Assembly: GCA_965205265.1 (NCBI GenBank)
Contig: CBDBGH010000003.1
Span: forward strand, 480,001-544,000
Source: Alphaproteobacteria bacterium
GTDB taxonomy: Bacteria > Pseudomonadota > Alphaproteobacteria > Bin95
Direction of reading: 5' to 3'
DNA length: 64,000 nucleotides
The notes under the pieces are model-generated. The model was not told the DNA's origin and made no database searches. It saw nothing but the letters and a program-made list of their open reading frames with translations. Of this stretch, positions 1-64,000 are shown piece by piece; positions within the stretch are counted from its first letter, which is position 1; every line of letters begins with the position of its first letter. A program made the position numbers and the translations under genes.

Positions 1-29
1 TCTCCACCGTTGCTGCCGGACGGCCGCAT

Positions 30-80
30 GGATACCCGGAACAAGTCCAGGTATGACGGAGGGGGCGTCGAGGTATGACG
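30..80. repeat. CGTC-type REP-like palindrome, right arm (family A), followed by a decayed tandem copy
   Basis: GGATACCCGGAACAAGTCCAGGTATGACG matches the arms at ~10781-10807 and ~41041-41068; followed by GGGGGCGTCGAGGTATGACGG. Confidence 0.8.
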
Positions 81-172
81 GAGGAAATGTCGTTGGTCTC
101 CCCCATTAAATCTATCAACCTATCTTTGTAATCCCCAAAACAAGAGCTTCGAGACGAAAGGCCCAGGGCCCC

Positions 173-364
173 ATGAGCGAGACAGAACGAGACGAACCCT
201 TTCCGGGCTACCGCTACGACCCGGCGGCAAGCGCCCGGTCGGACCGCGCCCAGGCGGCGACCCGCCGCGCGCTCCTCGACCATGGCGACGGCTCGCTCTT
301 CGACACCGAGCCGCAGCATATCGACACCGCGATGGCGCGCCTCGCGCCGGAGGCGGGGGCATGA
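173..364 (+). CDS. small protein coupled to amidase (possible AtzG/GatC-like accessory subunit)
   Basis: 63-aa ORF; its TGA overlaps the amidase ATG (ATGA); C-terminal LFDTEP motif. Confidence 0.55.
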   Translation: MSETERDEPFPGYRYDPAASARSDRAQAATRRALLDHGDGSLFDTEPQHIDTAMARLAPEAGA

Positions 365-1770
365 GCCTGACAGACCTCACGCTTGCCCAGGCGGCGGAAG
401 GCGTCGTCCGGGGCGACTTCACGGCGGTGGAGCTTGCCGAGGCCGCGCTCGCCCGCATCGAGGCGGTCAACCCGAAGCTAAACGCCTTTGTGCGCGTCGA
501 GGAGGAGACCGCCCGCGAAGGCGCGGCGGCCGTGGATGCGAAACGCGCCCGGGGCGAGACGCTCGGGCCGCTCGCCGGCGCGCCGCTCGCCCACAAGGAC
601 ATGTATTACCGTGCGGGCGGGCTCACGACCTGCGGCAGCAAAATCCGCCGGGATTTCCGCCCCGACGTGACCTCGACGGCGCTGGCGCGGCTGACGGAAG
701 CCGGCGCGACTTATCTGGGCGGGCTCAACATGGCGGAGTTCGCCATGGGGCCCACCGGCCACAACGAGCATTTCGGCCCCTGCCGCAACCCGTGGGATAC
801 GGACCGGATCACCGGCGGGTCGTCCTCCGGCTCCGGGTCGGCGACGGCGGGCCGGCTCTGCTACGGCGCGCTCGGCTCCGACACCGGCGGCTCGATCCGC
901 CTGCCCGCCGGCCTCTGCAACCTTGCCGGCATGAAGGCGACCCAGACGCGGGTGAGCCGCTTCGGCGTGATGGGCCTCTCCTTCTCGCTCGACAATGTGG
1001 GCCCGCTCACCCGCACTGTGCTCGACAACGCGCTGATGCTGGCGGCGATCGCCGGGCGCGACCCGCTGGACCCGACCTCGGCGGAGATGCCGGCTGCGGA
1101 CTATGCCGCCGCCGCCCGCGCGCCCGCGGCCTCGGGCGTGCGGGTCGGCGTCGCGCGGGGCTTCTTCGAGGAGGATGCGGACGAGCCGGCGCTCGCGGCC
1201 CGCGACAAGGCGCTCGCCGCGCTGGTCTCGGCGGGCGCGGAGCTTGTCGAGGTCGATGTCGGCGACATGGCGCGCATCAACGACCTGTCGGCGCCGCTCA
1301 CCGCCTGCGAGGCGGCGACGCTGCACGCGCACTGGCTGAGGGAGCGGCGGGAGGATTACGGCGCGCAGATGCGCGCGCGTTGCGAGATGGGCTTGCGCTT
1401 CAGCGCGGTCGATTACCTGTCCGCCGTGCAGCTCCGCCCCCGGATCGTGACGGAGTTCGTGGAGCGCGTGTTCCGGGTCTGCGACGTGCTGCTGGCGCCG
1501 ACCTTCAATGTCGCCACACCCACCATCGAGGAGACCGATGTCGGGGCGTCGCAGGGGTTCGAGGCGGTGATCTCGCGCATCTCGCGCTGCACGCGGCCGT
1601 TCAACTACCTCACGCTTCCGAGCCTCGCGCTGCCGACGCCGGACGCCGTGCTCGGCATGCCGGGCTCGATCCAGCTTGTCGGCCGCCCGTTCGGGGAAGC
1701 TGCGCTCTACAGCCTCGGCGCGGCCTATGAGCGGGAGACGGGCTTCCCCGCCCGCAGCCCCGACCTGTAG
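361..1770 (+). CDS. amidase signature family protein (GatA/AtzE-like)
   Basis: AHKD catalytic Lys, GGSSSGSG, GSDTGGSIRLPA signature. Confidence 0.92.
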   Translation: MSLTDLTLAQAAEGVVRGDFTAVELAEAALARIEAVNPKLNAFVRVEEETAREGAAAVDAKRARGETLGPLAGAPLAHKDMYYRAGGLTTCGSKIRRDFRPDVTSTALARLTEAGATYLGGLNMAEFAMGPTGHNEHFGPCRNPWDTDRITGGSSSGSGSATAGRLCYGALGSDTGGSIRLPAGLCNLAGMKATQTRVSRFGVMGLSFSLDNVGPLTRTVLDNALMLAAIAGRDPLDPTSAEMPAADYAAAARAPAASGVRVGVARGFFEEDADEPALAARDKALAALVSAGAELVEVDVGDMARINDLSAPLTACEAATLHAHWLRERREDYGAQMRARCEMGLRFSAVDYLSAVQLRPRIVTEFVERVFRVCDVLLAPTFNVATPTIEETDVGASQGFEAVISRISRCTRPFNYLTLPSLALPTPDAVLGMPGSIQLVGRPFGEAALYSLGAAYERETGFPARSPDL

Positions 1771-1959
1771 AGCGCAAAGCCGGGGCGGGCTTGCATCGGG
1801 CGGGGACGGGGCATACCGTTGCCGCCCGACGGTCCGCTGCCGGTGCAGCGCGGGGCGGGAGCCCGCTCGGAACGGCTGTTGCGGGGCGTTTCAGCCGATA
1901 TTCCAGCGCGTCGAGACCGGCATCCGTCGGACGGCAGGCAACCTTCGGGGAGGCCGACA

Positions 1960-2835
1960 ATGGACGATGCGGCAATCCAGGGAAACGGGGCGGCACCGGA
2001 CCAGGAGGCCGCCGCGCCATCCGTCACAAGCGTCTTTCGCGAAGGCGTCTATCCCTATGCGGACCGGATGCCGAGGGCCGAATATGAGCGGCTCAAGGCG
2101 GCGCTCCAGGTCGAACTGCTGAAGGCGCAGCACTGGGTCAAGGAGGCCGGCGCCAAGGTCATCGTGCTGTTCGAGGGGCGCGACGCCGCCGGCAAGGGCG
2201 GCACGATCAAACGCTTCATGGAGCATCTGAACCCGCGCGGCGCGCGTGTCGTGGCGCTGGAGAAGCCGAGCGAGCGCGAGCAGAGCCAGTGGTTCTTCCA
2301 GCGCTATATCCAGCACCTGCCGGCGGCGGGCGAGATCGTGATGTTCGACCGGTCCTGGTACAACCGCGCCGGCGTCGAGCGCGTGATGGGCTTCTGCTCC
2401 GGCGCGGAATATCTGGAGTTCATGCGCCAGTGCCCGGAGCTGGAGCGAATGCTGGTCCGCAGCGGCATCCACCTGTTCAAATACTGGTTCTCGGTTTCGC
2501 AGGACGAGCAGGCGAGCCGCTTCGACAGCCGGCTGACCGACCCGTTGAAGCAGTGGAAGATCTCGCCCATCGACCTCGCGTCGCTGGACAAGTGGGAGGC
2601 CTACACTCAGGCCAAGGAGGCGATGTTCTTCTACACCGACACGGCCGATGCGCCCTGGACCGTTATCAAGTCCGACGACAAGAAGCGCGCCCGCCTCGGC
2701 TGCATGCAGCATTTCCTGTCCAGCCTGCCCTATCCGGACCGCGACCCGGAGGTGGTCGCGGGACCCGACCCGCTGGTCGTCGGCCCGGCCGAGCATGTCG
2801 TGGACCGCAGCGAGCCGATGGGGTCGGGCGCCTGA
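1960..2835 (+). CDS. ppk2: polyphosphate kinase 2
   Basis: FEGRDAAGKGG Walker A, FDRSWYNRAGVERVMGFC, DPLKQWK; ATG 1960 with GGAGG upstream. Confidence 0.95.
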   Translation: MDDAAIQGNGAAPDQEAAAPSVTSVFREGVYPYADRMPRAEYERLKAALQVELLKAQHWVKEAGAKVIVLFEGRDAAGKGGTIKRFMEHLNPRGARVVALEKPSEREQSQWFFQRYIQHLPAAGEIVMFDRSWYNRAGVERVMGFCSGAEYLEFMRQCPELERMLVRSGIHLFKYWFSVSQDEQASRFDSRLTDPLKQWKISPIDLASLDKWEAYTQAKEAMFFYTDTADAPWTVIKSDDKKRARLGCMQHFLSSLPYPDRDPEVVAGPDPLVVGPAEHVVDRSEPMGSGA

Positions 2836-2845
2836 CGGGTAAGCC

Positions 2846-3376
2846 TTGAGACGCCGGAAGCCGGGGGTCTGGGACCGGGCGCGACTGCGGCGCGCGGCGC
2901 TCGCCTATCTCTCCCGCTATGCCGCGCCCTCGGCGCATGTCCGGCGCCTGTTGCGGCGCCGGCTGGAACGGGGCGCGGCGCACGGGGCGGAGATTCGCGC
3001 AGGCGACGAGGATATCGACGCGGTGCTCGCCGACCTCGTCCGCCTGGGCCTGATCGACGACCGCGCCTGGGCGGAGGCGCAGGCCAGGGCGCTGCGCCGT
3101 CGGGGGGCTTCGGCGCGCGGGCTCGCGGCGCGGCTTTCGTCGAAGGGCGCCCCGCGGGAGGAGATCGAGCGGCTGCTCGCCCGGGAAGACGATGCGGCGG
3201 AACTGGAGGCCGCGAAGGCGCTGGCGCGGCGCAGGCGGCTCGGGCCGTGGCGCCACCCGGCCGAGCGCGCGGCGCGGCGGGAGAAGGACCTGGCCGCGAT
3301 GGCGCGGGCCGGGTTCCGGCTGGACGCGGCGCGGCAGGTCATCGACGCGGACGGGCCGCGGGAAGCGGATCAGTAG
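2846..3376 (+). CDS. recX: RecX family regulatory protein
   Basis: AALAYLSRYA..., LIDDRAWAE, RRRRLGPWR, KDLAAMARAGF resemble alphaproteobacterial RecX; TTG start uncertain. Confidence 0.8.
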   Translation: MRRRKPGVWDRARLRRAALAYLSRYAAPSAHVRRLLRRRLERGAAHGAEIRAGDEDIDAVLADLVRLGLIDDRAWAEAQARALRRRGASARGLAARLSSKGAPREEIERLLAREDDAAELEAAKALARRRRLGPWRHPAERAARREKDLAAMARAGFRLDAARQVIDADGPREADQ

Positions 3377-4242
3377 GGGACGGTGCCCTTCACGACCGTG
3401 CGGTGCAGCACCCGGCGTTCGTTCTCCATGTCGAAATTGGCGACCGCGCGGTGCAGCAGGCAGCGATTGTCCCAGAGCACGAGGTCGCCTTTCTGCCATT
3501 GGTGGGTGTAGATGAAGTCGGCCTTGGTCGCGCGGCGCAGCAGCCGGTTCAGGAAGGCGTGGCCCTCCTCCTTCGGCATGCCTTCGATATGGCTCGTGTG
3601 GATGCCGAGATAGAGCGCTTTGCGCCCGGTGACGGGATGGGAGCGCACCACCGGGTGGCGCACGGGCGGGCGCTCGCGCTTCTGGATTTCGGTGGCCGGC
3701 GACTGCCTGGTGTTGCGCCGGTTGGCCTCCCAGCTGTGGATGGCGCAGAGGTCCGACACTTCCTCCTGCGTCTCCCGGTCGAGCGAGTCCCAGGCCATGT
3801 GCATGTTGGCGAACTGGGTGTCGCCGCCCTGCGCCGGCGTCTCGACCGCGTGCAGCATGGTCAGCAGCGACGGCACAGCATGGTAGGACTTGTCCGTGTG
3901 CCAGAAATAGTTGCCGCCCGAGATGCGGACCGGGTTGCCGTCCTCGTCGAGATTGTGGACGACATGAAGCAGCGGGTATTTCTCGCCGTTCGGCAGCCGC
4001 CCGACATGCTCCTCGATCTCGCCGAAACGCCGCGTGAAGGCAAGCTGCGCCTCGCCCGGCAGGTCCTGGTCGCGGAACACGAGGATGTGGTGCTCCAGGA
4101 AGGCGTCCATGATGGCGTCGAAGACCTCGTCGCCGAAGGGCGCGGCCAGGTCAATGCCGCGGATTTCGACGCCGCCTACCGGCGACAGCGGCGTCATCGC
4201 GAAGGGCGGCGGGGACGCGATCTCGCGGGCGGGCGCGGCCAT
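3370..4242 (-). CDS. TauD/TfdA family 2-oxoglutarate-dependent dioxygenase
   Basis: WHTDKSY (HxD), GGDTQFANM, WDNRCLLHRA. Confidence 0.92.
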   Translation of the reverse strand: MAAPAREIASPPPFAMTPLSPVGGVEIRGIDLAAPFGDEVFDAIMDAFLEHHILVFRDQDLPGEAQLAFTRRFGEIEEHVGRLPNGEKYPLLHVVHNLDEDGNPVRISGGNYFWHTDKSYHAVPSLLTMLHAVETPAQGGDTQFANMHMAWDSLDRETQEEVSDLCAIHSWEANRRNTRQSPATEIQKRERPPVRHPVVRSHPVTGRKALYLGIHTSHIEGMPKEEGHAFLNRLLRRATKADFIYTHQWQKGDLVLWDNRCLLHRAVANFDMENERRVLHRTVVKGTVPY

Positions 4243-4277
4243 GGCGTCGGGCTCCTGCTGACGGTGCTTTGCCGGCA

Positions 4278-4309
4278 AGCCTAGCCCGGAACTCTCGCCA
4301 TTGTCACGG
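4278..4309 (-). promoter_or_regulatory. recurrent promoter-like motif, copy 1, upstream of TauD gene
   Basis: minus strand CCGTGACA-ATGGCGAGAGT-TCCGGGCTAGGCT. Confidence 0.55.
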
Positions 4310-4359
4310 CCGAGGCGCTATGCTGCCCGGCGCACGCGCTCTGTGAAGGACCGACCGGC

Positions 4360-5670
4360 ATGAAATTCGGACTGCTTTACGAACACCAGCTGCCGCGAAG
4401 CTGGGAGGAGAAGTCGGACTACGACCTGCTGCACGAGGCCATCGAGCAGGTGGAGCTCGCCGACCGGCTGGGCTTCGACTATGTGTGGGAGAACGAGCAC
4501 CACTTCCTGGAGGAGTATTCGCACTCCTCCGCGCCGGAAGTCTTCCTCGCCGCCTGCGCGCGCAACACGAAGCGGATCAGGCTGGGACACGCCGTCGTGC
4601 TTTCCCCGCCGCCCTACAACCACCCGGCCCGCGTCGCCGAGCGCATCGCCACGCTCGACCTCATCAGCCACGGCCGGGTGGACTGGGGCACGGGCGAGAG
4701 CGCCTCGCGCATGGAGATGGAAGGCTTCGGCGTGCCGATGGAAGACAAGAAGGCGATGTGGTTCGAGGCGACCGAGCAGTCCGCCAACATGCTGACCATG
4801 GAGCCCTATCCGGGCTTCGAGGGGCAGTTCTTCTCCATGCCCTGCCGCAATGTGCTGCCGAAGCCCTACCAGAAGCCGCATCCGCCGCTCTGGGTCGCCT
4901 GCTCGCGCATGGAAACGATCCACGCCGCGGCCAGGGCCGGCATCGGCGCGCTCACCTTCGCCTTCGTCAACCCCGAGGTGGCGCGGCAGTGGGTCGAGGA
5001 ATACTACGCCATCATCAGGTCCGAGGAATGCGTGCCCATCGGCCATGCCGTCAACGCCAATATCGCCATGTGCACCGGCTTTTCGGTCCACCGCGACGCG
5101 GAGGAGGCCAAGCGGCGCGGGGCGGACGGCTTCCGCTATTTCGGCTACTCGCTCGGCCACTACTATGTCTTCGGCGAGCACAAGCCGGGCGTGACCGGGG
5201 TCTGGGAGCGCTTCGAGGAGGCGCGCGCGCATATGGACGATGTCGGCAAGGGCAGCGGCATCGGCACGCCGGAGGAGGTGCGCGAGCATCTGCAGGAGTT
5301 CGCGGATGCGGGCGTGGACCAGGTGATCTTCATCCAGCAGGGCGGCAAGAACGAGCACACCCATATCTGCGAGGCGATGGAGTTGTTCTCGGCCGAGGTC
5401 ATGCCGCATTTCAAGGCAGGCGAGGCCGAACGCGAGGCGCGGAAGGCCGAGGAGCTCGCGCCCTATATCGAGGCGGCGCTGGCGCGCAAGCCGCGCATGG
5501 AGCCGCTGGCGGAGACCGACATTCCGCCGGTCGGCGCCTTCGGGCGCAACATCGTCCAGACCGACCAGGACCCGGACGCCCGCTCCACCCACCACGCCGC
5601 CGCCGACATCACCGTGCCCGCCGCCGACCCGATGGCGAGGGAGGAAGCGGCGGCCGCCGGGGAGGACTGA
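4360..5670 (+). CDS. LLM class flavin-dependent oxidoreductase
   Basis: MKFGLLYE, ENEHHFLEEYSHSSAPEVFLAA, PKPYQKPHPPLW. Confidence 0.92.
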   Translation: MKFGLLYEHQLPRSWEEKSDYDLLHEAIEQVELADRLGFDYVWENEHHFLEEYSHSSAPEVFLAACARNTKRIRLGHAVVLSPPPYNHPARVAERIATLDLISHGRVDWGTGESASRMEMEGFGVPMEDKKAMWFEATEQSANMLTMEPYPGFEGQFFSMPCRNVLPKPYQKPHPPLWVACSRMETIHAAARAGIGALTFAFVNPEVARQWVEEYYAIIRSEECVPIGHAVNANIAMCTGFSVHRDAEEAKRRGADGFRYFGYSLGHYYVFGEHKPGVTGVWERFEEARAHMDDVGKGSGIGTPEEVREHLQEFADAGVDQVIFIQQGGKNEHTHICEAMELFSAEVMPHFKAGEAEREARKAEELAPYIEAALARKPRMEPLAETDIPPVGAFGRNIVQTDQDPDARSTHHAAADITVPAADPMAREEAAAAGED

Positions 5671-6032
5671 TGCAGGGCAGCGACATACTGCCCGCAAACG
5701 GCAGCGGGGAGAGCGGCGGCAATGCGAAGGTCGTCTATATCCTCTACCTCGCCGCCATCGTCATCGGGCTGCTGGCGCTGATCGGCGTCATCATCGCCTA
5801 TGTCAGCCGCAACGACAGCGGCGGCTGGGTGGGCGACCACTACCGCTTCCAGATACGCACGTTCTGGATCGGCCTGCTCTATTCGGCCGTCGGCGCCGTC
5901 TCGACGGTCTTCCTGGTCGGCTGGCTGATGCTGCTGGCGACGCTCGTCTGGTGGATCGTCCGCTGCGTCAAGGGCCTCCAATGCGTGTCCCGCTCCGAGC
6001 CTTATCCGAACATAGAGACCTGGATGTGGTGA
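5670..6032 (+). CDS. DUF4870-like membrane protein
   Basis: Hydrophobic segments; IGVIIAYV, HYRFQIRTFW, WWIVRCVKG; ATG overlaps the upstream TGA. Confidence 0.8.
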   Translation: MQGSDILPANGSGESGGNAKVVYILYLAAIVIGLLALIGVIIAYVSRNDSGGWVGDHYRFQIRTFWIGLLYSAVGAVSTVFLVGWLMLLATLVWWIVRCVKGLQCVSRSEPYPNIETWMW

Positions 6033-6046
6033 GGCGGCGCGACTGC

Positions 6047-6364
6047 TCAGCCTGCACCGGCCTGCTTTGCGTCCATGTAGCTGCGAAGCACGGCGTTCAT
6101 TCTGGTCTGGTATCCGCGCCCCTGCGATTTGAAGAAGGCCAGCACGTCGTCGTCCACGCGAATTGACACGAGCGTTTTGCGCGGCGGAACGACCAATTTG
6201 GCCTTCGACCAGTCGATCGCGGAGGGATCGCTTTCGTCCGCGTCGATTTCCGGCTCCAGGCCTGCGGCCTGCTCGCGGCGCAGATGCTCCCAATCCGTCT
6301 TGCTGTCTTTCTGAAGGGCACGCGCCTCCTCAAGCGAGACTCTGGTAATACGCTCTTTGCTCAT
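6047..6364 (-). CDS. brnA: BrnA antitoxin family protein
   Basis: VSIRVDDDVLAFFKSQGRGYQTRMNAVLR. Confidence 0.9.
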   Translation of the reverse strand: MSKERITRVSLEEARALQKDSKTDWEHLRREQAAGLEPEIDADESDPSAIDWSKAKLVVPPRKTLVSIRVDDDVLAFFKSQGRGYQTRMNAVLRSYMDAKQAGAG

Positions 6365-6632
6365 TGTTCCGGGCCCTTCTTGCAGTGATTATCCTGTAGG
6401 CATCGTCCCGGACGGTGTAGATGACGGCGAGCGCCACTCCATTGAGAACACCGAGAACGATCCAGCGCGCTTCGCCCTCGCGGGACGATACGGCCCGCAG
6501 GAATGGCGCATCGAAGAACTCGACAGCATCGCGGAAGTCGATGCGATGTTTCCTGACGGTTGCCTCGCGCTTGTCTTCGTCCCACTCGAAGCGCGGCATG
6601 GACGCGAGTTCGACTCGCTCGAAGTCGGGCAT
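6330..6632 (-). CDS. brnT: BrnT family toxin
   Basis: FEWDEDK...KHRIDF, GEARW, RIITARRA; start 6632 or 6599. Confidence 0.88.
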   Translation of the reverse strand: MPDFERVELASMPRFEWDEDKREATVRKHRIDFRDAVEFFDAPFLRAVSSREGEARWIVLGVLNGVALAVIYTVRDDAYRIITARRARNNEQRAYYQSLA

Positions 6633-6669
6633 GGCGCGCGCCGCGTTTGCCGGGCTGGGTGTAAGAACA

Positions 6670-6701
6670 ATTATATATACAGAATAGCCTTGGCATGTCA
6701 A
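6670..6701 (-). promoter_or_regulatory. sigma70-like promoter of brnTA
   Basis: minus strand TTGACA (6701-6696), then an AT-rich TATATATAAT block 16-20 nt downstream in a GC-rich background. Confidence 0.6.
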
Positions 6702-6756
6702 CGCAGGAAGCGCTGCGCGTCCTTCCCGTCCCGCCGGTCCGACAGCGCCGCGCAGA

Positions 6757-6788
6757 CCATGACATCTGTGAGAAATCCGGGCTAAGCT
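6757..6788 (+). promoter_or_regulatory. recurrent promoter-like motif, copy 2
   Basis: CCATGACA-TCTGTGAGAAA-TCCGGGCTAAGCT, 38 nt before ATG 6827. Confidence 0.55.
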
Positions 6789-6826
6789 CGGCCGGCGAAG
6801 GTATGGACGGCAGAAGGAGCAGGCCC

Positions 6827-8524
6827 ATGAGCTACGATCTCGTCATCAGGAACGGCACCGTCGTGGACGGCTCGGGGCTTGCGCGCTACCGGGCGGATGT
6901 GGGGGTGAAGGACGGGCGGATTGTGCGGATCGGGCGCATCGCCGCCCCGGCGGACGAGACCGTGGACGCCGAGGGCCATGTGGTCGCGCCCGGCTTCGTG
7001 GACGGCCACACCCACATGGACGCGCAGCTCTTCTGGGATGAGCTCGGCTCCTGCTCCTGCTACCACGGCGTCACCACGGCGGTGATGGGCAATTGCGGCT
7101 TCACGCTCGCCCCCTGCCGCGAGGCCGAGGCCGACCTCGTGTTCCGCAACCTGGAGCGCGCGGAGGACATCGACCGGAACGCCATGCTGACCGGCATCGA
7201 CTGGAGCTGGGAAACCTTCCCGGAGTTCATGAAGGCCGTGGACGCCGCGCCCAAGGGCATCAACTATGCCGGCTATATCGGCCATGCCGCGCTGCGCACC
7301 TATGTCATGGGCGAGCGCGCCTTCGAGGAGGAAGCCGGCGAGGACGACCTGAAGGCGATGGAGGCGCATGTGCGGGACGCGGTGCGCGCGGGCGCGCTCG
7401 GCTTCTCGACGTCGCGCAGCCCGAGCCACCTCACCTCCGACGACCGCCCGGTGGCGAGCCGCGTGGCGGCCTTCTCCGAGGTGCAGCATCTGGTGCGCGC
7501 CATGGGCGATGAGGGCGCCGGCATCTTCCAGCTCGCCATGGAGCGCGGCGGCGACAACGAGATGATGGCCTTCTACCGGAGCCTGATCGACCTCTCCGCC
7601 GAGACCGGCCGGCCCGTGACCTTCGGCTCCCTCAGCCGCAAGGAGCGGCCCGGCCAGTGGCGCGCCTTCTACGACCTGATCTCGGAAGGCAACCGCAACG
7701 GCGCCAATGTCTTCACCCAGGTCCATGCGCGCGAGATCAACACCGTGCTCTCCTTCGAGACGAGCACGCCCTTCGACAAGCGCGAAGTCTGGCGCGAGGT
7801 CCGCGCGCTGCCGCTGGAAGAGCAGAAGCGGGCCTTCGCCGACCCGGAAATGCGCGCGCGCCTGATCGAGGTGGCGAGCCGGGAGCATGACGGCGCGGCG
7901 GTGGTCGGCGCCGAGGCCCGCCCGCCGGAATGGGACATCTTTTTCTGGATGGACCGCATCAGGCTGCCGCACCGCTCGCTTGCCGAGATCGCGGCGGAGC
8001 GCGGCGTCCACCCGGCCGAGGCGATGGTCGATATCGCGGTCGAGCACGACCTCAAGGCGTTCTTCCGCCAGCCGATCGCCAACGAGAACCTGGACGATGC
8101 ACTGGAGCTGATGCGCCACCCCTATGCCTGCACGACCTTCTCGGACTCGGGCGCGCATGTCTCGCAGATCGTCGATTGCTCGCTCCAGACCCACCTGCTG
8201 AGCCACTGGGTGCGCGAGCGCGAGGAGTTCACCCTGGAAGAGGGCGTGCGCAAGATCACCTACGACACCGCGACACGCTGGGGCTTCCACGACCGCGGCC
8301 TGCTGCGCGAGGGCCTGAAGGCGGACATCGTCGTGTTCGATCCCGACCGCGTTGCGCCGGCGATGCCGGAAGTGGTGCATGACCTGCCGGCAGGCGCGAA
8401 GCGGCTGAAGCAGTATGCCGTCGGCATGAAGGCGACGGTGGTGAACGGCGTGCCGACCCTGGTGGACAACGAGCCGACCGGGCGCCTCGCCGGCCGGCTT
8501 CTGCGCGGCCCGCTCGCCGCCTGA
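6827..8524 (+). CDS. N-acyl-D-amino-acid deacylase family amidohydrolase
   Basis: YDLVIRNGTVVDGSG, APGFVDGHTHMD, GVTTAVMGNCG, SDSGAH, RGLLREG.KADIVVFD. Confidence 0.9.
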   Translation: MSYDLVIRNGTVVDGSGLARYRADVGVKDGRIVRIGRIAAPADETVDAEGHVVAPGFVDGHTHMDAQLFWDELGSCSCYHGVTTAVMGNCGFTLAPCREAEADLVFRNLERAEDIDRNAMLTGIDWSWETFPEFMKAVDAAPKGINYAGYIGHAALRTYVMGERAFEEEAGEDDLKAMEAHVRDAVRAGALGFSTSRSPSHLTSDDRPVASRVAAFSEVQHLVRAMGDEGAGIFQLAMERGGDNEMMAFYRSLIDLSAETGRPVTFGSLSRKERPGQWRAFYDLISEGNRNGANVFTQVHAREINTVLSFETSTPFDKREVWREVRALPLEEQKRAFADPEMRARLIEVASREHDGAAVVGAEARPPEWDIFFWMDRIRLPHRSLAEIAAERGVHPAEAMVDIAVEHDLKAFFRQPIANENLDDALELMRHPYACTTFSDSGAHVSQIVDCSLQTHLLSHWVREREEFTLEEGVRKITYDTATRWGFHDRGLLREGLKADIVVFDPDRVAPAMPEVVHDLPAGAKRLKQYAVGMKATVVNGVPTLVDNEPTGRLAGRLLRGPLAA

Positions 8525-9633
8525 TGCGCATAGAACCGTTCCGCGCGGCGGTCGAGGAGGCGGCGCTCGACGACCTGAAGCGCCGCCTCGCCGCCACCCG
8601 TCCGCCCGTCTGGCCGGAGGGCGGCGGCTGGGAGTTCGGCATCGAGCGCGAGACGCTGGCCGAAACGCTCGCCTACTGGCAGGACGGCTTCGACTGGCGT
8701 GCCGTCGAGGCGCGGCTCAACGCCTGGCCGCAATTCCGCACCGAAATCGACGGCATCCCGGTCCACTTCATCCACACGCGCCATGCCGACCCGGACGCGC
8801 CGGCGCTGATCCTGACGCATGGCTGGCCGGGCTCGGTGCTGGAGTTCCTGGACGCGCTGCCGGCGCTCTCGGCGCGGGCGCATGTGGTGGTCCCGCACCT
8901 GCCGGGCTACGGCTTCTCCTCGCCCACGACCCGGCCGGTCTATGCGCGCGAGGTGGCGGGGCTCTGGCGCCGGCTGATGGCGGCGCTCGGCTATGAGCGT
9001 TTCGTGGCGCAGGGCGGCGACTGGGGCTCGCTGGTCACCTGCTGGCTCGGCTACGACCATGCCGACGCCGTGCGCGCCATCCACCTCAACATGCTCATCA
9101 TGCGCCCCGATCTGGCGCGCCTCCAGGAGCCGCTCGACGAGGCGGAGAAGGCGTGGATCGGGGCCATGCGCCGCACGGTGGACCTCGAGGGCGGCTATCT
9201 GCGCATCCAGGCGACCAAGCCGCAAAGCCTCGCGGTCGGCCTTTCGGACTCGCCGGCGGGGCTCTGCGCCTGGATCCTGGAGAAGTTCTACGGCTGGCCG
9301 GACGCGGGCTCGAATCTCGACCGCGACCTCGTGCTCGGCAATATCGCGCTTTACTGGTTCACCAACACGCTCGCCAGCTCCGCCTGGATGTATGCGACGG
9401 TGCTGGACCGCAAGCACTACATGCTGCCGGCGGGCGAGCGGATCACCGTGCCGACGGGCATGGCGCATTTCCCGAACGACACCTATCCGATGGCGCCCCG
9501 GCGCTGGCTGGAGCGGATCGCGCCGGTTATGCGCTGGACCGACATGCCGCGCGGCGGCCACTTCGCCGCCATGGAGGAGCCGGCGCTGTTCGCGGAAGAA
9601 GTGCTGGCCTTTCTGGACCAACTGGACGGTTGA
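8524..9633 (+). CDS. epoxide hydrolase (EHN family alpha/beta hydrolase)
   Basis: HGWPGS, PGYGFS, QGGDWG, GGHFAAMEEP. Confidence 0.92.
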   Translation: MRIEPFRAAVEEAALDDLKRRLAATRPPVWPEGGGWEFGIERETLAETLAYWQDGFDWRAVEARLNAWPQFRTEIDGIPVHFIHTRHADPDAPALILTHGWPGSVLEFLDALPALSARAHVVVPHLPGYGFSSPTTRPVYAREVAGLWRRLMAALGYERFVAQGGDWGSLVTCWLGYDHADAVRAIHLNMLIMRPDLARLQEPLDEAEKAWIGAMRRTVDLEGGYLRIQATKPQSLAVGLSDSPAGLCAWILEKFYGWPDAGSNLDRDLVLGNIALYWFTNTLASSAWMYATVLDRKHYMLPAGERITVPTGMAHFPNDTYPMAPRRWLERIAPVMRWTDMPRGGHFAAMEEPALFAEEVLAFLDQLDG

Positions 9634-9650
9634 GGCGGGGGGCTCCTTCC

Positions 9651-9908
9651 TCTTCTCCCCTCCCGCTGGGCGGGGGGGGGGGGGGCGGGGGAGGGCCTCT
9701 CGGCGTGACGGGTGTCCGCCGGCCTTCGCCCGCCGCTTGCGCCGCCTGCCGGCGGCCCCCTCTCCCGGCCTCTCCCCGCAAGCGGGGAGAGAGGAAATTG
9801 CGGCGGCGGTTCCTTCCTCTTCTCCCTTTGCCTGGCCAAGGGAAGCCGCCCCGTCTTCTCCCCTCCCGCTGGGCGGGAGGGGCGGGGAGGGTCTCTCGGC
9901 GTGACGGG
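9651..9908. repeat. composite G/C-rich palindromic repeat cluster
   Basis: TCTTCTCCCCTCCCGCTGGGCGGG...CTCTCGGCGTGACGGG at 9651-9712 and 9854-9908; central hairpin CTCTCCCCGC/GCGGGGAGAG at 9770-9791; G14 run at 9672-9685. Confidence 0.75.
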
Positions 9909-9948
9909 CCTTCGCCCCGCGCCCTGTGGATATTTTTCTTCCCGAGGG

Positions 9949-9977
9949 TTGCAATTCGGGAAAATAAGCCCTAATTT
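9949..9977 (+). promoter_or_regulatory. putative sigma70 promoter in AT-rich patch
   Basis: TTGCAA-N17-TAATTT. Confidence 0.4.
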
Positions 9978-10166
9978 CCTGCCCATAAAGGTTTAAAAAG
10001 GGAACAGTGACCTGACGAAACGCGCCGCATTGCGGCCACGCGACGGGATTGGGGCAGTCGAACGCGCCGGGGGCGGCAGACGGGGGAGCTGCGCGCGCCG
10101 GCCGGGCAGGGGCGCGCAATGTTCCATTGGAGAAGACAGGGGGCCGGGCGCGGCCGGGGAGGGAAG

Positions 10167-10568
10167 ATGACCGGGACATTGACGGAGCGCAGGCGGGGCA
10201 GCCCCGTCGGCGAGGACCTCCGCCGCCGGGCGGTTGCGGCGGTGCTGGAGAAAGGAATGACCGGGCGGGCCGCCGCCCGGCATTTCGAGGTGAGCGAACC
10301 CAGCGTCTGGCGGTGGGTAAGGCGCTACCGGCAGCGCGGCCATCTTCGCCCCGACCCGAAGAGCGGCCGCCCGTCCGGGATCGAGCCGGAGCGGGAGCGC
10401 ATTTTCCGCCTTGTGGAGGGCCGGCCGGACCTCTCGGTGCGCGCGCTGCAACGGGCGCTCGCCGCCGAGGGCGCGGTTTTCGCCGTAACCACCCTGCACC
10501 GCTTCCTGAAGCGCCACGGCCTCCAGCGCCGCCGCCGCAACCCCGCCCCCACGCCCGCCGGCGGCTGA
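10167..10568 (+). CDS. IS630-family transposase N-terminal HTH protein (no catalytic domain)
   Basis: DLRRRAVAAV, AAARHFEVSEPSVWRWVRRYRQRG, TLHRFLKRHGL; no DDE ORF follows. Confidence 0.75.
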   Translation: MTGTLTERRRGSPVGEDLRRRAVAAVLEKGMTGRAAARHFEVSEPSVWRWVRRYRQRGHLRPDPKSGRPSGIEPERERIFRLVEGRPDLSVRALQRALAAEGAVFAVTTLHRFLKRHGLQRRRRNPAPTPAGG

Positions 10569-10585
10569 TGCGGGCCCTCTTCATC

Positions 10586-10875
10586 GTCATACCCGGACTT
10601 GTTCCACTGCTGTCCGGTTTAGATTTGGGGGACAGAGCGCATGGCTTGGATTCAACCGGGTTTCGAGGGGTTCGGCGAAATCGGGACTCGGATCGACACC
10701 CGGCGTCCCGGCCCTGTTCCCGTCATACCCGGACTTGTTCCGGGTATCCATACGGCCGCCTGGTGGAGCCGCTTGAGAGAGATACCCGGAACAAGTCCGG
10801 GTATGACGAAAGGGGGGCGTCCGGGTATGACGGACAGGGGGCGTCCGAGCATGACGGAGGAGGGCGTTCGGGCAG
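10586..10875. repeat. family A REP half + MITE-like left arm + REP dimer + decaying ~23-bp tandem repeats
   Basis: GTCATACCCGGACTTGTTCC joined to ACTGCTGTCCGGTTTAG (10606); full dimer 10722-10807; GGGGGCGTCCGGGTATGACGGA-like units follow. Confidence 0.8.
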
Positions 10876-10957
10876 GGTGGACGGAACGCCGGGATCGATC
10901 CCGATGCGCGTTGCGCTCACAGTCCGCGGCCTCCCCGGTGCTGGCCTTGCGGGCCGA

Positions 10958-11263
10958 TCACGCCGGATGATACCGGCGAACGTCGATCTCGCCGGCCCGT
11001 GCGCGCATCTGCGCGGCGTCGTGCCACGCCTGCATCCGCAGCAGCAGGTCCATGCTGAGGCCGAACGCCTTCTCGACCCGCATCGCCATCTCGGGCGACA
11101 GCGAGGCGTTGCCGTTCACCAGGTCCGAGAGCGTCGCGCGGCGCACGCCGAGAATCCGCGCCGCCGCCGCAACGCTCAACCCCAGTTCCTCAAGGGCCTC
11201 GATCCGGATGAAGGTTCCGGGATGCGGGGGAGTCATCCCCATCTTGATGCCGTCGCTGGTCAT
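10958..11263 (-). CDS. higA: HigA family antitoxin
   Basis: PPHPGTFIR, LGVRRATLSDLVNG, SLSPEMAMR, LLRMQAWHD. Confidence 0.92.
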   Translation of the reverse strand: MTSDGIKMGMTPPHPGTFIRIEALEELGLSVAAAARILGVRRATLSDLVNGNASLSPEMAMRVEKAFGLSMDLLLRMQAWHDAAQMRARAGEIDVRRYHPA

Positions 11264-11553
11264 CAGTGGTAGTCCTCCAGGTTCACGCGCCCGATCGCGC
11301 CATCCCTCTCCTCGAAGGTGATCCGCCAGTTGCCCGACACCGAAACGCTCCACTCGTTGCGGCGCGCGCCGGAGAGCCGGTGGACCCGCCATCCGGGCGC
11401 CGCATCGCGGATAAAGCCCTCCATGGTCTCGGCTATGGCGAGCGCGGCCAGGATACCGCGCACGCGGTCTACGAGGTCCTGTTTCAGCAGCCGGGACGAG
11501 TCGGTCTCGTAGAGCTGGCGCAGGCCCCGGTGGCGAAACGAACGGACGATCAT
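11263..11553 (-). CDS. higB: HigB family toxin (plasmid maintenance killer type)
   Basis: IVRSFRHRGL, HRLSG, WSVSVSGNWRITF, C-terminal EDYH. Confidence 0.92.
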   Translation of the reverse strand: MIVRSFRHRGLRQLYETDSSRLLKQDLVDRVRGILAALAIAETMEGFIRDAAPGWRVHRLSGARRNEWSVSVSGNWRITFEERDGAIGRVNLEDYH

Positions 11554-11696
11554 GGCGGCATGCGTACGGCAATACCGTGCGCAATGCAAGCTTTCGTGGG
11601 TATGAGGCGGCCGGGTCTGGACGACCGCCCGCCGCCTCACCACATTCCGGGAGAGGCCGGGATTCGCAATGCCCGCCTGTCATGGAGGCCGTCGCC

Positions 11697-12815
11697 ATGC
11701 TCATCGGGGTGCCGAAGGAGACCAAGGACCACGAATACCGCGTGGGACTCACGCCCGACAGCGTGAACGAAGCGGCCCTGCACGGTCATGGCGTGATCGT
11801 GGAGCAAGGCGCCGGAACGGGCATCGGGGCTGACGACGCCGACTATACCGAGGCAGGCGCTGAGGTCGTTGACAGCGCGCAAGAGGTCTTCGAGCGGGCG
11901 GAGATGATCGTGAAGGTCAAGGAACCGCTGGCCGCCGAGCGCGCCATGCTGCGCGAGGGGCAAGTGCTCTTCACCTATCTGCACCTCGCTCCGGACCCCG
12001 AGCAGGCCGAGGACCTCGTCAGGAGCAGGGCGGTTTGCATCGCCTACGAGACGGTCACTTCTCCGCGCGGCGGCCTGCCTCTGCTTGCGCCGATGTCGGA
12101 GGTGGCGGGCCGGCTCTCCGTCCAGGCCGCGGCCCACGCGCTCGAAAAGGTCAATGGGGGGAAGGGAATGCTGCTCGGCGGCGTGCCCGGAGCGCCCCGG
12201 GCCAAGGTGGTCATCATCGGCGGCGGGGTGGTCGGCACCCACGCGGCATACATCGCGATGGGGATGGGCGCCGATACATGGGCCATAGACCGCTCGGCGG
12301 AGGCGCTGAGGGCGCTGTGGCGCCAGTTCGGCGGCCCGCTCGACACCGTTTACTCCACCCGCACCATGATCGACCGACACGTCACCGACGCGGACGTGGT
12401 GATCGGCGGCGTGCTCATCCCGGGCGCGACCGCCCCGAAGCTCGTCACGGAGGGCATGATCCGCCGGATGAAGCCGGGCTCGGTGGTGGTCGATGTCGCC
12501 ATCGACCAGGGCGGCTGCTTCGAGACTTCGCATCCCACCACCCACAGCGACCCGACCTACATCGTGGACGATGTGGTCCATTACTGCGTGGCCAACATGC
12601 CGGGCGCCGTCCCGCAGACCTCGACCTACGCGCTCAACAACGCGACGCTCCCGCATGTGCTGGCGCTGGCCGACAAGGGCTACCGCCGCGCGCTTGCCGA
12701 CGACCCCCACCTGCGCAACGGCCTCAACGTGCATGCCGGCGAGGTGACCTGCAGGGAGGTCGCCGACGCGCTCGGTTATCCGTACCGCGAGCCCATGGAG
12801 GCAATGGCGGCGTAA
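11697..12815 (+). CDS. ald: alanine dehydrogenase
   Basis: [65 protein letters not shown]. Confidence 0.97.
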
Positions 12816-12852
12816 TACCAGCGGCTGCAAGCAAGAACCCATGAGCCTTTGC

Positions 12853-12965
12853 CGTCGTCCCGGACGGCGCGTCAGCGCCGATCCGGGACCTTTCCCGGTA
12901 GGCGCAACGCCGCAGGGAGACCCCGGCTCTCCACTCCGCTTCGCTCCGTTCCGGCCGGGGTGACG
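12853..12965. repeat. CGTC-type REP-like palindromic pair
   Basis: CGTCGTCCCGGA...TCCGGGACC and CCCCGGC...GCCGGGGTGACG. Confidence 0.6.
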
Positions 12966-13168
12966 CTGAAGGGGAACCGGGGCGTCCCCCGGTTTCGCGA
13001 GGGCAGGCGGCGGGGCGCGTTCTTCATGAGTCGCAACCCGCCGCCGCTGGAAAAAGGGGGAAACCGGCCGGGCCGCTCCGCCGGGACGGGCGTCCCGATT
13101 TCTCCGTTCCGGCCCCAGCCTGTATGATGGGCGGGTTCGGGCAGTCTTTCCGGGAGAGGGAGCGGAAT

Positions 13169-14200
13169 ATGTTGACGACACGGTTTGCGGCCGCGCTCCG
13201 GCGGTCGGCGCTGGCGCTGCTGGCGGGGGCGACGGTTCTTGCCGGCACCGCGGTTGCGGCGGACGACAGGATCAAGGTGGGGGCGCTGCGCTTTACCTCC
13301 CACTCCGCAAGCTTCATCGCCTTCGAGAAGGGCTACTTCAAGGAAGCCGGGCTCGATGTCGAGTTCGTGTATTTCCAGGCCGCCGCGCCGATGGCGGTCG
13401 CCATTGCCTCCGGCGACATCGACTACGGCGTCACCGCGATTACCGGCGGGCTCATAAACCTCGCCGACAAGGGCGCCATCAAGGTCATAGGCGGCGCGCT
13501 GCACGAGGAGGAGGGGATCGACGGGTCCGCGATCCTCGTTTCCGACGCGGCGTTCAAGGACGGCGTGACCTCGCCAGCGAAGCTCGCCGGGCGCAGCTTC
13601 GGCATCACGCAGACGGGCTCCTCCTTCCACTACATGGCGTCGCGCATTGCCGAAAAGGAAGGCATCCCGATGTCCGAGATCGCGCTCAAGCCGCTGCAGA
13701 AGGTGGGCGCGGTCATCGGCGCGCTCAAATCGGGCCAGATCGACGCCTGGGCCATCGTGCCGCATATCGCCAAGGCGCTGGCGAAGGGCGGCGCGGTCCA
13801 CATCGTCGGCTGGGTCAACGACTATGCGCCCGACTACCAGGTGACGACCGTGTTCACCTCGGCGGAGAACGCGGCCAACAAGCGGGACCTGACGACGCGC
13901 TTCCTCGCGGCCTTCTCGCGCGGGGCGGCCGACTTCAACGCCGCGCTTGTGGACAAGACCGCCGGCGAGGACGCGGCCGAGGCGACGGTCAGGCTCATCC
14001 ACAAATACGTCTATACCAGCCGGCCCTACGAGAAGGCCGCGCCGTCGATCCGCAACGGCGCCATGCGGCTCAACGAAGGCGCGAAGCTGAACCTGTCGAG
14101 CGTCCGGGCGCAGCTCGACTGGTTCAAGGCCGAAGGGCTGGTGAAGGGCGACATCGGCATCGACAAGCTGGTGGACGGGAGCTACGTCGAAACCTACTGA
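13169..14200 (+). CDS. ABC transporter substrate-binding protein (SsuA/NMT1/THI5-like)
   Basis: Signal peptide; IAFEKGYFKEAGLDVE; ALKSGQIDA. Confidence 0.88.
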   Translation: MLTTRFAAALRRSALALLAGATVLAGTAVAADDRIKVGALRFTSHSASFIAFEKGYFKEAGLDVEFVYFQAAAPMAVAIASGDIDYGVTAITGGLINLADKGAIKVIGGALHEEEGIDGSAILVSDAAFKDGVTSPAKLAGRSFGITQTGSSFHYMASRIAEKEGIPMSEIALKPLQKVGAVIGALKSGQIDAWAIVPHIAKALAKGGAVHIVGWVNDYAPDYQVTTVFTSAENAANKRDLTTRFLAAFSRGAADFNAALVDKTAGEDAAEATVRLIHKYVYTSRPYEKAAPSIRNGAMRLNEGAKLNLSSVRAQLDWFKAEGLVKGDIGIDKLVDGSYVETY

Positions 14201-14262
14201 CCCGCCGGGCCTGCCGCATGCATACATCTCTGCCCGGTCGTGTGGCATTGCATGTCCCACTT

Positions 14263-14417
14263 CGTCACCCCGGCCCCCGAGCCGGGGTCCAGCCTCGATT
14301 CTCGCGGCAGCTCCGGATCGCGGTCCGGGGCAGGCCCCGGCGGTTCGGCCTCTTCTCCACCGGCCGCGGCGGCATCGGGAGTCATGGATGGACCCCGGCT
14401 CGGGGGCCGGGGTGACG
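14263..14417. repeat. CGTC-type REP dimer inside ABC operon
   Basis: CGTCACCCCGGCCCCCGAGCCGGGGTCCA and its reverse complement TGGACCCCGGCTCGGGGGCCGGGGTGACG. Confidence 0.85.
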
Positions 14418-14439
14418 GATGGGGGGCGGGGGCGGCGCG

Positions 14440-15199
<760 letters not shown>

Positions 15200-15207
<8 letters not shown>

Positions 15208-16003
15208 GCGCAGCGATGGCGACCGCCCCGTCGCGTTCCGGGGCGGCGGCTTCTCGCCGCGGCCGCTCGGCGTCGTCGGGCCGCTGGTGTTCATCGCCGT
15301 CCTTGCATTGTGGGAGGCGGGGTGCCGCACGGGCGCGATCCCGCCGCTGGTGCTGCCGGCACCGTCGGAGGCGCTGGCCGCGCTCGCCCATCTCGTCGAA
15401 AGCGGGCTGCTCTGGAAGCATCTGGGCGCCTCGCTCCAGCGCCTCCTGGCCGGCTGGACGCTGGGCACGCTGCTCGGCATCGCCGTCGGCTTCTCCATCG
15501 GGCTGTTCTCGCTCGCCCGCGCCGGGCTGGCGCCGGTGGTGGCGGCCATCTTCCCGATCCCGAAGATCGCGCTGCTGCCGCTCTTCGTGGTCTGGTTCGG
15601 CATCGGCGAGGGATCGAAGGTGGCGACCATCCTCTTCGGCACCTTCTTCCCGACCGTGGTCGCGACCTATGGCGGCGTGGACAATGTGGACCGCGGCCTG
15701 ATCCGGATGGGGCAGTCCTTCGGGCTCTCCTGGCTCTCCATCGTGCGCAAGATCGTCCTGCCGGGCGCGCTGCCGGCGATCCTGCCGGGCTTCCGCATTT
15801 CGGCCGCCATCGCCATCGTGCTGCTGGTTGCAGCGGAGATGATCGGCGCCGAGTTCGGGGTCGGCGCCTATATCCTGCTCGCCGGCAGCCTCATGGCGCT
15901 GGACGAGCTGCTGGCCGGCGTCGCGATCCTGTCCGTCATGGGATTGACCGTGAACTGGTCGATCGCGCGCCTGGAGCGCTTCCTGCTCAGATGGCGGACA
16001 TGA
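15200..16003 (+). CDS. ABC transporter permease (SsuC/TauC-like)
   Basis: PIPKIALLPLFVVWFGIGE, LLVAAEMIGA. Confidence 0.93.
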
Positions 16004-16049
16004 GCGCCGGCGGTTGACGCCCGCAGGCGCCCGGCCTATTCCGGCAGCC

Positions 16050-17012
16050 ATGTCCGAGATCGCCCGGGACCTGCTGCGAGAGGCCGCCACGGAGATCATG
16101 GCGCGCGCCGCCATCGAAATCCCGCGCGACTACCGCGACGGCATACGCGGCATGCTGGGGCGCGAGCAGCACGAGCTCTCGCGTTTCGTGCTGGAGGCGA
16201 TGCTGGAGAATTGGGAGGCGGCGGAGGCCGACCGCCGCGCCATGTGCGCCGACACGGGCGTGCCGCGCTTCTATGTGAAGGCCGGCAACGAGGCGCGGCC
16301 GGAAGGCGGCTTCGTGGCGCTGGAGGAGGCGATTCGCGCGGCCACGGCCGAGGCGACGCGAACCGTGCCGCTCCGCCCGAACCGGGTGCATCCGCTCTGG
16401 CGCACCGACCATGACAACAATGTCGGCATCAACGCGCCGGAAATCGAATACAGCTTCGAGCCGGATGCGGACTGGATCGAGCTCACCACCGTCCACAAGG
16501 GCGGGCTGTTCGGCACCGACTACCGGATGCTGTTCCCCGCCGACGGCATGGACGGCATCAAGCGCTTCTTCCTCGATACGCTGGTGCAGTTCGGGCGGCG
16601 CGGCCTCGCCTGCCAGCCGGCCATCGTCGGCATCGGGCTGGGCGGCTCCAAGGACACCTCCATGACGCTCGGCAAGCAGGCCGCCTGCCTGCGGCCCGTG
16701 GGCGAGCCTAACCCCGATCCGGGCATCGCGAAGCTGGAGGCGGAGCTGAAGGAGCTCGGCAACAATATCGGCATGGGGCCGATGGGCTTCGTCGGCTCCT
16801 CCATGGTGATCGACTGCCATGTGGAGGTCGGCTACACGCATACCGGCGGCATGCCGATGAGCGTGCATTGCTTCTGCCTCTCCTCGCGCCGGGCGACGGC
16901 GCGGGTCCATGCCGGCGGCGGGGTCGAATACCGCAGCGACCCGCGCTGGTTCACGCCTTATATGCGCCGGGAGACGGTCGGGTGGCCCACACCCCTCGCA
17001 CGCACCGCCTGA
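16050..17012 (+). CDS. Fe-S hydro-lyase, class I fumarate hydratase/tartrate dehydratase alpha subunit
   Basis: AMCADTG, PLRPN, ACQPAIVGIGLGG, GMGPMGF, HCFC. Confidence 0.85.
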   Translation: MSEIARDLLREAATEIMARAAIEIPRDYRDGIRGMLGREQHELSRFVLEAMLENWEAAEADRRAMCADTGVPRFYVKAGNEARPEGGFVALEEAIRAATAEATRTVPLRPNRVHPLWRTDHDNNVGINAPEIEYSFEPDADWIELTTVHKGGLFGTDYRMLFPADGMDGIKRFFLDTLVQFGRRGLACQPAIVGIGLGGSKDTSMTLGKQAACLRPVGEPNPDPGIAKLEAELKELGNNIGMGPMGFVGSSMVIDCHVEVGYTHTGGMPMSVHCFCLSSRRATARVHAGGGVEYRSDPRWFTPYMRRETVGWPTPLARTA

Positions 17013-17653
17013 GCACGCCGGTCGGGCCGGAGGCGCTCGCGGCGCTCGCCATCGGCGACATCGTCTATCTGGACGGGGTGATCTATACCGGCCGCGAGGG
17101 GCTTTACCGCCGGCTGGTGGACGAAGGCATGGCCCCGCCGGTGGACCTCAAGGCGCTCAGCAACGTCAATTTCCACTGCTCGCCCGCCGCCAGCGTGGCC
17201 GAGGACGGCAGCCTGAACCTCGGCGCGGTGACGGCGACGGCGAGCTTTCGCTTCTCGCGCTTCATGGCGCGCTTCTTCGAGCTTTCGGGCGCGAAGGTGA
17301 TCGTCGGCAAGGGCGGCATGTCGGAGGCCGACTACCGCGACCTCTTCGTGCCGAACGGGGCGGTCTATCTCACCACGGTCGGCTACGGCACGGGCGCGTT
17401 GCTCGGGCGCGGCGTCACGCATGTGCAGGCGGCGCACTGGCTGGAGGACCTCGGCATCGCCCAGGCGGTCTGGGTGCTGGAGGTTGCCCGCTTCGGCCCG
17501 CTGCTGGTCGAGAGCGACCTCGCCGGCAACAGCCTCTTCGAGCGCGAGAACCGGGCCACGGCCGAGGCGGTCGAGCGCGCCTATGCCGGCCTCAGGCCGC
17601 CCTCCCTCTCCCGCTACGGCGAAACCGTCTCGCGCGGCGACGAGGTGCTTTAG
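16982..17653 (+). CDS. Fe-S hydro-lyase beta subunit (fumarase C-terminal domain)
   Basis: LAIGDIVYLDGVIYTGRE, ATASFR, IVGKGGM, FGPLLV; GTG start inferred from GGAGA. Confidence 0.85.
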   Translation: MAHTPRTHRLSTPVGPEALAALAIGDIVYLDGVIYTGREGLYRRLVDEGMAPPVDLKALSNVNFHCSPAASVAEDGSLNLGAVTATASFRFSRFMARFFELSGAKVIVGKGGMSEADYRDLFVPNGAVYLTTVGYGTGALLGRGVTHVQAAHWLEDLGIAQAVWVLEVARFGPLLVESDLAGNSLFERENRATAEAVERAYAGLRPPSLSRYGETVSRGDEVL

Positions 17654-17682
17654 GCGAACTTCCGGCGGCATCCGCAAGCGGG

Positions 17683-17714
17683 CCGTGACAAGGATGCGGC
17701 TTCCGGGCTAAACC
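17683..17714 (+). promoter_or_regulatory. recurrent promoter-like motif, copy 3, upstream of hslV
   Basis: CCGTGACA-AGGATGCGGCT-TCCGGGCTAAACC. Confidence 0.5.
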
Positions 17715-17746
17715 CCCTCTGCGCTTACCGGAGGCTCGGGGGCCCC

Positions 17747-18304
17747 ATGGACGACAAAGAAACGCCCGCCTGGCACGGCACCACCATCCTTTCGGTGCGC
17801 AAGGGCGGCCGGGTGGTGATCGCCGGGGACGGGCAGGTGACGCTCGGGCCCACTGTGCTCAAGGCCAATGCGCGCAAGGTGCGCCCGCTCGGCGACGGCA
17901 AGGTGATCGCGGGCTTCGCCGGCGCCACCGCCGACGCCTTCGCCCTCTTCGAGCGCCTTGAAGGCAAGCTGGAGCAATACAAGGGCCAGCTGGCGCGCGC
18001 CTGCGTGGAGATGGCGAAGGACTGGCGCACGGACCGCTACCTGCGCCGGCTGGAGGCGATGATGGCGGTGGCCGACCGGGACGTCTCGCTGGTGCTGACC
18101 GGCAATGGCGACGTGCTGGAGCCGGAGGACGGGCTGATCGGCATCGGCTCGGGCGGGGCCTATGCGCTGGCGGCGGCCCGCGCGCTGCATCCCGTCGAGG
18201 ACATGGACGCCGAGACGGTCGCGCGGCGCGCCATGGAAATCGCGGCCGGCATCTGCATCTATACCAACAGCGAACTGACCATCGAGAGCCTGGAGACGCC
18301 GTGA
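17747..18304 (+). CDS. hslV: ATP-dependent protease subunit HslV
   Basis: HGTTILSVR (catalytic Thr), [23 protein letters not shown]. Confidence 0.97.
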
Positions 18305-19614
18305 CCTCGTTCAGCCCCCGGGAGATCGTTTCCGAGCTCGACCGCTTCATCGTGGGCCAGGACGACGCCAAGCGCGCCGTCGCCATCGCGCTGCGCAACC
18401 GCTGGCGCCGCCAGCAGCTTCCCGAGGCGCTGCGCGACGAAATCCTTCCGAAGAACATCCTGATGATCGGGCCTACCGGCGTCGGCAAGACCGAGATCGC
18501 GCGGCGCCTCGCCCGGCTCGCCCAGGCGCCCTTCCTCAAGGTCGAGGCCACCAAGTTCACCGAGGTCGGCTATGTCGGCCGCGATGTCGAGAGCATCGTG
18601 CGCGACATCGTCGAGATTTCGATCCACCTGACCCGCGAGCGCCGGCGCAAGGAGGTGCAGGCCCAGGCCCACGGCGCGGCGGAGGACCGGGTCGTCGATG
18701 CGCTGGTCGGAAAGACCGCCTCCGCCGACACGCGCGAGAAGTTCCGCAAGCTGCTGCGCGACGGCAAGCTCGACGACCGCGAGATCGAGCTGGAACTGGA
18801 GGACACGGGCGGCCTCTCGCTGCCGACCATGGATATTCCCGGCATGCCGGGCGCGCAGATGGGCATGATCAATCTCGGCGACATCTTCGGCAAGGCGCTG
18901 GGCGGCGGCCGCACCAGGACCCGCAAGATGAAGGTCGCGGAGAGCTACGAGGCGCTGATCGCCGAGGAAAGCGACAAGCTGCTCGATGACGAGTCGCTGA
19001 CCCGCGACGCGATCCATGCGGTCGAGCAGAACGGCATCGTGTTCATTGACGAAGTGGACAAGATCTGCGCGCGCTCGGACCGGCTCGGCGCGGATGTCAG
19101 CCGCGAGGGCGTGCAGCGCGACCTGCTGCCGCTGATCGAGGGCACGACCGTCGCCACCAAGCACGGCGCGGTGAAGACCGACCATATCCTGTTCATCGCG
19201 TCCGGCGCCTTCCACCTCGCCAAGCCGGCGGACCTCCTGCCCGAACTCCAGGGCCGGCTGCCGATCCGGGTCGAGCTCGATGCGCTGACGCGCGAGGATT
19301 TCCGCCGCATCCTGACCGAGCCGGAAGCGAGCCTCATCACGCAATACAAGGCGCTGATGGGCACGGAGGACCTGACGCTCGACTTCACCGACGATGCGGT
19401 GGACGCGCTGGCTGAGCTCGCCGCCGACATCAACGCCCAGGTCGAGAATATCGGCGCGCGCCGCCTGCACACCGTGCTGGAGAAGCTGCTGGAGGAAATC
19501 AGCTTCACCGCATCCGACCGCGGCGGCGAAACCGTGACCATAGACGCAGGCGAAGTCCGCGAGCGCGTCGGCGAACTCGCCAAGAGCGCCGACCTGTCGC
19601 GGTTTATTCTCTGA
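18301..19614 (+). CDS. hslU: ATP-dependent protease ATPase subunit HslU
   Basis: [43 protein letters not shown], ends in RFIL. Confidence 0.98.
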
Positions 19615-19718
19615 GAGCGCGGGGCCGCCTGGAAAGGACCGCGTCTGCGGACCGCGCACTTTGCCGTCCCGCCCGGCTGCGCTATGCAATGCGGGCAGGC
19701 TGCGACAGGGAGAGGGCG

Positions 19719-20495
19719 ATGACGCAAGCTGTGCTGGTTTCGACGGATGGCGGGGTGGGGGTGCTGACGCTCAACCGGCCGGACAAGTTCAACTGCATCT
19801 CCACCGGGCTTCTGGACGGGCTCATCGCCGGCATGGACCGGTTCGAGGCGGACCCGGCGGTGCGCGCCGTGCTGGTGAATGCGAACGGCAGGCAGTTCTG
19901 CACCGGCGCGGACCTCGACGAGGTGCTGGAGCGGCGGAAGTCGGCCGAGGCGCTCACGCCCTTCATCGGCGCCATCCATGAGGCGACGCGCCGTTTCGAG
20001 GACTCGCCGCTGCCGGTGGTGGCGGCGGTGCAGGGCCTCGCGCTTGCCGGCGGCATGGAGCTCGTCGTCGCCTGCGACACGGTGTTCGCGGCCGAGAGCG
20101 CGCGCATCGGCTGCCAGCACGCCCGCTACGGCCTGCCGCCGGGCGGCGGCGGCACGCAGCGCCTGGCCCGCATCGTTGGCCTCCGCCGGGCGCTCGACCT
20201 CATGTTCACCGCCCGCTGGCTCGACGCGGCCGAGGCGGAGCGCTGGGGCCTCTTCAACCACGTCGTGCCGGATGCGGAGCTGGACGCCCGCGCGCGGGCC
20301 TATTGCGCCGACCTTGCGGCCAAGAGCCGCCACGGCCTCGCCTTCATGAAGGGCATGGCGCGGCGCGGCCTCGAAGGCCCGCTCGACGTGGGTCTCGCGC
20401 TGGAGCGGGGCGCCGTCGTGGCCGCCCTCCAGCACAGCGACGTGGCCGAGGGCCTCGACGCCTTCCAGAACCGCCGCGAGCCGGTCTTTCCATAA
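19719..20495 (+). CDS. enoyl-CoA hydratase/isomerase
   Basis: LNRPDKFN, FCTGADL, AGGMEL, PGGGGTQRL. Confidence 0.92.
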   Translation: MTQAVLVSTDGGVGVLTLNRPDKFNCISTGLLDGLIAGMDRFEADPAVRAVLVNANGRQFCTGADLDEVLERRKSAEALTPFIGAIHEATRRFEDSPLPVVAAVQGLALAGGMELVVACDTVFAAESARIGCQHARYGLPPGGGGTQRLARIVGLRRALDLMFTARWLDAAEAERWGLFNHVVPDAELDARARAYCADLAAKSRHGLAFMKGMARRGLEGPLDVGLALERGAVVAALQHSDVAEGLDAFQNRREPVFP

Positions 20496-20512
20496 ACGGG
20501 AGCCTTCGTTCC

Positions 20513-21718
20513 ATGCAGCTCGAATTCACCGCCGGGGAACGCGCCTTCGCCGAGGAGGTGGACGCCTTCTTCCGGGCCAATCTGGAGCCGCGGCTCTCCG
20601 AGCAGGTCCGGCGCAACCCCTCCTATGTCTCCAAGGAGGATATGCGGCGCTGGCAGAAAGCGCTCTACGACCGGGGCTGGATCGCGCCCAACTGGCCGCA
20701 GGAGCATGGCGGCACCGGCTGGACGCCCACGCAGAAGTTCATCTTCGAGGAAGCGTACCAGCGCCATTACGCGCCGCGGCTCTCGCCCTTCGGCATCATG
20801 ATGGTGGGGCCGGTGATCTACACCTTCGGCAGCGCGGAGCAGAAGGCCCGGCACCTGCCGGCGATCCTGAAGAGCGACGTCTTCTGGTGCCAGGGATATT
20901 CGGAGCCCGGCTCCGGCTCCGATCTCGCCTCGCTCAGGACGCGGGCCGTGCGCGAAGGCGACGAGTATGTCGTCAACGGCTCCAAGATCTGGACCAGCGG
21001 CGCGCACAACGCCGACTGGATCTTCGCGCTGGTCCGCACCGACCCGGAGGCGGCGAAGCAGCAGCAGGGCATCTCCTTCCTGCTGATCGACATGGAAAGC
21101 CCCGGCATCGAGGTGCGGCCGATAATCTCCATGGACGGCGGGCACTATCTCAACCAGGTGTTCTTCACCGATGTGCGCGTGCCGGTGTCGAACCGGGTCG
21201 GCGAGGAGAACAAGGGCTGGACCTACGCCAAGTTCCTGCTCGGCAACGAGCGCGCGGGCGTTGCCGGCGTCTCCAAGTCGCGCATGAAGGTCGAGCGGCT
21301 GAAGGAGGTGGCCTCCGTCGAGACCGGGACGAACGGCGGCGCGCTCGCCGACGACCCCGGGTTCCGCGCCCGCCTCGGCGAGGTGGAGGCAAGGCTCGGC
21401 GCGCTGGAGATCGTCAATCTGCGCACGCTGGCGGCCGAGGAGAAGGGCGGCGGCGTCGGCCCGGAAGCCTCGATCCTCAAGATCTGCGGCACCGAGATCG
21501 AGCAGGCGCTCAACGAGATGCTGATCGAGGCCGTCGGCGTCGATGCCATTCCCTATTCGCTGGAGTGGACGCGTCTCGACACCAATGAGGAGCCGCCCAT
21601 CGAAGATCGCGCGGTCGGGCTGATGAGCGAGCATCTGCTGAAGCGTGCGGCCACGATCTACGGCGGGTCGAACGAGATCCAGCGCAATATCGTCGCCAAG
21701 CACGTGCTGGGGCTTTGA
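20513..21718 (+). CDS. acyl-CoA dehydrogenase (PimC-like)
   Basis: WCQGYSEPGSGSDLASL, NGSKIWT, TIYGGSNEIQRNI. Confidence 0.93.
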   Translation: MQLEFTAGERAFAEEVDAFFRANLEPRLSEQVRRNPSYVSKEDMRRWQKALYDRGWIAPNWPQEHGGTGWTPTQKFIFEEAYQRHYAPRLSPFGIMMVGPVIYTFGSAEQKARHLPAILKSDVFWCQGYSEPGSGSDLASLRTRAVREGDEYVVNGSKIWTSGAHNADWIFALVRTDPEAAKQQQGISFLLIDMESPGIEVRPIISMDGGHYLNQVFFTDVRVPVSNRVGEENKGWTYAKFLLGNERAGVAGVSKSRMKVERLKEVASVETGTNGGALADDPGFRARLGEVEARLGALEIVNLRTLAAEEKGGGVGPEASILKICGTEIEQALNEMLIEAVGVDAIPYSLEWTRLDTNEEPPIEDRAVGLMSEHLLKRAATIYGGSNEIQRNIVAKHVLGL

Positions 21719-23994
21719 GCGCGGTGGCGGTCTTCCATCACGGCTCCCACTGGGGCGCCTTCCGCGCGGAGACGGCGGAGGGCCGCGTCACCGCCGCGCT
21801 GCCCTTCGCGAAGGACCCCGAGCCGTCTCCCATCGTCGCCTCGATTCCAGACGCGGTGCATCACGCCTCGCGCATCGAGGGACCGGTGGCGCGACGCGGC
21901 TGGCTGGACGGCGACGGCGGCGAAGGCCGGGGCCGCGACGCCTTCGTGCCGCTCGACTGGGACCGGGCGGTCGATCTCATCGCGGAGGAGGTCGCCCGCG
22001 TCGGCCGCGACCACGGCAATGCCTCGCTCTTCGGCGGCTCCTACGGCTGGGCGAGCGCCGGGCGCTTCCACCATGCCAAGAGCCAATTGCAGCGCTTCCT
22101 CGGCATGGCGGGCGGCTTCACCAACCAGCGGCACAATTACAGCTACGCGGCGGGTCTCGCCGTGCTGCCGCATATACTGGGCGGCGTCGAGGCGGCGGCG
22201 GGCCCGGTCACCGACTGGCCCTCCATCGTCGGGCATACCGGGCTGATGGTCTCCTTCGGCGGCCTGCCGTTGAAGAACGCGCAGGTCGATTCCGGCGGCA
22301 ATGGCGAACATGCGGCGGCGGGCTTCATCCGCGAGGCGGCCGGGCGCGGCGCGCGTTTCGTCGCCGTCTCGCCGCTCGGCGACGATCTGCCGCCCGATGT
22401 CGAAGGTGAGTGGATCCCGATTCGTCCCGGCACCGATACCGCCATGATGCTGGCGCTCGCCCAGGTGCTGCTGACGGAGGGGCTGGCCGACCGGGCATTC
22501 CTGGAGCGTTGCTGCACCGGCGCGGCCGCCTTCGAAGCCTCGCTGGAGGGCCGGACGCCGGAATGGGCGGAGGGCATTACCGGCGTGCCGGCGGCGCGCA
22601 TCCGAACGCTCGCCCGCGAGATGGCGTCGGCGCGCACCATGATCTCCACCGCCTGGGCGCTCCAGCGCGGCGACCATGGCGAGCAGCCCTTCTGGGCCAC
22701 CGTGGCGCTCGCGGCCTGCCTCGGCCAGATCGGCCTGCCGGGCGGCGGCTTCGGCTTCGGCTACGGGTGCGTCTCCGGCATCGGCGCGCCGCGCCACGGC
22801 ATTGCCGGGCCGACCTTCCCCATCGGGCCGAACCCGGTCGATGAGTTCATCCCCGTGTCGCGCATCGCGGACATGCTGCTCGATCCTGGCGGCGCCTACG
22901 ATTTCGACGGCGAGCGGCGGCGCTATCCGGACACGCGCCTCGTCTATTGGGCGGGCGGCAACCCGTTCCACCACCACCAGGACATCAACCGGCTCGTCCG
23001 CGCCTTCCGCCGCCCGGAGACGGTCATCGTCCACGACCCCTGGTGGACGGCGACCGCGCGCCATGCCGACATCGTCGTGCCGGCGACCACGACCCTGGAG
23101 CGCAACGACATCGCCGCCGGCCGGCGGGACCGGTTCTGGCTCGCCATGCACCGCGCCATCGGTCCCGTGGGCCGGGCGCGCAACGACCATGACGTGTTCG
23201 CCGACATCGCCGACCGGCTGGGATTCCGGGAGCGCTTCACCGAGGGGCTCGGCGAAATGGAGTGGCTGCGCCGCATCTATGACGAGGCCTGCGGGCGCGC
23301 GGCCGAACGCGGGCTCAACCTGCCGGACTTCGACGCCTTCTGGGCCGAGGGGCATGTGGAACTGCCGCGGCCGGAAAGCCCGCGCGTGCTGTTCGAGGGC
23401 TTCCGCAGGGGCGAGGAGCGGCTGGCGACGCCTTCGGGAAAGATCGAGCTCTATTCCGAGCGTGTGGCGGGCTTCGGCTATGAGGACTGCCCCGGCTATC
23501 CGGCCTGGCTGCCGCCGAAGGAATGGCTGGGCGCCGAGGCCGCAAGGCAATGGCCGCTGCACCTGATCTCGAACCAGCCGGCGACGCGCCTCCACGCGCA
23601 GCTCGACCAGGGCCGCGTCTCGCAGGCGAGCAAGGTGCAGGGCCGCGAGCCGATCCGGCTGAACCCGGCGGATGCGGCGGCGCGCGGCATTGCGGACGGC
23701 GATGTCGTGCGGGTGTTCAACGCGCGCGGTGCGCTGCTCGCAGGCGCGGTGCTGAGCGGGGATGTCCTGCCCGGCGTTGCGGCGCTGGCGACCGGGGCCT
23801 GGTACGACCCGGCCGACCCTTCCGAGCCCGGCAGCCTCGACAAACACGGCAACCCCAATGTGCTGACCGCCGACCGCGGCACCTCGAAACTCGGCCAGGG
23901 CCCGAGCGCGATGAGCGCGCTGGTCGAGGTGGAGCGTTTCGAGGGCGAGCCGCCCCCCGTCACCGCCTTCGACCCGCCCGCCACTACGGCATGA
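21715..23994 (+). CDS. molybdopterin oxidoreductase, BisC/TorZ/DMSO-reductase type, no signal peptide
   Basis: SHWG, GGSYGWASAGRFHH, NYS ligand motif, WAGGNPFHHHQD, TPSGKIEL, RLHAQL; TTG start overlaps the upstream stop. Confidence 0.92.
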   Translation: MSAVAVFHHGSHWGAFRAETAEGRVTAALPFAKDPEPSPIVASIPDAVHHASRIEGPVARRGWLDGDGGEGRGRDAFVPLDWDRAVDLIAEEVARVGRDHGNASLFGGSYGWASAGRFHHAKSQLQRFLGMAGGFTNQRHNYSYAAGLAVLPHILGGVEAAAGPVTDWPSIVGHTGLMVSFGGLPLKNAQVDSGGNGEHAAAGFIREAAGRGARFVAVSPLGDDLPPDVEGEWIPIRPGTDTAMMLALAQVLLTEGLADRAFLERCCTGAAAFEASLEGRTPEWAEGITGVPAARIRTLAREMASARTMISTAWALQRGDHGEQPFWATVALAACLGQIGLPGGGFGFGYGCVSGIGAPRHGIAGPTFPIGPNPVDEFIPVSRIADMLLDPGGAYDFDGERRRYPDTRLVYWAGGNPFHHHQDINRLVRAFRRPETVIVHDPWWTATARHADIVVPATTTLERNDIAAGRRDRFWLAMHRAIGPVGRARNDHDVFADIADRLGFRERFTEGLGEMEWLRRIYDEACGRAAERGLNLPDFDAFWAEGHVELPRPESPRVLFEGFRRGEERLATPSGKIELYSERVAGFGYEDCPGYPAWLPPKEWLGAEAARQWPLHLISNQPATRLHAQLDQGRVSQASKVQGREPIRLNPADAAARGIADGDVVRVFNARGALLAGAVLSGDVLPGVAALATGAWYDPADPSEPGSLDKHGNPNVLTADRGTSKLGQGPSAMSALVEVERFEGEPPPVTAFDPPATTA

Positions 23995-25148
23995 CGGGGC
24001 CGCTTGCCGGTCTGCGTGTGCTGGAGATTGCCGGCGTCGGGCCGGGGCCGCATTGCGCCATGCTGCTGGCCGACATGGGCGCCGACGTGCTGCGCATCGA
24101 CCGGGTGCGGCCGCGCTACCGCGTCCATGCGCGCACCGACCTGCTGAACCGCGGCCGGCGCTCCGCCGCGCTCGACCTCAAGGACCCGCAGGCGGCCCGG
24201 GCGGTGCTGGCGCTTGCCGAACGCGCCGACGTGCTGCTGGAAGGCTTCCGGCCGGGCGTGATGGAGCGGCTCGGCCTCGGGCCGGAAATCCTGCTCGCGC
24301 GCAATCCCCGCCTCGTCTATGCGCGCCTCACCGGCTGGGGGCAGGCGGGGCCGCTTGCGGGCGCGGCCGGCCACGACATCAACTATCTGGCGCTGACCGG
24401 CGCGCTGCACGCCATCGGCCCGGCCGCCGGCCCGCCCGCGCCGCCGCTCAACCTCGCCGGCGATTTCGGCGGCGGCGCGCTCTACGCCGCTTTCGGCATA
24501 ATGGCGGCGCTGTTCGAGCGCGGAACCTCCGGAAAGGGGCAGGTCGTCGATGCCGCCATGGTCGATGGCGCGGCCTCGCTGATGACCTTCGTGCAGGGGC
24601 TCTTCGCCGCCGGCTGGTGGCGCGACGAGCGCGAGGCGAACCTGATCGACGGCGGCGCGCCCTTCTACCGCTGCTATGAGACGCGGGACGGCAAGTGGGT
24701 GGCGCTCGGCGCCATTGAGCCCGAATTCTACGACGCCTTCCTGAAGCTCACGGGCCTCGATGCGGAGGCGCTGCCGAAGCGCATGGACCGCGCCCGCTGG
24801 CCGGAACTGACCGAGCGCTTCCGGCGGTTGTTCCTGACGAAGACGCGCGAGGAATGGCGCGCGCTGCTGGAAGGCACCGATGCCTGCTTCGCCCCGGTGC
24901 TGACCCTGGAGGAAGCCCCGGCCCACCCGCATATGGCGGCAAGGGGCGCGCTCGCCGCAAGCCGCGGCATCCGCCAGTCCGGCCCCGCGCCCCGCTTCTC
25001 GCGCACGCCGGGCGCGCTCTCCCGCCCGCCGCCGGCCCCCGGCGAGGACACCCGCGCCGCGCTCGCCGACTGGGGGCTCGACGAGGCGGAAATCGACGCC
25101 CTGATTGCGTCCGGCGCGGCGTTGCAGGCGGAACCGCCGGAGGAATAG
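23991..25148 (+). CDS. CaiB/BaiF CoA-transferase (alpha-methylacyl-CoA racemase-like)
   Basis: GPHCAMLLADMGADV, EGFRPGVMERLGLG, GHDINY, LAGDFGGG. Confidence 0.92.
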   Translation: MTGPLAGLRVLEIAGVGPGPHCAMLLADMGADVLRIDRVRPRYRVHARTDLLNRGRRSAALDLKDPQAARAVLALAERADVLLEGFRPGVMERLGLGPEILLARNPRLVYARLTGWGQAGPLAGAAGHDINYLALTGALHAIGPAAGPPAPPLNLAGDFGGGALYAAFGIMAALFERGTSGKGQVVDAAMVDGAASLMTFVQGLFAAGWWRDEREANLIDGGAPFYRCYETRDGKWVALGAIEPEFYDAFLKLTGLDAEALPKRMDRARWPELTERFRRLFLTKTREEWRALLEGTDACFAPVLTLEEAPAHPHMAARGALAASRGIRQSGPAPRFSRTPGALSRPPPAPGEDTRAALADWGLDEAEIDALIASGAALQAEPPEE

Positions 25149-25164
25149 TCCGGGCCTGACGCCT

Positions 25165-26448
25165 TCAGCCCAGCGCCTGCTCCAGGTCGGCGATGATGTC
25201 GGCGGCGGTTTCGAGCCCGACGGAGAGGCGCACCACCTCGTCGCCCGCGCCGGCGGCAGCCGCCTGTTCCTCGGAAAGCTGGCGGTGCGTCGTCGAGCGG
25301 GGGTGGATGATGAGCGAGCGCGTGTCGCCGATATTGGCGAGATGGCTCAACAGTTCGACGCCCTCGACGAGCCGCACGCCGGCCTCGTAGCCGCCCTTGA
25401 GGCCGAAGGTGAACACCGAGCCGCCCGAGCCCTTCAGATACTTGTCCGCGAGCGGCTTGTAGGGGTTGTCGTCCAGCCCCGCATAGGAGACCCAGGCAAC
25501 GGCCGGATGGCCGGAGAGGTAGCGGGCGACTTCCAGCCCGTTCTCGCTGTGCCGGGCCATGCGCAGCGGCAGCGTTTCTATGCCGGTGATGGCGAGGAAG
25601 GCGTTGAGCGGGGCCATGGTCGCGCCGAGATCGCGCAGGCCGACTGCATGGCAATGCACGGTGTAGCCGAGGTCGCCGAAGGTCTCCCAGAAGCGCAGGC
25701 CGTGATAGGCGCCCTCCGGCTCCGTCATGGACGGGAACTTGTCGTTCTGCCCCCAGTCGAACCGGCCGCTGTCCACCACCATGCCGCCCATCGCGTTGCC
25801 GTGGCCGGAGAGGAACTTGGTCATGGAATGCACGATGAGGTCCGCGCCCCACTCGAACGGCCGGCAGAGGAAGGGCGTGGCCATGGTGTTGTCCACCATG
25901 AGCGGGATTCCCGCCTCATGTGCGATGTCCGCCAGCGCCTCCAGGTCGCTGACGATGCCGCCCGGATTGGCGAGCGACTCGCAGAACAGCACCCGCGTTT
26001 CCGGCCTGATCGCCGCGCGCACCGCATCGAGATCGTCGAAATCGACCAGCGAGGCCTGCCAGCCGAACTTGGCGAAGGTGCGCGTGAACTGCGTGACGGA
26101 GCCGCCATAGAGCTTGTTCGACGAGAGCAGGTGCGAGCCCGGCTGCATCAGCGGGAAGAGCCCCAGCATCTGCGCGGCATGGCCCGACGCCGTCGCCGTG
26201 CCGCCCTTGCCGCCCTCGAGCGCCGCCACCCGCTCCTCCAGCACAGAGACGGTCGGGTTGGTCAGGCGCGAATAGATGAAGCCGTAGGTCTGGAGGTTGA
26301 AGAGCGAAGCGGCGTGATCGACATCGTCGAAGACATAGGAGGTCGTCTGGTAGATCGGCGTCGAGCGCGCGCCGGTGGCCGGGTCCGGCCCCGCGCCGGC
26401 GTGGATGGCGAGTGTTTCCAGGCCGAAAGCCGGTTCGTTGTCGGTCAT
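25165..26448 (-). CDS. metY: O-acetylhomoserine aminocarboxypropyltransferase / cysteine synthase
   Basis: PIYQTTSY, YSRLTNPT, HSMTKFLSGHG (PLP Lys), HLANIGDTRSLIIHP. Confidence 0.92.
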   Translation of the reverse strand: MTDNEPAFGLETLAIHAGAGPDPATGARSTPIYQTTSYVFDDVDHAASLFNLQTYGFIYSRLTNPTVSVLEERVAALEGGKGGTATASGHAAQMLGLFPLMQPGSHLLSSNKLYGGSVTQFTRTFAKFGWQASLVDFDDLDAVRAAIRPETRVLFCESLANPGGIVSDLEALADIAHEAGIPLMVDNTMATPFLCRPFEWGADLIVHSMTKFLSGHGNAMGGMVVDSGRFDWGQNDKFPSMTEPEGAYHGLRFWETFGDLGYTVHCHAVGLRDLGATMAPLNAFLAITGIETLPLRMARHSENGLEVARYLSGHPAVAWVSYAGLDDNPYKPLADKYLKGSGGSVFTFGLKGGYEAGVRLVEGVELLSHLANIGDTRSLIIHPRSTTHRQLSEEQAAAAGAGDEVVRLSVGLETAADIIADLEQALG

Positions 26449-26449
26449 G

Positions 26450-26932
26450 TCAGACGATCCGGCGGCGCTTCGAGGAGATGCGCCGCGAGTTGAAGCCGTT
26501 CCAGGAAAGCTCGCCGAACAGGCGCGCATATTCGATCTTCGGGCAGCGGTTCATCACCACGGTGAGGCCCGCCGCCTCGGCGCGCTCGGCGGCTGCGTCG
26601 TTGCGCACGGTCAGCTGCATCCAGACCACTTTCGCCCCGATCTCGACCGCCTGGTCGGCAAGCGGGCCGGCGGCCTCGGAATTGCGGAAGATATCGACCA
26701 TATCCACCGGCTCCGGCAGCTCGCCGAGGTCGGCGTAGCAGGTCTCGCCCAGTATGGTCTCGCCGGCAGCGACCGGATTGACGGGATGCACGCGGAAGCC
26801 CTTCGCCTGGAGATATTTCATCACGAAGTAGCTCGGCCGGTTCCAGTAGGGGCTGGCGCCCGCCATCGCGATGGTCCGCACACTCTCCAGCACGCCCTTG
26901 AGATGGGCGTCGGTGTAGCTGTCATGGTTCAT
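26450..26932 (-). CDS. CoA-binding protein (YccU-like)
   Basis: GASP..NRPSYFVMKYL, VDIFRNSE, VWMQL, MNRCPKIE. Confidence 0.92.
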   Translation of the reverse strand: MNHDSYTDAHLKGVLESVRTIAMAGASPYWNRPSYFVMKYLQAKGFRVHPVNPVAAGETILGETCYADLGELPEPVDMVDIFRNSEAAGPLADQAVEIGAKVVWMQLTVRNDAAAERAEAAGLTVVMNRCPKIEYARLFGELSWNGFNSRRISSKRRRIV

Positions 26933-27033
26933 GGCGGCCGTCGGTTACACCACCGGCGCCCGGCCGGCAATCCCGTTGCCTTCGTGCCCCGAAGCCGCGT
27001 GACCCCGACCCCGAAACTTGCTAGGTTCCACAC

Positions 27034-27303
27034 ATGAGCCCCGAACTGATCGCCATCCTCGCCGTCGGCGTTGCGTTAGCCGGACTGGTCCTTAATGGAC
27101 AGAGGGGCGTCAACGCCCGTCTGGACGGCATCGACAAGCGTATTGACGGCATCGACAAACGCATGGACGGCATCGACGAACGCCTGCGCGCCGTCGAGAC
27201 CGCCCTTGCCGAGGTCAAGGGCCAGCTCACCATCGTGCGCGACTATATTTCGGGCCGGAACGCGCGAGGCCAGGGGCCCACCGAAGCTGGCGCCGGCGAC
27301 TGA
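27034..27303 (+). CDS. membrane-anchored repeat coiled-coil protein (paralog 1)
   Basis: N-terminal hydrophobic helix; DGIDKR heptads from a 21-bp tandem x3 (27124-27186); LAEVKGQLTIVRDYI. Confidence 0.75.
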   Translation: MSPELIAILAVGVALAGLVLNGQRGVNARLDGIDKRIDGIDKRMDGIDERLRAVETALAEVKGQLTIVRDYISGRNARGQGPTEAGAGD

Positions 27304-27492
27304 GCTTTGTGCCCCCCGGTCATCCCGCTCTTGCTTGTTGTTCGCTGACGGTTGCGCTTGGTTGGAAGGCGGTTTGACCGCTGGATTGCAGGATGAGCCC
27401 GCATGGGCGTGCGATCCCGGAGGCGGAGGCGAAAAGCGCCACACCGCAGGTCCGGACGCAATGCAGGCCGCGCCGTCTGCGTGACATGCGGG

Positions 27493-28953
27493 TTAGCCGA
27501 GCAGCGCCAGCGCCTCTTGAGCGACGGGGCTCGGCGCTGCTGCCGGACCAGTGAAATACGCCATTGAGGCGGCCAGAAACCGGTTCCGCCACGCGGAGGG
27601 CGGCATGGCCCGGCAGTTCTCCAGTGCGGCCTCGGTGAACTTGAACTCGTGGGCCCCTCGGCCGTTAAGAGCCAGTTGCCGGCGCGCGCCCGCGCCCAGC
27701 CTGTCGGCCGGGCCGCCCCGTTGCAGGTAGCCCAAGGCCTTGCGGGCTCCCGAGGCGCGATCCCGCGGCAGTTCGGAGAATGCCGCGCGCAACGCGTCCG
27801 CGCCGTCGCCGGGGACCGCGAGAGGCTCCAGCCCGTCGATGCGCAGGTCGCGCCGCGTCGCGCCGACGCCGCGCCGGAAGGCCAGTATGAAGGCCGCCGA
27901 CTGCAGGAGGGCCAGGAGCTGCGTCTCCCCGGTTCGCGCATGGCGGAATACATGGTGGAACGCGTTGGCGGATGTCTGGGCGTGCACCGGGACCACCGCC
28001 GGCCGCGTCAGCACCAGCTCCGCGGCGGCGGCGAAGAGCGCCTCCCATATCGAGCTGGCGGACACGCCGCCTTTCAGGAGATCGACCGCCGCCCGGCCTG
28101 CGTCGAGCTCCGAAACCTCGCGGAGCGTGCGGACGAACTCATTGCGCGCAGAGTCGTCCCGACGGCCTTGTTTCCAGGTCTTCGGAACCTCTCCCAGCAT
28201 CGCCTGGAACGCCCGCCAGGTCCGGTCGGGAGGCAGGTCGCCGGTGGCGGGATTCGGGCCGTAGCCGTGATTCTGGAGTGCGGCAGCCAGAGAGCGAAGC
28301 AGGGGAGCGGCGTATTCGGGCCCGACAAGCGGCAGGAGGCGATGCGTGTTCTGCACCGCGATGGCCTTGTGGCCGATCGCGCGAAGATCCCGGATGCCGT
28401 ATCGAAAAAGGACCTCGAAGAGTTGCTCCGGCGTGGCCAGCCGGGCGAAATCGAGGACAGCGGGATCGACGGCCTCGACGTCCCAGCGGTCCAGCGCATC
28501 GACCAGGCGTTCGCGGGCCGCCTCCGCCGTCCCGACCGCAGGGGCCGGCCGCGGACCCATCGTCCAGCCGCTCCGGCGGCGCTCCGCCTCCTGGGCGCGC
28601 TTGAAATAGTCGAGCGCCCAGAACACCGGCAGCCAGCGTTCCCTGCCGGGCAGGTTGCGCGCCGTCAGGTGGACGGATTGCAGCGCAAGCACCGTGTGGT
28701 ATTTGAACCCGACATGGGGGAAGGGCCGGACCCGGCGCGAAGCCGCGACGGCCAGGGCGGCGAGCGTCCTGCGGCGGTCGAGACCGCCCCGGACCAGGCC
28801 CGCAAGCTCGGCGGCGACGCGTTCGCGGGGCGTTTCTTCCAGGAGGCGGTGCAGCGCGCCGGTCCCGGGAAGCGTCCCGGCCAGGGCCAGCCCGCCGCCC
28901 AGGCTGAATGCGGTTGCGCTACCGGCGGTGCGTAGGAATTTTCGACGGTCCAC
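27493..28953 (-). CDS. Tat-exported hypothetical helical protein
   Basis: RRKFL twin-arginine signal; repeated His/Lys motifs (GFKYH, GHKAI, VHAQT, HEFKFTEA). Confidence 0.7.
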   Translation of the reverse strand: MDRRKFLRTAGSATAFSLGGGLALAGTLPGTGALHRLLEETPRERVAAELAGLVRGGLDRRRTLAALAVAASRRVRPFPHVGFKYHTVLALQSVHLTARNLPGRERWLPVFWALDYFKRAQEAERRRSGWTMGPRPAPAVGTAEAARERLVDALDRWDVEAVDPAVLDFARLATPEQLFEVLFRYGIRDLRAIGHKAIAVQNTHRLLPLVGPEYAAPLLRSLAAALQNHGYGPNPATGDLPPDRTWRAFQAMLGEVPKTWKQGRRDDSARNEFVRTLREVSELDAGRAAVDLLKGGVSASSIWEALFAAAAELVLTRPAVVPVHAQTSANAFHHVFRHARTGETQLLALLQSAAFILAFRRGVGATRRDLRIDGLEPLAVPGDGADALRAAFSELPRDRASGARKALGYLQRGGPADRLGAGARRQLALNGRGAHEFKFTEAALENCRAMPPSAWRNRFLAASMAYFTGPAAAPSPVAQEALALLG

Positions 28954-28996
28954 GCCGTCCTATATATGCCCCGTTCGCCGACCGGCAATCGCCTCC

Positions 28997-29788
28997 CTAC
29001 TCGCCGGATTGCAGGATGAGGCCGCGGCGGCGCGCGATGTTGAAGGCGTAGGCGAAGAGGGCTACGCCGCCGGCGATATAGGCGACGTTCAGCCCGATGG
29101 CCCACAGGAACAGGTCCGTGCGGAAGACGCCCTCGATCATCACCGCGCGCATGCCCTCGAAGACATGCGCCGACGGCAGGGCAAGCGCGACCGCCTGCGC
29201 CGCCTCGGGCAGCACATCGACCGGGTAATAGACCGCGCTCAGCGGCGCCAGGATGAAGATCGAGGCCCAGGCGAAGCTCTCGGCCGCGAGCCCGTAGCGG
29301 ATGAGCAGCGCGCAGACCGCAAGCCCGATGGCCCAGCCGAACGCCATGAGGTTCGCGAAGAAGGCGATCAGCGGCAGGCCCAGCGAATAGATCGAGTATT
29401 CGTGGAGCAGCCAGGCAACGAGCGTCGCCGGCATCAGGCCGAGCGAGGTGCGGATCAGGCTCCCCAGCATCATCGCTGCCATGAGCTCGCCGGGCCTGAG
29501 CGGGCTTGCGAACAACTGGCCCAGATTGCGCGCCCACATCTCCTCCAGGAAGGAGATGCTGAGCCCGAGCTGGCCGCGGAACAGCACATCCCAGAGCAGC
29601 ACGCCCGCCAGCAGCGCGCCGGCCGCATTCACCAGCCAGCTGCTGTGCTCCAGGAAGAACTTGGTGATGAACCCCCAGAGCGCGACCTGGACGATAGGCC
29701 AGTAGGCGAGCTCGACGATGCGCGGCACCGAGCCCCTGAAGAGGTAATAGTAGCGCCCGAGCATGGCCAGGATGCGCCCGAGGCTCAT
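28997..29788 (-). CDS. ABC-2 type transporter permease
   Basis: Multi-TM; FLEEMWARNL, YYPVDVLP, LPSAHVFEGMR. Confidence 0.88.
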   Translation of the reverse strand: MSLGRILAMLGRYYYLFRGSVPRIVELAYWPIVQVALWGFITKFFLEHSSWLVNAAGALLAGVLLWDVLFRGQLGLSISFLEEMWARNLGQLFASPLRPGELMAAMMLGSLIRTSLGLMPATLVAWLLHEYSIYSLGLPLIAFFANLMAFGWAIGLAVCALLIRYGLAAESFAWASIFILAPLSAVYYPVDVLPEAAQAVALALPSAHVFEGMRAVMIEGVFRTDLFLWAIGLNVAYIAGGVALFAYAFNIARRRGLILQSGE

Positions 29789-29826
29789 GCCGGCCCGCGA
29801 GCCCCCGGCCGGCCATGGCGGCCGCA

Positions 29827-30309
29827 TCACTTGCCGTTCGCCTTCTTCCAGGCGGCGATTTCCGCCTTCAGCTCATCGTATTCCTCGCAGCCGAGCAGGC
29901 ATATGCGGTCCAGCTCCGCCAGGTGCTTCTCCGCGCCCGCAAGGTCTCCGAGCTGCAGGCGGAGTTCGCCCGCATATTCATGCGCGCCCTTGTGGTCGGG
30001 GTCGAGGAAGAGCGCGCGGGCATAGGCCTTCTGCGCCTGTTTGTAGCGGCCGAGCTCGCGGTTGGCGTAGCCGAGCCAGTTGAAGGCGTCGGCGCTGGTG
30101 CGGTTCTTCTCGATATGGACCTCCAGGTCGGCGACCGCTTCCTCGTATTTGCCGGCCTCGATCTTCTTCTCAATGGCGGCCAGCGGGCCGGACTTGTCCC
30201 CGTTGCCGCCGCTGCCGCTGCCGAGAGCGAAGGCCGTTCCCGCCATGCACAGCATCGCGGCCGCCAGTGCCCATCTGCCCAACATGCGCCTTCTCCCCGG
30301 ATGTGCCAT
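29827..30309 (-). CDS. secreted tetratricopeptide repeat protein
   Basis: Signal peptide; ADAFNWLGYANRELG, DPDHKGAHEYAGEL, C...CEEY. Confidence 0.85.
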   Translation of the reverse strand: MAHPGRRRMLGRWALAAAMLCMAGTAFALGSGSGGNGDKSGPLAAIEKKIEAGKYEEAVADLEVHIEKNRTSADAFNWLGYANRELGRYKQAQKAYARALFLDPDHKGAHEYAGELRLQLGDLAGAEKHLAELDRICLLGCEEYDELKAEIAAWKKANGK

Positions 30310-30393
30310 CCTTCTGCGATCTAGAGTTAGGCGGCCGGCGGCCCCGCATCAAGCGGCGTGTTGGCCGGCCCCGGAACGAAGGGGGGATGGCGG

Positions 30394-31533
30394 ATGCCGC
30401 TCTCAGGCGTGCGCGTCGTCGAACTCGCGCAGATCATCGCCGGCCCCGTCGTCGGGCAGGTGCTGGCGGAGCTGGGCGCCGACGTCATCAAGGTCGAGCG
30501 CCCCGAGGGTGACGAGTCGCGCCGCTGGACGCCGCCGGTCTGGTTCGGCGCAGCACCCACCTTCCACGGCGTCAACCGCTCCAAGCGGTCCGTGTCGCTG
30601 GACCTGATGACGGAGGATGGCCGCGCGGGGCTGCTGAAGCTGGTGCGCGGCGCCGATGTGTTCGTGCAGAACCTCCGGCCCGGCGTCACGGCGAAGCTCG
30701 GCCTCGGCCCGGCGGACCTGCTGCGCGAGAACCCGCGGCTGGTCTATTGCGACATGGGCGCCTTCGGCCACAAGGGGCCGAAGCGGCTCGACCCCGGCTT
30801 CGAGGTCCTGTTCCAGGCGTTCTCCGGGCTGATGGACAATACGGGCGACCCGGACGGGCAGCCGATGCGCCTGGGGGCGGCGGTCTGCGACCTCGGCACC
30901 GGCCTCTGGACGGCGCTCGGCGCGCTGGCGGGCCTGCGCCAGCGGGAGACGACGGGCAAGGGCGTCGTCGTCAACACCTCGCTGCTCGAAACGGCGATGT
31001 TCCTGCTGACCACGCAATTCGTCTCCCACAAGGCGACCGGAAAGCGGCCCGTGCGCCACCCGACCGGCAGCCCCCGCGTGGTCGTGTTCGAGGCGTTCGA
31101 CGCCGCCGACGGGCGCATCCTGATTACCGCAGCGACGGACCGGCTCTTCAAGCGGCTCGGGCTGGCGCTCGGCCGCAGCGACTGGGCCGAGAGCCCGGCA
31201 TTCGAGGGCAATGCCGCGCGCATGGCGCGGCACGGCGAGATCGTGCGCGACCTCCGGGCGGTGCTGGCGGCGGGCCGCGTGCGGGAATGGATGGAGGTCT
31301 TCGAGGCTGCGGGCGTTCCGGCCTCGCCCATCAACAATCTGGCGGACGCGCTCGAGGAGCCGCAGGTGCGGGCGCTCGACATGGTCGTCGATGTGCCGGA
31401 GCGCGACGGCATGCAGGCGCTGGCGCTGCCGATCTCCTTCGACAGCCGGCGCCCGGCGATCCGCGCGCCGGCGCCCGGCCTCGGCGCGGACAACGCGCTC
31501 CTGGACCTCGACGACCCCTGGTCCGGCGCTTGA
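30394..31533 (+). CDS. CaiB/BaiF CoA-transferase
   Basis: PLSGVRVVEL, LAELGADVIKVERP, NRSKRS, QNLRPG. Confidence 0.92.
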   Translation: MPLSGVRVVELAQIIAGPVVGQVLAELGADVIKVERPEGDESRRWTPPVWFGAAPTFHGVNRSKRSVSLDLMTEDGRAGLLKLVRGADVFVQNLRPGVTAKLGLGPADLLRENPRLVYCDMGAFGHKGPKRLDPGFEVLFQAFSGLMDNTGDPDGQPMRLGAAVCDLGTGLWTALGALAGLRQRETTGKGVVVNTSLLETAMFLLTTQFVSHKATGKRPVRHPTGSPRVVVFEAFDAADGRILITAATDRLFKRLGLALGRSDWAESPAFEGNAARMARHGEIVRDLRAVLAAGRVREWMEVFEAAGVPASPINNLADALEEPQVRALDMVVDVPERDGMQALALPISFDSRRPAIRAPAPGLGADNALLDLDDPWSGA

Positions 31534-31558
31534 CAGCGGCGGGAGGCGAGCCTAGACG
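31530..31558 (+). promoter_or_regulatory. sigma70 promoter of tRNA-Val
   Basis: TTGACA-N17-TAGACG ending 12 nt before the tRNA. Confidence 0.6.
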
Positions 31559-31570
31559 ACCCGTCTTTCC

Positions 31571-31645
31571 GGGCGCGTAGCTCAGCGGGAGAGCACTGTC
31601 TTCACACGGCAGGGGTCGCTGGTTCAAACCCAGCCGCGCCCACCA
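31571..31645 (+). tRNA. tRNA-Val(CAC)
   Basis: Acceptor stem GGGCGCG/CGCGCCC-A-CCA; D arm GCTC/GAGC; anticodon arm CTGTC-TTCACAC-GGCAG; T loop GGTTCAAA. Confidence 0.96.
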
Positions 31646-31671
31646 TCCACCCTGTTGCAGGACCCGGACCC

Positions 31672-31827
31672 ATGCGCAAACGGAGGCCGCCGCCGAAACG
31701 GCGCAACCCGATGGCCCGCATGGTGCGCACCCTGCGCCCGCAACGGGTCCGGAACCGCAAGGCCTACACACGCAAGGGGCGCCGCAAGGCGCCCGGTTTC
31801 GTTCCGGACCCCGCCGCGCCGGAGTGA
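31672..31827 (+). CDS. small basic protein, putative ArfA-like ribosome rescue factor (not in ORF track)
   Basis: MRKRRPPPKRRNPMARMVRTLRPQRVRNRKAYTRKGRRKAPGFVPDPAAPE; AGGA upstream; internal hairpins before the stop. Confidence 0.6.
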   Translation: MRKRRPPPKRRNPMARMVRTLRPQRVRNRKAYTRKGRRKAPGFVPDPAAPE

Positions 31828-31896
31828 CGATGCGGCGCGTCTCTGCGGCGTTCGGGGCGTAGCGCCGGCGCCTGCTTTGGGCCAGTCTGCCGGGTC

Positions 31897-32937
31897 ATGG
31901 ACCTGCATCTCTTCATCGGCAACGAGCATCCCCCCGACGCCGATATGGGCGGGAAGATGGCTGAGCATGTCGAGCAGTTGCGCCTCGCCCGCCAGGGCGG
32001 CTTCGAGGGCGTCGCCATCGGCAACCACCTCTCCTACGGCGACACCGCCTGGTTCCCGCCGCTGGAGACCCTGCTCCATCTCGCGCCCGAGGCCGGGGAC
32101 ATGCAGCTCGCCACCTGCATGCTCATCCTGCCGCTCTACCATCCCTTCCAGATCGCCGAGCAGGCGGCGCTGCTGGATGCGGTATCCGGCGGCAGGTTCA
32201 CGCTCGGCGTGGCGCCCGGCTGGCAGCGGGACGAATTCGAGTTGATGGGCCTCGATTTCGGGCGCCGGATCGGCCGCTACCTGGAAGGGGTCGATTTGGT
32301 CCGCCGGCTGTTCACGGAGGAGGCGGTGAACTTCGCCGGCAGGCATTTCACCGCGGAGGACCTGACCCTTGCGCTCAGGCCCGCGCGCCGGCCCCGGCCG
32401 CCCATGTGGTTCGGCGGCAGCGTCGATGCGGCGGTGGAGCGGGCCGGCCGGCTGGCCGACACGCGCCTCGGCGACAGCTGGGTCGCCTCCTCGCATCTGG
32501 TGGGCGATGTCGTCAGGCGCCAGGCGGACTGCTTCCGCGAGACGCTGGAGGCGCTCGGCAAGCCCATGCCCGCCCGCTTCCCGATGCTGCGCAATATCGT
32601 CGTCGCGCCGGACCGGGAGACGGCGGTCCGCGAGGCGGGGCCGTTCCTGGAGGCGAGCTACCGGGTCTTCGACCGGTGGGGCCTGTTCCGCACCATCGGC
32701 GGCGTCGGCAAGGAAGAGCCGGATCTCGACGAGCTGCTCGCCGGGCGGGTGGTCATGGGCTCGCCGGAGGAAGTCGCGGATGCACTGCTCTCGCTGGCGG
32801 AAGCGACCGGCTGCAACCGCATCGTGACGCGCATCCAGTGGCTCGGCATGGACCAGCGGCTCGTGCTCCGCAGCATCGACTTGCTCAGCGAGCGGGTTCT
32901 GCCGATGCTCCGCAGGGAAACGCGCGGCGAAGCCTGA
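31897..32937 (+). CDS. LLM class flavin-dependent oxidoreductase
   Basis: LYHPFQIAEQAALLDAVSGGRFTLGV, PRPPMWFGG, MGSPEEV. Confidence 0.9.
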   Translation: MDLHLFIGNEHPPDADMGGKMAEHVEQLRLARQGGFEGVAIGNHLSYGDTAWFPPLETLLHLAPEAGDMQLATCMLILPLYHPFQIAEQAALLDAVSGGRFTLGVAPGWQRDEFELMGLDFGRRIGRYLEGVDLVRRLFTEEAVNFAGRHFTAEDLTLALRPARRPRPPMWFGGSVDAAVERAGRLADTRLGDSWVASSHLVGDVVRRQADCFRETLEALGKPMPARFPMLRNIVVAPDRETAVREAGPFLEASYRVFDRWGLFRTIGGVGKEEPDLDELLAGRVVMGSPEEVADALLSLAEATGCNRIVTRIQWLGMDQRLVLRSIDLLSERVLPMLRRETRGEA

Positions 32938-32950
32938 GGAAGAGGGTGCG

Positions 32951-33391
32951 ATGACGGAGATTCACAGGGGCGGCTGCCATTGCGGCAATATCCGCGTGGC
33001 CTACCGCACGGCGAAGCCCGTCGCGGAATGGCCGATCCGGGCCTGCCAGTGCAGCTTCTGCCGCAAGCACGGCGTGCGCGCGACCGGCGACCCCGACGGG
33101 CTGCTGGAGATCGCGATTGCCGACGAGGCGAAGGTGGACCGCTACCGCTTCGGCCTCGGCATCACCGACTTCCTCATCTGCCGGGCCTGCGGCGTCTATG
33201 TCTCGGCGCTGGTGGAGGAGCCGGACGGCCTGCTGGCGACCCTGATCGTCAACACGCTCGACCTGCCGCAGGACGAGTTTCCCGACCCGATCCCGGCTCA
33301 CTATGACGATGAGAACGAAGAACAGCGCCTCGCAAGACGCCGCCTGCGCTGGACGCCGGCTGCCATGGTTCCGCCGGCGGCGCCCGCCTGA
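32951..33391 (+). CDS. GFA family (aldehyde-activating) Zn protein
   Basis: GGCHCGNI, ACQCSFCRK, CRACG. Confidence 0.88.
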   Translation: MTEIHRGGCHCGNIRVAYRTAKPVAEWPIRACQCSFCRKHGVRATGDPDGLLEIAIADEAKVDRYRFGLGITDFLICRACGVYVSALVEEPDGLLATLIVNTLDLPQDEFPDPIPAHYDDENEEQRLARRRLRWTPAAMVPPAAPA

Positions 33392-33426
33392 CGACGCAAG
33401 AATCCGACTACTGGGAGGAAGTTTCC

Positions 33427-34401
33427 ATGCCGCTCGACAGCCCCGTCATCGTGGACGGCCTGATCGTTTCCGACTGGAGCCGCGAGGTCTTCGAGGAGAT
33501 GCGCGACGGCGGGCTCACCGCCGCCAATTGCACCTGCGCCGTCTGGCACAATTTCCGCGAGACGATGGACAATATCGCCGCCTGGCAGGGATATTTCCGC
33601 GACCATAGCGACATTCTGGCCCAGGCCCGCTCGGTCGCCGACATCCGCGCGGCGAAGGAGGCGGGCAGGGTCGCCATCTTCCTCGGCTGGCAGAACAGCT
33701 ATCCCATCGAGGACCGGGTGGACTACCTGCCGCTCTTCCACGATCTCGGCGTGCGCGTGATCCAGCTCACCTACAACACGCAGAACCTCGTCGGCTCCGG
33801 CTGCTGGGAGAGCCGGGACAGCGGCCTCTCGGATTTCGGGCGCGACGTGATCGACGAGATGAACCGCCTCGGCATGCTGGTCGATCTCAGCCATGTCGGC
33901 GACGGGACGAGCCGCGACGCCATCCTGCATTCGAAGCAGCCGGTGGCCTACACGCACTGCGCGCCCAACGCGCTCTACGACCATCCGCGCAACAAGCCGG
34001 ACGAGATGCTGAAGCTGATCTCCGACCGGGGCGGCTTCACCGGCGTCGTCGCCTACACGCCCTTCATGGCGCAGCAGGGCGAGGCAACGGTGGACGACGT
34101 GGTGGCGCTGCTCGACCACACCATCCGCGTGGCGGGGGAGGAGAACGTCGGCATCGGCACCGACTTCACCCAGGGCCACGGCGTCGGCTTCTTCGAATAT
34201 CTGCGCTCCGACAAGGGCCGCGGCCGCGCGCTCTCCGCGCCCATGGCCAACCGCCCGCCCAATCCGAAGGGCCTCGACGGCATGCGCGACTACCCGAACC
34301 TGATCGCTGCCATGGACCGCGCCGGCTGGCCGGACGCGCGGATCGAAAAGGTCGCCGGAGAAAACTGGCTGCGGTTTCTGGGGGAGGTGTGGCGGGGCTA
34401 G
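33427..34401 (+). CDS. membrane dipeptidase (M19) family protein
   Basis: GVRVIQLTYN, MNRLGMLVDLSH, HPRNKPD, GIGTDF, GENWLR. Confidence 0.9.
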   Translation: MPLDSPVIVDGLIVSDWSREVFEEMRDGGLTAANCTCAVWHNFRETMDNIAAWQGYFRDHSDILAQARSVADIRAAKEAGRVAIFLGWQNSYPIEDRVDYLPLFHDLGVRVIQLTYNTQNLVGSGCWESRDSGLSDFGRDVIDEMNRLGMLVDLSHVGDGTSRDAILHSKQPVAYTHCAPNALYDHPRNKPDEMLKLISDRGGFTGVVAYTPFMAQQGEATVDDVVALLDHTIRVAGEENVGIGTDFTQGHGVGFFEYLRSDKGRGRALSAPMANRPPNPKGLDGMRDYPNLIAAMDRAGWPDARIEKVAGENWLRFLGEVWRG

Positions 34402-34484
34402 GGCATTCGTGACGATACAGATCGGATCGATTCCGCCATCCATCTATACGCCAGGCCCGCAGCGCTTGGGTGACTCCGGACGGG

Positions 34485-35207
34485 TTACATCGCCACGCCC
34501 AGTTGCCGCGCCATGTCGGGGAAGCTGTCGGCGACGATGTCGTGGGCCGGATTCGGGTCGCGGTCGGGCGGGCCTTCGGGGCCCCACTCGTCGGGCCGCT
34601 TCACGAACGCGGTCCTGAAGCCGCAGCCCTTCGCGGCGTCGAGGTCGAAATTGTGGCAGGCCACCATGCATATTTCGCCCGGTTCCAGCTGCAGGAACTT
34701 TGCGACGGCGTTGTAGGCCTCCGGCAGAATTTTGTACTTGCCGATCGCCTCGCAGGAGAAGACGGCGTCCCAGCCAAGCCCGTTGCGCCTTGCCGTGTCC
34801 ATGATGATCCGGAAGCTGAGGATCGTGAACGATGCGCACAGGAATTTCTCGCGGAGCTTCGGCAGGGTGGCCGGGAAATCGGGCCAGCACTGCAGATTGT
34901 GCATCGTGTCGTAACCGATCGCGCGGCGCTCGTTCTCGGTGAAGGCGTCGAGTCCGTGCTCCTCGACAAGGCTCTCCAGCGCCATCCGGTGGGCGTCGTC
35001 GATGTTGTAGGCCGGCGGCTCCCTTTCGCCCAGATTAATCATCTTCCCGAGCGAGCGGCGCCGGAACTCGTTGGCGATATGAGCCCAGTCCTTCTCGATC
35101 CCGTGCCTGGCGCCGGTCTCGGCCAATGCGCCTTTGACGCCGGAATGCCAGTCGAGAATGGTCCCGCCCGTGTCGAAAGTCAGGGCCTTAACACCTGCCA
35201 GGCTCAT
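34485..35207 (-). CDS. haloacid dehalogenase type II-like HAD hydrolase
   Basis: FDTGGTILDW, MVACHNFDL, TAFVKRP.EWG. Confidence 0.88.
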   Translation of the reverse strand: MSLAGVKALTFDTGGTILDWHSGVKGALAETGARHGIEKDWAHIANEFRRRSLGKMINLGEREPPAYNIDDAHRMALESLVEEHGLDAFTENERRAIGYDTMHNLQCWPDFPATLPKLREKFLCASFTILSFRIIMDTARRNGLGWDAVFSCEAIGKYKILPEAYNAVAKFLQLEPGEICMVACHNFDLDAAKGCGFRTAFVKRPDEWGPEGPPDRDPNPAHDIVADSFPDMARQLGVAM

Positions 35208-35322
35208 TGCGGCCTCCCCCGAAATTGCTACGGCAACAATTTCATGCGCCGCCGCCAACCGCAATCGGCGGCTTCGCGAGCGGGCATTCTCCGTTCCGCC
35301 TGAGTGCGGGCCTGTTCGCGCT

Positions 35323-36510
35323 TCACGTGACCCGCGCGCGGGTCTGGTATTTCGGGTCGCGCCAGAGTTCCTGCGCGATCACGGTTTCGAGAGTTTCGGC
35401 GGCTGCCAGCACGTCCGCCTCGTCGATATAGAGGGGCGTGAAGCCGAAGCGCATGATGTCGGGCGCGCGGAAGTCCCCGATCACGCCCCGGTCGATCAGC
35501 GCCTGCATCGCCGGATAGCCGTGCTCGAAGGCGAAGGAGACCTGCGAGCCGCGTTCGGCCGGGTTGCGCGGCGAGGCCAGCGCGAGGCCCGGGCAGCGGG
35601 CCTCGACCTCGGCGATGAACCGTTCCGAGAGCGCGATGGAGGCCGCGCGAATCTCCGCCATATCGACGCCCTCCCACACATCCAGCGCCCGGTCGAGGAT
35701 GGCGAGCTGCACGATGGACGGCGTGCCGACCCGGAGCCGCTCGGTTGACATGGCGGGGCGGTAGCTCCGCTCCATGGCGAAGGGCGCCTCATGGCCGAGC
35801 CAGCCGGCCAGCGCCGGCTCCACCGCCTCGACGATATCCGGGCGGACATAGATGAAGGCCGGGGCGCCGGGCCCGCCGTTCAGATATTTGTAGGTGCAGC
35901 CGACGGCGAACTCGGCCCGGCACCCGGCCATGTCGATGGGCACCGCGCCGGCGCTGTGGGCGAGGTCCCAGATCGTCACCGCGCCCGCGGCGCGGGCGGC
36001 CCGGGTGATGGCGTCCATGTCGTGCATCCGGCCGGTGCGGTAGTCGACCTGCGTCAGCATGACCGCCGCCACGTCGTCGGCAATGCAGTCCGGCACGGCT
36101 TCGGGCGCCGGCGTGCGCAGCTCGTAATCCTTGCCGATAGTGCGGATCAGCCCCTCGGCCATGTAGAGGTCGGAGGGGAAATTGCCCGAGTCGGAGAGAA
36201 TCGCTTTGCGGCCGGGACGCATGCTGAGCGCGGCTGCAAGCGCCTGATAGACCTTGATCGAGAGTGTGTCGCCGGTTGCGACGGAGCCTTGCGGCGCGCC
36301 GATCAGCGGGGCGATCCGGTCGCCCACACGGTTCGGAAGCGCCATCCAGCCGGCCGTGTTCCAGGCGCGGATGAGCTCCTTCGCCCATTCCTCGCCGATC
36401 ACGGTCTGCGCGCGTTCGAGAGCGCCCTTCGGCAGCGGCCCCAGGGAGTTGCCGTCGAGATAGACCACCCCGTCGGGCAGGTGGAAAAGCTCTTTCCTCG
36501 GCAGGTTCAT
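35323..36510 (-). CDS. kynU: kynureninase
   Basis: YLDGNSLG, WDLAHSAG, GCTYKYLNGGPG, RGSQVS, GDFRAPD. Confidence 0.95.
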   Translation of the reverse strand: MNLPRKELFHLPDGVVYLDGNSLGPLPKGALERAQTVIGEEWAKELIRAWNTAGWMALPNRVGDRIAPLIGAPQGSVATGDTLSIKVYQALAAALSMRPGRKAILSDSGNFPSDLYMAEGLIRTIGKDYELRTPAPEAVPDCIADDVAAVMLTQVDYRTGRMHDMDAITRAARAAGAVTIWDLAHSAGAVPIDMAGCRAEFAVGCTYKYLNGGPGAPAFIYVRPDIVEAVEPALAGWLGHEAPFAMERSYRPAMSTERLRVGTPSIVQLAILDRALDVWEGVDMAEIRAASIALSERFIAEVEARCPGLALASPRNPAERGSQVSFAFEHGYPAMQALIDRGVIGDFRAPDIMRFGFTPLYIDEADVLAAAETLETVIAQELWRDPKYQTRARVT

Positions 36511-36885
36511 GGCTCAGAAGTCTCCGCGCGCATACCGGAATTCGCTCTTCCGGCGCCGGACGGTGAACGGCATCCCGTCATGGACATCGCTCAGCGGACG
36601 CTGCCGGCCGGGCAGGCGGTCCCGCTTCGGATAGCCGCTGCAGGACATCGCCTCGGCGGGAGCCGCCTGCGCGCCGCCAGCACCCCGGATCGTAAGCCCC
36701 GCCGCTCATGGAGTTCCTTCCGGCCTGCACCGTCGGACCTTGTTGTATCCCGAAGCGGCAGGCCTGTCGTCATGCGCGCGGTTTGCGAGTCTGCCGGGGA
36801 CGGGCGCCCGATTGACGGCGGAGCCGGTCGCCATATGCTCGGCCCGGGCCGGTCTTCGTGTCGGCGTGAACAAGGGGAAATCTCA

Positions 36886-38022
36886 ATGAAACCGGGTCGG
36901 GTGGCGTTCGGGCGGATGGAGGCGGTGAGCTTCGGCGCGCCGCTGGAGCAGGCGGTAGCCGAGGAGGCGGAGCGGCTGGGTGCGGAGCGCATCTTCCTGA
37001 TGGTGAGCGGTACGCTGGGCCGCGAGACCGGCGAGATCGAAAAGCTGCGCCGCGCGCTCGGCAACAAGGTTGCGGGCCAGTTCGACCGCATGAGGCCGCA
37101 CACGCCCCGCGGCGACGTGATCGACGCGGCGGACACCGCCCGCGCCGCCGATGCCGACCTCATCGTCACCTTCGGCGGCGGCTCGCTGACCGACGGCGCG
37201 AAGGCGGTGCGGATGTGCCTTGCCAACGATATCCGCAAGCCGGAGGAGATGGACGCGCTGCGCGATCCGGCGGCCGGGCCCGCGATTCCGCAGGTCTCGA
37301 TTCCGACCACGCTTTCGGCCGGCGAGTTCAGCGCCATTGCGGGCGTCACGGACGAGCGCGTGAAGCTGAAGGAGCTGTTCCGCCATCCGGACGCCATCCC
37401 GAGCGCGGTCATTCTCGACCCGGCGCCGACCGTGCACACGCCGGAATGGCTCTTCCTCTCGACGGGCGTGCGCGCGGTGGACCATTGCGTCGAGGGGGTG
37501 TGCTCCGGCGAGGCGCATGCCTATGGCGACGCGCAGGCGCTCCGCGGGCTGGCGCTGCTGACGGAGGGCCTCGCGCGGGTGAAGGCGGACCCGGCCGACA
37601 TCGAGGCGCGGCTCGACTGCCAGGTGGGCTCGTGGCTCTCGATGGCGCCGCTCGCTAGCGGCGTGCCGATGGGCGCCAGCCACGGCATCGGCTATGTGCT
37701 GGGCGCGGTGTTCGACACGCCGCACGGCCACACCTCCTGCATCATGCTGCCCTTCGTGATGCGCTGGAACCGCTCGGCCAATGCGGAACGCCAGAAGCTG
37801 GTGGCCGCGGCGATGGGCCACCCGGATGCGGATGCGGGCGACCTGCTGGACCGTTTCATCGCCGGCCTCGGCATGCCGCGCAGCCTCTCGGCCGCGGGCG
37901 TCGGGCGCGAGCATTTCGGGATGATCGCGGAACAGGCGATGGGCACCCCCTGGGTGCCGCGCAACCCGCGCCCCATCGAAGGGCCCGCGCAGGTCATGGA
38001 AATCCTGGAGCTGGCGGCCTGA
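36886..38022 (+). CDS. iron-containing alcohol dehydrogenase (maleylacetate reductase-like)
   Basis: GGGSLTDGAK, IPTTLSAGEF, AVDHCVE, SHGIGY, PHG. Confidence 0.9.
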   Translation: MKPGRVAFGRMEAVSFGAPLEQAVAEEAERLGAERIFLMVSGTLGRETGEIEKLRRALGNKVAGQFDRMRPHTPRGDVIDAADTARAADADLIVTFGGGSLTDGAKAVRMCLANDIRKPEEMDALRDPAAGPAIPQVSIPTTLSAGEFSAIAGVTDERVKLKELFRHPDAIPSAVILDPAPTVHTPEWLFLSTGVRAVDHCVEGVCSGEAHAYGDAQALRGLALLTEGLARVKADPADIEARLDCQVGSWLSMAPLASGVPMGASHGIGYVLGAVFDTPHGHTSCIMLPFVMRWNRSANAERQKLVAAAMGHPDADAGDLLDRFIAGLGMPRSLSAAGVGREHFGMIAEQAMGTPWVPRNPRPIEGPAQVMEILELAA

Positions 38023-38405
38023 GGCCGCCGCTCCGGCAGACGGCAGCAAGAGGAGACGCGCGGCCATGCCGATCATCGACGCGCAGGTGCATGCCTATGA
38101 ACGCGACCGGCCCGGCCGGCCCTGGGCGGGCACGCTTGCCGGGCCGGCGGAGGTCACCGGCTCCGACATGGTGGCCGCTATGGATGCGGTGGGCGTGGAC
38201 GGGGCGGTGCTCGTCTCGCCTTACTCCATGTACCGCTATGACGAGAGCTACGCGCTGCAGGTGTATGCGGAGCATCCGGGCCGCTTCTGCCTCGTCAAGC
38301 CGGTCGATCCGGAGGGGTGCACGTCCTGATTTTGCGAGGTTGAGAAATGCCATGGTTCCGCCACGATATCTGTTTCTTATATTCGGGGGGCAGATGGAGG
38401 CGGAC

Positions 38406-38825
38406 ATGGCCAGGACCGATCACGACGGCCTCGTCGAACAGCGTGGCGAGCTGCTGCGGGAGATTGCGGGCATCGGCGACCTCCGTCAGGGTTCGCTCAG
38501 GGCACAGTACCGCAAGTGCGGCAAACCGAACTGCCATTGCGCGGTCGAGGGGGCGCAGGGGCATGGCCCCTACTGGTTGTTGACCTGGCCGGACAGGGAG
38601 ACGGGGAAGTCCCGCGGCCGCACCGTTCCCGCCGACGCCATTGAGGGAACGCGGGCGCAGATCGCGGAATACCAGCGGCTTCGCGGTCTGGTGCGCGCGC
38701 TTGTCGAGGTCAGCGGCCGGATATGCGATGCCAGGCTGGACGCGGACAAGCCGGCCGCGCCGGGAAAAAGGGGGGTCTCGACGCAGCGATCGCGGAGGAG
38801 GTCGAGGCCGAGGTCGAGTGGCTGA
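38406..38825 (+). CDS. IS orfA (DUF6788-like, Cys/His motif)
   Basis: GSL...YRKCGKPNCHC...HGPYW; GGAGG RBS. Confidence 0.8.
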   Translation: MARTDHDGLVEQRGELLREIAGIGDLRQGSLRAQYRKCGKPNCHCAVEGAQGHGPYWLLTWPDRETGKSRGRTVPADAIEGTRAQIAEYQRLRGLVRALVEVSGRICDARLDADKPAAPGKRGVSTQRSRRRSRPRSSG

Positions 38826-40105
38826 TCGGCGCGGGCGTCGTCGATGACTTCCAGGCGATCGAGATCGAAGCGCGGCGGGTTGCGTTGCAGATCATGGGGC
38901 AGGCCGTCGCCCACAGGCTCAATGCCGACCGTTCCGACAACCGGGGACCGTGGCTGTCGTGTGCGTGCGGCGGCGAGGCGCGCTTCGCCGGCCGCCGGCC
39001 CAAGACCTTCACCACCGCTCTCGGCCCTCTGACGCTGGAGCGCGCCTGGTATCACTGCGACCGTTGCCACCGCGGCTTCAGCCCGCGTGATCGAACCCTC
39101 GGCATGCAAGATACTTTCCTCTCACCGGCGGCGCTGCGCATGATCGGCGTTGCTGCTGCCCGTACCAGCTTCGAGGGCTCCAGCGCCCTGTTGCGCGAAC
39201 TGGCAGGCCTGGCTGTCGCGCCGAAGACGGTCGAACGCCATGCCGAGGCGCTCGGGCGAGAGATCGCAGGCGACGAATGCCGCGTGATCGAACCCGAGCC
39301 GTCCGACGCCCCCACCCTCTATCTCGGCCTCGACGGCACCGGCGTGCCGGCGCGCAAGACCGAGGTCGAGGGCCGCGCGGGCAAGCAGCCCGACGGCTCC
39401 GCCAGCACCCGCGAGGCCAAGCTCGCCGTCGTGTGGTCGGCGGAGACCGTCGACAGGGAGGGGCGTCCGGTGCGCGATCCCGGCTCCGCCACCTACAACG
39501 CCGCCATCGAATCCATCGCCACCCGCGAGTTCGACCCCGAGCCCGCGCCCTTCGCCCGGCGTGTCATCCGCGAGGCCGAACGCCGCGGCTTCGACACGGC
39601 CGAGCGCCGGGTCATCCTCGGCGACGGCGCGCCGTGGATCTGGAACTTCGCCGATGAGCACTTCCCCGACGCCATCCAGATCGTCGACATCTTCCATGCC
39701 AAGGGCCACCTGTTCGACGCAGCCAAGGCGATCTACGGGATCGGCAGCGAGATCGGTGAGCGATGGGCCGGGAAGCGGCGCGAGGAACTCGACGAGGGCC
39801 GCGTCGACGAGGTGATCGCCGCCCTCAAGGGCCATGCCGAAACTTGCGAGAACGCCCGGAAGAACGCCGAGTACTTCTCCAACAACCGCGAGCGCATGAA
39901 CTACCCGAAGTTCCGCGCGATGGGCTTGTGCGTGGCCAGCGGCGTGGTCGAGGGCGGCTGCAAGAACATCGTCGGCGCCCGCCTCAAGCAGGGAGGTATG
40001 CGCTGGACCGTCAACGGCGCCAACGCCATCATCGCCCTGCGCTGCGCCGTCGAGAGCAATCGCTTCGACGACTTCTGGGAACGACGAGCCGGCGCAATAC
40101 CATGA
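38723..40105 (+). CDS. ISKra4-family DDE transposase (start probably via -1 frameshift from orfA)
   Basis: CACG...CDRC zinc motif, GLDGTG, LGDGAPWIW, VDIFHA, GVVEGGCK, GMRW. Confidence 0.88.
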   Translation: MRCQAGRGQAGRAGKKGGLDAAIAEEVEAEVEWLIGAGVVDDFQAIEIEARRVALQIMGQAVAHRLNADRSDNRGPWLSCACGGEARFAGRRPKTFTTALGPLTLERAWYHCDRCHRGFSPRDRTLGMQDTFLSPAALRMIGVAAARTSFEGSSALLRELAGLAVAPKTVERHAEALGREIAGDECRVIEPEPSDAPTLYLGLDGTGVPARKTEVEGRAGKQPDGSASTREAKLAVVWSAETVDREGRPVRDPGSATYNAAIESIATREFDPEPAPFARRVIREAERRGFDTAERRVILGDGAPWIWNFADEHFPDAIQIVDIFHAKGHLFDAAKAIYGIGSEIGERWAGKRREELDEGRVDEVIAALKGHAETCENARKNAEYFSNNRERMNYPKFRAMGLCVASGVVEGGCKNIVGARLKQGGMRWTVNGANAIIALRCAVESNRFDDFWERRAGAIP

Positions 40106-40738
40106 ATCTCACAAATACGACGTGCACCCGATCCGGAGGACCCCGGCGTTGCCGAGACGGTCGCGGACTGGGCGAAGGTGGAAGGCGCGGTCGCGGCGCG
40201 GATCATGATGGCTTACGGGGTTTCGAGGGATCCCGACCATGCGGGCGTCTCGCGCGTGCTGCGCGCGGCGGCCGGCGCCGGGCTGCCGGTCAACCTGCTC
40301 TGCTGGGGCATCCTGGACCAGGCGCTGGCGCTTGCAAGGGCGCATCCGGACACACAGCTCGTCATCGACCATCTCGGCCTCCGGCAGCCTTTCGACCCGC
40401 CCGCGCCGCCGGAGCCCTTTGCCGACCTGCCGGCGCTGCTGGCGCTGGCGGAGTGCGGGAATGTCGTCGTCAAGATCACGGGCGCCTGCACGCTCAGCCG
40501 CGCGCCTTACCCCTTCGACGATATCTGGGACCCGCTCGCGCGCATCTTCGAGGCATTCGGCATCGACCGCTGCCTCTGGGGCACGGACTGGACCCGGGCC
40601 GTCAACCTCATCACCTATGAGGAGGGCGTCGAGCCGTTCCGCCGGACGGACAGGCTGACGGAAAGCGAGCGCGCCGAACTGATGGGCGGCACCCTCCAGC
40701 GGGTCTATGGCTGGTCGCCCTCGGCGGCCTGAACGTCT

Positions 40739-41290
40739 CCTCCGACAAGCTCAGGACAGGCTCCTCCGTCATACCCGGACTTGTTCCGGGTATCTCTTCC
40801 CGCTGCTTCCGCCGGGCGGCCGTATGGATACCCGGAACAAGTCCATTGCTGTCCGGTTCAGGATTTGCGGGCAGGGCGCATGGCTTGGATTCAACCGGGT
40901 TTCGAGGGGTTCGGCGGGATCGGGACCCGGATCGACGCCCGGCGGCCCGGCCCCCAAGTCGTCATGCCCGACCCCCATATCGTCATGCCCGGACTTGTTC
41001 CGGGCATCTCCCTCCACCGCTTCTCCCGGGGCGGCCGTATGGATACCCGGAACAAGTCCGGGTATGACGAAAGAGCCTGCCCTGAGCCTGCCGAAGGGGG
41101 GCGTTCGAGCCTCACGGGCAAGGGGCGGATCGCAGACGCCGCGCGCCCCCGAAACCCCCGGCGGACCCCCGTTCAGCCTCACCCAATGGCTGAACCGGAC
41201 AGCAATGGACTTGTTCCGGGCATCTCCCTCGGGGGCCATGGCGGCGGCGAAAATGGATGCCCGGAACAAGTCCGGGCATGACGAAGGGGG
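40739..41290. repeat. nested cluster of family A REP dimers, a second IR pair and a MITE-like element
   Basis: GTCAT(A/G)CCCGGACTTGTTCCGGG(T/C)ATC arms and their inverses; CTCCGACAAGCTCAGGACAGGCTC vs GAGCCTGCCCTGAGCCTGCCGAAG. Confidence 0.85.
40845..41206. mobile_element. MITE-like non-autonomous element with perfect 17-bp terminal IRs
   Basis: ATTGCTGTCCGGTTCAG (40845-40861) / CTGAACCGGACAGCAAT (41190-41206); left ~105 bp repeated at 10606-10710. Confidence 0.65.
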
Positions 41291-41338
41291 GCGTTCGGGC
41301 ATTATGGAAGCGGACCGGATCCCGCATAGACGCTATTC

Positions 41339-42184
41339 TCAAACGGGGATGTCGCCCTTGATTGTGGTGCGCCACAGGAGGCGGCGCTGCGGCAGGTCGT
41401 AGTCCTGGATGGCGCGGTGCTGCACGGTGCAGTTGTCCCAGACCACGACATCGCCTACCTGCCAGCGGTGCTGGTAGATGAACTCGGTGCGCACGATATG
41501 GTCGGCCAGCGCCTCGATCAGCCCCCGCGAGGTTTCCTCGTCCCTGCCGACGATCCCGGTGCAGTCGTCGCGCACGATATAGAGGCTCTTGCGTCCCGTG
41601 CGCGGATGGGTGCGGACGATGGGATGCTCGACCGGCGGGTATTGCGCGATGTCCTCGGCGCTCACGGGCGAGGAGCGCTTGCGCCCCCGGAAATCGAAAA
41701 CGCCCCGCAGGTCGCGGATTTCCTCCTGCATCGCCGGGGGCAGCGCGTCCCAGGCGGCGGCGGCATTGGCGAAGCAGGTGTCGCCCAGCGTGAGCCCGTG
41801 CAGGACCGGCACCTCGACCGCATAGAGCATGGTGGCGCCCGCCGGGCGCTCGGCGTAGCTCATGTCCGTGTGCCAGGTCTCGCCCGCGCGCCTCGTGCCG
41901 ATGGGCGCGCCATACTCGACGATGTTGGAGATGAGGTAGATCTCGGGGCTGCCGTCGATGCCGAAGCGGGCGGCGTTGAAATTGAACTCCGGCTCGCCGA
42001 AGCGCCGGGTGAAGGCGACCTGGCTTTCGGGCGTCAGTGTCTGGTTGCGGAGCACGATCACGCCGTGCCTGTCGAGCGCTTCGCGGACGCTCGCGAATTC
42101 GTCGTCGTCCAGTCCCGCGCCGATATCGGCCCCGAGGATCTCCGCGCCCGTGGCGGGCGAGGCGGGCCTGACTTCAATGGCCAT
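41339..42184 (-). CDS. TauD/TfdA family dioxygenase
   Basis: WHTDMSY, GDTCFAN, WDNCTVQHRA. Confidence 0.92.
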   Translation of the reverse strand: MAIEVRPASPATGAEILGADIGAGLDDDEFASVREALDRHGVIVLRNQTLTPESQVAFTRRFGEPEFNFNAARFGIDGSPEIYLISNIVEYGAPIGTRRAGETWHTDMSYAERPAGATMLYAVEVPVLHGLTLGDTCFANAAAAWDALPPAMQEEIRDLRGVFDFRGRKRSSPVSAEDIAQYPPVEHPIVRTHPRTGRKSLYIVRDDCTGIVGRDEETSRGLIEALADHIVRTEFIYQHRWQVGDVVVWDNCTVQHRAIQDYDLPQRRLLWRTTIKGDIPV

Positions 42185-42208
42185 GACTGCTGCCTCCCCG
42201 GTTCGTCT

Positions 42209-43066
42209 TCAATCGCCGGCGACGCGCGCGCCCGCGTCCCTGTCCTTGATCGAGGTGCGCCAATGGATGCGGTCTTCCTCGGGAGGATAGTCGCCGGCCG
42301 CCTTGTGGACCATGCAGCGATTGTCCCAGATGACGACATCGCCGACCCGCCAGCGGTGGTCGTAGCGCGCATCCGCGACCACCATGCGCCCTTCGAGCTC
42401 GTCGATAAGCGCGTCGCTCTCCGCAGGCGCCAGGCCCTCGACATAGACGATCTTGCCGGGGTCGAAATAGAGCGACTTGCGCCCCGTTTCCGGGTGTGTG
42501 CGGACCAGCGGGTGGAACACCGCGCGATGGCCGCGGTCTTCCGGGTTCAACAGGGCGTCGGAGCCCCGCTTGCCGCCGCCATAGGCGAAGGCGCCCCGCC
42601 GGCCTGCAATCTCCGACTTAAGCCGTTCGGGCAGCGCGTCGTAAGCGCGGTACATGGATGAGAAATGGGTGTCGCCGCCGCGGCTCGGCACGGCGAGCGC
42701 ATAGAGCTGCGTCGCCTTGAAGGGCACCTCGTCATAGGCCCCGTCGGTGTGCCAGGACGCCGCGCCGCGCCGGTAGATTTCCTCGTTCAGCCGGCCGTCG
42801 GCGTCGAACTTGCCGACGCCGAGCACCGTCACCTCGGGATGGTCCGGGTGGCGTGTCGAACGGGAAGGGTGCGGCACGACATGCCCGAAACGGCGGCTGT
42901 AGGCGATGAAGTCCTCGATTTCGAGCGCCTGGTCGCGCACGACCGCGACGCCATAGTCGAGCCACGCGGCGTAGATCGGCCGGAAGCCGTGTTCGTCGAG
43001 CCGCGCGATATCGACGCCGGCGATCTCCACGCCGGTATGCTCGGAAAGCGGCCGGATCTCGGTCAT
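42209..43066 (-). CDS. TauD/TfdA family dioxygenase
   Basis: WHTDGAY, GGDTHF, WDNRCMVHKA. Confidence 0.92.
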   Translation of the reverse strand: MTEIRPLSEHTGVEIAGVDIARLDEHGFRPIYAAWLDYGVAVVRDQALEIEDFIAYSRRFGHVVPHPSRSTRHPDHPEVTVLGVGKFDADGRLNEEIYRRGAASWHTDGAYDEVPFKATQLYALAVPSRGGDTHFSSMYRAYDALPERLKSEIAGRRGAFAYGGGKRGSDALLNPEDRGHRAVFHPLVRTHPETGRKSLYFDPGKIVYVEGLAPAESDALIDELEGRMVVADARYDHRWRVGDVVIWDNRCMVHKAAGDYPPEEDRIHWRTSIKDRDAGARVAGD

Positions 43067-43082
43067 GCCTGCGGGCCTCCCG

Positions 43083-44096
43083 TCAGGGCCGCCGGTCCCG
43101 GGGCAGCGTCTCGAGATAGACCCCCAGATCGACCTCGTTCACCAGCGCCTCGCCGGCAGCATAGCGCGGAAGATTGGCGATGAAGAGGTCGTCGGCGCGC
43201 CCGCGCGTTCCATTGCCGGCAAAGGAACAATGCCCCGTCAGCCGGACGGAGGGATGCGCCCAGTACGGGCTGCTGCGCGGCAGGGGCTCCGGTTCGAACA
43301 CATCCAGCACGGCGGTCCCGACCCGGCCGCTGTCGAGCGCCGCCAGCAGCGCGTCGTCGTCCACCACGCCGCCGCGCGCGACGTTCACCAGCACCGCACC
43401 CGGCTTCATGGCCGCAAGGAACCTGGCATCGACAAGCCTGTCGGTCTCCGACGAATGCGGGCAGCACAGCACCACCACATCGGCCTCTCCGAGCCGGTCC
43501 CCGAGCCTGTCCATCGCGCAGACCTCGTCGGCGAAGGGCGCCGGCGCCGCGCTGCGCCGCACGCCTGTGACCCGGGCGCCGAATGCGCCGGCGCGCCTGC
43601 CGATCTCGCGCCCGATATTGCCGTATCCGACGATGAGCCACGCAGTGCCTGCTAGCTCGCGGAACGGGAGCTGCTTCCATTCGCCGGCCGCCTGCGCCGC
43701 GCGCCGTTCCGCCAGCCCCTGGAAGATGTCCAGCACATGGGCGAACACATATTCGGAAATGGCCACCGCCTGGGCGCTGGACGCTCCGATGCGGATGCCC
43801 TTCGCCGCAATGGCGCGGTAGCCCGGATGGTCGAGGCCGGCGTTGAATGTCTGCACCCACTCGACCGTGCGCGAGGCGGCGATGGCTTCGAGGCAGTCGG
43901 CGAAGGCCCTGCCGGTCATATCGGAGGTCAGCCATACCGCCCTGGCCGGCGCCTCGGCCAGCGGCACCGGCCCGCCTTCCGCCATGCAGCGCCCGCCGTC
44001 CAGCAGCGGCAGGACCTGCAGCGGCAGGTCGAGCGCGGCGATCCGGTCCGCCACGCGGTCCCGGGCGGCGGGGTGCATGGCGACATTCAGCGTCAT
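43083..44096 (-). CDS. D-isomer specific 2-hydroxyacid dehydrogenase
   Basis: GYGNIG, VNVARG, LDVFEPEPL, LTGH. Confidence 0.9.
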   Translation of the reverse strand: MTLNVAMHPAARDRVADRIAALDLPLQVLPLLDGGRCMAEGGPVPLAEAPARAVWLTSDMTGRAFADCLEAIAASRTVEWVQTFNAGLDHPGYRAIAAKGIRIGASSAQAVAISEYVFAHVLDIFQGLAERRAAQAAGEWKQLPFRELAGTAWLIVGYGNIGREIGRRAGAFGARVTGVRRSAAPAPFADEVCAMDRLGDRLGEADVVVLCCPHSSETDRLVDARFLAAMKPGAVLVNVARGGVVDDDALLAALDSGRVGTAVLDVFEPEPLPRSSPYWAHPSVRLTGHCSFAGNGTRGRADDLFIANLPRYAAGEALVNEVDLGVYLETLPRDRRP

Positions 44097-44105
44097 CGCG
44101 CCGGC

Positions 44106-44507
44106 CTAGCCGGAATAGTCGGCATCGCTGACCTTTTCGAACCACTCGGTTCCGCCGCCGTCGTCGCCGGTTTCGGACATGGCGAGATGCGTGAAGATGC
44201 TGTCCGGCGCAGCGCCGTGCCAGTGGCGCGCGTCGGGCGGAATGACGGCGGTGTCGCCGGGCCTCAGCTCCTCGACCGGCCCTCCTTCGACCTGCACGCG
44301 CCCGATCCCGGAGACGGCCCAGAGCGTCTGGCCGACCGGATGATGGTGCCATGCCGTTCGCGCGCCTGGATTGAAGGTGACATTCGTTGCCCGCATCCGC
44401 GAGGGAGCCGCCCCCACAAGCACTTCGTCCTGATAGACATCGCCCGTGAACCGGTCGGCGGGCGCCTTCTTCGTCGCCCGGTCGCCGACCCTGTAAATCG
44501 TCAGCAT
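44106..44507 (-). CDS. cupin domain protein
   Basis: FNPGARTAWHHHPVGQ, HWHGA, EWFEKVSD.DY. Confidence 0.9.
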   Translation of the reverse strand: MLTIYRVGDRATKKAPADRFTGDVYQDEVLVGAAPSRMRATNVTFNPGARTAWHHHPVGQTLWAVSGIGRVQVEGGPVEELRPGDTAVIPPDARHWHGAAPDSIFTHLAMSETGDDGGGTEWFEKVSDADYSG

Positions 44508-45315
44508 TGGCGTTCCTTCCCCGGCAATCCCCTATGCCGGACCGGAGAGTAACAGCGGGTCCGATCGGCTGTCGAGTTGAACGGGCGGCATTCCATATAG
44601 CGACGTTTTCCGACCGGATATCCGGCTTGCAACGGGCGCCGGTTGCAGGGGCGCTGCGGGAAGCGGCCATAATCGGGAACGACTGTTTCCCGCCTGCTTT
44701 GGAGAGGAAGAGAATCCGGCTCAAGCGAGGTCGGCGGCAGCCTGAAAGACGACAGAAAAAGATTCAACGCCGGAGCCATAACCGGCCCGTTGCAAATGCG
44801 GCCGGATATGCTTCTGTTTTGGTGTCGACAAGTATCTTTCGGCATATTGCGCTTTTCCCGCCGCAGGCCGCGGAAGGGCCGGACGAGGCGCTTCGAACTC
44901 CTGCCGGCAGACATCGGCCAATGGCGCCATGCGAATTTCAGCCTTCGATCGGCTTTCGAAAGGCGGGCGCCCGACTCTTCCGTCCAGCCTCGACCGGAGA
45001 TCGTTTATGCGTCGCCCGCCCCCCTTGCGTCGCTCTCGATTCTCAAGAGGCGGATAAAGTATCTCCATACCGGCCCGGCAACGAGGCCGCAGACAAGGTT
45101 CAGTTGAACTTCGGCACGGTAAATGCCAGGCGATTTACCCGACGGGCAACGGTGCGACAATCGTCGCCTAAGCGGTGCATAAATTGTGCGGGAGGCCCGA
45201 ACGGGGCCGGTAACGATGAACGGTCAGGCAATTTGCGACCAAGGCGACCGATTCAACCTCCTGCGCCCGGTACAAGCGGGCGCAGGGAAATGGAGAACCG
45301 GCCTGCCGACGACGG

Positions 45316-45579
45316 TCAGTCGTCGCGGGATTCGACGATCACGCGCTTGCGCCCGCGCCGGACAAGATAGCCGCCGCGCCGTATCGTAAGCTTGCCCTGC
45401 TGAATCAAGGCCCATAACGCATCGGCGATGACTTCGGCATTTTGATCCGTATCCGGCGCATCCGTAGCCTGGACGAGCCACTTGGCAAAGGCCTCGTCGG
45501 CTATGGAAGGGCCCAACGACTTGCGAAGCGCATTGAGCTTGCGAAGTTGGCCCTTTGTCAGGGCAGTTTCGTCAATCAT
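45316..45579 (-). CDS. small basic hypothetical protein
   Basis: 87 aa; GGAGG RBS; LTKGQLRKLNALRKS and RGGYLVRRGRKRVIV; downstream hairpin CCTGCGCCCG/CGGGCGCAGG. Confidence 0.7.
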   Translation of the reverse strand: MIDETALTKGQLRKLNALRKSLGPSIADEAFAKWLVQATDAPDTDQNAEVIADALWALIQQGKLTIRRGGYLVRRGRKRVIVESRDD

Positions 45580-45673
45580 GTCGAGGCCTCCGTCAATCCA
45601 CCTCTAGCGTACAGCAAAACACAATAGCAAATGCCACCCAAAATTGTAACACCCTTGCAATTCACGCCTCAGG

Positions 45674-47563
45674 CTAAATTGTCGCGGCGCCTTGCCCGTC
45701 CTCGAGTAGTGCGACTTCCGGAACGCCCGGCGCTTCGAAACCCAGTATCCGCGCGAAGAAGGAAAGTTCGGCTTCCAGGGCGGCCACGATATTCTCGGCC
45801 CTGCGGAATCCATGGCCTTCACCGTCGAACAACAGCAGCGCAGCGGGAATTCTCCTAGCCCTGAGGGCGTTCGCCATGGCTTCGGTCTGTCCGGGCGGCA
45901 CGACCTTGTCCTCCGTGCCTTGCAAGAAGATGACGGGGCAGGAAATACCATCGGCATGAAGCAAGGGAGAGCGGGCATCGTAAATTGCTTCCGCCTCCGG
46001 TAGAGGGCCGATCAAGCGGTCGAGATAACGGCTCTCGAATTTGTGCGTATCCCGCGCAAGAGCCTTGAGGTCCCCGATACCGTAAAGGCTCGCTCCGGCC
46101 TTGAAAACATCGCGAAACGCAAGCGCGGCGAGAGTCGTATATCCGCCGGCGCTGCCGCCCCGCACGACAAGCCGGTTTGCGTCCGCTTTTCCGGAATCGG
46201 CCAGCCATGTTGCCGCTGCGCAGCAATCGTCCACGTCGATGATGCCCCACTGACCGTCCAGTTGCCGGCGAAAAGCGCGTCCGTAGCCGGTACTGCCGCC
46301 GTAATTGACGTCCACGACTGCAAAGCCGCGTGTCGTCCAGTATTGGATGGCCGGCGAATAGCCGTTGTCCGAGGCGCCGGTCGGGCCGCCATGCGACCGC
46401 ACGACCAGCGGCGGACGCTCCCCCTCGGGCGCGGCGAAACCGGGATTCTTCGGCGCATAGAACCACGCATGCGCGGTCCTTCCGCCACTGGTCGGGAAGG
46501 AGACCGCCTCGCCGCGCGAGACGAAGGCCGGGTCGGGATCGTCCGGGGCGGAGCGGGCCAGGGTCTCGCGTATTCCGTCCTCGTGCAGCAGGTCGAGCCG
46601 GGCCGGCCGGTCGGTGTCGACACCCAGCACCGCCCAGCCGCCGTTGAAGGGCACGGGGCAGGATGGCCGCGAAAAGCCGGTTTCGAACGGGCCGCCGCGG
46701 AGCCGCTCGACGAAGACACTGCCGTCCGATTCGTACCGGACGACCGTGTCGCCGTCGTCGAGGCAGCGGTAGCTTTGAGCGCCGAGGCCCCAGAGCGGCC
46801 CGGCGAACTCCGCCGCCATCGGCTTCAGCGCCGTGCCGCCCTCGCTGTCATGGACGTACAGATTCCACCAGCCCGAGCGATCCGAAATGTAATGCAGCCG
46901 CCCGTCCGCCGACCATGACGGCTGCAACACCGATTCGCCCGGCCCGCCCGCGACGGGCTCGCCGTCGAGCAGCAATTCGGTCGCGTCCCATGGCATGTTC
47001 GGGTGGTCCCAGGCGATGCAGGCGAGACGCCCGTCGGGGCCGGGCCGGGGTGCGGCGTAGAAGTCCCGCCCCATGCAAACCGGTTCGCCTTCACCGATTC
47101 GGTCGGGGTTCAGGAGAACCACGCAGTTGACCGGTTCGCCGGCCCCGCGATGGTCCTCGCGCACGGCATAGATGCCGTCGCGGGCGAAAGCGAAATCGGC
47201 GTAACGCAAGGGCGCCTCGGGCGTTATCCGCCTCGGTTCGCCGTCGTCCCCGACAAGCCAGACGGTCCCGTCCGGGAAATGCGAAAAGACGACGAGGCCG
47301 CCGAGCGCGGCGTAAGCGCCGCCGCCATATTCGTGCACCCGCGAGCGCACATCGAACTGCGGGGGCAGGACTTCCCGGATTTCCCCGTTCCGGTAGCGCA
47401 TGAGCACGCTGCGGCCCCGCTCGCGCGGCCGGCCTTCCAGCCAGTAGAGGCTTTCGCCGTCCGCGCGGACGAATGAGAGACCGACTCCCGCTTCCGCAAT
47501 CCGTTGCGCCGAGAGGTTCGAGACCCAGCTTCCATAGGGCCTGACAACAGGCTTGTCGGTCAT
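45674..47563 (-). CDS. S9 family peptidase (acylaminoacyl/prolyl oligopeptidase)
   Basis: PYGSW, HGGPT, GGSAGGY, DKVVP, EGHGFR. Confidence 0.93.
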   Translation of the reverse strand: MTDKPVVRPYGSWVSNLSAQRIAEAGVGLSFVRADGESLYWLEGRPRERGRSVLMRYRNGEIREVLPPQFDVRSRVHEYGGGAYAALGGLVVFSHFPDGTVWLVGDDGEPRRITPEAPLRYADFAFARDGIYAVREDHRGAGEPVNCVVLLNPDRIGEGEPVCMGRDFYAAPRPGPDGRLACIAWDHPNMPWDATELLLDGEPVAGGPGESVLQPSWSADGRLHYISDRSGWWNLYVHDSEGGTALKPMAAEFAGPLWGLGAQSYRCLDDGDTVVRYESDGSVFVERLRGGPFETGFSRPSCPVPFNGGWAVLGVDTDRPARLDLLHEDGIRETLARSAPDDPDPAFVSRGEAVSFPTSGGRTAHAWFYAPKNPGFAAPEGERPPLVVRSHGGPTGASDNGYSPAIQYWTTRGFAVVDVNYGGSTGYGRAFRRQLDGQWGIIDVDDCCAAATWLADSGKADANRLVVRGGSAGGYTTLAALAFRDVFKAGASLYGIGDLKALARDTHKFESRYLDRLIGPLPEAEAIYDARSPLLHADGISCPVIFLQGTEDKVVPPGQTEAMANALRARRIPAALLLFDGEGHGFRRAENIVAALEAELSFFARILGFEAPGVPEVALLEDGQGAATI

Positions 47564-47632
47564 GGCGGACATTCCTCATCGCGTGGCCTGCGCCATTGTC
47601 AACCGGCGCCGTCCAAGCTTCAATCGATAGCG

Positions 47633-48109
47633 ATGGAGAGGACAGTTCGCGAGACGGACGCCGCCGGTGCGCTCTGGGATTTCGCCGTCCGGCTGTATGC
47701 CGAGCCCGGCGTCAGCGAAGCCTGCCTCGCCCTGCAGGACAGGTTCGGCGTCGATGTGCCGTTGCTGCTGTGGGCCGCGTGGCTTGGCGACGGTGCGGAT
47801 GCGGCGGCGCTGAGGGCCGGCGACCGGGCCGTCGGTCCCTGGCGGGCGCGGGCCGTGCGGCCGATGCGGGCGCTGCGGCGCCATCTCCGCCATACCGTTG
47901 CCGGGCTGGACAAGGATGCGCAGGAAAGCTGGCGAAACGCCGCAAAGCGGCTGGAGATCGACGCGGAACGGCTGGCGCTCGGTATTCTGGCCGAAATCGG
48001 CCGGCGGAACGGACGCGCGAACCTGGTTCCCTTTGCCGCCGTATTCGGCCTGGAACGCAGCGCCCCCGAGCTGAGGCTGATCGAGGCAGCGGCGCGCCGG
48101 CTTGCATGA
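47633..48109 (+). CDS. TIGR02444/DUF2390 family protein
   Basis: LWDFAVRLYA.PGV..ACLALQD..GVDVPLLL, PMRALRR. Confidence 0.82.
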   Translation: MERTVRETDAAGALWDFAVRLYAEPGVSEACLALQDRFGVDVPLLLWAAWLGDGADAAALRAGDRAVGPWRARAVRPMRALRRHLRHTVAGLDKDAQESWRNAAKRLEIDAERLALGILAEIGRRNGRANLVPFAAVFGLERSAPELRLIEAAARRLA

Positions 48110-48130
48110 GTGCGCGCGGCCCGCTTCCGG

Positions 48131-48916
48131 TCAGACTTCCCAGGCGGGCGGGCGTTTTTCCAGGAAGGAGGCGGCGCCCTCGCGGCCTTCGTCGCTGGCC
48201 CAGCTTTCGGCGAAAGCGTAGAGGCCGTCGATTCCCAGCGTATCGGGGCCGCTGCGGTCGTAGAGGTCGAGCGCGCGCTTGACGGCCGCGGCCGCGCCGG
48301 GGGCTGCGCCGAGGCAGCCGGCAACGGCTGCATCCACGGCCCCGTCGAGTTCCCCGTCGGACACGGCGCGGTCGATGAGGCCGATGCGTTGGGCTTCGGC
48401 CGCGTCGAAAGTCTCTCCGGTGAACAGGTAACGCTTGTAGGCTGCGGTGCCGATGCGCGTCAGCAGCGCCTTGAGCGCGGCGGTGGGAACCACGCCCCGG
48501 CGAAGCTCCGTGAACGCGAAGCGTGCGCCGGCCCCGGCGATCGCAACATCGCTCGCTGCAATCAGGGTTATGCCGCCGCCGAATGCGCCGCCCTGCACCC
48601 GCGCGACAACCGGGCAGGGCAGGCAGGCGATCCGGTGGCTCAGCATTGAGCCGCGCAGCGCCGCCTGAAGCCGCTGTTCGGCGGGCGCCTGTCCCATGTG
48701 CCGGAACATGTTGATGTCGCCGCCCGCCGTGAAATGGCGGCCGTCCGCGGCAAGAACCAGCAGGCGCAGGTCCGCTCTGCCATGCAACGCATCGAGCGCG
48801 AGATGGATTTCCCGCATCGTCTCTACGGTGAGCGCATTCAACCGGTCGGGCCGGGCGAAAGTGAGCGTTGCAACGCCCCGCGCGTCTTCTTCCAGGCGTA
48901 TCGTTTTCCATTCCAT
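48131..48916 (-). CDS. enoyl-CoA hydratase/isomerase (methylglutaconyl-CoA hydratase-like)
   Basis: FTAGGDI, GGAFGGG, TELRRGVVP, EGREGAASFLEKRPP. Confidence 0.9.
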   Translation of the reverse strand: MEWKTIRLEEDARGVATLTFARPDRLNALTVETMREIHLALDALHGRADLRLLVLAADGRHFTAGGDINMFRHMGQAPAEQRLQAALRGSMLSHRIACLPCPVVARVQGGAFGGGITLIAASDVAIAGAGARFAFTELRRGVVPTAALKALLTRIGTAAYKRYLFTGETFDAAEAQRIGLIDRAVSDGELDGAVDAAVAGCLGAAPGAAAAVKRALDLYDRSGPDTLGIDGLYAFAESWASDEGREGAASFLEKRPPAWEV

Positions 48917-49088
48917 GCCCGCCGCCTCCCGCGGCCTCCGTCATCGGCTGTTTCGGGTGCTTCTTTTCGACCTTGGGAGCGTGACGGTTGCGAATCGTCG
49001 GTTCTGCGCGAAATCATGGCGACAGGCTGCGAAATTGGCTATGGTGCCGGCTCCAGGCTAATCTGGACCGACAGGCAGGGACGATTCT

Positions 49089-49424
49089 ATGGACATCGGA
49101 GAGAGCAAGGAAGACGCCGTTTTTGTGCTCGAGCCCAAGGGCCGGCTCGACAGCGCGAATGCGCGCAGCTTCGAGGAACGGGTATTGGCCGCGTTGGAGA
49201 AGGGCGAAAACGCCCTGCTCATCGATTTTGACAAGCTGGACTACATCAGTTCAGCCGGCTTGCGCGTGCTGTTGATGGGAGCGAAACGGCTCCAGCAGTC
49301 CGGCGGCACGATTGCGCTTTGCGCGCTCAGCCCGAGCATCCACGAGGTTTTCGAGATCAGCGGTTTCCTCACCATCTTCACGGTGCATAGCGACAGGGCT
49401 GCGGCTCTGGCGGCTATGGGCTGA
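49089..49424 (+). CDS. STAS domain anti-sigma factor antagonist
   Basis: GRLDS, DYISSAGLRVLL (phospho-Ser motif), EVFEISGF. Confidence 0.92.
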   Translation: MDIGESKEDAVFVLEPKGRLDSANARSFEERVLAALEKGENALLIDFDKLDYISSAGLRVLLMGAKRLQQSGGTIALCALSPSIHEVFEISGFLTIFTVHSDRAAALAAMG

Positions 49425-49429
49425 GTGCA

Positions 49430-50080
49430 ATGCTTCGTTTTGCCGAAGAAATCATGTTGCTGCTGCTCGACGACAAGGACGGCAGCTTTCTGCCGATTCC
49501 GGAATGGTCGATGCAGTGCGCCCTGGCCGGCGCGGTATTGATGGACTTGGCCCTGGATGATCGGATCGACACCGACCTGGAATCTCTCATCCTTGTGGAC
49601 GGGAAGCCCACAGGCGACCCGCTGCTCGATCCCACGCTGGAGCGCATTGTGGCTTCCGGGGACGTGCAGGGCGCCCGCTACTGGGTCGAAAACACGGCCT
49701 CCTATGCCGATGAGATCCGCGAGGTCGCGCTCGCCCGGCTCGTGGAGAACGGCGTGCTGAGCCGGGAGGAGGACCGATTCCTCTGGGTTTTCCGGTCGCG
49801 GCGTTACCCGGTGATCGACGGACGGGCGGAGCGGGAAGTCAAACTCCGGATCATGGGCGTGCTGCTGTCGGACGAAATTCCCGACCCGCGCGATATCGTC
49901 ATCATTTGCCTGTGCGACGCCTGCGGCATTTTCAACGAGCTGCTGTCGCCGCGCGAACTGGAGCGCGCCCGCGGCCGTATCGACCAGGTGCGCAAGATGG
50001 ACCTCATCGGGCAGGCGGTTGCGAAGTCGGTCTGGGAAATCCAGGCATCGCTGGCCATGGCGGCGCACCCGGTCTACTAG
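49430..50080 (+). CDS. GOLPH3/Vps74 (GPP34) family protein
   Basis: FAEEIMLLLLDD, ALAGAVLMDLAL, TGDPLLD, RLVENGVL...FLWVF..RRYP. Confidence 0.82.
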   Translation: MLRFAEEIMLLLLDDKDGSFLPIPEWSMQCALAGAVLMDLALDDRIDTDLESLILVDGKPTGDPLLDPTLERIVASGDVQGARYWVENTASYADEIREVALARLVENGVLSREEDRFLWVFRSRRYPVIDGRAEREVKLRIMGVLLSDEIPDPRDIVIICLCDACGIFNELLSPRELERARGRIDQVRKMDLIGQAVAKSVWEIQASLAMAAHPVY

Positions 50081-50197
50081 ACGGCGCGGGCCCCGGCGGG
50101 CCTTTCGGTTGTTGCCTGAGACGAAGAGTCGCGCCTGTCCGGCGGCGAAGAACAGGAAGGTCTGGCCTTTCGCCGGTCGAACTCGCGGGCACGGGTC

Positions 50198-50995
50198 ATG
50201 AAGATCGTCGTCATCAATCTCGACCATGCGGCGGAGCGCCGCTGCCGGGTGTCCGCTGCGCTGGACGAACTCGGCCTTGCGTTCGAGCTGTTCAGCGCGG
50301 TCGACGGCCGGCGGCTCACGCCCGAACAGGAGCAGCTGATCGACTACGATGCTCTCGCCCGCCAGGGCTGGCCCATGCGGGCGGGCGCGCTCGGCAACTG
50401 GCTCAGCCATCGCGCGATACTCGCCGACATGATCGACAACGGACCGGAGACGCTGGCGATTCTTGAGGACGATATCGAGCTCTCACCCGAACTCCCCGCC
50501 GCCCTGGATGCCTTGGAGCGCGCATCGGGATCGTTCGACATTGTCTTCCTGAATCGGGGCCGGGCGGTTCGGCGCTTCATTCCCTGCCTGAGGCTCGATA
50601 CCGGGCACAGGCTGGGCTGGCTCCGCTGGTCGCATTTCGGCACCCAGGGCTATGTGATTACCCGTCCTGCGGCCCGGCGCTTCCTGGAAACCTTTCCGCG
50701 TGTGCGCATGAATATCGACCGCTCGCTCGCTGCCTATTGGCGCACCGGTCTCGAGACTTACTGCATACGTCCTCCGGTTCTTCGCCACCTGCTGGCCGAG
50801 GACGGCAACGACTCCATGATCCAGGCGACCCGGGCCGTCGGCCCCGCGGACCCGCTGTTCCGGCTTCGGCGGCGATGGTTCTTTCTCCGAGAGGGTGTGG
50901 CGAAACGCGCTGCGCTCAGTCGATTGGCGGTGAAGGCGCATGGGCCGGTGCGCGGCCTCGGGGCGTTGCTGGGGACGGGAGGGAAGGGGGCCTGA
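50198..50995 (+). CDS. glycosyltransferase family 25
   Basis: VINL...ERR, FSAVDG, WLSH, ILEDD, GTQGYVIT. Confidence 0.88.
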   Translation: MKIVVINLDHAAERRCRVSAALDELGLAFELFSAVDGRRLTPEQEQLIDYDALARQGWPMRAGALGNWLSHRAILADMIDNGPETLAILEDDIELSPELPAALDALERASGSFDIVFLNRGRAVRRFIPCLRLDTGHRLGWLRWSHFGTQGYVITRPAARRFLETFPRVRMNIDRSLAAYWRTGLETYCIRPPVLRHLLAEDGNDSMIQATRAVGPADPLFRLRRRWFFLREGVAKRAALSRLAVKAHGPVRGLGALLGTGGKGA

Positions 50996-51070
50996 CCCCG
51001 TTCACGGGGCTGCCCCTGCCGCTGTCGAAACGATGTTAGGCTAGGCAATCGTCCTGCAGGGAGCCCGGCG

Positions 51071-52714
51071 ATGACGCGCAATCTCGACCCGATTACCGTC
51101 TCCGTGGTCAGCCATAGGCTGACGGCCATCGTCGAGGAAATGGGCGAGGCCATGCTGCGCACCGCCTATTCCCAGATTCTCAACTCCTCGCGCGACTTCT
51201 CCGCCGCCATCTGCGACCGCGACTGCCGGCTGGTCGCGCAGGCGGAGCATATCCCGGTCCATGTGGGCGCGATGCCCTGGGCGGCGAAGGCGGTCTCGGA
51301 CCGCTTCGGGGAGGACGTGTATGAGGGCGACCTGTTCGTCGTCAACGATCCCTATGCCGGCGGCGGCAGCCACCTGCCGGACGTGACGGTATTCGCGCCG
51401 GTGTTCATCGACGGGCGGCTGGCCTTCTGGACGATCAACCGCGCCCATCACAGCGATATCGGCGGTGCGACCCACGGCGCCTACAACCCCTCCGCGACCG
51501 AGATTTTCCACGAGGGGCTGCGCATTCCGCCGCTCAGGCTCTGGGAGCGGGGCCGCCCGCGCGACGACCTTCTGGAGATGATGGCGCTGAACGTGCGCCA
51601 CCCGCGCGACTTCAAGGGCGACCTGGCGGCGCAGATCGGCTCCGTGCGGCTGGGCGAAGCCCGGCTCCAGGCGCTGGTCGACACGTTCGATGCGCGCACC
51701 GTGATGGCGGCCTGCGAGGCGGTGCTGGACGGAGCCGAGCGCCGCTCGCGCGCCGAAGTCGCGACATGGAAGGAGGGCGTGTTCCACGGCGAGGCGTTTC
51801 TCGACGACGATGGCCACGGCCGGCATGACATCGCCATCCGCGCCACAGCGACTGTCCGCGCGGGCGAGGTCGCGGTGGACCTGAGCGCATCCGACCCGCA
51901 GAGCACGGCCTTCGTCAATTCCAGCCATGCCAATACGGTCTCGGCGGTCACGCAGTCCTTCGCCTATCTGATCGACCCGGAGATACCGAAAAACGAAGGC
52001 GCGTTCCGTCCGCTCTCGGTCAAGTTGAAGGAGGGGACGATCGTCTGGGCGGAGGACGGCCTTCCGGTCACCATGTGCACCTCGCATTGCGGCAACGAGA
52101 TCATCGAAGCCGTGATTACGGCGCTCGCGCAGTCCTGCCCGGCGCGCACCATGGCCGGCTGGGGCCGCCGGCTTCGCATCGCCATCAAGGGCCGGGACCC
52201 GCGCAACGGGCGCGGCTTCATCTGGCATATGTTCTATGCCCGGCCCGGCGGCGGCGGCTCGCCGGGCGGGGACGGCTGGCATTCGGTCGGCGAGTGGCAT
52301 TCCGCCGGCGGGTTGAAATTCGGCAGCGTCGAGGTGGCGGAGGTCCGCTTCCCGCTGCATATCGCGCGCCACGAGTTCCGTCCGGGCTCCGGCGGCGCCG
52401 GGGAATATCGGGGCGGCTGCGGGGCCGAGCTGGAACTGCGGGTCGAGACGGAAGAGCCGGCCGTCGCCAACACGGCCGGAGACGGCGTGCGTTATGGTGC
52501 GCGCGGCATTCTCGGCGGCGGGGACGGGCTGCCGCACCGCTATATTCACCACGGCTCCGGCGGCGGCCGCGTGCTCCCGAGCAAGCAGGTCGGCATCGAG
52601 GTCGCGCCGGGCGACGTGTTCGAAGTGCTGTCGGGCGGCGGCGGCGGCTGGGGCGATCCGGCGCGCCGCACGCCAGCCGCAGCGGAGGCCGACCGGCTGG
52701 ACGGCGTGGCCTGA
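51071..52714 (+). CDS. hydantoinase B/oxoprolinase family protein
   Basis: LLRTAYS-like MLRTAYS, HIPVHVG, NDPYAGGGSHLPD, AHHSDIGG, SGGAGEYRGG, GGGGWGDP. Confidence 0.92.
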   Translation: MTRNLDPITVSVVSHRLTAIVEEMGEAMLRTAYSQILNSSRDFSAAICDRDCRLVAQAEHIPVHVGAMPWAAKAVSDRFGEDVYEGDLFVVNDPYAGGGSHLPDVTVFAPVFIDGRLAFWTINRAHHSDIGGATHGAYNPSATEIFHEGLRIPPLRLWERGRPRDDLLEMMALNVRHPRDFKGDLAAQIGSVRLGEARLQALVDTFDARTVMAACEAVLDGAERRSRAEVATWKEGVFHGEAFLDDDGHGRHDIAIRATATVRAGEVAVDLSASDPQSTAFVNSSHANTVSAVTQSFAYLIDPEIPKNEGAFRPLSVKLKEGTIVWAEDGLPVTMCTSHCGNEIIEAVITALAQSCPARTMAGWGRRLRIAIKGRDPRNGRGFIWHMFYARPGGGGSPGGDGWHSVGEWHSAGGLKFGSVEVAEVRFPLHIARHEFRPGSGGAGEYRGGCGAELELRVETEEPAVANTAGDGVRYGARGILGGGDGLPHRYIHHGSGGGRVLPSKQVGIEVAPGDVFEVLSGGGGGWGDPARRTPAAAEADRLDGVA

Positions 52715-52734
52715 GCGGGCCGGCGGCCGGTGAT

Positions 52735-52802
52735 TGGTGGATAGTGGTTGCAGGCGGGCTCCGTTCGCACTATCCACCAGCCACTGACCACTAGCCACTG
52801 GC
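52735..52802. repeat. heptamer tandem repeat with inverted arm
   Basis: CACTATC-CACCAGC-CACTGAC-CACTAGC-CACTGGC (52768-52802); TGGTGGATAGTG/CACTATCCACCA 12-bp IR. Confidence 0.75.
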
Positions 52803-52810
52803 GACCGCCC

Positions 52811-53170
52811 ATGGAAACCTGGATTACGCTGGCGCTGGTCGTTGCGCTGGCCGCTCTCATGATCGGCATGATCCGCTCGCTGCGCGGCGACTTGGGCAAG
52901 CGCATCGACGGCGTGGACAAACGCATCGACGAGACGCGCAGCGACTTGGGCAAGCGCATCGACGGTGTGGACAAACGCATCGACGAGACGCGCAGCGACC
53001 TGGGCGGTCGCATCGACAGGGTCGAACAGCGCATGGACCGCCTGGAAGCCGGACTGGTCGAGGTGAAGGAGGGCCTGGCCGAAGTGCGCGGCGAACTCAG
53101 GTTCGTGCGCGACTACATCCTGCGCCGCAACGCCCCGGCGGAAGAGCCGCCGGCCGCGCCGGCGGAATAG
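52811..53170 (+). CDS. membrane-anchored repeat coiled-coil protein (paralog 2)
   Basis: TM helix; 54-bp/18-aa tandem DLGKRIDGVDKRIDETRS starting at 52889, 52943 and 52997 (partial); LAEVRGELRFVRDYI. Confidence 0.8.
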   Translation: METWITLALVVALAALMIGMIRSLRGDLGKRIDGVDKRIDETRSDLGKRIDGVDKRIDETRSDLGGRIDRVEQRMDRLEAGLVEVKEGLAEVRGELRFVRDYILRRNAPAEEPPAAPAE

Positions 53171-53188
53171 GCCAGCGGACATCGGCCC

Positions 53189-54238
53189 ATGCAACTCGCA
53201 GCCAGACGCTATGAGGTCGCCGACATGATGGCGGCGCAGGAATTCTACCACAGCCGGGGCTGGACGGACGGCCTGCCGGTGGTGCCGCCGACGGAGGACG
53301 CCGTCGAGGCGTGCCTGGAGTGGGCGGGCCTCGTGCCGGACCACCTGGTGGGCGTAGAGCCGGTGCGCGCCCGCGCGGTCACGGCCGAGAAGCTCGCGAT
53401 CAACGCGGTCATGGCGGGTTGCCTGCCGATGCACTTCCCGGTCGTCGTCACGGCCTTCACGGCGATGCTGCAGGAGCCGTTCCTGCTGCATGGCGCCACG
53501 GCCAGCACGGGCGGCTGCGCGGTGCTCGTCGTCGTCAACGGGCCGTTGGCGGCAGAGATCGGCATGGATGCGACCTTCAACGCGCTCGCCTCCAGCGACC
53601 GGGCCTCGATGGCGATCGGCCGCAGCCTGCGCCTCTCGCTCATCAACATGATGGACGTGCGGCCGGGCGCCATCGACCGCTCGGTGCTCGGCCATCCGGG
53701 CAAGATCAGCTATTGCCTCGCCGAGGACGAGGCGGGCTCGCAGTGGCTGCCGCTCGCCGAAGAGCGCGGCATGCCCGTCGGCGCTTCCTGCGTCACCGTC
53801 ATGGCTGCCGGCGCGCCGCGCCAGCTGATGAACGAGTGGACGACGGTTCCGGAGGAAATCCTCGACACCTATGCCTCCGAGATCCGCGCCAACATGCGCC
53901 ACTACTCGATCTGGCCGGGCAATTACGCCATCGTCGTGCCGCCGCAATTGCGCGCCCACTTCCATGCGGCCGGCTGGTCCAAGGCCGATGTCCGCGCCTA
54001 TTTGTTCGAGAAAGCGCGCATCCTGCGCTCGGAATGGGCCGATTGCGGCAAGGGCGCGGTGGTGCGCGACCGGGGCGGTTCGGAATATGCGGCGCTGTCG
54101 GAGCCGGACGACCTGCTGGTGATTGCGGCCGGCGGCCCGGCGGGTGGTTTCGGCGCGGTCATCCCGCCCTGGCTCGGACCCAAGAGCCGGGCGGTCACGG
54201 TTGCGATCGGCGCCTGCGTCGATTGCGAGATTCCATGA
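53189..54238 (+). CDS. UGSC-associated conserved protein with C-terminal CxxC
   Basis: GWTDGLPVVPPT, EKLAINAVMAGC, IGRSLRL, GHPGK, AAGGPAG; ends CVDCEIP. Confidence 0.8.
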   Translation: MQLAARRYEVADMMAAQEFYHSRGWTDGLPVVPPTEDAVEACLEWAGLVPDHLVGVEPVRARAVTAEKLAINAVMAGCLPMHFPVVVTAFTAMLQEPFLLHGATASTGGCAVLVVVNGPLAAEIGMDATFNALASSDRASMAIGRSLRLSLINMMDVRPGAIDRSVLGHPGKISYCLAEDEAGSQWLPLAEERGMPVGASCVTVMAAGAPRQLMNEWTTVPEEILDTYASEIRANMRHYSIWPGNYAIVVPPQLRAHFHAAGWSKADVRAYLFEKARILRSEWADCGKGAVVRDRGGSEYAALSEPDDLLVIAAGGPAGGFGAVIPPWLGPKSRAVTVAIGACVDCEIP

Positions 54239-54267
54239 GTTCGGACGACACGAGGAGAGAGAACGGC

Positions 54268-54792
54268 ATGCAGATACTCGATCCGTCGCATGAGGAAGGG
54301 GCCGAGGGCTTTGCGCCTGCGGTCCGGCTTGCGGCGCTGGAGGGCGCGACCGTCGGGGTGATCTCCAACGGCAAGGAGGGGACGAAGGACTTCTTCGCCG
54401 CCTTCGAGCGGGTGCTCAGGGACCGGTACGGCGTCGGCGAGGTCGTGCTGCGCACCAAGTCGAACTACAGCGCGCCGGCCGACAAGGGCCTGCTGGAGGA
54501 AGCGAAGAGCTGGGACGCCCTCGTCGCCGGCATTGGCGATTGAGGCAGCTGCTCGTCGTGCAGTTTGCATGACGCGGTTGCCGGAGAGCGGATCGGGGTG
54601 CCGTCGGCCGGCATCATGACGGAAACCTTCGTGAGCGCGGCGGAACTGATGGCGCGCGTGCTGGGCGCGGAGGACTACCCCTTCGCGGTGATCGAGCACC
54701 CGATCAGCAGCGCGGACCGGGCGATGCTCGCCGCCCGCGCCGAGCGCGCCGCTGCCGACTGCGCGCGGCTGTTGCTGGCCCCGGACGGGTAG
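54268..54792 (+). CDS. UGSC family selenoprotein (174 aa, Sec at codon 92)
   Basis: Two in-frame ORFs joined by a single TGA at 54541: AGIGD-U-GSCSSCSLHD; ILDP, ISNGK, EHPIS motifs. Confidence 0.88.
54544..54582 (+). promoter_or_regulatory. bacterial SECIS-like hairpin
   Basis: GGCAGCUGC-UC-GUCGUGCA-GUU-UGCAUGAC-GCGGUUGCC; apical-loop G is 20 nt after the UGA. Confidence 0.75.
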
Positions 54793-54820
54793 GAGAGCGG
54801 TCCCGCAAGGCCGGCACAGA

Positions 54821-54852
54821 CCATGACACCGGCGGAAAATCCGGGCTAGGCT
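54821..54852 (+). promoter_or_regulatory. recurrent promoter-like motif, copy 4
   Basis: CCATGACA-CCGGCGGAAAA-TCCGGGCTAGGCT, 37 nt before ATG 54890. Confidence 0.55.
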
Positions 54853-54889
54853 CGCGCCACTCGTATAGTTGCTGCAGACGGGAGCCGGC

Positions 54890-55648
54890 ATGGGCAGGTT
54901 CGATGGCAGGGTTGCACTGGTCAGCGGCGGGGCTCGCGGACAGGGCGCGGCAGAGGCGCGAGCCTTTGCGGCGGAGGGCGCGGCGGTCGTTTTCGGCGAC
55001 ATCCTGGAGGAGGAAGGCGCGGCCGTTCAGGCCGGCATCGAGGCGTCGGGCGGGGCTGCGGCCTATATGCATCTGGATGTGACGAAGGAGGACGACTGGC
55101 GCCGTGCGGTCGGCTACGCGACGGACACGCACGGCCGGCTCGACATCCTGGTGAACAATGCCGCGATCGTCATTGCCCGCGCGGCCATCGAGCATCGCAC
55201 GGTGGAGGAATGGGACCGGGTGCAGGCGGTGAATTCACGCGGCGTCTTTCTCGGAACGAAGCATGCGATACCGGCGATGCGGGCTTCCGGCGGCGGTTCG
55301 ATCGTCAATATCGTGTCGGTGGCCGGCATCGGCCAGTCGACCCATCAGGAACCCGCCTATGCCGCAAGCAAGGGCGCGGTGCGGATATTCACCAAGGTAA
55401 CGGCGGCGCAGCATGCCGTGGACCGCATCCGCTGCAACGCGGTGCTTCCCGGTCCGATAGACACCGAAATGCTGCACAACGCGTTGTCCGACCCGGCGGT
55501 GCTGGCCGAGCGCGTGTCCCGCGTCCCCATGGGGCGTATCGGGACGATCGACGAGGTCGTTGCGGCAGTGCTGTTTCTGGCATCGGACGCCGCCTCCTAC
55601 ATGACCGGCGGCGAAATAGTGATCGACGGCGGCGCAACCAGCATGTAG
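54890..55648 (+). CDS. SDR family oxidoreductase
   Basis: SGGARGQG, NNAA, YAASK. Confidence 0.92.
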   Translation: MGRFDGRVALVSGGARGQGAAEARAFAAEGAAVVFGDILEEEGAAVQAGIEASGGAAAYMHLDVTKEDDWRRAVGYATDTHGRLDILVNNAAIVIARAAIEHRTVEEWDRVQAVNSRGVFLGTKHAIPAMRASGGGSIVNIVSVAGIGQSTHQEPAYAASKGAVRIFTKVTAAQHAVDRIRCNAVLPGPIDTEMLHNALSDPAVLAERVSRVPMGRIGTIDEVVAAVLFLASDAASYMTGGEIVIDGGATSM

Positions 55649-55665
55649 CCGGCCCGGCTGCCGCG

Positions 55666-56925
55666 TCAGATCGCTCCCTCGCGGCGCAGGCCGTCGATCT
55701 CGTCCTCCGGGAAGCCGAACTCGGCCAGCACCTCGTCCGTGTGCTCGCCGATGAGCGGCGGCGGGCGGTCGGTGCCCCGGCCCGTGTTCGCGCCGTGGAA
55801 GGCCAGGTCCACATAAACGCCCTCGCCGCCGCCCAGCGCCTCCTGCCGCGCGACCGGCCGGAAGGTGCCGCGATGGGCCAGCTGGCCGTCCTCGCAGACC
55901 TGCGGCACGGAGGCCACCCGGCTCGCGGGCACGCCGGCTTCGGCGAGGCGCGCCTCCCATGTGCCGGCATCGGCCGCCGCCAGCGCCGCGGTGAACGCCT
56001 TGCGGAGCGCATCCGCATTGGCGATCCGGTCGGGAAGGGTGGCGAAGCGCGGGTCGTCCGCGAGGTCCGCGAGGCCGAGCGTGCGGGCGAACGCGACGAA
56101 CTGGCCCTGGGTGGGCGCGGCGACCATCAGGAAGCCGTCGCCGGTCGGGAAGGCGTCGGAGGTCGGGTTGTCGGTCTGCGACCTGTTGCCGTTCGGCCGG
56201 GGCTCCTGCCCGTTCACCTGCCAGAAATTGATCGTCGGCGCCATGATGCCGACCGCGGTGTCGAGCATGGAAAGGTCGAGATGGTCGCCCGCGCCGGTGC
56301 GCTCGCGGTGGTAGAGCGCGGTCGAGATGGCGAAACAGGCCTGCGTGGCGGTCGCCATGTCGGTCAGCCAGTACCCGGTCTTGAGCGGCTCGGCGCCGGC
56401 CGCGCCGGTGACCGCCATCATGCCGGAAGCCGCCTGGATGGAAGGGTCGTAGGCGGCGGCGGGCGCACGCGGGCCGGTTTGCCCGTATCCGGATATGGAG
56501 CAATAGACGAGGCGCGGATTGACCTGCTTCAGCGCGTCGTAACCGAGGCCCATGCGGTCCATCGTGCCGGCCTTGAAGTTCTGGACGAGAACATCGGCGG
56601 ATGCCGCCAGCCGGCGCACGACATCGACTGCGCGGGGATGCTTGAGATCGAGCGTGAGGGACCGCTTGCCGGCATTGACGGACAGGAACAGGGTGGACAT
56701 GCCGGCTTCGGCGAGGCGCGGGTCCGTCGCCGGACCGAGGCCGCGGCCCTGGTCGCCGCCGGCGCGGTTCTCCACCTTCACGACATCGGCGCCGAGCAGG
56801 GCCAGCTGCTGGGTGCAATAGGGGCCGGCAAGCACCTGGGTGAAATCGATGATGCGCACCCCCTCGAGCGGCCGCCTCGCCGCTCCGTCCCGCGTTTCAC
56901 CGGCGGCGTTCTCCGTCCCGGTCAT
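55666..56925 (-). CDS. CaiB/BaiF CoA-transferase
   Basis: PLEGVRIID, AGPYCT, NAGKRS, CSISGYGQTGP, GEHTDEVL. Confidence 0.92.
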   Translation of the reverse strand: MTGTENAAGETRDGAARRPLEGVRIIDFTQVLAGPYCTQQLALLGADVVKVENRAGGDQGRGLGPATDPRLAEAGMSTLFLSVNAGKRSLTLDLKHPRAVDVVRRLAASADVLVQNFKAGTMDRMGLGYDALKQVNPRLVYCSISGYGQTGPRAPAAAYDPSIQAASGMMAVTGAAGAEPLKTGYWLTDMATATQACFAISTALYHRERTGAGDHLDLSMLDTAVGIMAPTINFWQVNGQEPRPNGNRSQTDNPTSDAFPTGDGFLMVAAPTQGQFVAFARTLGLADLADDPRFATLPDRIANADALRKAFTAALAAADAGTWEARLAEAGVPASRVASVPQVCEDGQLAHRGTFRPVARQEALGGGEGVYVDLAFHGANTGRGTDRPPPLIGEHTDEVLAEFGFPEDEIDGLRREGAI

Positions 56926-56997
56926 CCTGCATCTCCCTTCATTGCCGGAATCCGCTACATATACCCGTTCCATACCTGAGAACGGAGACCCGGCCCC

Positions 56998-57951
56998 GTG
57001 ACAAGCGATCCCCAGACCCGGCCGCGCTATCTCGGCCTGCCGACCTTCATGCGCCTGCCCTATGCGGAGGATGTGGGCGGGGCCGATATCGCCGTGCTCG
57101 GCGTGCCCTTCGACGGCGGGGTGAGCAACCGGCCGGGCGCCCGGCACGGGCCGCGCGCGGTCCGCGACCTGTCCAGCATGGTCCGCAAGGTCAACCAGGC
57201 GACCGGGGCCGCGCCCTTCGATGCCGCGCGAATCGTGGACGGCGGCGATGTCTGGACGGAGCGGGTCTATCGGCTGGAGGACGCCCATGCCGACATCCAG
57301 GCGGGATTCGCCAAGGTGCGCGAGGCGGGCGCCGTGCCGCTCTCGGTCGGCGGCGACCATTCGATCAGCCTGCCGATCATGCGCGCGCTCTTCTCCGGCG
57401 GGCCGCCCGTCGGCATGGTCCATATCGACGCCCATTGCGACACGGCCGACGACGACAAGGGCTCGCGCTTCCATCACGGCGCGCCCTTCAGCCGCGCGGT
57501 GGAGGAAGGGCTGCTGGACCCGAAGCGGACGGTGCAGATCGGCATTCGCGGCGCGCTCTTCGATCCCGACAGGTGGAAGTTCAGCTACGACGCGGGCATG
57601 CGCGTCGTGCCGATGGAGGAGGTCTATGAGATCGGCCCGAAGGGCGCGGCCGCCATCGCGCATGAGGTCGTCGGCGACGGGCCGACCTATCTTTCCTTCG
57701 ATATCGACTGCCTGGACCCCGCCTTCGCGCCCGGCACCGGCACGCCGGAGATCGGCGGCTTCAGCACCGCCGAGGCGCTCATCCTGCTGCGCCGGCTGGC
57801 CGGGATCGACTTCGTCGCGGGCGACCTTGTGGAAGTGTCGCCGCCCTTCGACTCGGCCGGCATCACCGCGCTTGCCGGCGCCAATATCCTGTTCGAGATC
57901 CTGTGCCTGCTGACGGCTTCCCTCGAAGCCCGGCGCAGAGCGGCGGGGTGA
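56998..57951 (+). CDS. speB: agmatinase/ureohydrolase family protein
   Basis: RPGARHGP, GGDHS, DAHCD, HG, SFDIDCLDP, GTGTPE, EVSP; exact substrate uncertain. Confidence 0.85.
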   Translation: MTSDPQTRPRYLGLPTFMRLPYAEDVGGADIAVLGVPFDGGVSNRPGARHGPRAVRDLSSMVRKVNQATGAAPFDAARIVDGGDVWTERVYRLEDAHADIQAGFAKVREAGAVPLSVGGDHSISLPIMRALFSGGPPVGMVHIDAHCDTADDDKGSRFHHGAPFSRAVEEGLLDPKRTVQIGIRGALFDPDRWKFSYDAGMRVVPMEEVYEIGPKGAAAIAHEVVGDGPTYLSFDIDCLDPAFAPGTGTPEIGGFSTAEALILLRRLAGIDFVAGDLVEVSPPFDSAGITALAGANILFEILCLLTASLEARRRAAG

Positions 57952-57961
57952 GGGGAGGCGC

Positions 57962-58729
57962 ATGGGCGAGGGAAGGTTTGCGGGGCGGACGGCGCTCGTG
58001 ACGGGCGGCTCGCGCGGCATCGGCCGGGCGATCTGCGTCCAGCTTGCCAGGGAAGGCGCCTGGGTCGCGGTCAACTATGCGGAGAGCGCCGATGCAGCAG
58101 CCGAGACGCTGGACCTGATGCGGGCGGCAGGCGGGAAGGGCGCTGTCTTCCAGGCCGATGTCGCGTCCTGGGAGGCCACCTCCGCCATGTTCGACGCCGT
58201 CGAGGCCCGGCGCGGGCCGGTGGACCTGCTGGTGACCAATGCCGGCGCCGCCTCGTTCCAGGACGATGTGGACATGCCGCTGGAGCTCTGGCGGCGCATC
58301 CTCGCGGTCAATATCGACGGCGCCTTCCACTGCGTCTGGCGCGCGAAGGAGGCCATGCTGGCGCGGAAGGACGGGCGCATCGTCTGCATCTCCTCGATCC
58401 AGGGCCTCGCGCCGAGCCGCATTCGCCGCGACCGGCTGATCGCCTACGGCACCTCGAAATCGGCGGTAATCGGCTTCGCGCGCAACTGCGCCGTGGCCTT
58501 CGGCCCCGACATCAGGGTGAACTGCGTGGCGCCCGGCCTGATCGACACGGACATGACGAAGGACATGAGCGACGAAATGCGCGCCCGCATTGTCGGCGAG
58601 ACGCCGGCCGGGCGCACCGGCACACCGGAAGATGTCGCGGAACTGACCTGCTTCCTGCTCAGCGACGCCGCCAGCTTCATCACCGGCCAGACCTATGTGA
58701 CCTCCGGCGGCCTCGTGACCTTGCCGTAA
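57962..58729 (+). CDS. SDR family oxidoreductase (FabG-like)
   Basis: TGGSRGIG, TNAG, YGTSK, PGLIDTDM. Confidence 0.92.
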   Translation: MGEGRFAGRTALVTGGSRGIGRAICVQLAREGAWVAVNYAESADAAAETLDLMRAAGGKGAVFQADVASWEATSAMFDAVEARRGPVDLLVTNAGAASFQDDVDMPLELWRRILAVNIDGAFHCVWRAKEAMLARKDGRIVCISSIQGLAPSRIRRDRLIAYGTSKSAVIGFARNCAVAFGPDIRVNCVAPGLIDTDMTKDMSDEMRARIVGETPAGRTGTPEDVAELTCFLLSDAASFITGQTYVTSGGLVTLP

Positions 58730-58769
58730 CCCGGACCTCCAGCGAAAGCCTCCGGAGCGGGAGCCTGGG

Positions 58770-60479
58770 ATGAAGCGCCGTACAGGACAGCATGCGACCG
58801 TCCCGCTTCGCCCTCCCGACCGCGTTATGCGCCTGGAACGGATGGGCGCATCCTTCCAGACGAGGCTGAGCTTCATGCGCCAGCTGGTCCGCCGGATGCA
58901 CAGGGAACGGTGGCGGCTGGAACGCCTGCGCTTCGAGCTCGACGCCGACGGGCTGGGCTTTGCCGTCTATGCCGCACACGCCCCGGCGCGGACCTACTCC
59001 CTGGTCGCGTTTACGCACGGGATCGGCGCAGAGGAGCGCACCGACCGGGTCATTGCGGAGGCCTGGGATGCGACCTTCTCGCTCTTCGACGGCGTGCCGG
59101 ACGCCTCGGATATCGAACGCCTGCGCGAGAACACGCCGAAACAGGAAGCCGGACGGTTCAGAGCCAGCGAGCTGGTGTTGGCGCGGGCGAACAAGAGCAT
59201 GCGCCTGTTCGGGCATGCGGTCGAAAGCCTGGCCGCCGGCAGGCAGCCCGATGCGGACCGCCTTGCCGAAACCGGATATCTCATGCGCACTACGGCCGTT
59301 TACGGCAGCGGCAAGTTCGGCTGCGCCGACCGGGAGAAGATCGCGGACCGGCCGGAAATGCGCGGTCCGTTCCAGGCCGAGTTGCTCACCGTTTACCTCA
59401 TCCGGTGGATGAGCCTCGATCTGGCCAACCATCTGGCGCAATGCCGGGGCGGCGCAGGGAGTGCGGCGCTGGCTCCGGACCATGCACGCTATCTGGGCAT
59501 CGGCAACGCCACCGGGCTTGGAATGGCTCCTTTCCTCATCAGATATCCGGTCCTCGTCAACAATTGGGTCCTGGCGCGGGAGACCGCACTGGCGCGCGTG
59601 CGCGCGCTGCCGTCCGCCGGCGCCGGGGAGACCGCCGGGTTTATGGCTCTCCTGGACCGCGCCCGGCGCTATGTCGGCGAGTGGAACGTGGAGGACGAGG
59701 CGCAGACCGCGCGGATCCGGCGCTTGCAGGCCGATCTCGGCGAATTGGCGGGGTGGTGCCCGGCCGGCCTTGCCGGTCGTTATCCCTGGGATTCCCTGTA
59801 CCGCTTTGCGGAGTCGAATTTCTCGCTCGAGGGGCAGGAATTCACCGTGTCGCTGCTGCTGGAAGGGCACGGCCCGGTGGTGGACGAACTCGGCGAGGAG
59901 ATGAGCGCCCCGGCGCTGTCCCGGCTGAGGCCGGAAATGCCGCTGGGCGAACTCCGCCGTCTGATCGGGGCGCACTATGCCTGGGCCCTGGCGACGGACT
60001 ACACGCGGCCGGAGGCGGTGGAGCGCTTCTGGTACTATTCCGAGGAAAAGCTGGAACCCCGCGTCGGCAATCGCCGCACCGAACCCGGCGCGGAGTTCGA
60101 AATGCCGATCGCCGTCGCCCGGGACATAAGCCGGCTGAACGCGCGCCTGCTCGAATACGGCGACTCGCAAACGGTAGCCGACTTGCTCGCGGAGGCCCCG
60201 GAATACCGCAATACCGTGTGGCGGGTGCAGACGGCCGTTGAATGCCCCTACGGCGAAATCCGCGACAACCTGATTGCGGCCGACCGGCGTCCTCTCGATA
60301 TCCTGCGCTTCAAGCTGGCTTTCTTCGGCGTCTCCAAATTCGATCCGAAGTCCGACCTGTGGACGCGCGTAAACATGTATCAGGGCGCGCCGCTGGCGGA
60401 TGAGATCGCCGGCGGGAGCGCGGAGGAGTGGGCGTTTGCGACCCGGCCCGCGGAGCTTTCCGTGGAGGCGGGACCGTGA
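58770..60479 (+). CDS. conserved hypothetical protein (569 aa)
   Basis: Clean long ORF; conserved-looking blocks RANKS.RLF, GYLMRTTAVYGSGKFG, LGIGNATGLGMAPFL, SEEKLEPR. Confidence 0.8.
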   Translation: MKRRTGQHATVPLRPPDRVMRLERMGASFQTRLSFMRQLVRRMHRERWRLERLRFELDADGLGFAVYAAHAPARTYSLVAFTHGIGAEERTDRVIAEAWDATFSLFDGVPDASDIERLRENTPKQEAGRFRASELVLARANKSMRLFGHAVESLAAGRQPDADRLAETGYLMRTTAVYGSGKFGCADREKIADRPEMRGPFQAELLTVYLIRWMSLDLANHLAQCRGGAGSAALAPDHARYLGIGNATGLGMAPFLIRYPVLVNNWVLARETALARVRALPSAGAGETAGFMALLDRARRYVGEWNVEDEAQTARIRRLQADLGELAGWCPAGLAGRYPWDSLYRFAESNFSLEGQEFTVSLLLEGHGPVVDELGEEMSAPALSRLRPEMPLGELRRLIGAHYAWALATDYTRPEAVERFWYYSEEKLEPRVGNRRTEPGAEFEMPIAVARDISRLNARLLEYGDSQTVADLLAEAPEYRNTVWRVQTAVECPYGEIRDNLIAADRRPLDILRFKLAFFGVSKFDPKSDLWTRVNMYQGAPLADEIAGGSAEEWAFATRPAELSVEAGP

Positions 60480-61225
60480 GCACTGCGGCGACGCCCATGT
60501 CGCTGAACGAAATCGGCTTCTATTTCACCCGCGCGGCCGTCGGGGCGGGCGCGCCGTTCGGACTCGGCGAGGCGTTTGCCGAGACCTCGAAGTGGGTGGC
60601 GTTCCTCGGGCTCGATCCGGCGGCGGTGGCCGTGCCCGCTCTCCACGGGCTGGCTGGCGGCGGAAGCGGCACTGCGTTGACGCTCCGGCGGGCGGGAAAC
60701 GTCATTTCCGTCGGGAGCGGCGACGGTCGAATCCTGTCCGCCATCTATGCAGGCCCGGCAGTCGCCGACCGGCTGCTGGTGGAAGCGGCGCGCACGGGCG
60801 AATGCCGTCTGGCACTGGACGTGACCGACCAGCCGCTCCTGATCGCCGCGGCCGTGGCCTCGGCCGACATTCGCGCAAGCCGGATTGCAATGTCCTGGCA
60901 ATCGCGAACCGGAGGCCGGATCGTCGTCGAGCTGAACCACGGCGTCGCCGCCCTGAACGGTCTGGACGCCGGCACGATTGCAGCACCCGAGCCTGCGAGA
61001 GTCGAGATTGTCCTGAACGGCGCCGGAGCCGAGACGCCGCCTCCGTTGCAAACAAGGACAATACGGCTCGCCGACAGCAGGTCCGGCGCGGTGGAGTGCG
61101 GCGTCGTCATGGATGGTGCGGCCCGGTCCACGGTGTACGACTACTTCAGCAGGTGTCTGGTGCCTTCTACAGGCCGGTCCCGCACGGCGGGGGCCGGCGC
61201 AGGAAATCGGACCGACAACTGCTGA
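60476..61225 (+). CDS. DUF3726-like protein
   Basis: SLNEI...RAAVGAG.PFGLGE N-terminus; SRTAGAGAG C-terminus; GTG overlaps the upstream TGA. Confidence 0.75.
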   Translation: MSTAATPMSLNEIGFYFTRAAVGAGAPFGLGEAFAETSKWVAFLGLDPAAVAVPALHGLAGGGSGTALTLRRAGNVISVGSGDGRILSAIYAGPAVADRLLVEAARTGECRLALDVTDQPLLIAAAVASADIRASRIAMSWQSRTGGRIVVELNHGVAALNGLDAGTIAAPEPARVEIVLNGAGAETPPPLQTRTIRLADSRSGAVECGVVMDGAARSTVYDYFSRCLVPSTGRSRTAGAGAGNRTDNC

Positions 61226-61350
61226 ACGGTGGATGCACGATGGCCTGGGCGGTATCGCCGTTGCCTTCGGTCGGTGCCGTCCCCGGTATTTGCAGGAAAA
61301 CAGGAGATGGCATATTCTGCCAATCGCAATCCAGCGGAGGGAATGCGATT

Positions 61351-61653
61351 ATGCCGACGCGCAATGTCGTTCTTTCGGAACGGCAGGAATCGATGATTGC
61401 AAGGCTGGTGGCTTCCGGCCGCTACCAGAATGCCAGCGAAGTTATGCGGGAAGGGCTGAGGCTCATCGAGCGCCGGGAATCGGAAGATGAGATTCGGCTC
61501 CAGGCTTTGCGCGAAGCAGCGGAAGCCGGTATTGCAGACATCGCTGCCGGGCGCTCCATGGTTTTCGATTCGGGAGCAGCGCTACAGGAATACCTGTCCG
61601 AATTGGCCGACGAGACGCTCGGTAACCGGACGCCGGATGACGACGGCAAGTGA
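61351..61653 (+). CDS. parD: ParD family antitoxin
   Basis: MPTRNVVL, LVASGRYQNASEVMREGLRL, LQALR. Confidence 0.9.
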   Translation: MPTRNVVLSERQESMIARLVASGRYQNASEVMREGLRLIERRESEDEIRLQALREAAEAGIADIAAGRSMVFDSGAALQEYLSELADETLGNRTPDDDGK

Positions 61654-62018
61654 CCTCCGGCGATGCTCGTTGGCGTGTCCGTTTGACTGCGATAGCCGTA
61701 AACGACTTCCGCAACATTCTGGACTGGACATCGGATCGATTCGGCGCGTCTCAGGCGCGTCGATATGCGGAGACGCTGACGGCGGCGCTTCGGGCACTGG
61801 AAGCGGGACCGCATGTTCCCGGTTCGCGAGCGCGCGATGAAATCGGAGAGGGGCTCATGACCCTGCATGTTGCGCGCGGAAGACGGCGGGGGCGGCACCT
61901 CGTTTTGTACCGGATTGGAGGCTCGATAGCGCCTCCGGAGATCGAAGTGCTTCGCCTTCTGCACGATTCGATGGATTTGTCTCGCCATATCGACCGGAAG
62001 GAAAGAGGCGATGGGTGA
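61650..62018 (+). CDS. parE: RelE/ParE family toxin
   Basis: RLT..A..D...I..WT..RFG..QA..Y, HLVLYR, RLLHDSMDL. Confidence 0.88.
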   Translation: MTSGDARWRVRLTAIAVNDFRNILDWTSDRFGASQARRYAETLTAALRALEAGPHVPGSRARDEIGEGLMTLHVARGRRRGRHLVLYRIGGSIAPPEIEVLRLLHDSMDLSRHIDRKERGDG

Positions 62019-62051
62019 CGCCACGGCGCCGCATGCGCGTATTTCGACGCG

Positions 62052-63080
62052 CTATCCGCCGCTCATCCGTGCCTGCGCCGGTTCGCTGCGGCGGGGGCCG
62101 GCGCCGCGGGCGAAGCGGGCGTCATTGTAGATCTTCACCGTGGTGGGCGCGTAGAGCGGCGGGTGCCGGGCGTCCACGCAGGTCCCGATGCAGGCGATCC
62201 GCGCGTCATAGTTCGGCCGCGTGAAATAGCCGATGGAGAGCCGGCGGGAGCGGGACCGCGCCTCCGCCTCGGGCACCGCGACCCGGTGCGGCGTCGAGAC
62301 CCAGCGGTCGTTGGTCCAGCGCATCAGCAGGTCGCCGATATTGACGATGAAGGTGTTGTCGATGGCCGGCGCGTCGATCCAGTCGCTGGCGCGCGGGCGC
62401 ACCTGCAGGCCGCCGGCCGCCGCTTCGTTCCGCAGGATCGTCATCATGCCGAGGTCGGTGTGGACGCCGCAGCGAAGCTGGCCGGGCTCCAGTTCGCGGT
62501 CCGGGGCCGGGTAGTGCAGCAGGCGGAGCTGGCTCGCATGGCGGTCGAGCTTGTCGCGGAACCAGTCGGCTGGCAGGCCGAGCGCCAGCGCGAAATAGCG
62601 GGCGAGCCTATTCGAGAGGTCCTCCAGCGCCAGGAAATAGGCCTTCATGGCGGGTTCCAGCGCCGGCGGCCGGGCGGGCCAGAGATTGGGCGCGAAGTTC
62701 GGATAGGAACGCTGCTGCGAATGGTAGCGGTCGTCCGGGCGCCCGAACGGGCCGATGGCGAACACTTCCTTGAAATCCGGTGGCGTATCGCCGCCATGCA
62801 TCCGCGCCAGCGTCTCCTCGCCATAGGGGATATAGCCCCGGTTCTGGTCGTGCTGCGGCCGGCGCACCGTCATTTTCGCGTCGAGCGGCAGGTCGAAAAA
62901 GGCCTGCGCGGCCTCGTAGAGCGCGGTCTGGACCGCTTCCGGCACGCCATGGTTCCGGACCACGACGAAGCCGATCTCGCGGCAGATCCGGTCGAGGTCC
63001 CGCGCGGCGGAAGCGGTTTCCGCCGGGTCCGGGCTCTCGAAGCGCCCGAGGTCGAAGAGGGGGATCGCCCGGGTCGTCAT
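62052..63080 (-). CDS. isopenicillin N synthase family 2OG-Fe(II) oxygenase
   Basis: GFVVVRNHGV, LRLLHYP, HTD, NIGDLL.RWTN, STPHRV, RLS. Confidence 0.92.
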   Translation of the reverse strand: MTTRAIPLFDLGRFESPDPAETASAARDLDRICREIGFVVVRNHGVPEAVQTALYEAAQAFFDLPLDAKMTVRRPQHDQNRGYIPYGEETLARMHGGDTPPDFKEVFAIGPFGRPDDRYHSQQRSYPNFAPNLWPARPPALEPAMKAYFLALEDLSNRLARYFALALGLPADWFRDKLDRHASQLRLLHYPAPDRELEPGQLRCGVHTDLGMMTILRNEAAAGGLQVRPRASDWIDAPAIDNTFIVNIGDLLMRWTNDRWVSTPHRVAVPEAEARSRSRRLSIGYFTRPNYDARIACIGTCVDARHPPLYAPTTVKIYNDARFARGAGPRRSEPAQARMSGG

Positions 63081-63183
63081 CGCGCCATCTTGCCACGGCG
63101 CGCGGGGCTTGTCTCCCTGCGGCTCGGGCTCGGGCAGGTTCCGGGGTAGAGTCGCCCGGAGCCACGCATCCGGGAGCGATGGA

Positions 63184-63936
63184 ATGCAGGCGGTCGTCCA
63201 CCGCTTTCTGCGGCAAGCTCAGCTCTGGACGGCGATCGGGCTGGTCTCCGTGGCGGGCTGGGCGTTCGTCGCCTGGATGACGCTCGACATGGCGCATCCG
63301 CTCGTCCGCCTGACGATGCCGTTCGATACCGCCTGGCCCTGGGAGACGGCGGCAGCGGTGTTCGTCATGTGGGCGGGCATGATGGTCGCGATGATGCTGC
63401 CCTCGGCCGCGCCCATGATCCTTGCCTTCGACACCGTGGAGCGCGGCGGCGCCGGCGGGACGGCGTCGCGGACGCTCGTCTTCGGCGGGGCCTATCTGCT
63501 CGTCTGGGTCGGCTTCTCTGCGCTGGCGGCGGGCGCGCAGTGGCTGTTGCAGGCGGGCGACCTGCTGACGCCGATGATCGTGAGCAATTCCGACGGACTG
63601 ACGGCGGGGCTGCTCATTCTTGCGGGCCTCTACCAGTTCACGCCGTTGAAGCGGGCTTGCCTGAGGCACTGCCGCACGCCGCTCGGGTTTCTCATGGCGG
63701 AGTGGCGCGAGGGGACGCGCGGCGCGCTCGCGATGGGCCTCAGGCACGGCCTTTACTGCGCGGGATGCTGCTGGACGCTGATGCTGCTGCTGTTCGCGGC
63801 GGGCGTCATGAACCCGGTCTGGATCGTGTTCCTGACAGCCGCGGTCGCGCTCGAAAAATGGCCGCGCCTGCCGGCCTGGCTCACCTGGGCCTACGGTGCC
63901 GCCCTCTTGTTCGCCGGCGCGGCGGTCCTGCTTTGA
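63184..63936 (+). CDS. DUF2182 family metal-binding membrane protein
   Basis: MMVAMMLPS, YQFTPLKRACLRHCR, GCCW.LM, ALEK. Confidence 0.9.
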   Translation: MQAVVHRFLRQAQLWTAIGLVSVAGWAFVAWMTLDMAHPLVRLTMPFDTAWPWETAAAVFVMWAGMMVAMMLPSAAPMILAFDTVERGGAGGTASRTLVFGGAYLLVWVGFSALAAGAQWLLQAGDLLTPMIVSNSDGLTAGLLILAGLYQFTPLKRACLRHCRTPLGFLMAEWREGTRGALAMGLRHGLYCAGCCWTLMLLLFAAGVMNPVWIVFLTAAVALEKWPRLPAWLTWAYGAALLFAGAAVLL

Positions 63937-63952
63937 GCGGCGCCCGCGAGGC

Positions 63953-64000
63953 TTACGGCCCGGTCCAGTCGAACGGGATGTGCTTGGCGGAGTTGACGTC
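63953..64000 (-). CDS. 3' end of a gene running off the window, probably DUF1326 family
   Basis: ...DVNSAKHIPFDWTGP*; DUF1326 typically ends in DWxGP and neighbours DUF2182. Confidence 0.5.
   Translation of the reverse strand, partial: DVNSAKHIPFDWTGP

Follow-up and report, generated by a model that had tools for sequence, protein, structure and literature searches.

What could a very basic reading frame of 51 codons, with a terminator-like hairpin inside its own coding sequence, be doing directly behind a tRNA gene in an uncultured alphaproteobacterium? The initial annotation of this locus proposed that it encodes a divergent ribosome rescue factor of the ArfA type, made from an mRNA that ends before its stop codon. 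Both elements of this proposal have precedents. In the account given by PMC8012679, the stem-loop of arfA leads to premature termination or RNase III cleavage, and brfA carries a rho-independent terminator before its stop codon, giving a stop-less mRNA under tmRNA control and a product that acts with RF2. The same source describes each of the two factors as specific for the RF2 of its own species and holds that BrfA and ArfA probably have separate origins; another calls them homologous, with 21.5% identity (PMC11633108). ArfA is placed in the gamma- and some of the betaproteobacteria (PMC4235212, PMC8012679), and Table 1 of a survey published in 2024, covering over 15,000 genomes, records arfA in 0 of 2,376 alphaproteobacterial genomes (PMC11633108). 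Because the literature confines ArfA to some beta- and gammaproteobacteria, alphaproteobacteria that lack ArfB are left without a known back-up for tmRNA.

The frame occupies positions 31672..31827 (stop codon included) of the window, by which we mean the whole 64-kb stretch of DNA analysed; like the tRNA, the putative promoter and the hairpin and repeat elements described here, it lies on the forward strand. It is present in the ORF list as the initial annotation described it, 51 residues long and very basic (19 of the 51 residues are Lys or Arg), and it has orthologues in the genus. Its start lies 26 nt past a tRNA-Val gene (anticodon CAC, CCA encoded; 31571..31645), again as described, and this is the sole tRNA that ARAGORN finds within the window. 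The 26-nt spacer, or 5' leader (31646..31671), reads as purine-rich, with AGGA and CGGA boxes. The orthologue alignment defines a conserved coding core of codons 1-41 (31672..31794) with the motifs RNPMAR, LRPQRV and RKAYTRKGRRK. The last six codons of this core, encoding G36-P41, coincide with the GGGCGCC-GCAA-GGCGCCC hairpin named in the initial annotation, which has seven G-C pairs around a GCAA loop (31777..31794). A T-rich tract, GGTTTCGTT, follows in codons 42-44 (31795..31803), still within the frame, and both the terminator scan and the orthologues mark it as the predicted transcript end. Beyond it lies a tail of codons 45-51 plus the stop codon TGA (31825-31827), at 31804..31827, which codon-position diversity identifies as unconstrained. 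The hairpin is enclosed by an 11-bp inverted repeat, GGGTCCGGAAC at 31745..31755 and GTTCCGGACCC at 31801..31811, which is read from the sequence and whose function is doubtful.

The frame is conserved throughout most of its genus. It occurs in 15 of 17 genomes, its own included, all of them uncultured alphaproteobacterial MAGs; when 41 related genomes were searched in all six frames, it turned up in 14 of the 16 others that belong to the genus, and a query with the single protein returned no match in eight genomes of two other genera in the taxonomic family. A locus search with the genus alignment gave seven loci, all duplicates of loci already counted. Three weak matches that were considered as paralogues (L016, L017 and L018) proved to be Arg/Pro-rich chance frames. 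Among 5.8 billion proteins, 15 unnamed proteins of 49-89 residues were matched.

Within this set of orthologues the frame evolves as a protein-coding gene does. Across the 13 collinear orthologues, codons 1-41 contain 16 variable third positions against six variable first and six variable second positions. The pattern is sharpest in codons 21-35, where pairwise diversity at the three codon positions is 0.010/0.000/0.181; here the amino acids are invariant and the variation is concentrated at third positions. The ORF is a real gene under coding selection. Third-position diversity falls to 0.051 in the hairpin codons 36-41, 3.5-fold below the 0.181 of the preceding codons, which fits an additional constraint at the level of RNA. 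In the tail the codon pattern is absent (0.397/0.158/0.242 at positions 1/2/3 of codons 45-51). In other words, coding constraint ends at the hairpin, as a message that stops there would lead one to expect. The two most divergent orthologues keep both the core and the hairpin, and their frames run on to 58 and 151 codons, so that neither the stop position nor the length of the tail is conserved in them.

The inner hairpin is the only terminator-like site that a consensus scan found in positions 31000-32400 (one found, 0.4 expected from shuffles). All seven pairs are intact in 13 of the 15 orthologues, 98.1% of cells are paired across the 15, and 12 have at least five T in the nine-base tail that follows. 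Five of the seven pairs never vary and there is no covariation, because the hairpin is nearly invariant and conserved codons overlie it. One orthologue, L013, has a mismatch in the hairpin and no T-tract and yet retains the ORF, and the window's own T-tract is weak, with interruptions. When 31730-31870 is folded, the minimum-energy structure includes both the inner and the outer helix; it is not unusually stable (z = -0.96, matched by 30 of 200 shuffles). Taken together, the ORF and its inner hairpin exceed what chance would produce. At the sequence level the gene thus has the in-frame stem-loop that characterizes arfA, here a conserved terminator-like hairpin with a T-tract before the stop codon, and likewise the rho-independent terminator upstream of the stop that characterizes brfA.

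The outer repeat fared differently. Its arms are perfect and both precede the stop codon, as the initial annotation had it, but the functional role suggested for them did not hold up. The helix is intact in only seven of the 15 orthologues, five of its 11 pairs depart solely through unpaired cells with no compensation, and its covariation score was reached by 336 of 500 shuffles. The window contains 12 perfect inverted repeats of at least 11 bp with gaps of 3-60, against 4.0 +/- 2.0 in shuffles. Given its frequent breaks, its lack of covariation and a size that is common by chance, we rejected the idea that the repeat forms a functional helix or contributes to an RNase III substrate; a function for it is unproven.

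Is the product related to ArfA? Searches with the ORF itself do not find such a relationship. The sole Pfam match is to DUF7230 (PF23876), with 15.7 bits (E 0.017) where the family's cut-off is 27; against Pfam ArfA (PF03889, gathering threshold 25.5 bits) the ORF has no match at E <= 10, and across the whole genome neither Pfam ArfA nor Pfam DUF7230 gives a match at E <= 1. A scan of NCBIfam assigns the ORF to no family. When the genus-only profile was compared by hhalign with an alignment of 29 ArfA genes, drawn from a 301-genome sample of the phylum, the result was not significant (probability 0.3%, E 0.22). An ArfA-only HMM gives the ORF 0.7 bits, a score reached by 43 of 500 shuffles, and when that HMM is run over all six-frame ORFs of the genome (92,026), the 588 matches listed do not include the ORF; adding four bridging sequences to the HMM brings it to rank 46, with an E of 57. 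A complex predicted from residues 1-44 of the ORF (with the family alignment) and the genome's RF2 has a median score of 0.22 against a mark of 0.32, which weighs on neither side of the question of binding.

The resemblance is nevertheless visible when the sequences are set side by side. Like ArfA of E. coli (YhdL, PF03889) and of other gamma- and betaproteobacteria, the product is small and basic and has the blocks N-x-A...L-[FR]-x-Q-R-V...K-x-Y-x-R-K-G-[KR]; like arfA, the gene has a stem-loop within its reading frame, and its host genome has tmRNA and RF2. The ORF segment R-K-A-Y-T-R-K-G-R-R-K aligns to ArfA K-G-K-G-S-Y-x-R-K-x-K, the C-terminal basic motif with which ArfA occupies the empty mRNA channel, with a three-residue deletion of G-K-G. 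Unlike ArfA, then, the ORF is without the G-K-G of the KGKGSY motif, and it also has no hydrophobic C-terminal tail; it reads L-R-P where ArfA reads L-F-R, and its N-terminus has RNPMAR where ArfA has D-N-A. It scores below every Pfam ArfA threshold and its gene stands 26 nt behind a tRNA gene, neither of which is true of ArfA, and its hairpin resembles an intrinsic terminator rather than a long substrate of RNase III. BrfA of Bacillus subtilis is like the ORF in design, in having a terminator ahead of the stop codon.

With no significant direct match to ArfA, and with a best library match to a family whose function is not assigned, the ORF could instead be a small basic protein of the DUF7230 kind that binds ribosomes or nucleic acids in some other role. 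The hairpin, which shows no covariation, would then be the plain terminator of a tRNA-Val/ORF unit that happens to overlap an unconstrained 3' end, and the likeness to ArfA would amount to short basic motifs. We consider this unlikely, and the reasons lie in the wider family to which the ORF belongs.

The genus-only profile finds 54 proteins at E <= 1e-3 among 1.84 billion representatives. These relatives are 35-119 residues long and share the core R-N-P-x-A, L-R-P, K-x-Y-x-R-K-G-R. In a 58-row family alignment built from them, 35 rows match DUF7230 and one matches ArfA at E <= 0.01. The ORF sits in one sequence family with proteins that pass the DUF7230 threshold, and the nearest clusters in the ESM Atlas also carry DUF7230. 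The literature searched leaves DUF7230 unnamed and the family without an assigned function. In hhalign the wider family matches ArfA at E 2.1e-4 over 40 columns; the alignment keeps the conserved N in register, and likewise the blocks L-[RF]-x-Q-R-V and Y-x-R-K-G. Searched against all PDB sequences, the family profile gives eight matches at E <= 10, and the best six, led by one at E 0.012, are chains of ArfA in ribosome complexes, which is not what a protein with some other role and a few shared basic motifs would be expected to retrieve. Six family members score 11.9-20 bits on a beta/gamma ArfA-only HMM, each of these scores being reached by 0-1 of 500 composition-matched shuffles, so that basic composition by itself is a poor explanation of the likeness. 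When the 24 rows that the ArfA-only HMM sees (P < 1e-3) are removed, the remaining 34 rows still give an hhalign score of 15.1, reached by two of 200 column shuffles.

Profile comparison thus separates two cases: the ORF on its own fails every direct test, and the wider family matches. Homology to ArfA is detectable through profiles and intermediates, and its support is modest. Two proteins, L063 and L076, match both DUF7230 and ArfA, which suggests that the two families form a single lineage; from these sequence matches we regard DUF7230 and ArfA as probably one lineage. The ORF itself is likely a derived relative of ArfA that has lost the G-K-G insert, an assignment that agrees with the divergent ArfA-type factor proposed in the initial annotation and that draws on the family profile, the PDB matches and the bridging sequences.

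These bridging sequences are found within the Alphaproteobacteria themselves. Among 401 evenly sampled alphaproteobacterial genomes, the family profile matches 38, belonging to 30 of 307 genera. When 28 alphaproteobacterial family proteins were scanned, DUF7230 matched 20 at E <= 0.05 and exceeded its cut-off in six of these; ArfA matched five, with L082 (27.3 bits) alone above the cut-off. Pfam ArfA exceeds its cut-off in seven of the 401 genomes, and in six alphaproteobacterial genomes the gene it hits is also the one hit by the family profile. Likewise, in the phylum sample, the one match of the family profile in an ArfA-positive genome is that genome's arfA (G290).

The closest of these bridges lies in g2, a sister genus within the same taxonomic family. 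Two 46-residue proteins from it, L090 and L091, exceed the Pfam ArfA cut-off of 25.5 with 35.0 and 32.0 bits, respectively, and both begin with the R-N-P-[MA]-A-R motif of the ORF (RNPMAR/RNPAAR). The own-genus profile scores both at 10.8 bits, a value reached by one and none of 1000 shuffles, respectively. Together with six other alphaproteobacterial ArfA genes, the sister-genus genes share with the ORF a K-x-R-N-P-x-A-R start, an in-frame hairpin with a T-run and a genome without ArfB. Unlike the ORF, the sister-genus proteins retain the classical KKGKG[SA]-[FY] motif and exceed the Pfam ArfA cut-off, and their genes are not adjacent to a tRNA gene. A close relative of Pfam grade with the same N-terminal motif is difficult to accommodate if the ORF is a DUF7230-like protein of another kind.

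The stop-less design can be followed through the family in the same manner. We examined 30 family loci in 30 genomes with a fold-based scan, as scans for perfect stems with short loops miss most imperfect terminators. At 13 loci the stop codon lies at least 60 nt past the conserved Tyr codon, and nine loci, all within those 13, have an in-frame hairpin (dG <= -12 kcal/mol) abutting a T-run. The nine hairpins start 9-63 nt past the Tyr codon and are unrelated in sequence. From the density of such sites in flanking DNA, 2.19 would be expected (Poisson P 4.6e-4), and at a looser threshold shuffles average 1.17 loci with a maximum of four. Two further loci narrowly miss the rule: one, from the other species sampled in the ORF's own genus, has four T, and the other has a -24 kcal hairpin that lacks a T-run. 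In the sister-genus ArfA genes, hairpins of 12-13 bp with a T-run end just before the stop codon. At the remaining 17 of the 30 loci the frame closes early at an ordinary stop, with no terminator inside it; the stop-less design is therefore frequent but is not a family rule. These normal stops are what a DUF7230-like protein with another role would lead one to expect, whereas the recurrence of unrelated terminators at one and the same position in remote members of the family speaks against a terminator that overlaps the coding end by accident, and it favours the stop-less design that had been claimed for the window. The mean folding-energy profile has a dip past the Tyr codon, but because an equal dip lies near the start codon we give it no weight.

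The complement of rescue genes in the carriers is a further line of evidence. At 98.98% completeness, the genome that contains the window encodes RF1, two copies of RF2 and two tmRNAs of the alpha type; no ArfB exceeds the cut-off in it, and its three sub-threshold matches are the release factors themselves. Within the ORF's own genus, 15 of 17 genomes have the ORF as a candidate back-up and 0 of 17 have ArfB; in the sister genus g2, Pfam-grade ArfA is present in three of four genomes (G017, G021 and G023) and ArfB in 0 of 4; and in genus g3, the ORF was found in 0 of 4 genomes, by a single-protein query only, and ArfB in three of four. In the class sample as a whole, ArfB exceeds its cut-off in 124 of 401 genomes, the positive rows including two unpublished genomes (G361 and G546). 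It occurs in three of the 38 family carriers and in 121 of the 363 non-carriers (Fisher P 7e-4), or, counted by genus, in three of 30 carrier genera and 90 of 277 others (P 0.011), and because relatives are not independent both P values overstate the association. As 242 of the 363 non-carriers are also without ArfB, the complementarity is only partial. The rarity of ArfB among carriers is nonetheless another point against a role outside ribosome rescue.

Hence, we hypothesize that the ORF encodes a divergent rescue factor of the ArfA lineage, made from a stop-less mRNA under tmRNA control, and we give this reading a probability of roughly 0.6. Hypothetically, the system would work as follows. 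Transcription from the tRNA-Val promoter, or in some genomes from an inserted element upstream, would run through the tRNA into the ORF. The in-frame intrinsic terminator (31777-31794 and its T-tract) would end most transcripts there, leaving a message without a stop codon, and ribosomes on that message would stall at its 3' end, about 43-44 codons in. As long as tmRNA-SmpB had capacity to spare, the stalled product would be tagged and degraded; once tmRNA was saturated, the untagged basic peptide would build up. Its C-terminal basic motif could then enter the empty mRNA channel of other stalled ribosomes, where RF2 would be recruited and the trapped peptide freed. The transcript ends, the control by tmRNA, the binding to ribosomes and the recruitment of RF2 are all inferred here from sequence and from the known systems.

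A broader reading can be put forward more tentatively, and we think it possible rather than probable. DUF7230 and the lineage of the ORF may together form a large unrecognized branch of ArfA across the Alphaproteobacteria and other Pseudomonadota, providing back-up rescue in many lineages that lack ArfB. In-frame terminators would have evolved repeatedly within this branch for tmRNA-dependent self-control. In the genus studied here, the gene would then have been captured by a tRNA-Val unit, tying its supply both to tRNA transcription, and so to growth rate, and to tmRNA capacity. The mechanism would be of a known kind; what would be new is its presence in the Alphaproteobacteria, the link between DUF7230 and ArfA, and a tRNA-linked version that has no GKG. 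What the searches provide is a family related to ArfA, some of it filed under DUF7230, that occurs in 38 of the 401 alphaproteobacterial genomes sampled, most of these 38 being ArfB-less. If the proposed activity is true, DUF7230 gains a function, the known range of RF2-dependent rescue becomes wider, and there is an explanation for how some lineages manage without ArfB. Repeated, independent in-frame terminators would, if true, show selection for the stop-less design itself.

How the gene is transcribed bears on its link to the tRNA. A putative sigma-70-type promoter of the tRNA-Val unit can be read from the sequence at 31530..31558, with TTGACA (31530-31535) and TAGACG (31553-31558) separated by a 17-nt spacer. 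Both boxes recur in the orthologues with an intact tRNA, the most divergent one included; in a stricter consensus scan the TTGACA-17-TAGACG pair did not pass and no promoter was listed. In 11 of the 15 orthologous loci the ORF directly follows tRNA-Val, and the leaders of the two most divergent orthologues contain AGGAGG. The consensus scan found no terminator-like site between tRNA-Val and the ORF, which makes the in-frame hairpin the first terminator downstream of the tRNA. Co-transcription of the ORF with tRNA-Val is plausible on this layout.

The arrangement has been disturbed in the other four of the 15 orthologues, where the ORF is preceded by no more than the final 48 nt of the tRNA and inserted DNA cuts off the tRNA promoter. 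The intact tRNA-Val is then found at a distance from the ORF, 10.1 kb in G015 and 6.8 kb in G006. Judged from their sequence, these truncated tRNA copies are the footprint of elements that integrated into the tRNA gene. In these four genomes the ORF, separated from the tRNA promoter, is transcribed from elsewhere or not at all.

The gene downstream suggests another role for the in-frame terminator. A luciferase-like monooxygenase gene begins at 31897, 70 nt downstream of the ORF, and this order is kept in 13 of the 15 orthologous loci; the ORF could accordingly be a leader peptide whose terminator acts as an attenuator of that gene. One 728-nt RNA-library contig of a relative (run X1) spans 31599-31960 and so covers both the ORF and the start of the gene, which does not imply a single transcript, as such libraries may hold DNA. 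The RNA data are small-share RNA-library runs kept as contigs, and contigs cannot reveal 3' ends; those of run X24 matched nothing at this locus. In the two most divergent orthologues, however, the downstream gene is a different one, yet the ORF, the hairpin and the tRNA are kept. Strong purifying selection on a 41-residue basic sequence, with relatives in many genomic contexts, would also be unusual for a leader peptide, and we regard this role as very improbable. A non-coding origin of the frame, as a tRNA 3' trailer or the attachment-site flank of integrating elements followed by a tRNA terminator, deserves hardly any credence, for although tRNA-Val is an integration hot spot in the genus and high-GC DNA is rich in chance ORFs (35 of at least 30 aa in the ORF list overlap 30000-33500), the repeated attachment segment ends within the tRNA, short of the ORF, variation in the frame falls at third positions with invariant amino acids in codons 21-35, and relatives at the protein level are found at E <= 1e-3 in 1.84 billion proteins.

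We had considered tRNA adjacency as a trait of the whole family and rejected it: a tRNA lies within about 1.5 kb at two of 28 distant loci, adjacent at none of them, and at none of the sister-genus loci. A lead for comparison comes from E. coli, where tpr, a small protamine-like ORF of the tyrT tRNA operon, is likewise a micro-ORF of very basic composition, transcribed downstream of a tRNA gene.

Within the genus that carries the ArfA-like ORF, the tRNA-Val(CAC) gene immediately upstream of it is an integration hot spot. At 4 of the 15 orthologous loci, each from a different genome (L002, L003, L011 and L013), the ORF is adjoined by just the final ~48 nt of tRNA-Val, the repeated part that corresponds to 31598-31645 of the window. 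In G015 the intact tRNA-Val lies 10.1 kb from the ORF (G015:C1:3897692-3907889); in G006 the distance to the intact gene is 6.8 kb, and G012 has two partial copies. This split tRNA-Val arrangement looks like the attL and attR of integrated elements.

Among the distant loci of the wider ArfA/DUF7230-related family, only L065 and L073 have any tRNA within ~1.5 kb. In both cases it is a tRNA-Val (GAC and CAC, respectively), 0.9-1.3 kb upstream and on the same strand, and this shared identity may be a coincidence. Where the in-frame terminator is missing, the family protein tends to carry a short C-terminal tail rich in Asp and Glu, as seen at seven loci with an ordinary stop (L055, L059, L062, L067, L069, L073 and L074). 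Such an acidic tail may be an alternative means of limiting or tuning the basic peptide.

The genome from which the window derives encodes, outside the window, two paralogues of RF2, the release factor that ArfA recruits, with 69% identity to each other. The first (L019, G000:C3 around 2270224) has the canonical frameshift site, CTT TGA C. The second (L021, G000:C3 around 5228626) reads CTT TAG C at the matching position, where the stop is UAG, a codon that RF2 does not read. The same genome has two genes for tmRNA, the main rescue system, also outside the window and both of the alpha (two-piece) type (G000:C3:5292672-5292972, + strand, and G000:C3:4192813-4193110, - strand; RF01849, 239.5 and 236.6 bits). 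Similarity between the two genes is ~90%, and their tag-coding parts differ, so that two distinct degradation tags may be made.

Elsewhere in the window, 40777-41263 holds three inverted repeats, each perfect over 11 bp or more and spaced ~215 nt apart (40777/40834, 40988/41052 and 41207/41263). The window as a whole contains 12 repeats of this kind, these three included, where ~4 would be expected, and the trio may be a repeated element.

Follow-up and report, generated by a model that had tools for sequence, protein, structure and literature searches.

Does a reading frame interrupted by a single TGA represent one gene or two? The question is raised by a locus in the 64,000-nucleotide stretch of alphaproteobacterial DNA analysed here (the window), where translation with table 11 gives two ORFs, the first ending at position 54543 and the second starting at 54565. 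The first-pass annotation had taken these as pieces of one frame separated by one TGA at 54541-54543, and our analysis confirms a single frame of 174 residues, in which the sequence around the UGA is translated as VAGIGD-U-GSCSSCSLHD. We conclude that 54268-54792 is one functional gene encoding a UGSC-family selenoprotein, and that the in-frame UGA almost certainly encodes Sec. Taken together, the core reading, of a genuine Sec-encoding UGSC gene that has a SECIS element and works with a partner protein encoded upstream, is one in which we have high confidence. The features of the locus are collected in Table 1.

Table 1. Features of the UGSC locus, in window coordinates.
Feature	Position	Strand	Description
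Partner gene, 349 aa	53189..54238	+	Very large family without a Pfam or NCBIfam model; stop TGA 54236-54238
Shine-Dalgarno-like GAGGAGAG	54252..54259	+	Read from the sequence; ends 8 nt before the ATG at 54268
UGSC-family selenoprotein gene	54268..54792	+	174 aa read through one UGA; stop TAG 54790-54792
In-frame TGA, Sec codon (U92) in the U-G-S-C motif	54541..54543	+	Comparison of the TGA/Cys column
Two-tier hairpin, full	54544..54582	+	9-bp lower stem, UC bulge and upper hairpin; -25.1 kcal/mol, z -4.64
Lower stem, 9 bp	54544-54552 with 54574-54582	+	Fold
Upper SECIS hairpin	54555..54573	+	8-bp stem (54555-54562 with 54566-54573), GUU loop 54563-54565

The assignment to the UGSC type, also made in the first-pass annotation, is borne out by an end-to-end match of the read-through product to Pfam PF24696 (UGSC family), with 161.9 bits against a gathering score of 25 and residues 2-170 aligned to positions 1-171 of the 172-position profile. 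The NCBIfam model NF041046, 'UGSC family (seleno)protein', scores 112.2 bits (E 2.1e-32), below its equivalog cut-off of 125, and this may be a reason for a pipeline to miss the gene. The U/C-G-S-C motif is present as GD-U-GSC, and across 46 sequences the U/C column is at least 90% conserved, while D91, G93, S94, C95, K36, K64, D102, F121, H144 and P145 are invariant. The gene therefore belongs to a family that is already known and is functionally uncharacterised: the 2007 survey of Zhang & Gladyshev (PMC1976440) calls UGSC a selenoprotein 'of unknown function', and a 2026 review that lists UGSC states that the functions of prokaryotic selenoproteins found by bioinformatics 'remain largely uncharacterized' (PMC13188914).

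The predicted model of the UGSC protein (pLDDT 91.2, pTM 0.86) contains five consecutive beta-alpha units, strand 84-87 leading directly to Sec92, which stands at the N-terminal end of helix 93-108. Comparison with the PDB using Foldseek gave weak, generic matches (TM <=0.50) to flavodoxin, WrbA, lumazine synthase, the EF-Tu G domain and similar folds; there was no thioredoxin, PrdB or GrdB chain among the matches listed. A 'likely Trx-like fold' suggested in the 2008 paper of Zhang & Gladyshev (PMC2398784) is thus unsupported by the model, which is a five-unit alpha/beta sandwich. Rather, the prediction points to a small flavodoxin-like alpha/beta protein with Sec at a helix N-terminus within U-x-x-C. 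When the PDB was searched by sequence, using one profile for UGSC and another for the partner, the best E value was no lower than 0.19, and a search of the ESM Atlas with the natural Cys-form homologue P0002 gave zero usable matches.

Could the TGA be a real stop, leaving either a pseudogene or two small genes with products of 91 (N-terminal) and 75 (C-terminal) residues? Besides the split of the frame under table 11, this reading can draw on the public databases, where the annotated proteins of 13 of 29 relatives stop precisely at ...GD, with the U column as the next position. That is the kind of mis-call by standard pipelines which the first-pass annotation had anticipated. Eight of the remaining database relatives have Cys at the column, five have R, R, W, G and S, and in three it is uncovered. 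But a single uninterrupted Pfam match runs across the TGA, the predicted structure is a single domain (at the pLDDT given above), and the TGA is kept in all 79 Sec-form relatives examined, down to an identity of ~25%, with the frame open on both sides. All 30 orthologue loci have it, as do all 40 sampled paralogues together with the genome's seventh paralogue, and all three distant Sec forms from other families. Homologues are present in each of the 37 genomes of the taxonomic family (three genera), with one TGA in each of the 150 matches listed (a count of at least 150, with 32 more beyond those listed). The alternative state of the column is Cys. A scan for the Cys-type pattern with one genome per species gave 321 relatives, and in the best 80 of these 321, mostly from Actinomycetota, the codon is TGC in 76 and TGT in four. 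Homologues thus have TGA or Cys at the U column, as the first-pass annotation had expected.

The same comparison disposes of a sequencing or assembly error, and of a variant code in which TGA is read as Trp, for example. The W, G, R, R and S found at the column in single relatives could each have arisen by a single base change from TGA or by translation with another code. However, the TGA is present in six further paralogues of the genome as well as in all 37 related genomes, and TGA ends ordinary genes here, such as the partner gene at 54236-54238. Contigs of a relative that is ~95-97% identical, from two metatranscriptome runs of one study, cover 53960-54752 and 54254-54685 and so include the junction between the genes as well as the TGA and the hairpin; no change at 54541-54543 is among the differences listed in these independent runs, although as evidence of transcription such contigs are weak, given that RNA libraries can contain DNA and that a contig cannot be equated with a transcript. 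The error that the first-pass annotation had named as a way to overturn its reading is excluded, because the TGA recurs in all 79 Sec-form relatives. With complete Sec machinery in the genome as well, we regard an error or a variant code as so improbable as to be negligible.

That machinery, on which the first-pass annotation had made its reading depend, is present as selA, selB, selD and tRNA-Sec. The selA and selB genes (531 and 435 bits) adjoin each other, and selD (277 bits) forms the C-terminal part of a 738-aa Pyr_redox_2-AIRS fusion; all three lie over their cut-offs. The tRNA-Sec scores 72.6 bits, again over the cut-off, and is called by ARAGORN as tRNA-SeC with anticodon TCA. In an even sample of the phylum the other genomes with a Sec-form UGSC, G240 and G260, likewise have selA, selB and selD. 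Genome G266, which is 100% complete and has the Cys form (TGC), is without selA, selB and selD and has a marginal 51.5-bit match to tRNA-Sec. Cys at the column in genomes that have no Sec machinery again counts against a real stop. In G240 the genes for selA, selB, tRNA-SeC, the partner, UGSC and selD form one cluster of ~8 kb.

Is there a SECIS element to go with the UGA? The first-pass annotation had described a two-tier stem (9 bp, a UC bulge and 8 bp) with a GUU loop whose G lies 20 nt from the UGA, and our coordinates agree. Nineteen nt separate the UGA from the loop G, which makes that G the 20th nucleotide downstream; counted from the U of the UGA it is nucleotide 23, and the loop U is nucleotide 24. 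The experimental prototype is the E. coli fdhF SECIS, in which the SelB-contacting loop bases, numbered in the same way, are G23 and U24, the positions found here. A consensus bSECIS model, as given in the legend to Figure 2 of PMC13188914, has an upper stem of 4-16 bp capped by 3-9 unpaired nt, a G as the first or second loop nucleotide with G or U as the usual next one, an apical loop placed 16-37 nt from the UGA, and an MFE <= -7.5 kcal/mol. The hairpin agrees with the model on all four counts, having a 3-nt loop on an 8-bp stem, the loop sequence GUU, a spacing of 19 nt, and an MFE of -9.1 kcal/mol for the upper hairpin or -25.1 kcal/mol for both tiers. The 19-nt upper hairpin (z -4.29) and the 39-nt two-tier hairpin (z -4.64) were each matched in MFE by 0 of 200 shuffles; the 66-nt context is less striking (z -2.35, 6 of 200 shuffles). 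A scan of 54200-54900 against Rfam with E up to 10 gave three chance-level matches and zero SECIS families. A formate dehydrogenase was considered as a SECIS reference within the genome and rejected, as the TIGR01553-like genes here are without an internal stop.

The comparison of relatives shows that the hairpin is under selection at the RNA level. The 79 Sec-form genes, when pooled, gave 52 distinct segments, of which 50 keep at least six of the eight upper-stem pairs and 50 have a G-U-N loop at nucleotides 23-25 (GUU in 36, GUA in 13 and GUC in one). The two exceptions are fused paralogues, with different hairpins that are no stabler than shuffles (z -0.91 and +1.30). Pairs were counted on the 50 distinct segments left when these two divergent paralogues are set aside: 93.0% of upper-stem cells are paired, compared with 5.5-49.5% when the partner columns are slid, and 0 of 500 shuffles reach 93.0%, a count that overstates the significance because the sequences are related. 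Compensatory pairs occur, with G-C replaced by A-U in four sequences and C-G by G-C in seven, and only two of the eight pairs vary on both sides. With so little variation in the stem, formal covariation is modest; in a first, smaller set of sequences it was weak. Synonymous diversity tells the same story, with a mean over 30 orthologues of 0.038 in the seven stem codons against a gene median of 0.402, the lowest of 144 windows along the gene. Two codons that are rare in the genome make up the loop and are fixed there: AGT, used for 1.8% of Ser, and TTG, used for 4.7% of Leu.

These features go with Sec. At the equal offset at least seven of the eight pairs are found in two of 80 Cys forms, compared with 46 of 50 Sec forms, and the six triplets that most often occupy the loop position in Cys forms, covering 78 of 80 loci, do not include G-U-N. 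A covariance model made from the Sec forms finds a single site in the 64-kb window, at 74.5 bits, which is the hairpin itself and belongs to the training set; homologous sites in Cys forms score <=29 bits. The conserved S-C...H-D codons allow the UCGUG/CACGA part of the stem to form in the single alphaproteobacterial Cys form as well. The MFE of the hairpin was rejected as a discriminator of Sec and Cys forms (-18.4 versus -16.8 kcal/mol); it fails to separate them because the Cys-form genomes are more GC-rich. Two parts of the first-pass description need to be narrowed. The 8-bp upper hairpin with its G-U-N loop is general, whereas the 9-bp lower tier is specific to the orthologue group, since 8-9 of its nine pairs are present only in orthologues of two genera, with 0-7 elsewhere. 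Similarly the 'further Cys' after the U-x-x-C is present here as C98 but is a lineage feature. The peptide at the hairpin is S-S-C-S-L-H-D in Sec forms and S-A-A-A-V-A-D in Cys forms, so that C98 together with S-L-H is replaced by A-A-V-A; the hairpin itself codes for these residues, which therefore accompany the RNA element and do not characterise the protein family as a whole. RNA-level selection on an element straight after the TGA is also hard to reconcile with a real stop, which we consider very improbable.

The selenoprotein gene, treated singly in the first-pass annotation, is real; what was missed is the 349-aa gene upstream, with which it makes up a module of two genes. Just 29 nt lie between the partner stop at 54236-54238 and the UGSC gene. 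A scan of 52600-55000 gave zero promoter-like sites and one terminator-like site that is no better than chance, with neither kind between the two genes. The genome has seven UGSC paralogues, all with TGA, and at 7 of 7 a paralogue of the partner is adjacent or fused; the two fusions, when read through, are single proteins of 574 and 576 residues. Beyond this genome the partner is adjacent in 35 of 35 alphaproteobacterial loci, and in 78 of 80 actinobacterial Cys-form loci it is adjacent and on the same strand. UGSC and the partner co-occur in exactly the same four of 301 sampled genomes of the phylum. The divergences of the UGSC paralogues follow those of their partners over the seven pairs (Spearman 0.72, reached by 61 of 5,040 permutations). 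On these genomic grounds we strongly infer that UGSC and the 349-aa protein would work as one unit. Searches of the published UGSC literature gave no description of this obligate pairing, and what is said on UGSC in four surveys and reviews (PMC2398784, PMC1976440, PMC9312934 and PMC13188914) includes neither function nor partner, apart from a 'UGSC/Unknown_1 fusion' in the 2008 paper (PMC2398784). That fusion is probably equivalent to the joining of UGSC with the partner domain seen here.

The partner is a member of a large family, with at least 7,613 relatives falling into 4,737 clusters at 50% identity. Searches against Pfam and NCBIfam at relaxed thresholds gave nothing meaningful for any of 51 members, and in the ESM Atlas the partner found only unnamed clusters, one of them labelled 'Thioredoxin family protein', and a 0.89 match with UGSC on 16% of members. 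Four residues (D27, R145, E179 and W186) are essentially invariant. Two cysteines are common but dispensable, C78 being present in 132 of 136 representatives and C176 in 126 of 141; in three of the genome's own seven modules the partner lacks one or both, and the U-x-x-C is kept. We also scanned 37 longer or representative homologues of the partner for N-terminal additions. Four carry a full UGSC and 12 the C-terminal half of UGSC, the latter looking like gene calls that start after the Sec TGA. An AhpC-TSA/Redoxin domain with a CPTC, CATC or CPTS motif is fused in four, and FeThRed_B, the ferredoxin-thioredoxin reductase catalytic chain, in one. The additions in the other 16 belong to no family, six of them being tandem duplications of the partner domain. 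Some of the fused UGSC domains are without any Sec or Cys.

What might such a pair do? UGSC and the partner probably form a two-part selenium enzyme. During translation SelB with Sec-tRNA-Sec would bind the hairpin loop, delivering Sec as the UGA enters the ribosomal A site. In the assembled pair the partner would supply the conserved D27/R145/E179/W186 site, usually together with two cysteines, and Sec would be the reactive centre of a two-part oxidoreductase. The U-x-x-C would close to a selenenylsulfide, to be reduced again by a thiol system, the counterpart of which elsewhere could be the Redoxin or ferredoxin-thioredoxin-reductase module fused to the partner. As a chemical mechanism this is possible, if somewhat short of an even chance.

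A different division of labour has UGSC as a dedicated thiol/selenol reductant, a specialised thioredoxin-like protein that reduces a C78-C176 disulfide of the partner, the partner alone doing the chemistry. The U-x-x-C lies at the N-terminus of a helix in the predicted model, as would suit a reductant; the partner has the two well conserved cysteines; and the fusions of other lineages to Redoxin with CPTC, CATC or CPTS, or to FeThRed_B, look as if reductants were interchangeable. Yet the predicted fold of UGSC is not a thioredoxin fold, and its invariant K36, K64, D91, D102 and H144 exceed the needs of a simple redox carrier. Moreover the partner cysteines are dispensable in three of seven modules that keep the U-x-x-C, which argues against UGSC as a mere reductant of the partner disulfide. 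We consider this division of labour unlikely, and favour an active site to which both proteins contribute and in which Sec acts, the thiol modules being the electron source.

A more specific form of the shared-site reading is that of a two-subunit selenium-dependent reductase, with Sec as the nucleophile in the common active site, on the pattern of protein B in the glycine and proline reductases, its seven modules being specific for different substrates in catabolic clusters and constituting the main reason for keeping the Sec machinery. Stated in full this is doubtful. If true, the clusters concerned would be hydantoinase/CoA-transferase/SDR, amidohydrolase/enolase-superfamily, acyl-CoA ligase, Rieske oxygenase/SDR and Zn-ADH/luciferase-like. 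In one relative the module is surrounded by selA, selB, selC and selD.

The wider neighbours of the module vary, even among orthologues. In the actinobacterial loci a Zn-type alcohol dehydrogenase was found in 51 of the 57 same-strand upstream ORFs scanned, from 57 of 80 loci, the 23 with the largest upstream ORF on the opposite strand being left out; all three dehydrogenases tested exceed the cut-off of TIGR03989. Hydantoinase B was rejected as a constant neighbour, as HyuB flanks only 7 of 30 orthologue loci, and the ~545-aa proteins beside other modules belong to unrelated families and are not hydantoinase B.

For annotation, this UGSC gene and its six paralogues are the sort of gene that pipelines truncate at the TGA. 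Besides the UGSC set the genome has at least five other selenoprotein genes of that kind. For experiment, the partner, the thiol-redox fusions, the dehydrogenase neighbours and the selA-selB-selC-partner-UGSC-selD cluster make a concrete two-protein system that can be assayed.

How does the system compare with those already described? The gene has the hallmarks of the UGSC family, with a full-length Pfam match, a length of ~170 aa, the Sec/Cys pair at the U-G-S-C column and a hairpin straight after the UGA. It differs in scoring under the NF041046 equivalog cut-off and in having seven paralogues in one genome. Like other bSECIS elements the hairpin lies inside the coding region, immediately 3' of the UGA, with G and then U opening the loop; in contrast to them its loop, at 3 nt, has the minimum size that the model allows, and the upper stem is without a bulged U. 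Binding of SelB is predicted.

The glycine, sarcosine and betaine reductases and D-proline reductase offer a second comparison. According to PMC11229817, selenoprotein B of the former and PrdB of the latter have a pyruvoyl-bearing partner subunit, and the U-x-x-C protein of the glycine and D-proline reductases needs the larger subunit for activity, Sec attacking the bound substrate. Three GrdB-like Sec genes are present in the genome itself; for the GrdB-like gene, the majority of relatives start immediately past the Sec codon. A search of the UGSC protein with PF07355 (GRDB) at E up to 10 gave zero matches. Alignment of UGSC to the genome's GrdB-like selenoproteins with hhalign gave probabilities of 47.0% and 47.4% (E 2e-4) over 104-111 columns with the U-x-x-C in register, using profiles of 3 and of 14 sequences, a result that is suggestive only. 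There are clear differences. UGSC is without the ~150-residue N-terminal part of the GrdB-like proteins; family scans relate the partner to neither PrdA nor GrdE, and nothing in it points to a pyruvoyl group. Unlike the anaerobes with Grd and Prd systems, the host genome has oxygenase and luciferase-like monooxygenase genes near some of its modules. Yet the likeness to GrdB and PrdB (PF07355) extends from the arrangement of the genes, a small U-x-x-C Sec protein with a larger partner encoded beside it, to the order of elements in the protein, a beta-strand, U-x-x-C, a helix, G-(V/I)-P and then (H/F)-P. By analogy, selenoprotein B of the glycine and D-proline reductases may serve as the nearest working model for UGSC.

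The genome to which the window belongs encodes two further selenoproteins, of 574 and 576 amino acids, in which a UGSC domain is fused to the partner, the protein otherwise encoded separately upstream of the UGSC gene. The variant motif U-G-A-C (U, selenocysteine) is found in one of them. Both have a different hairpin with an identical CGUGUU loop, 17 and 24 nt past the UGA, and the stability of these two hairpins is no greater than that of shuffled sequences. The proteins P0220 and P0267 also have a full-length UGSC domain fused to the partner, yet with neither selenocysteine nor cysteine in the motif region (..AEIGGS.. and ..AADIGAA..). Loss of the redox center is thus compatible with persistence of the UGSC domain.

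How should other residues at the selenocysteine column be read? The database relatives P0003, P0004, P0006, P0007 and P0008 have R, W, G, R and S there, and these may be gene-calling artefacts rather than real substitutions. All four residues are possible one-base neighbors of TGA (CGA, TGG, GGA and TCA); alternatively they can be translations under another genetic code.

Outside the window there are five additional probable selenoprotein genes, each with an in-frame TGA and a hairpin downstream. A GT in the loop was required by the scan, so that their common loop motif is there by construction. Three are GrdB/PrdB-like with U-P-x-C, scoring 30.9 bits, 17 bits and no match against PF07355, while the other two are CMD/AhpD-like with C-V-Y-U (21 bits, against a cut-off of 23). 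For the GrdB-like gene, the majority of database relatives are 243-amino-acid fragments that start past the TGA.

Features in the window, elsewhere in its own genome (C3; L063, L076) and in G240, a relative with selenocysteine-form UGSC; the five probable selenoprotein genes are loci L117-L121
Feature	Position	Strand	Remarks
UGSC-partner fusion	C3:1343611-1345335 (= L063:6698-8419)	+	
Second UGSC-partner fusion	L076:217-1944	-	
Probable selenoprotein gene	C3:4134155	+	
Probable selenoprotein gene	C3:4421273	-	
Probable selenoprotein gene	C3:1193977	-	
Probable selenoprotein gene	C3:926550	+	
Probable selenoprotein gene	C3:2960882	-	
Hydantoinase_B/oxoprolinase gene	window 51071-52714	+	541 bits
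140-aa ORF	window 52748-53170	+	between hydantoinase B and partner genes
54-nt tandem repeat	window 52882-53017		inside 140-aa ORF; 2.5 copies, 92% matches
selA-selB-tRNA-SeC-partner-UGSC-SelD fusion	L213 (G240:C1:1389500-1398500)		single cluster, ~8 kb

In sequencing run X4 the contig depth rises from ~4 to 120 at 54503-54624 of the window, a jump confined to the TGA-hairpin segment and probably due to other UGSC genes in the same sample that have this nearly invariant stretch in common.

The G240 cluster has a partner open frame with some 170 extra amino acids at the N-terminus, and a SelD fusion frame of 743 amino acids that holds two TGA codons if read from the first start.

Upstream of the partner, the nearest NCBIfam model to the hydantoinase gene is caprolactamase subunit beta, at a score far under the cut-off, and a scan of 13 ORFs from the 17.5 kb around this gene revealed no Hydantoinase_A. 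The tandem repeat codes for a repeated DLGKRIDGVDKRIDETRS segment in the 140-aa ORF, whose DUF1664 match is weak and under the cut-off. This ORF is found in just 2 of 30 orthologous loci, and therefore looks like a recent insertion.

Among the actinobacterial cysteine-form loci (L133-L212) a three-gene order recurs: Zn-alcohol dehydrogenase, UGSC, partner. All three dehydrogenases tested match TIGR03989, the NDMA-dependent alcohol dehydrogenase family, which is linked with the mycofactocin system.
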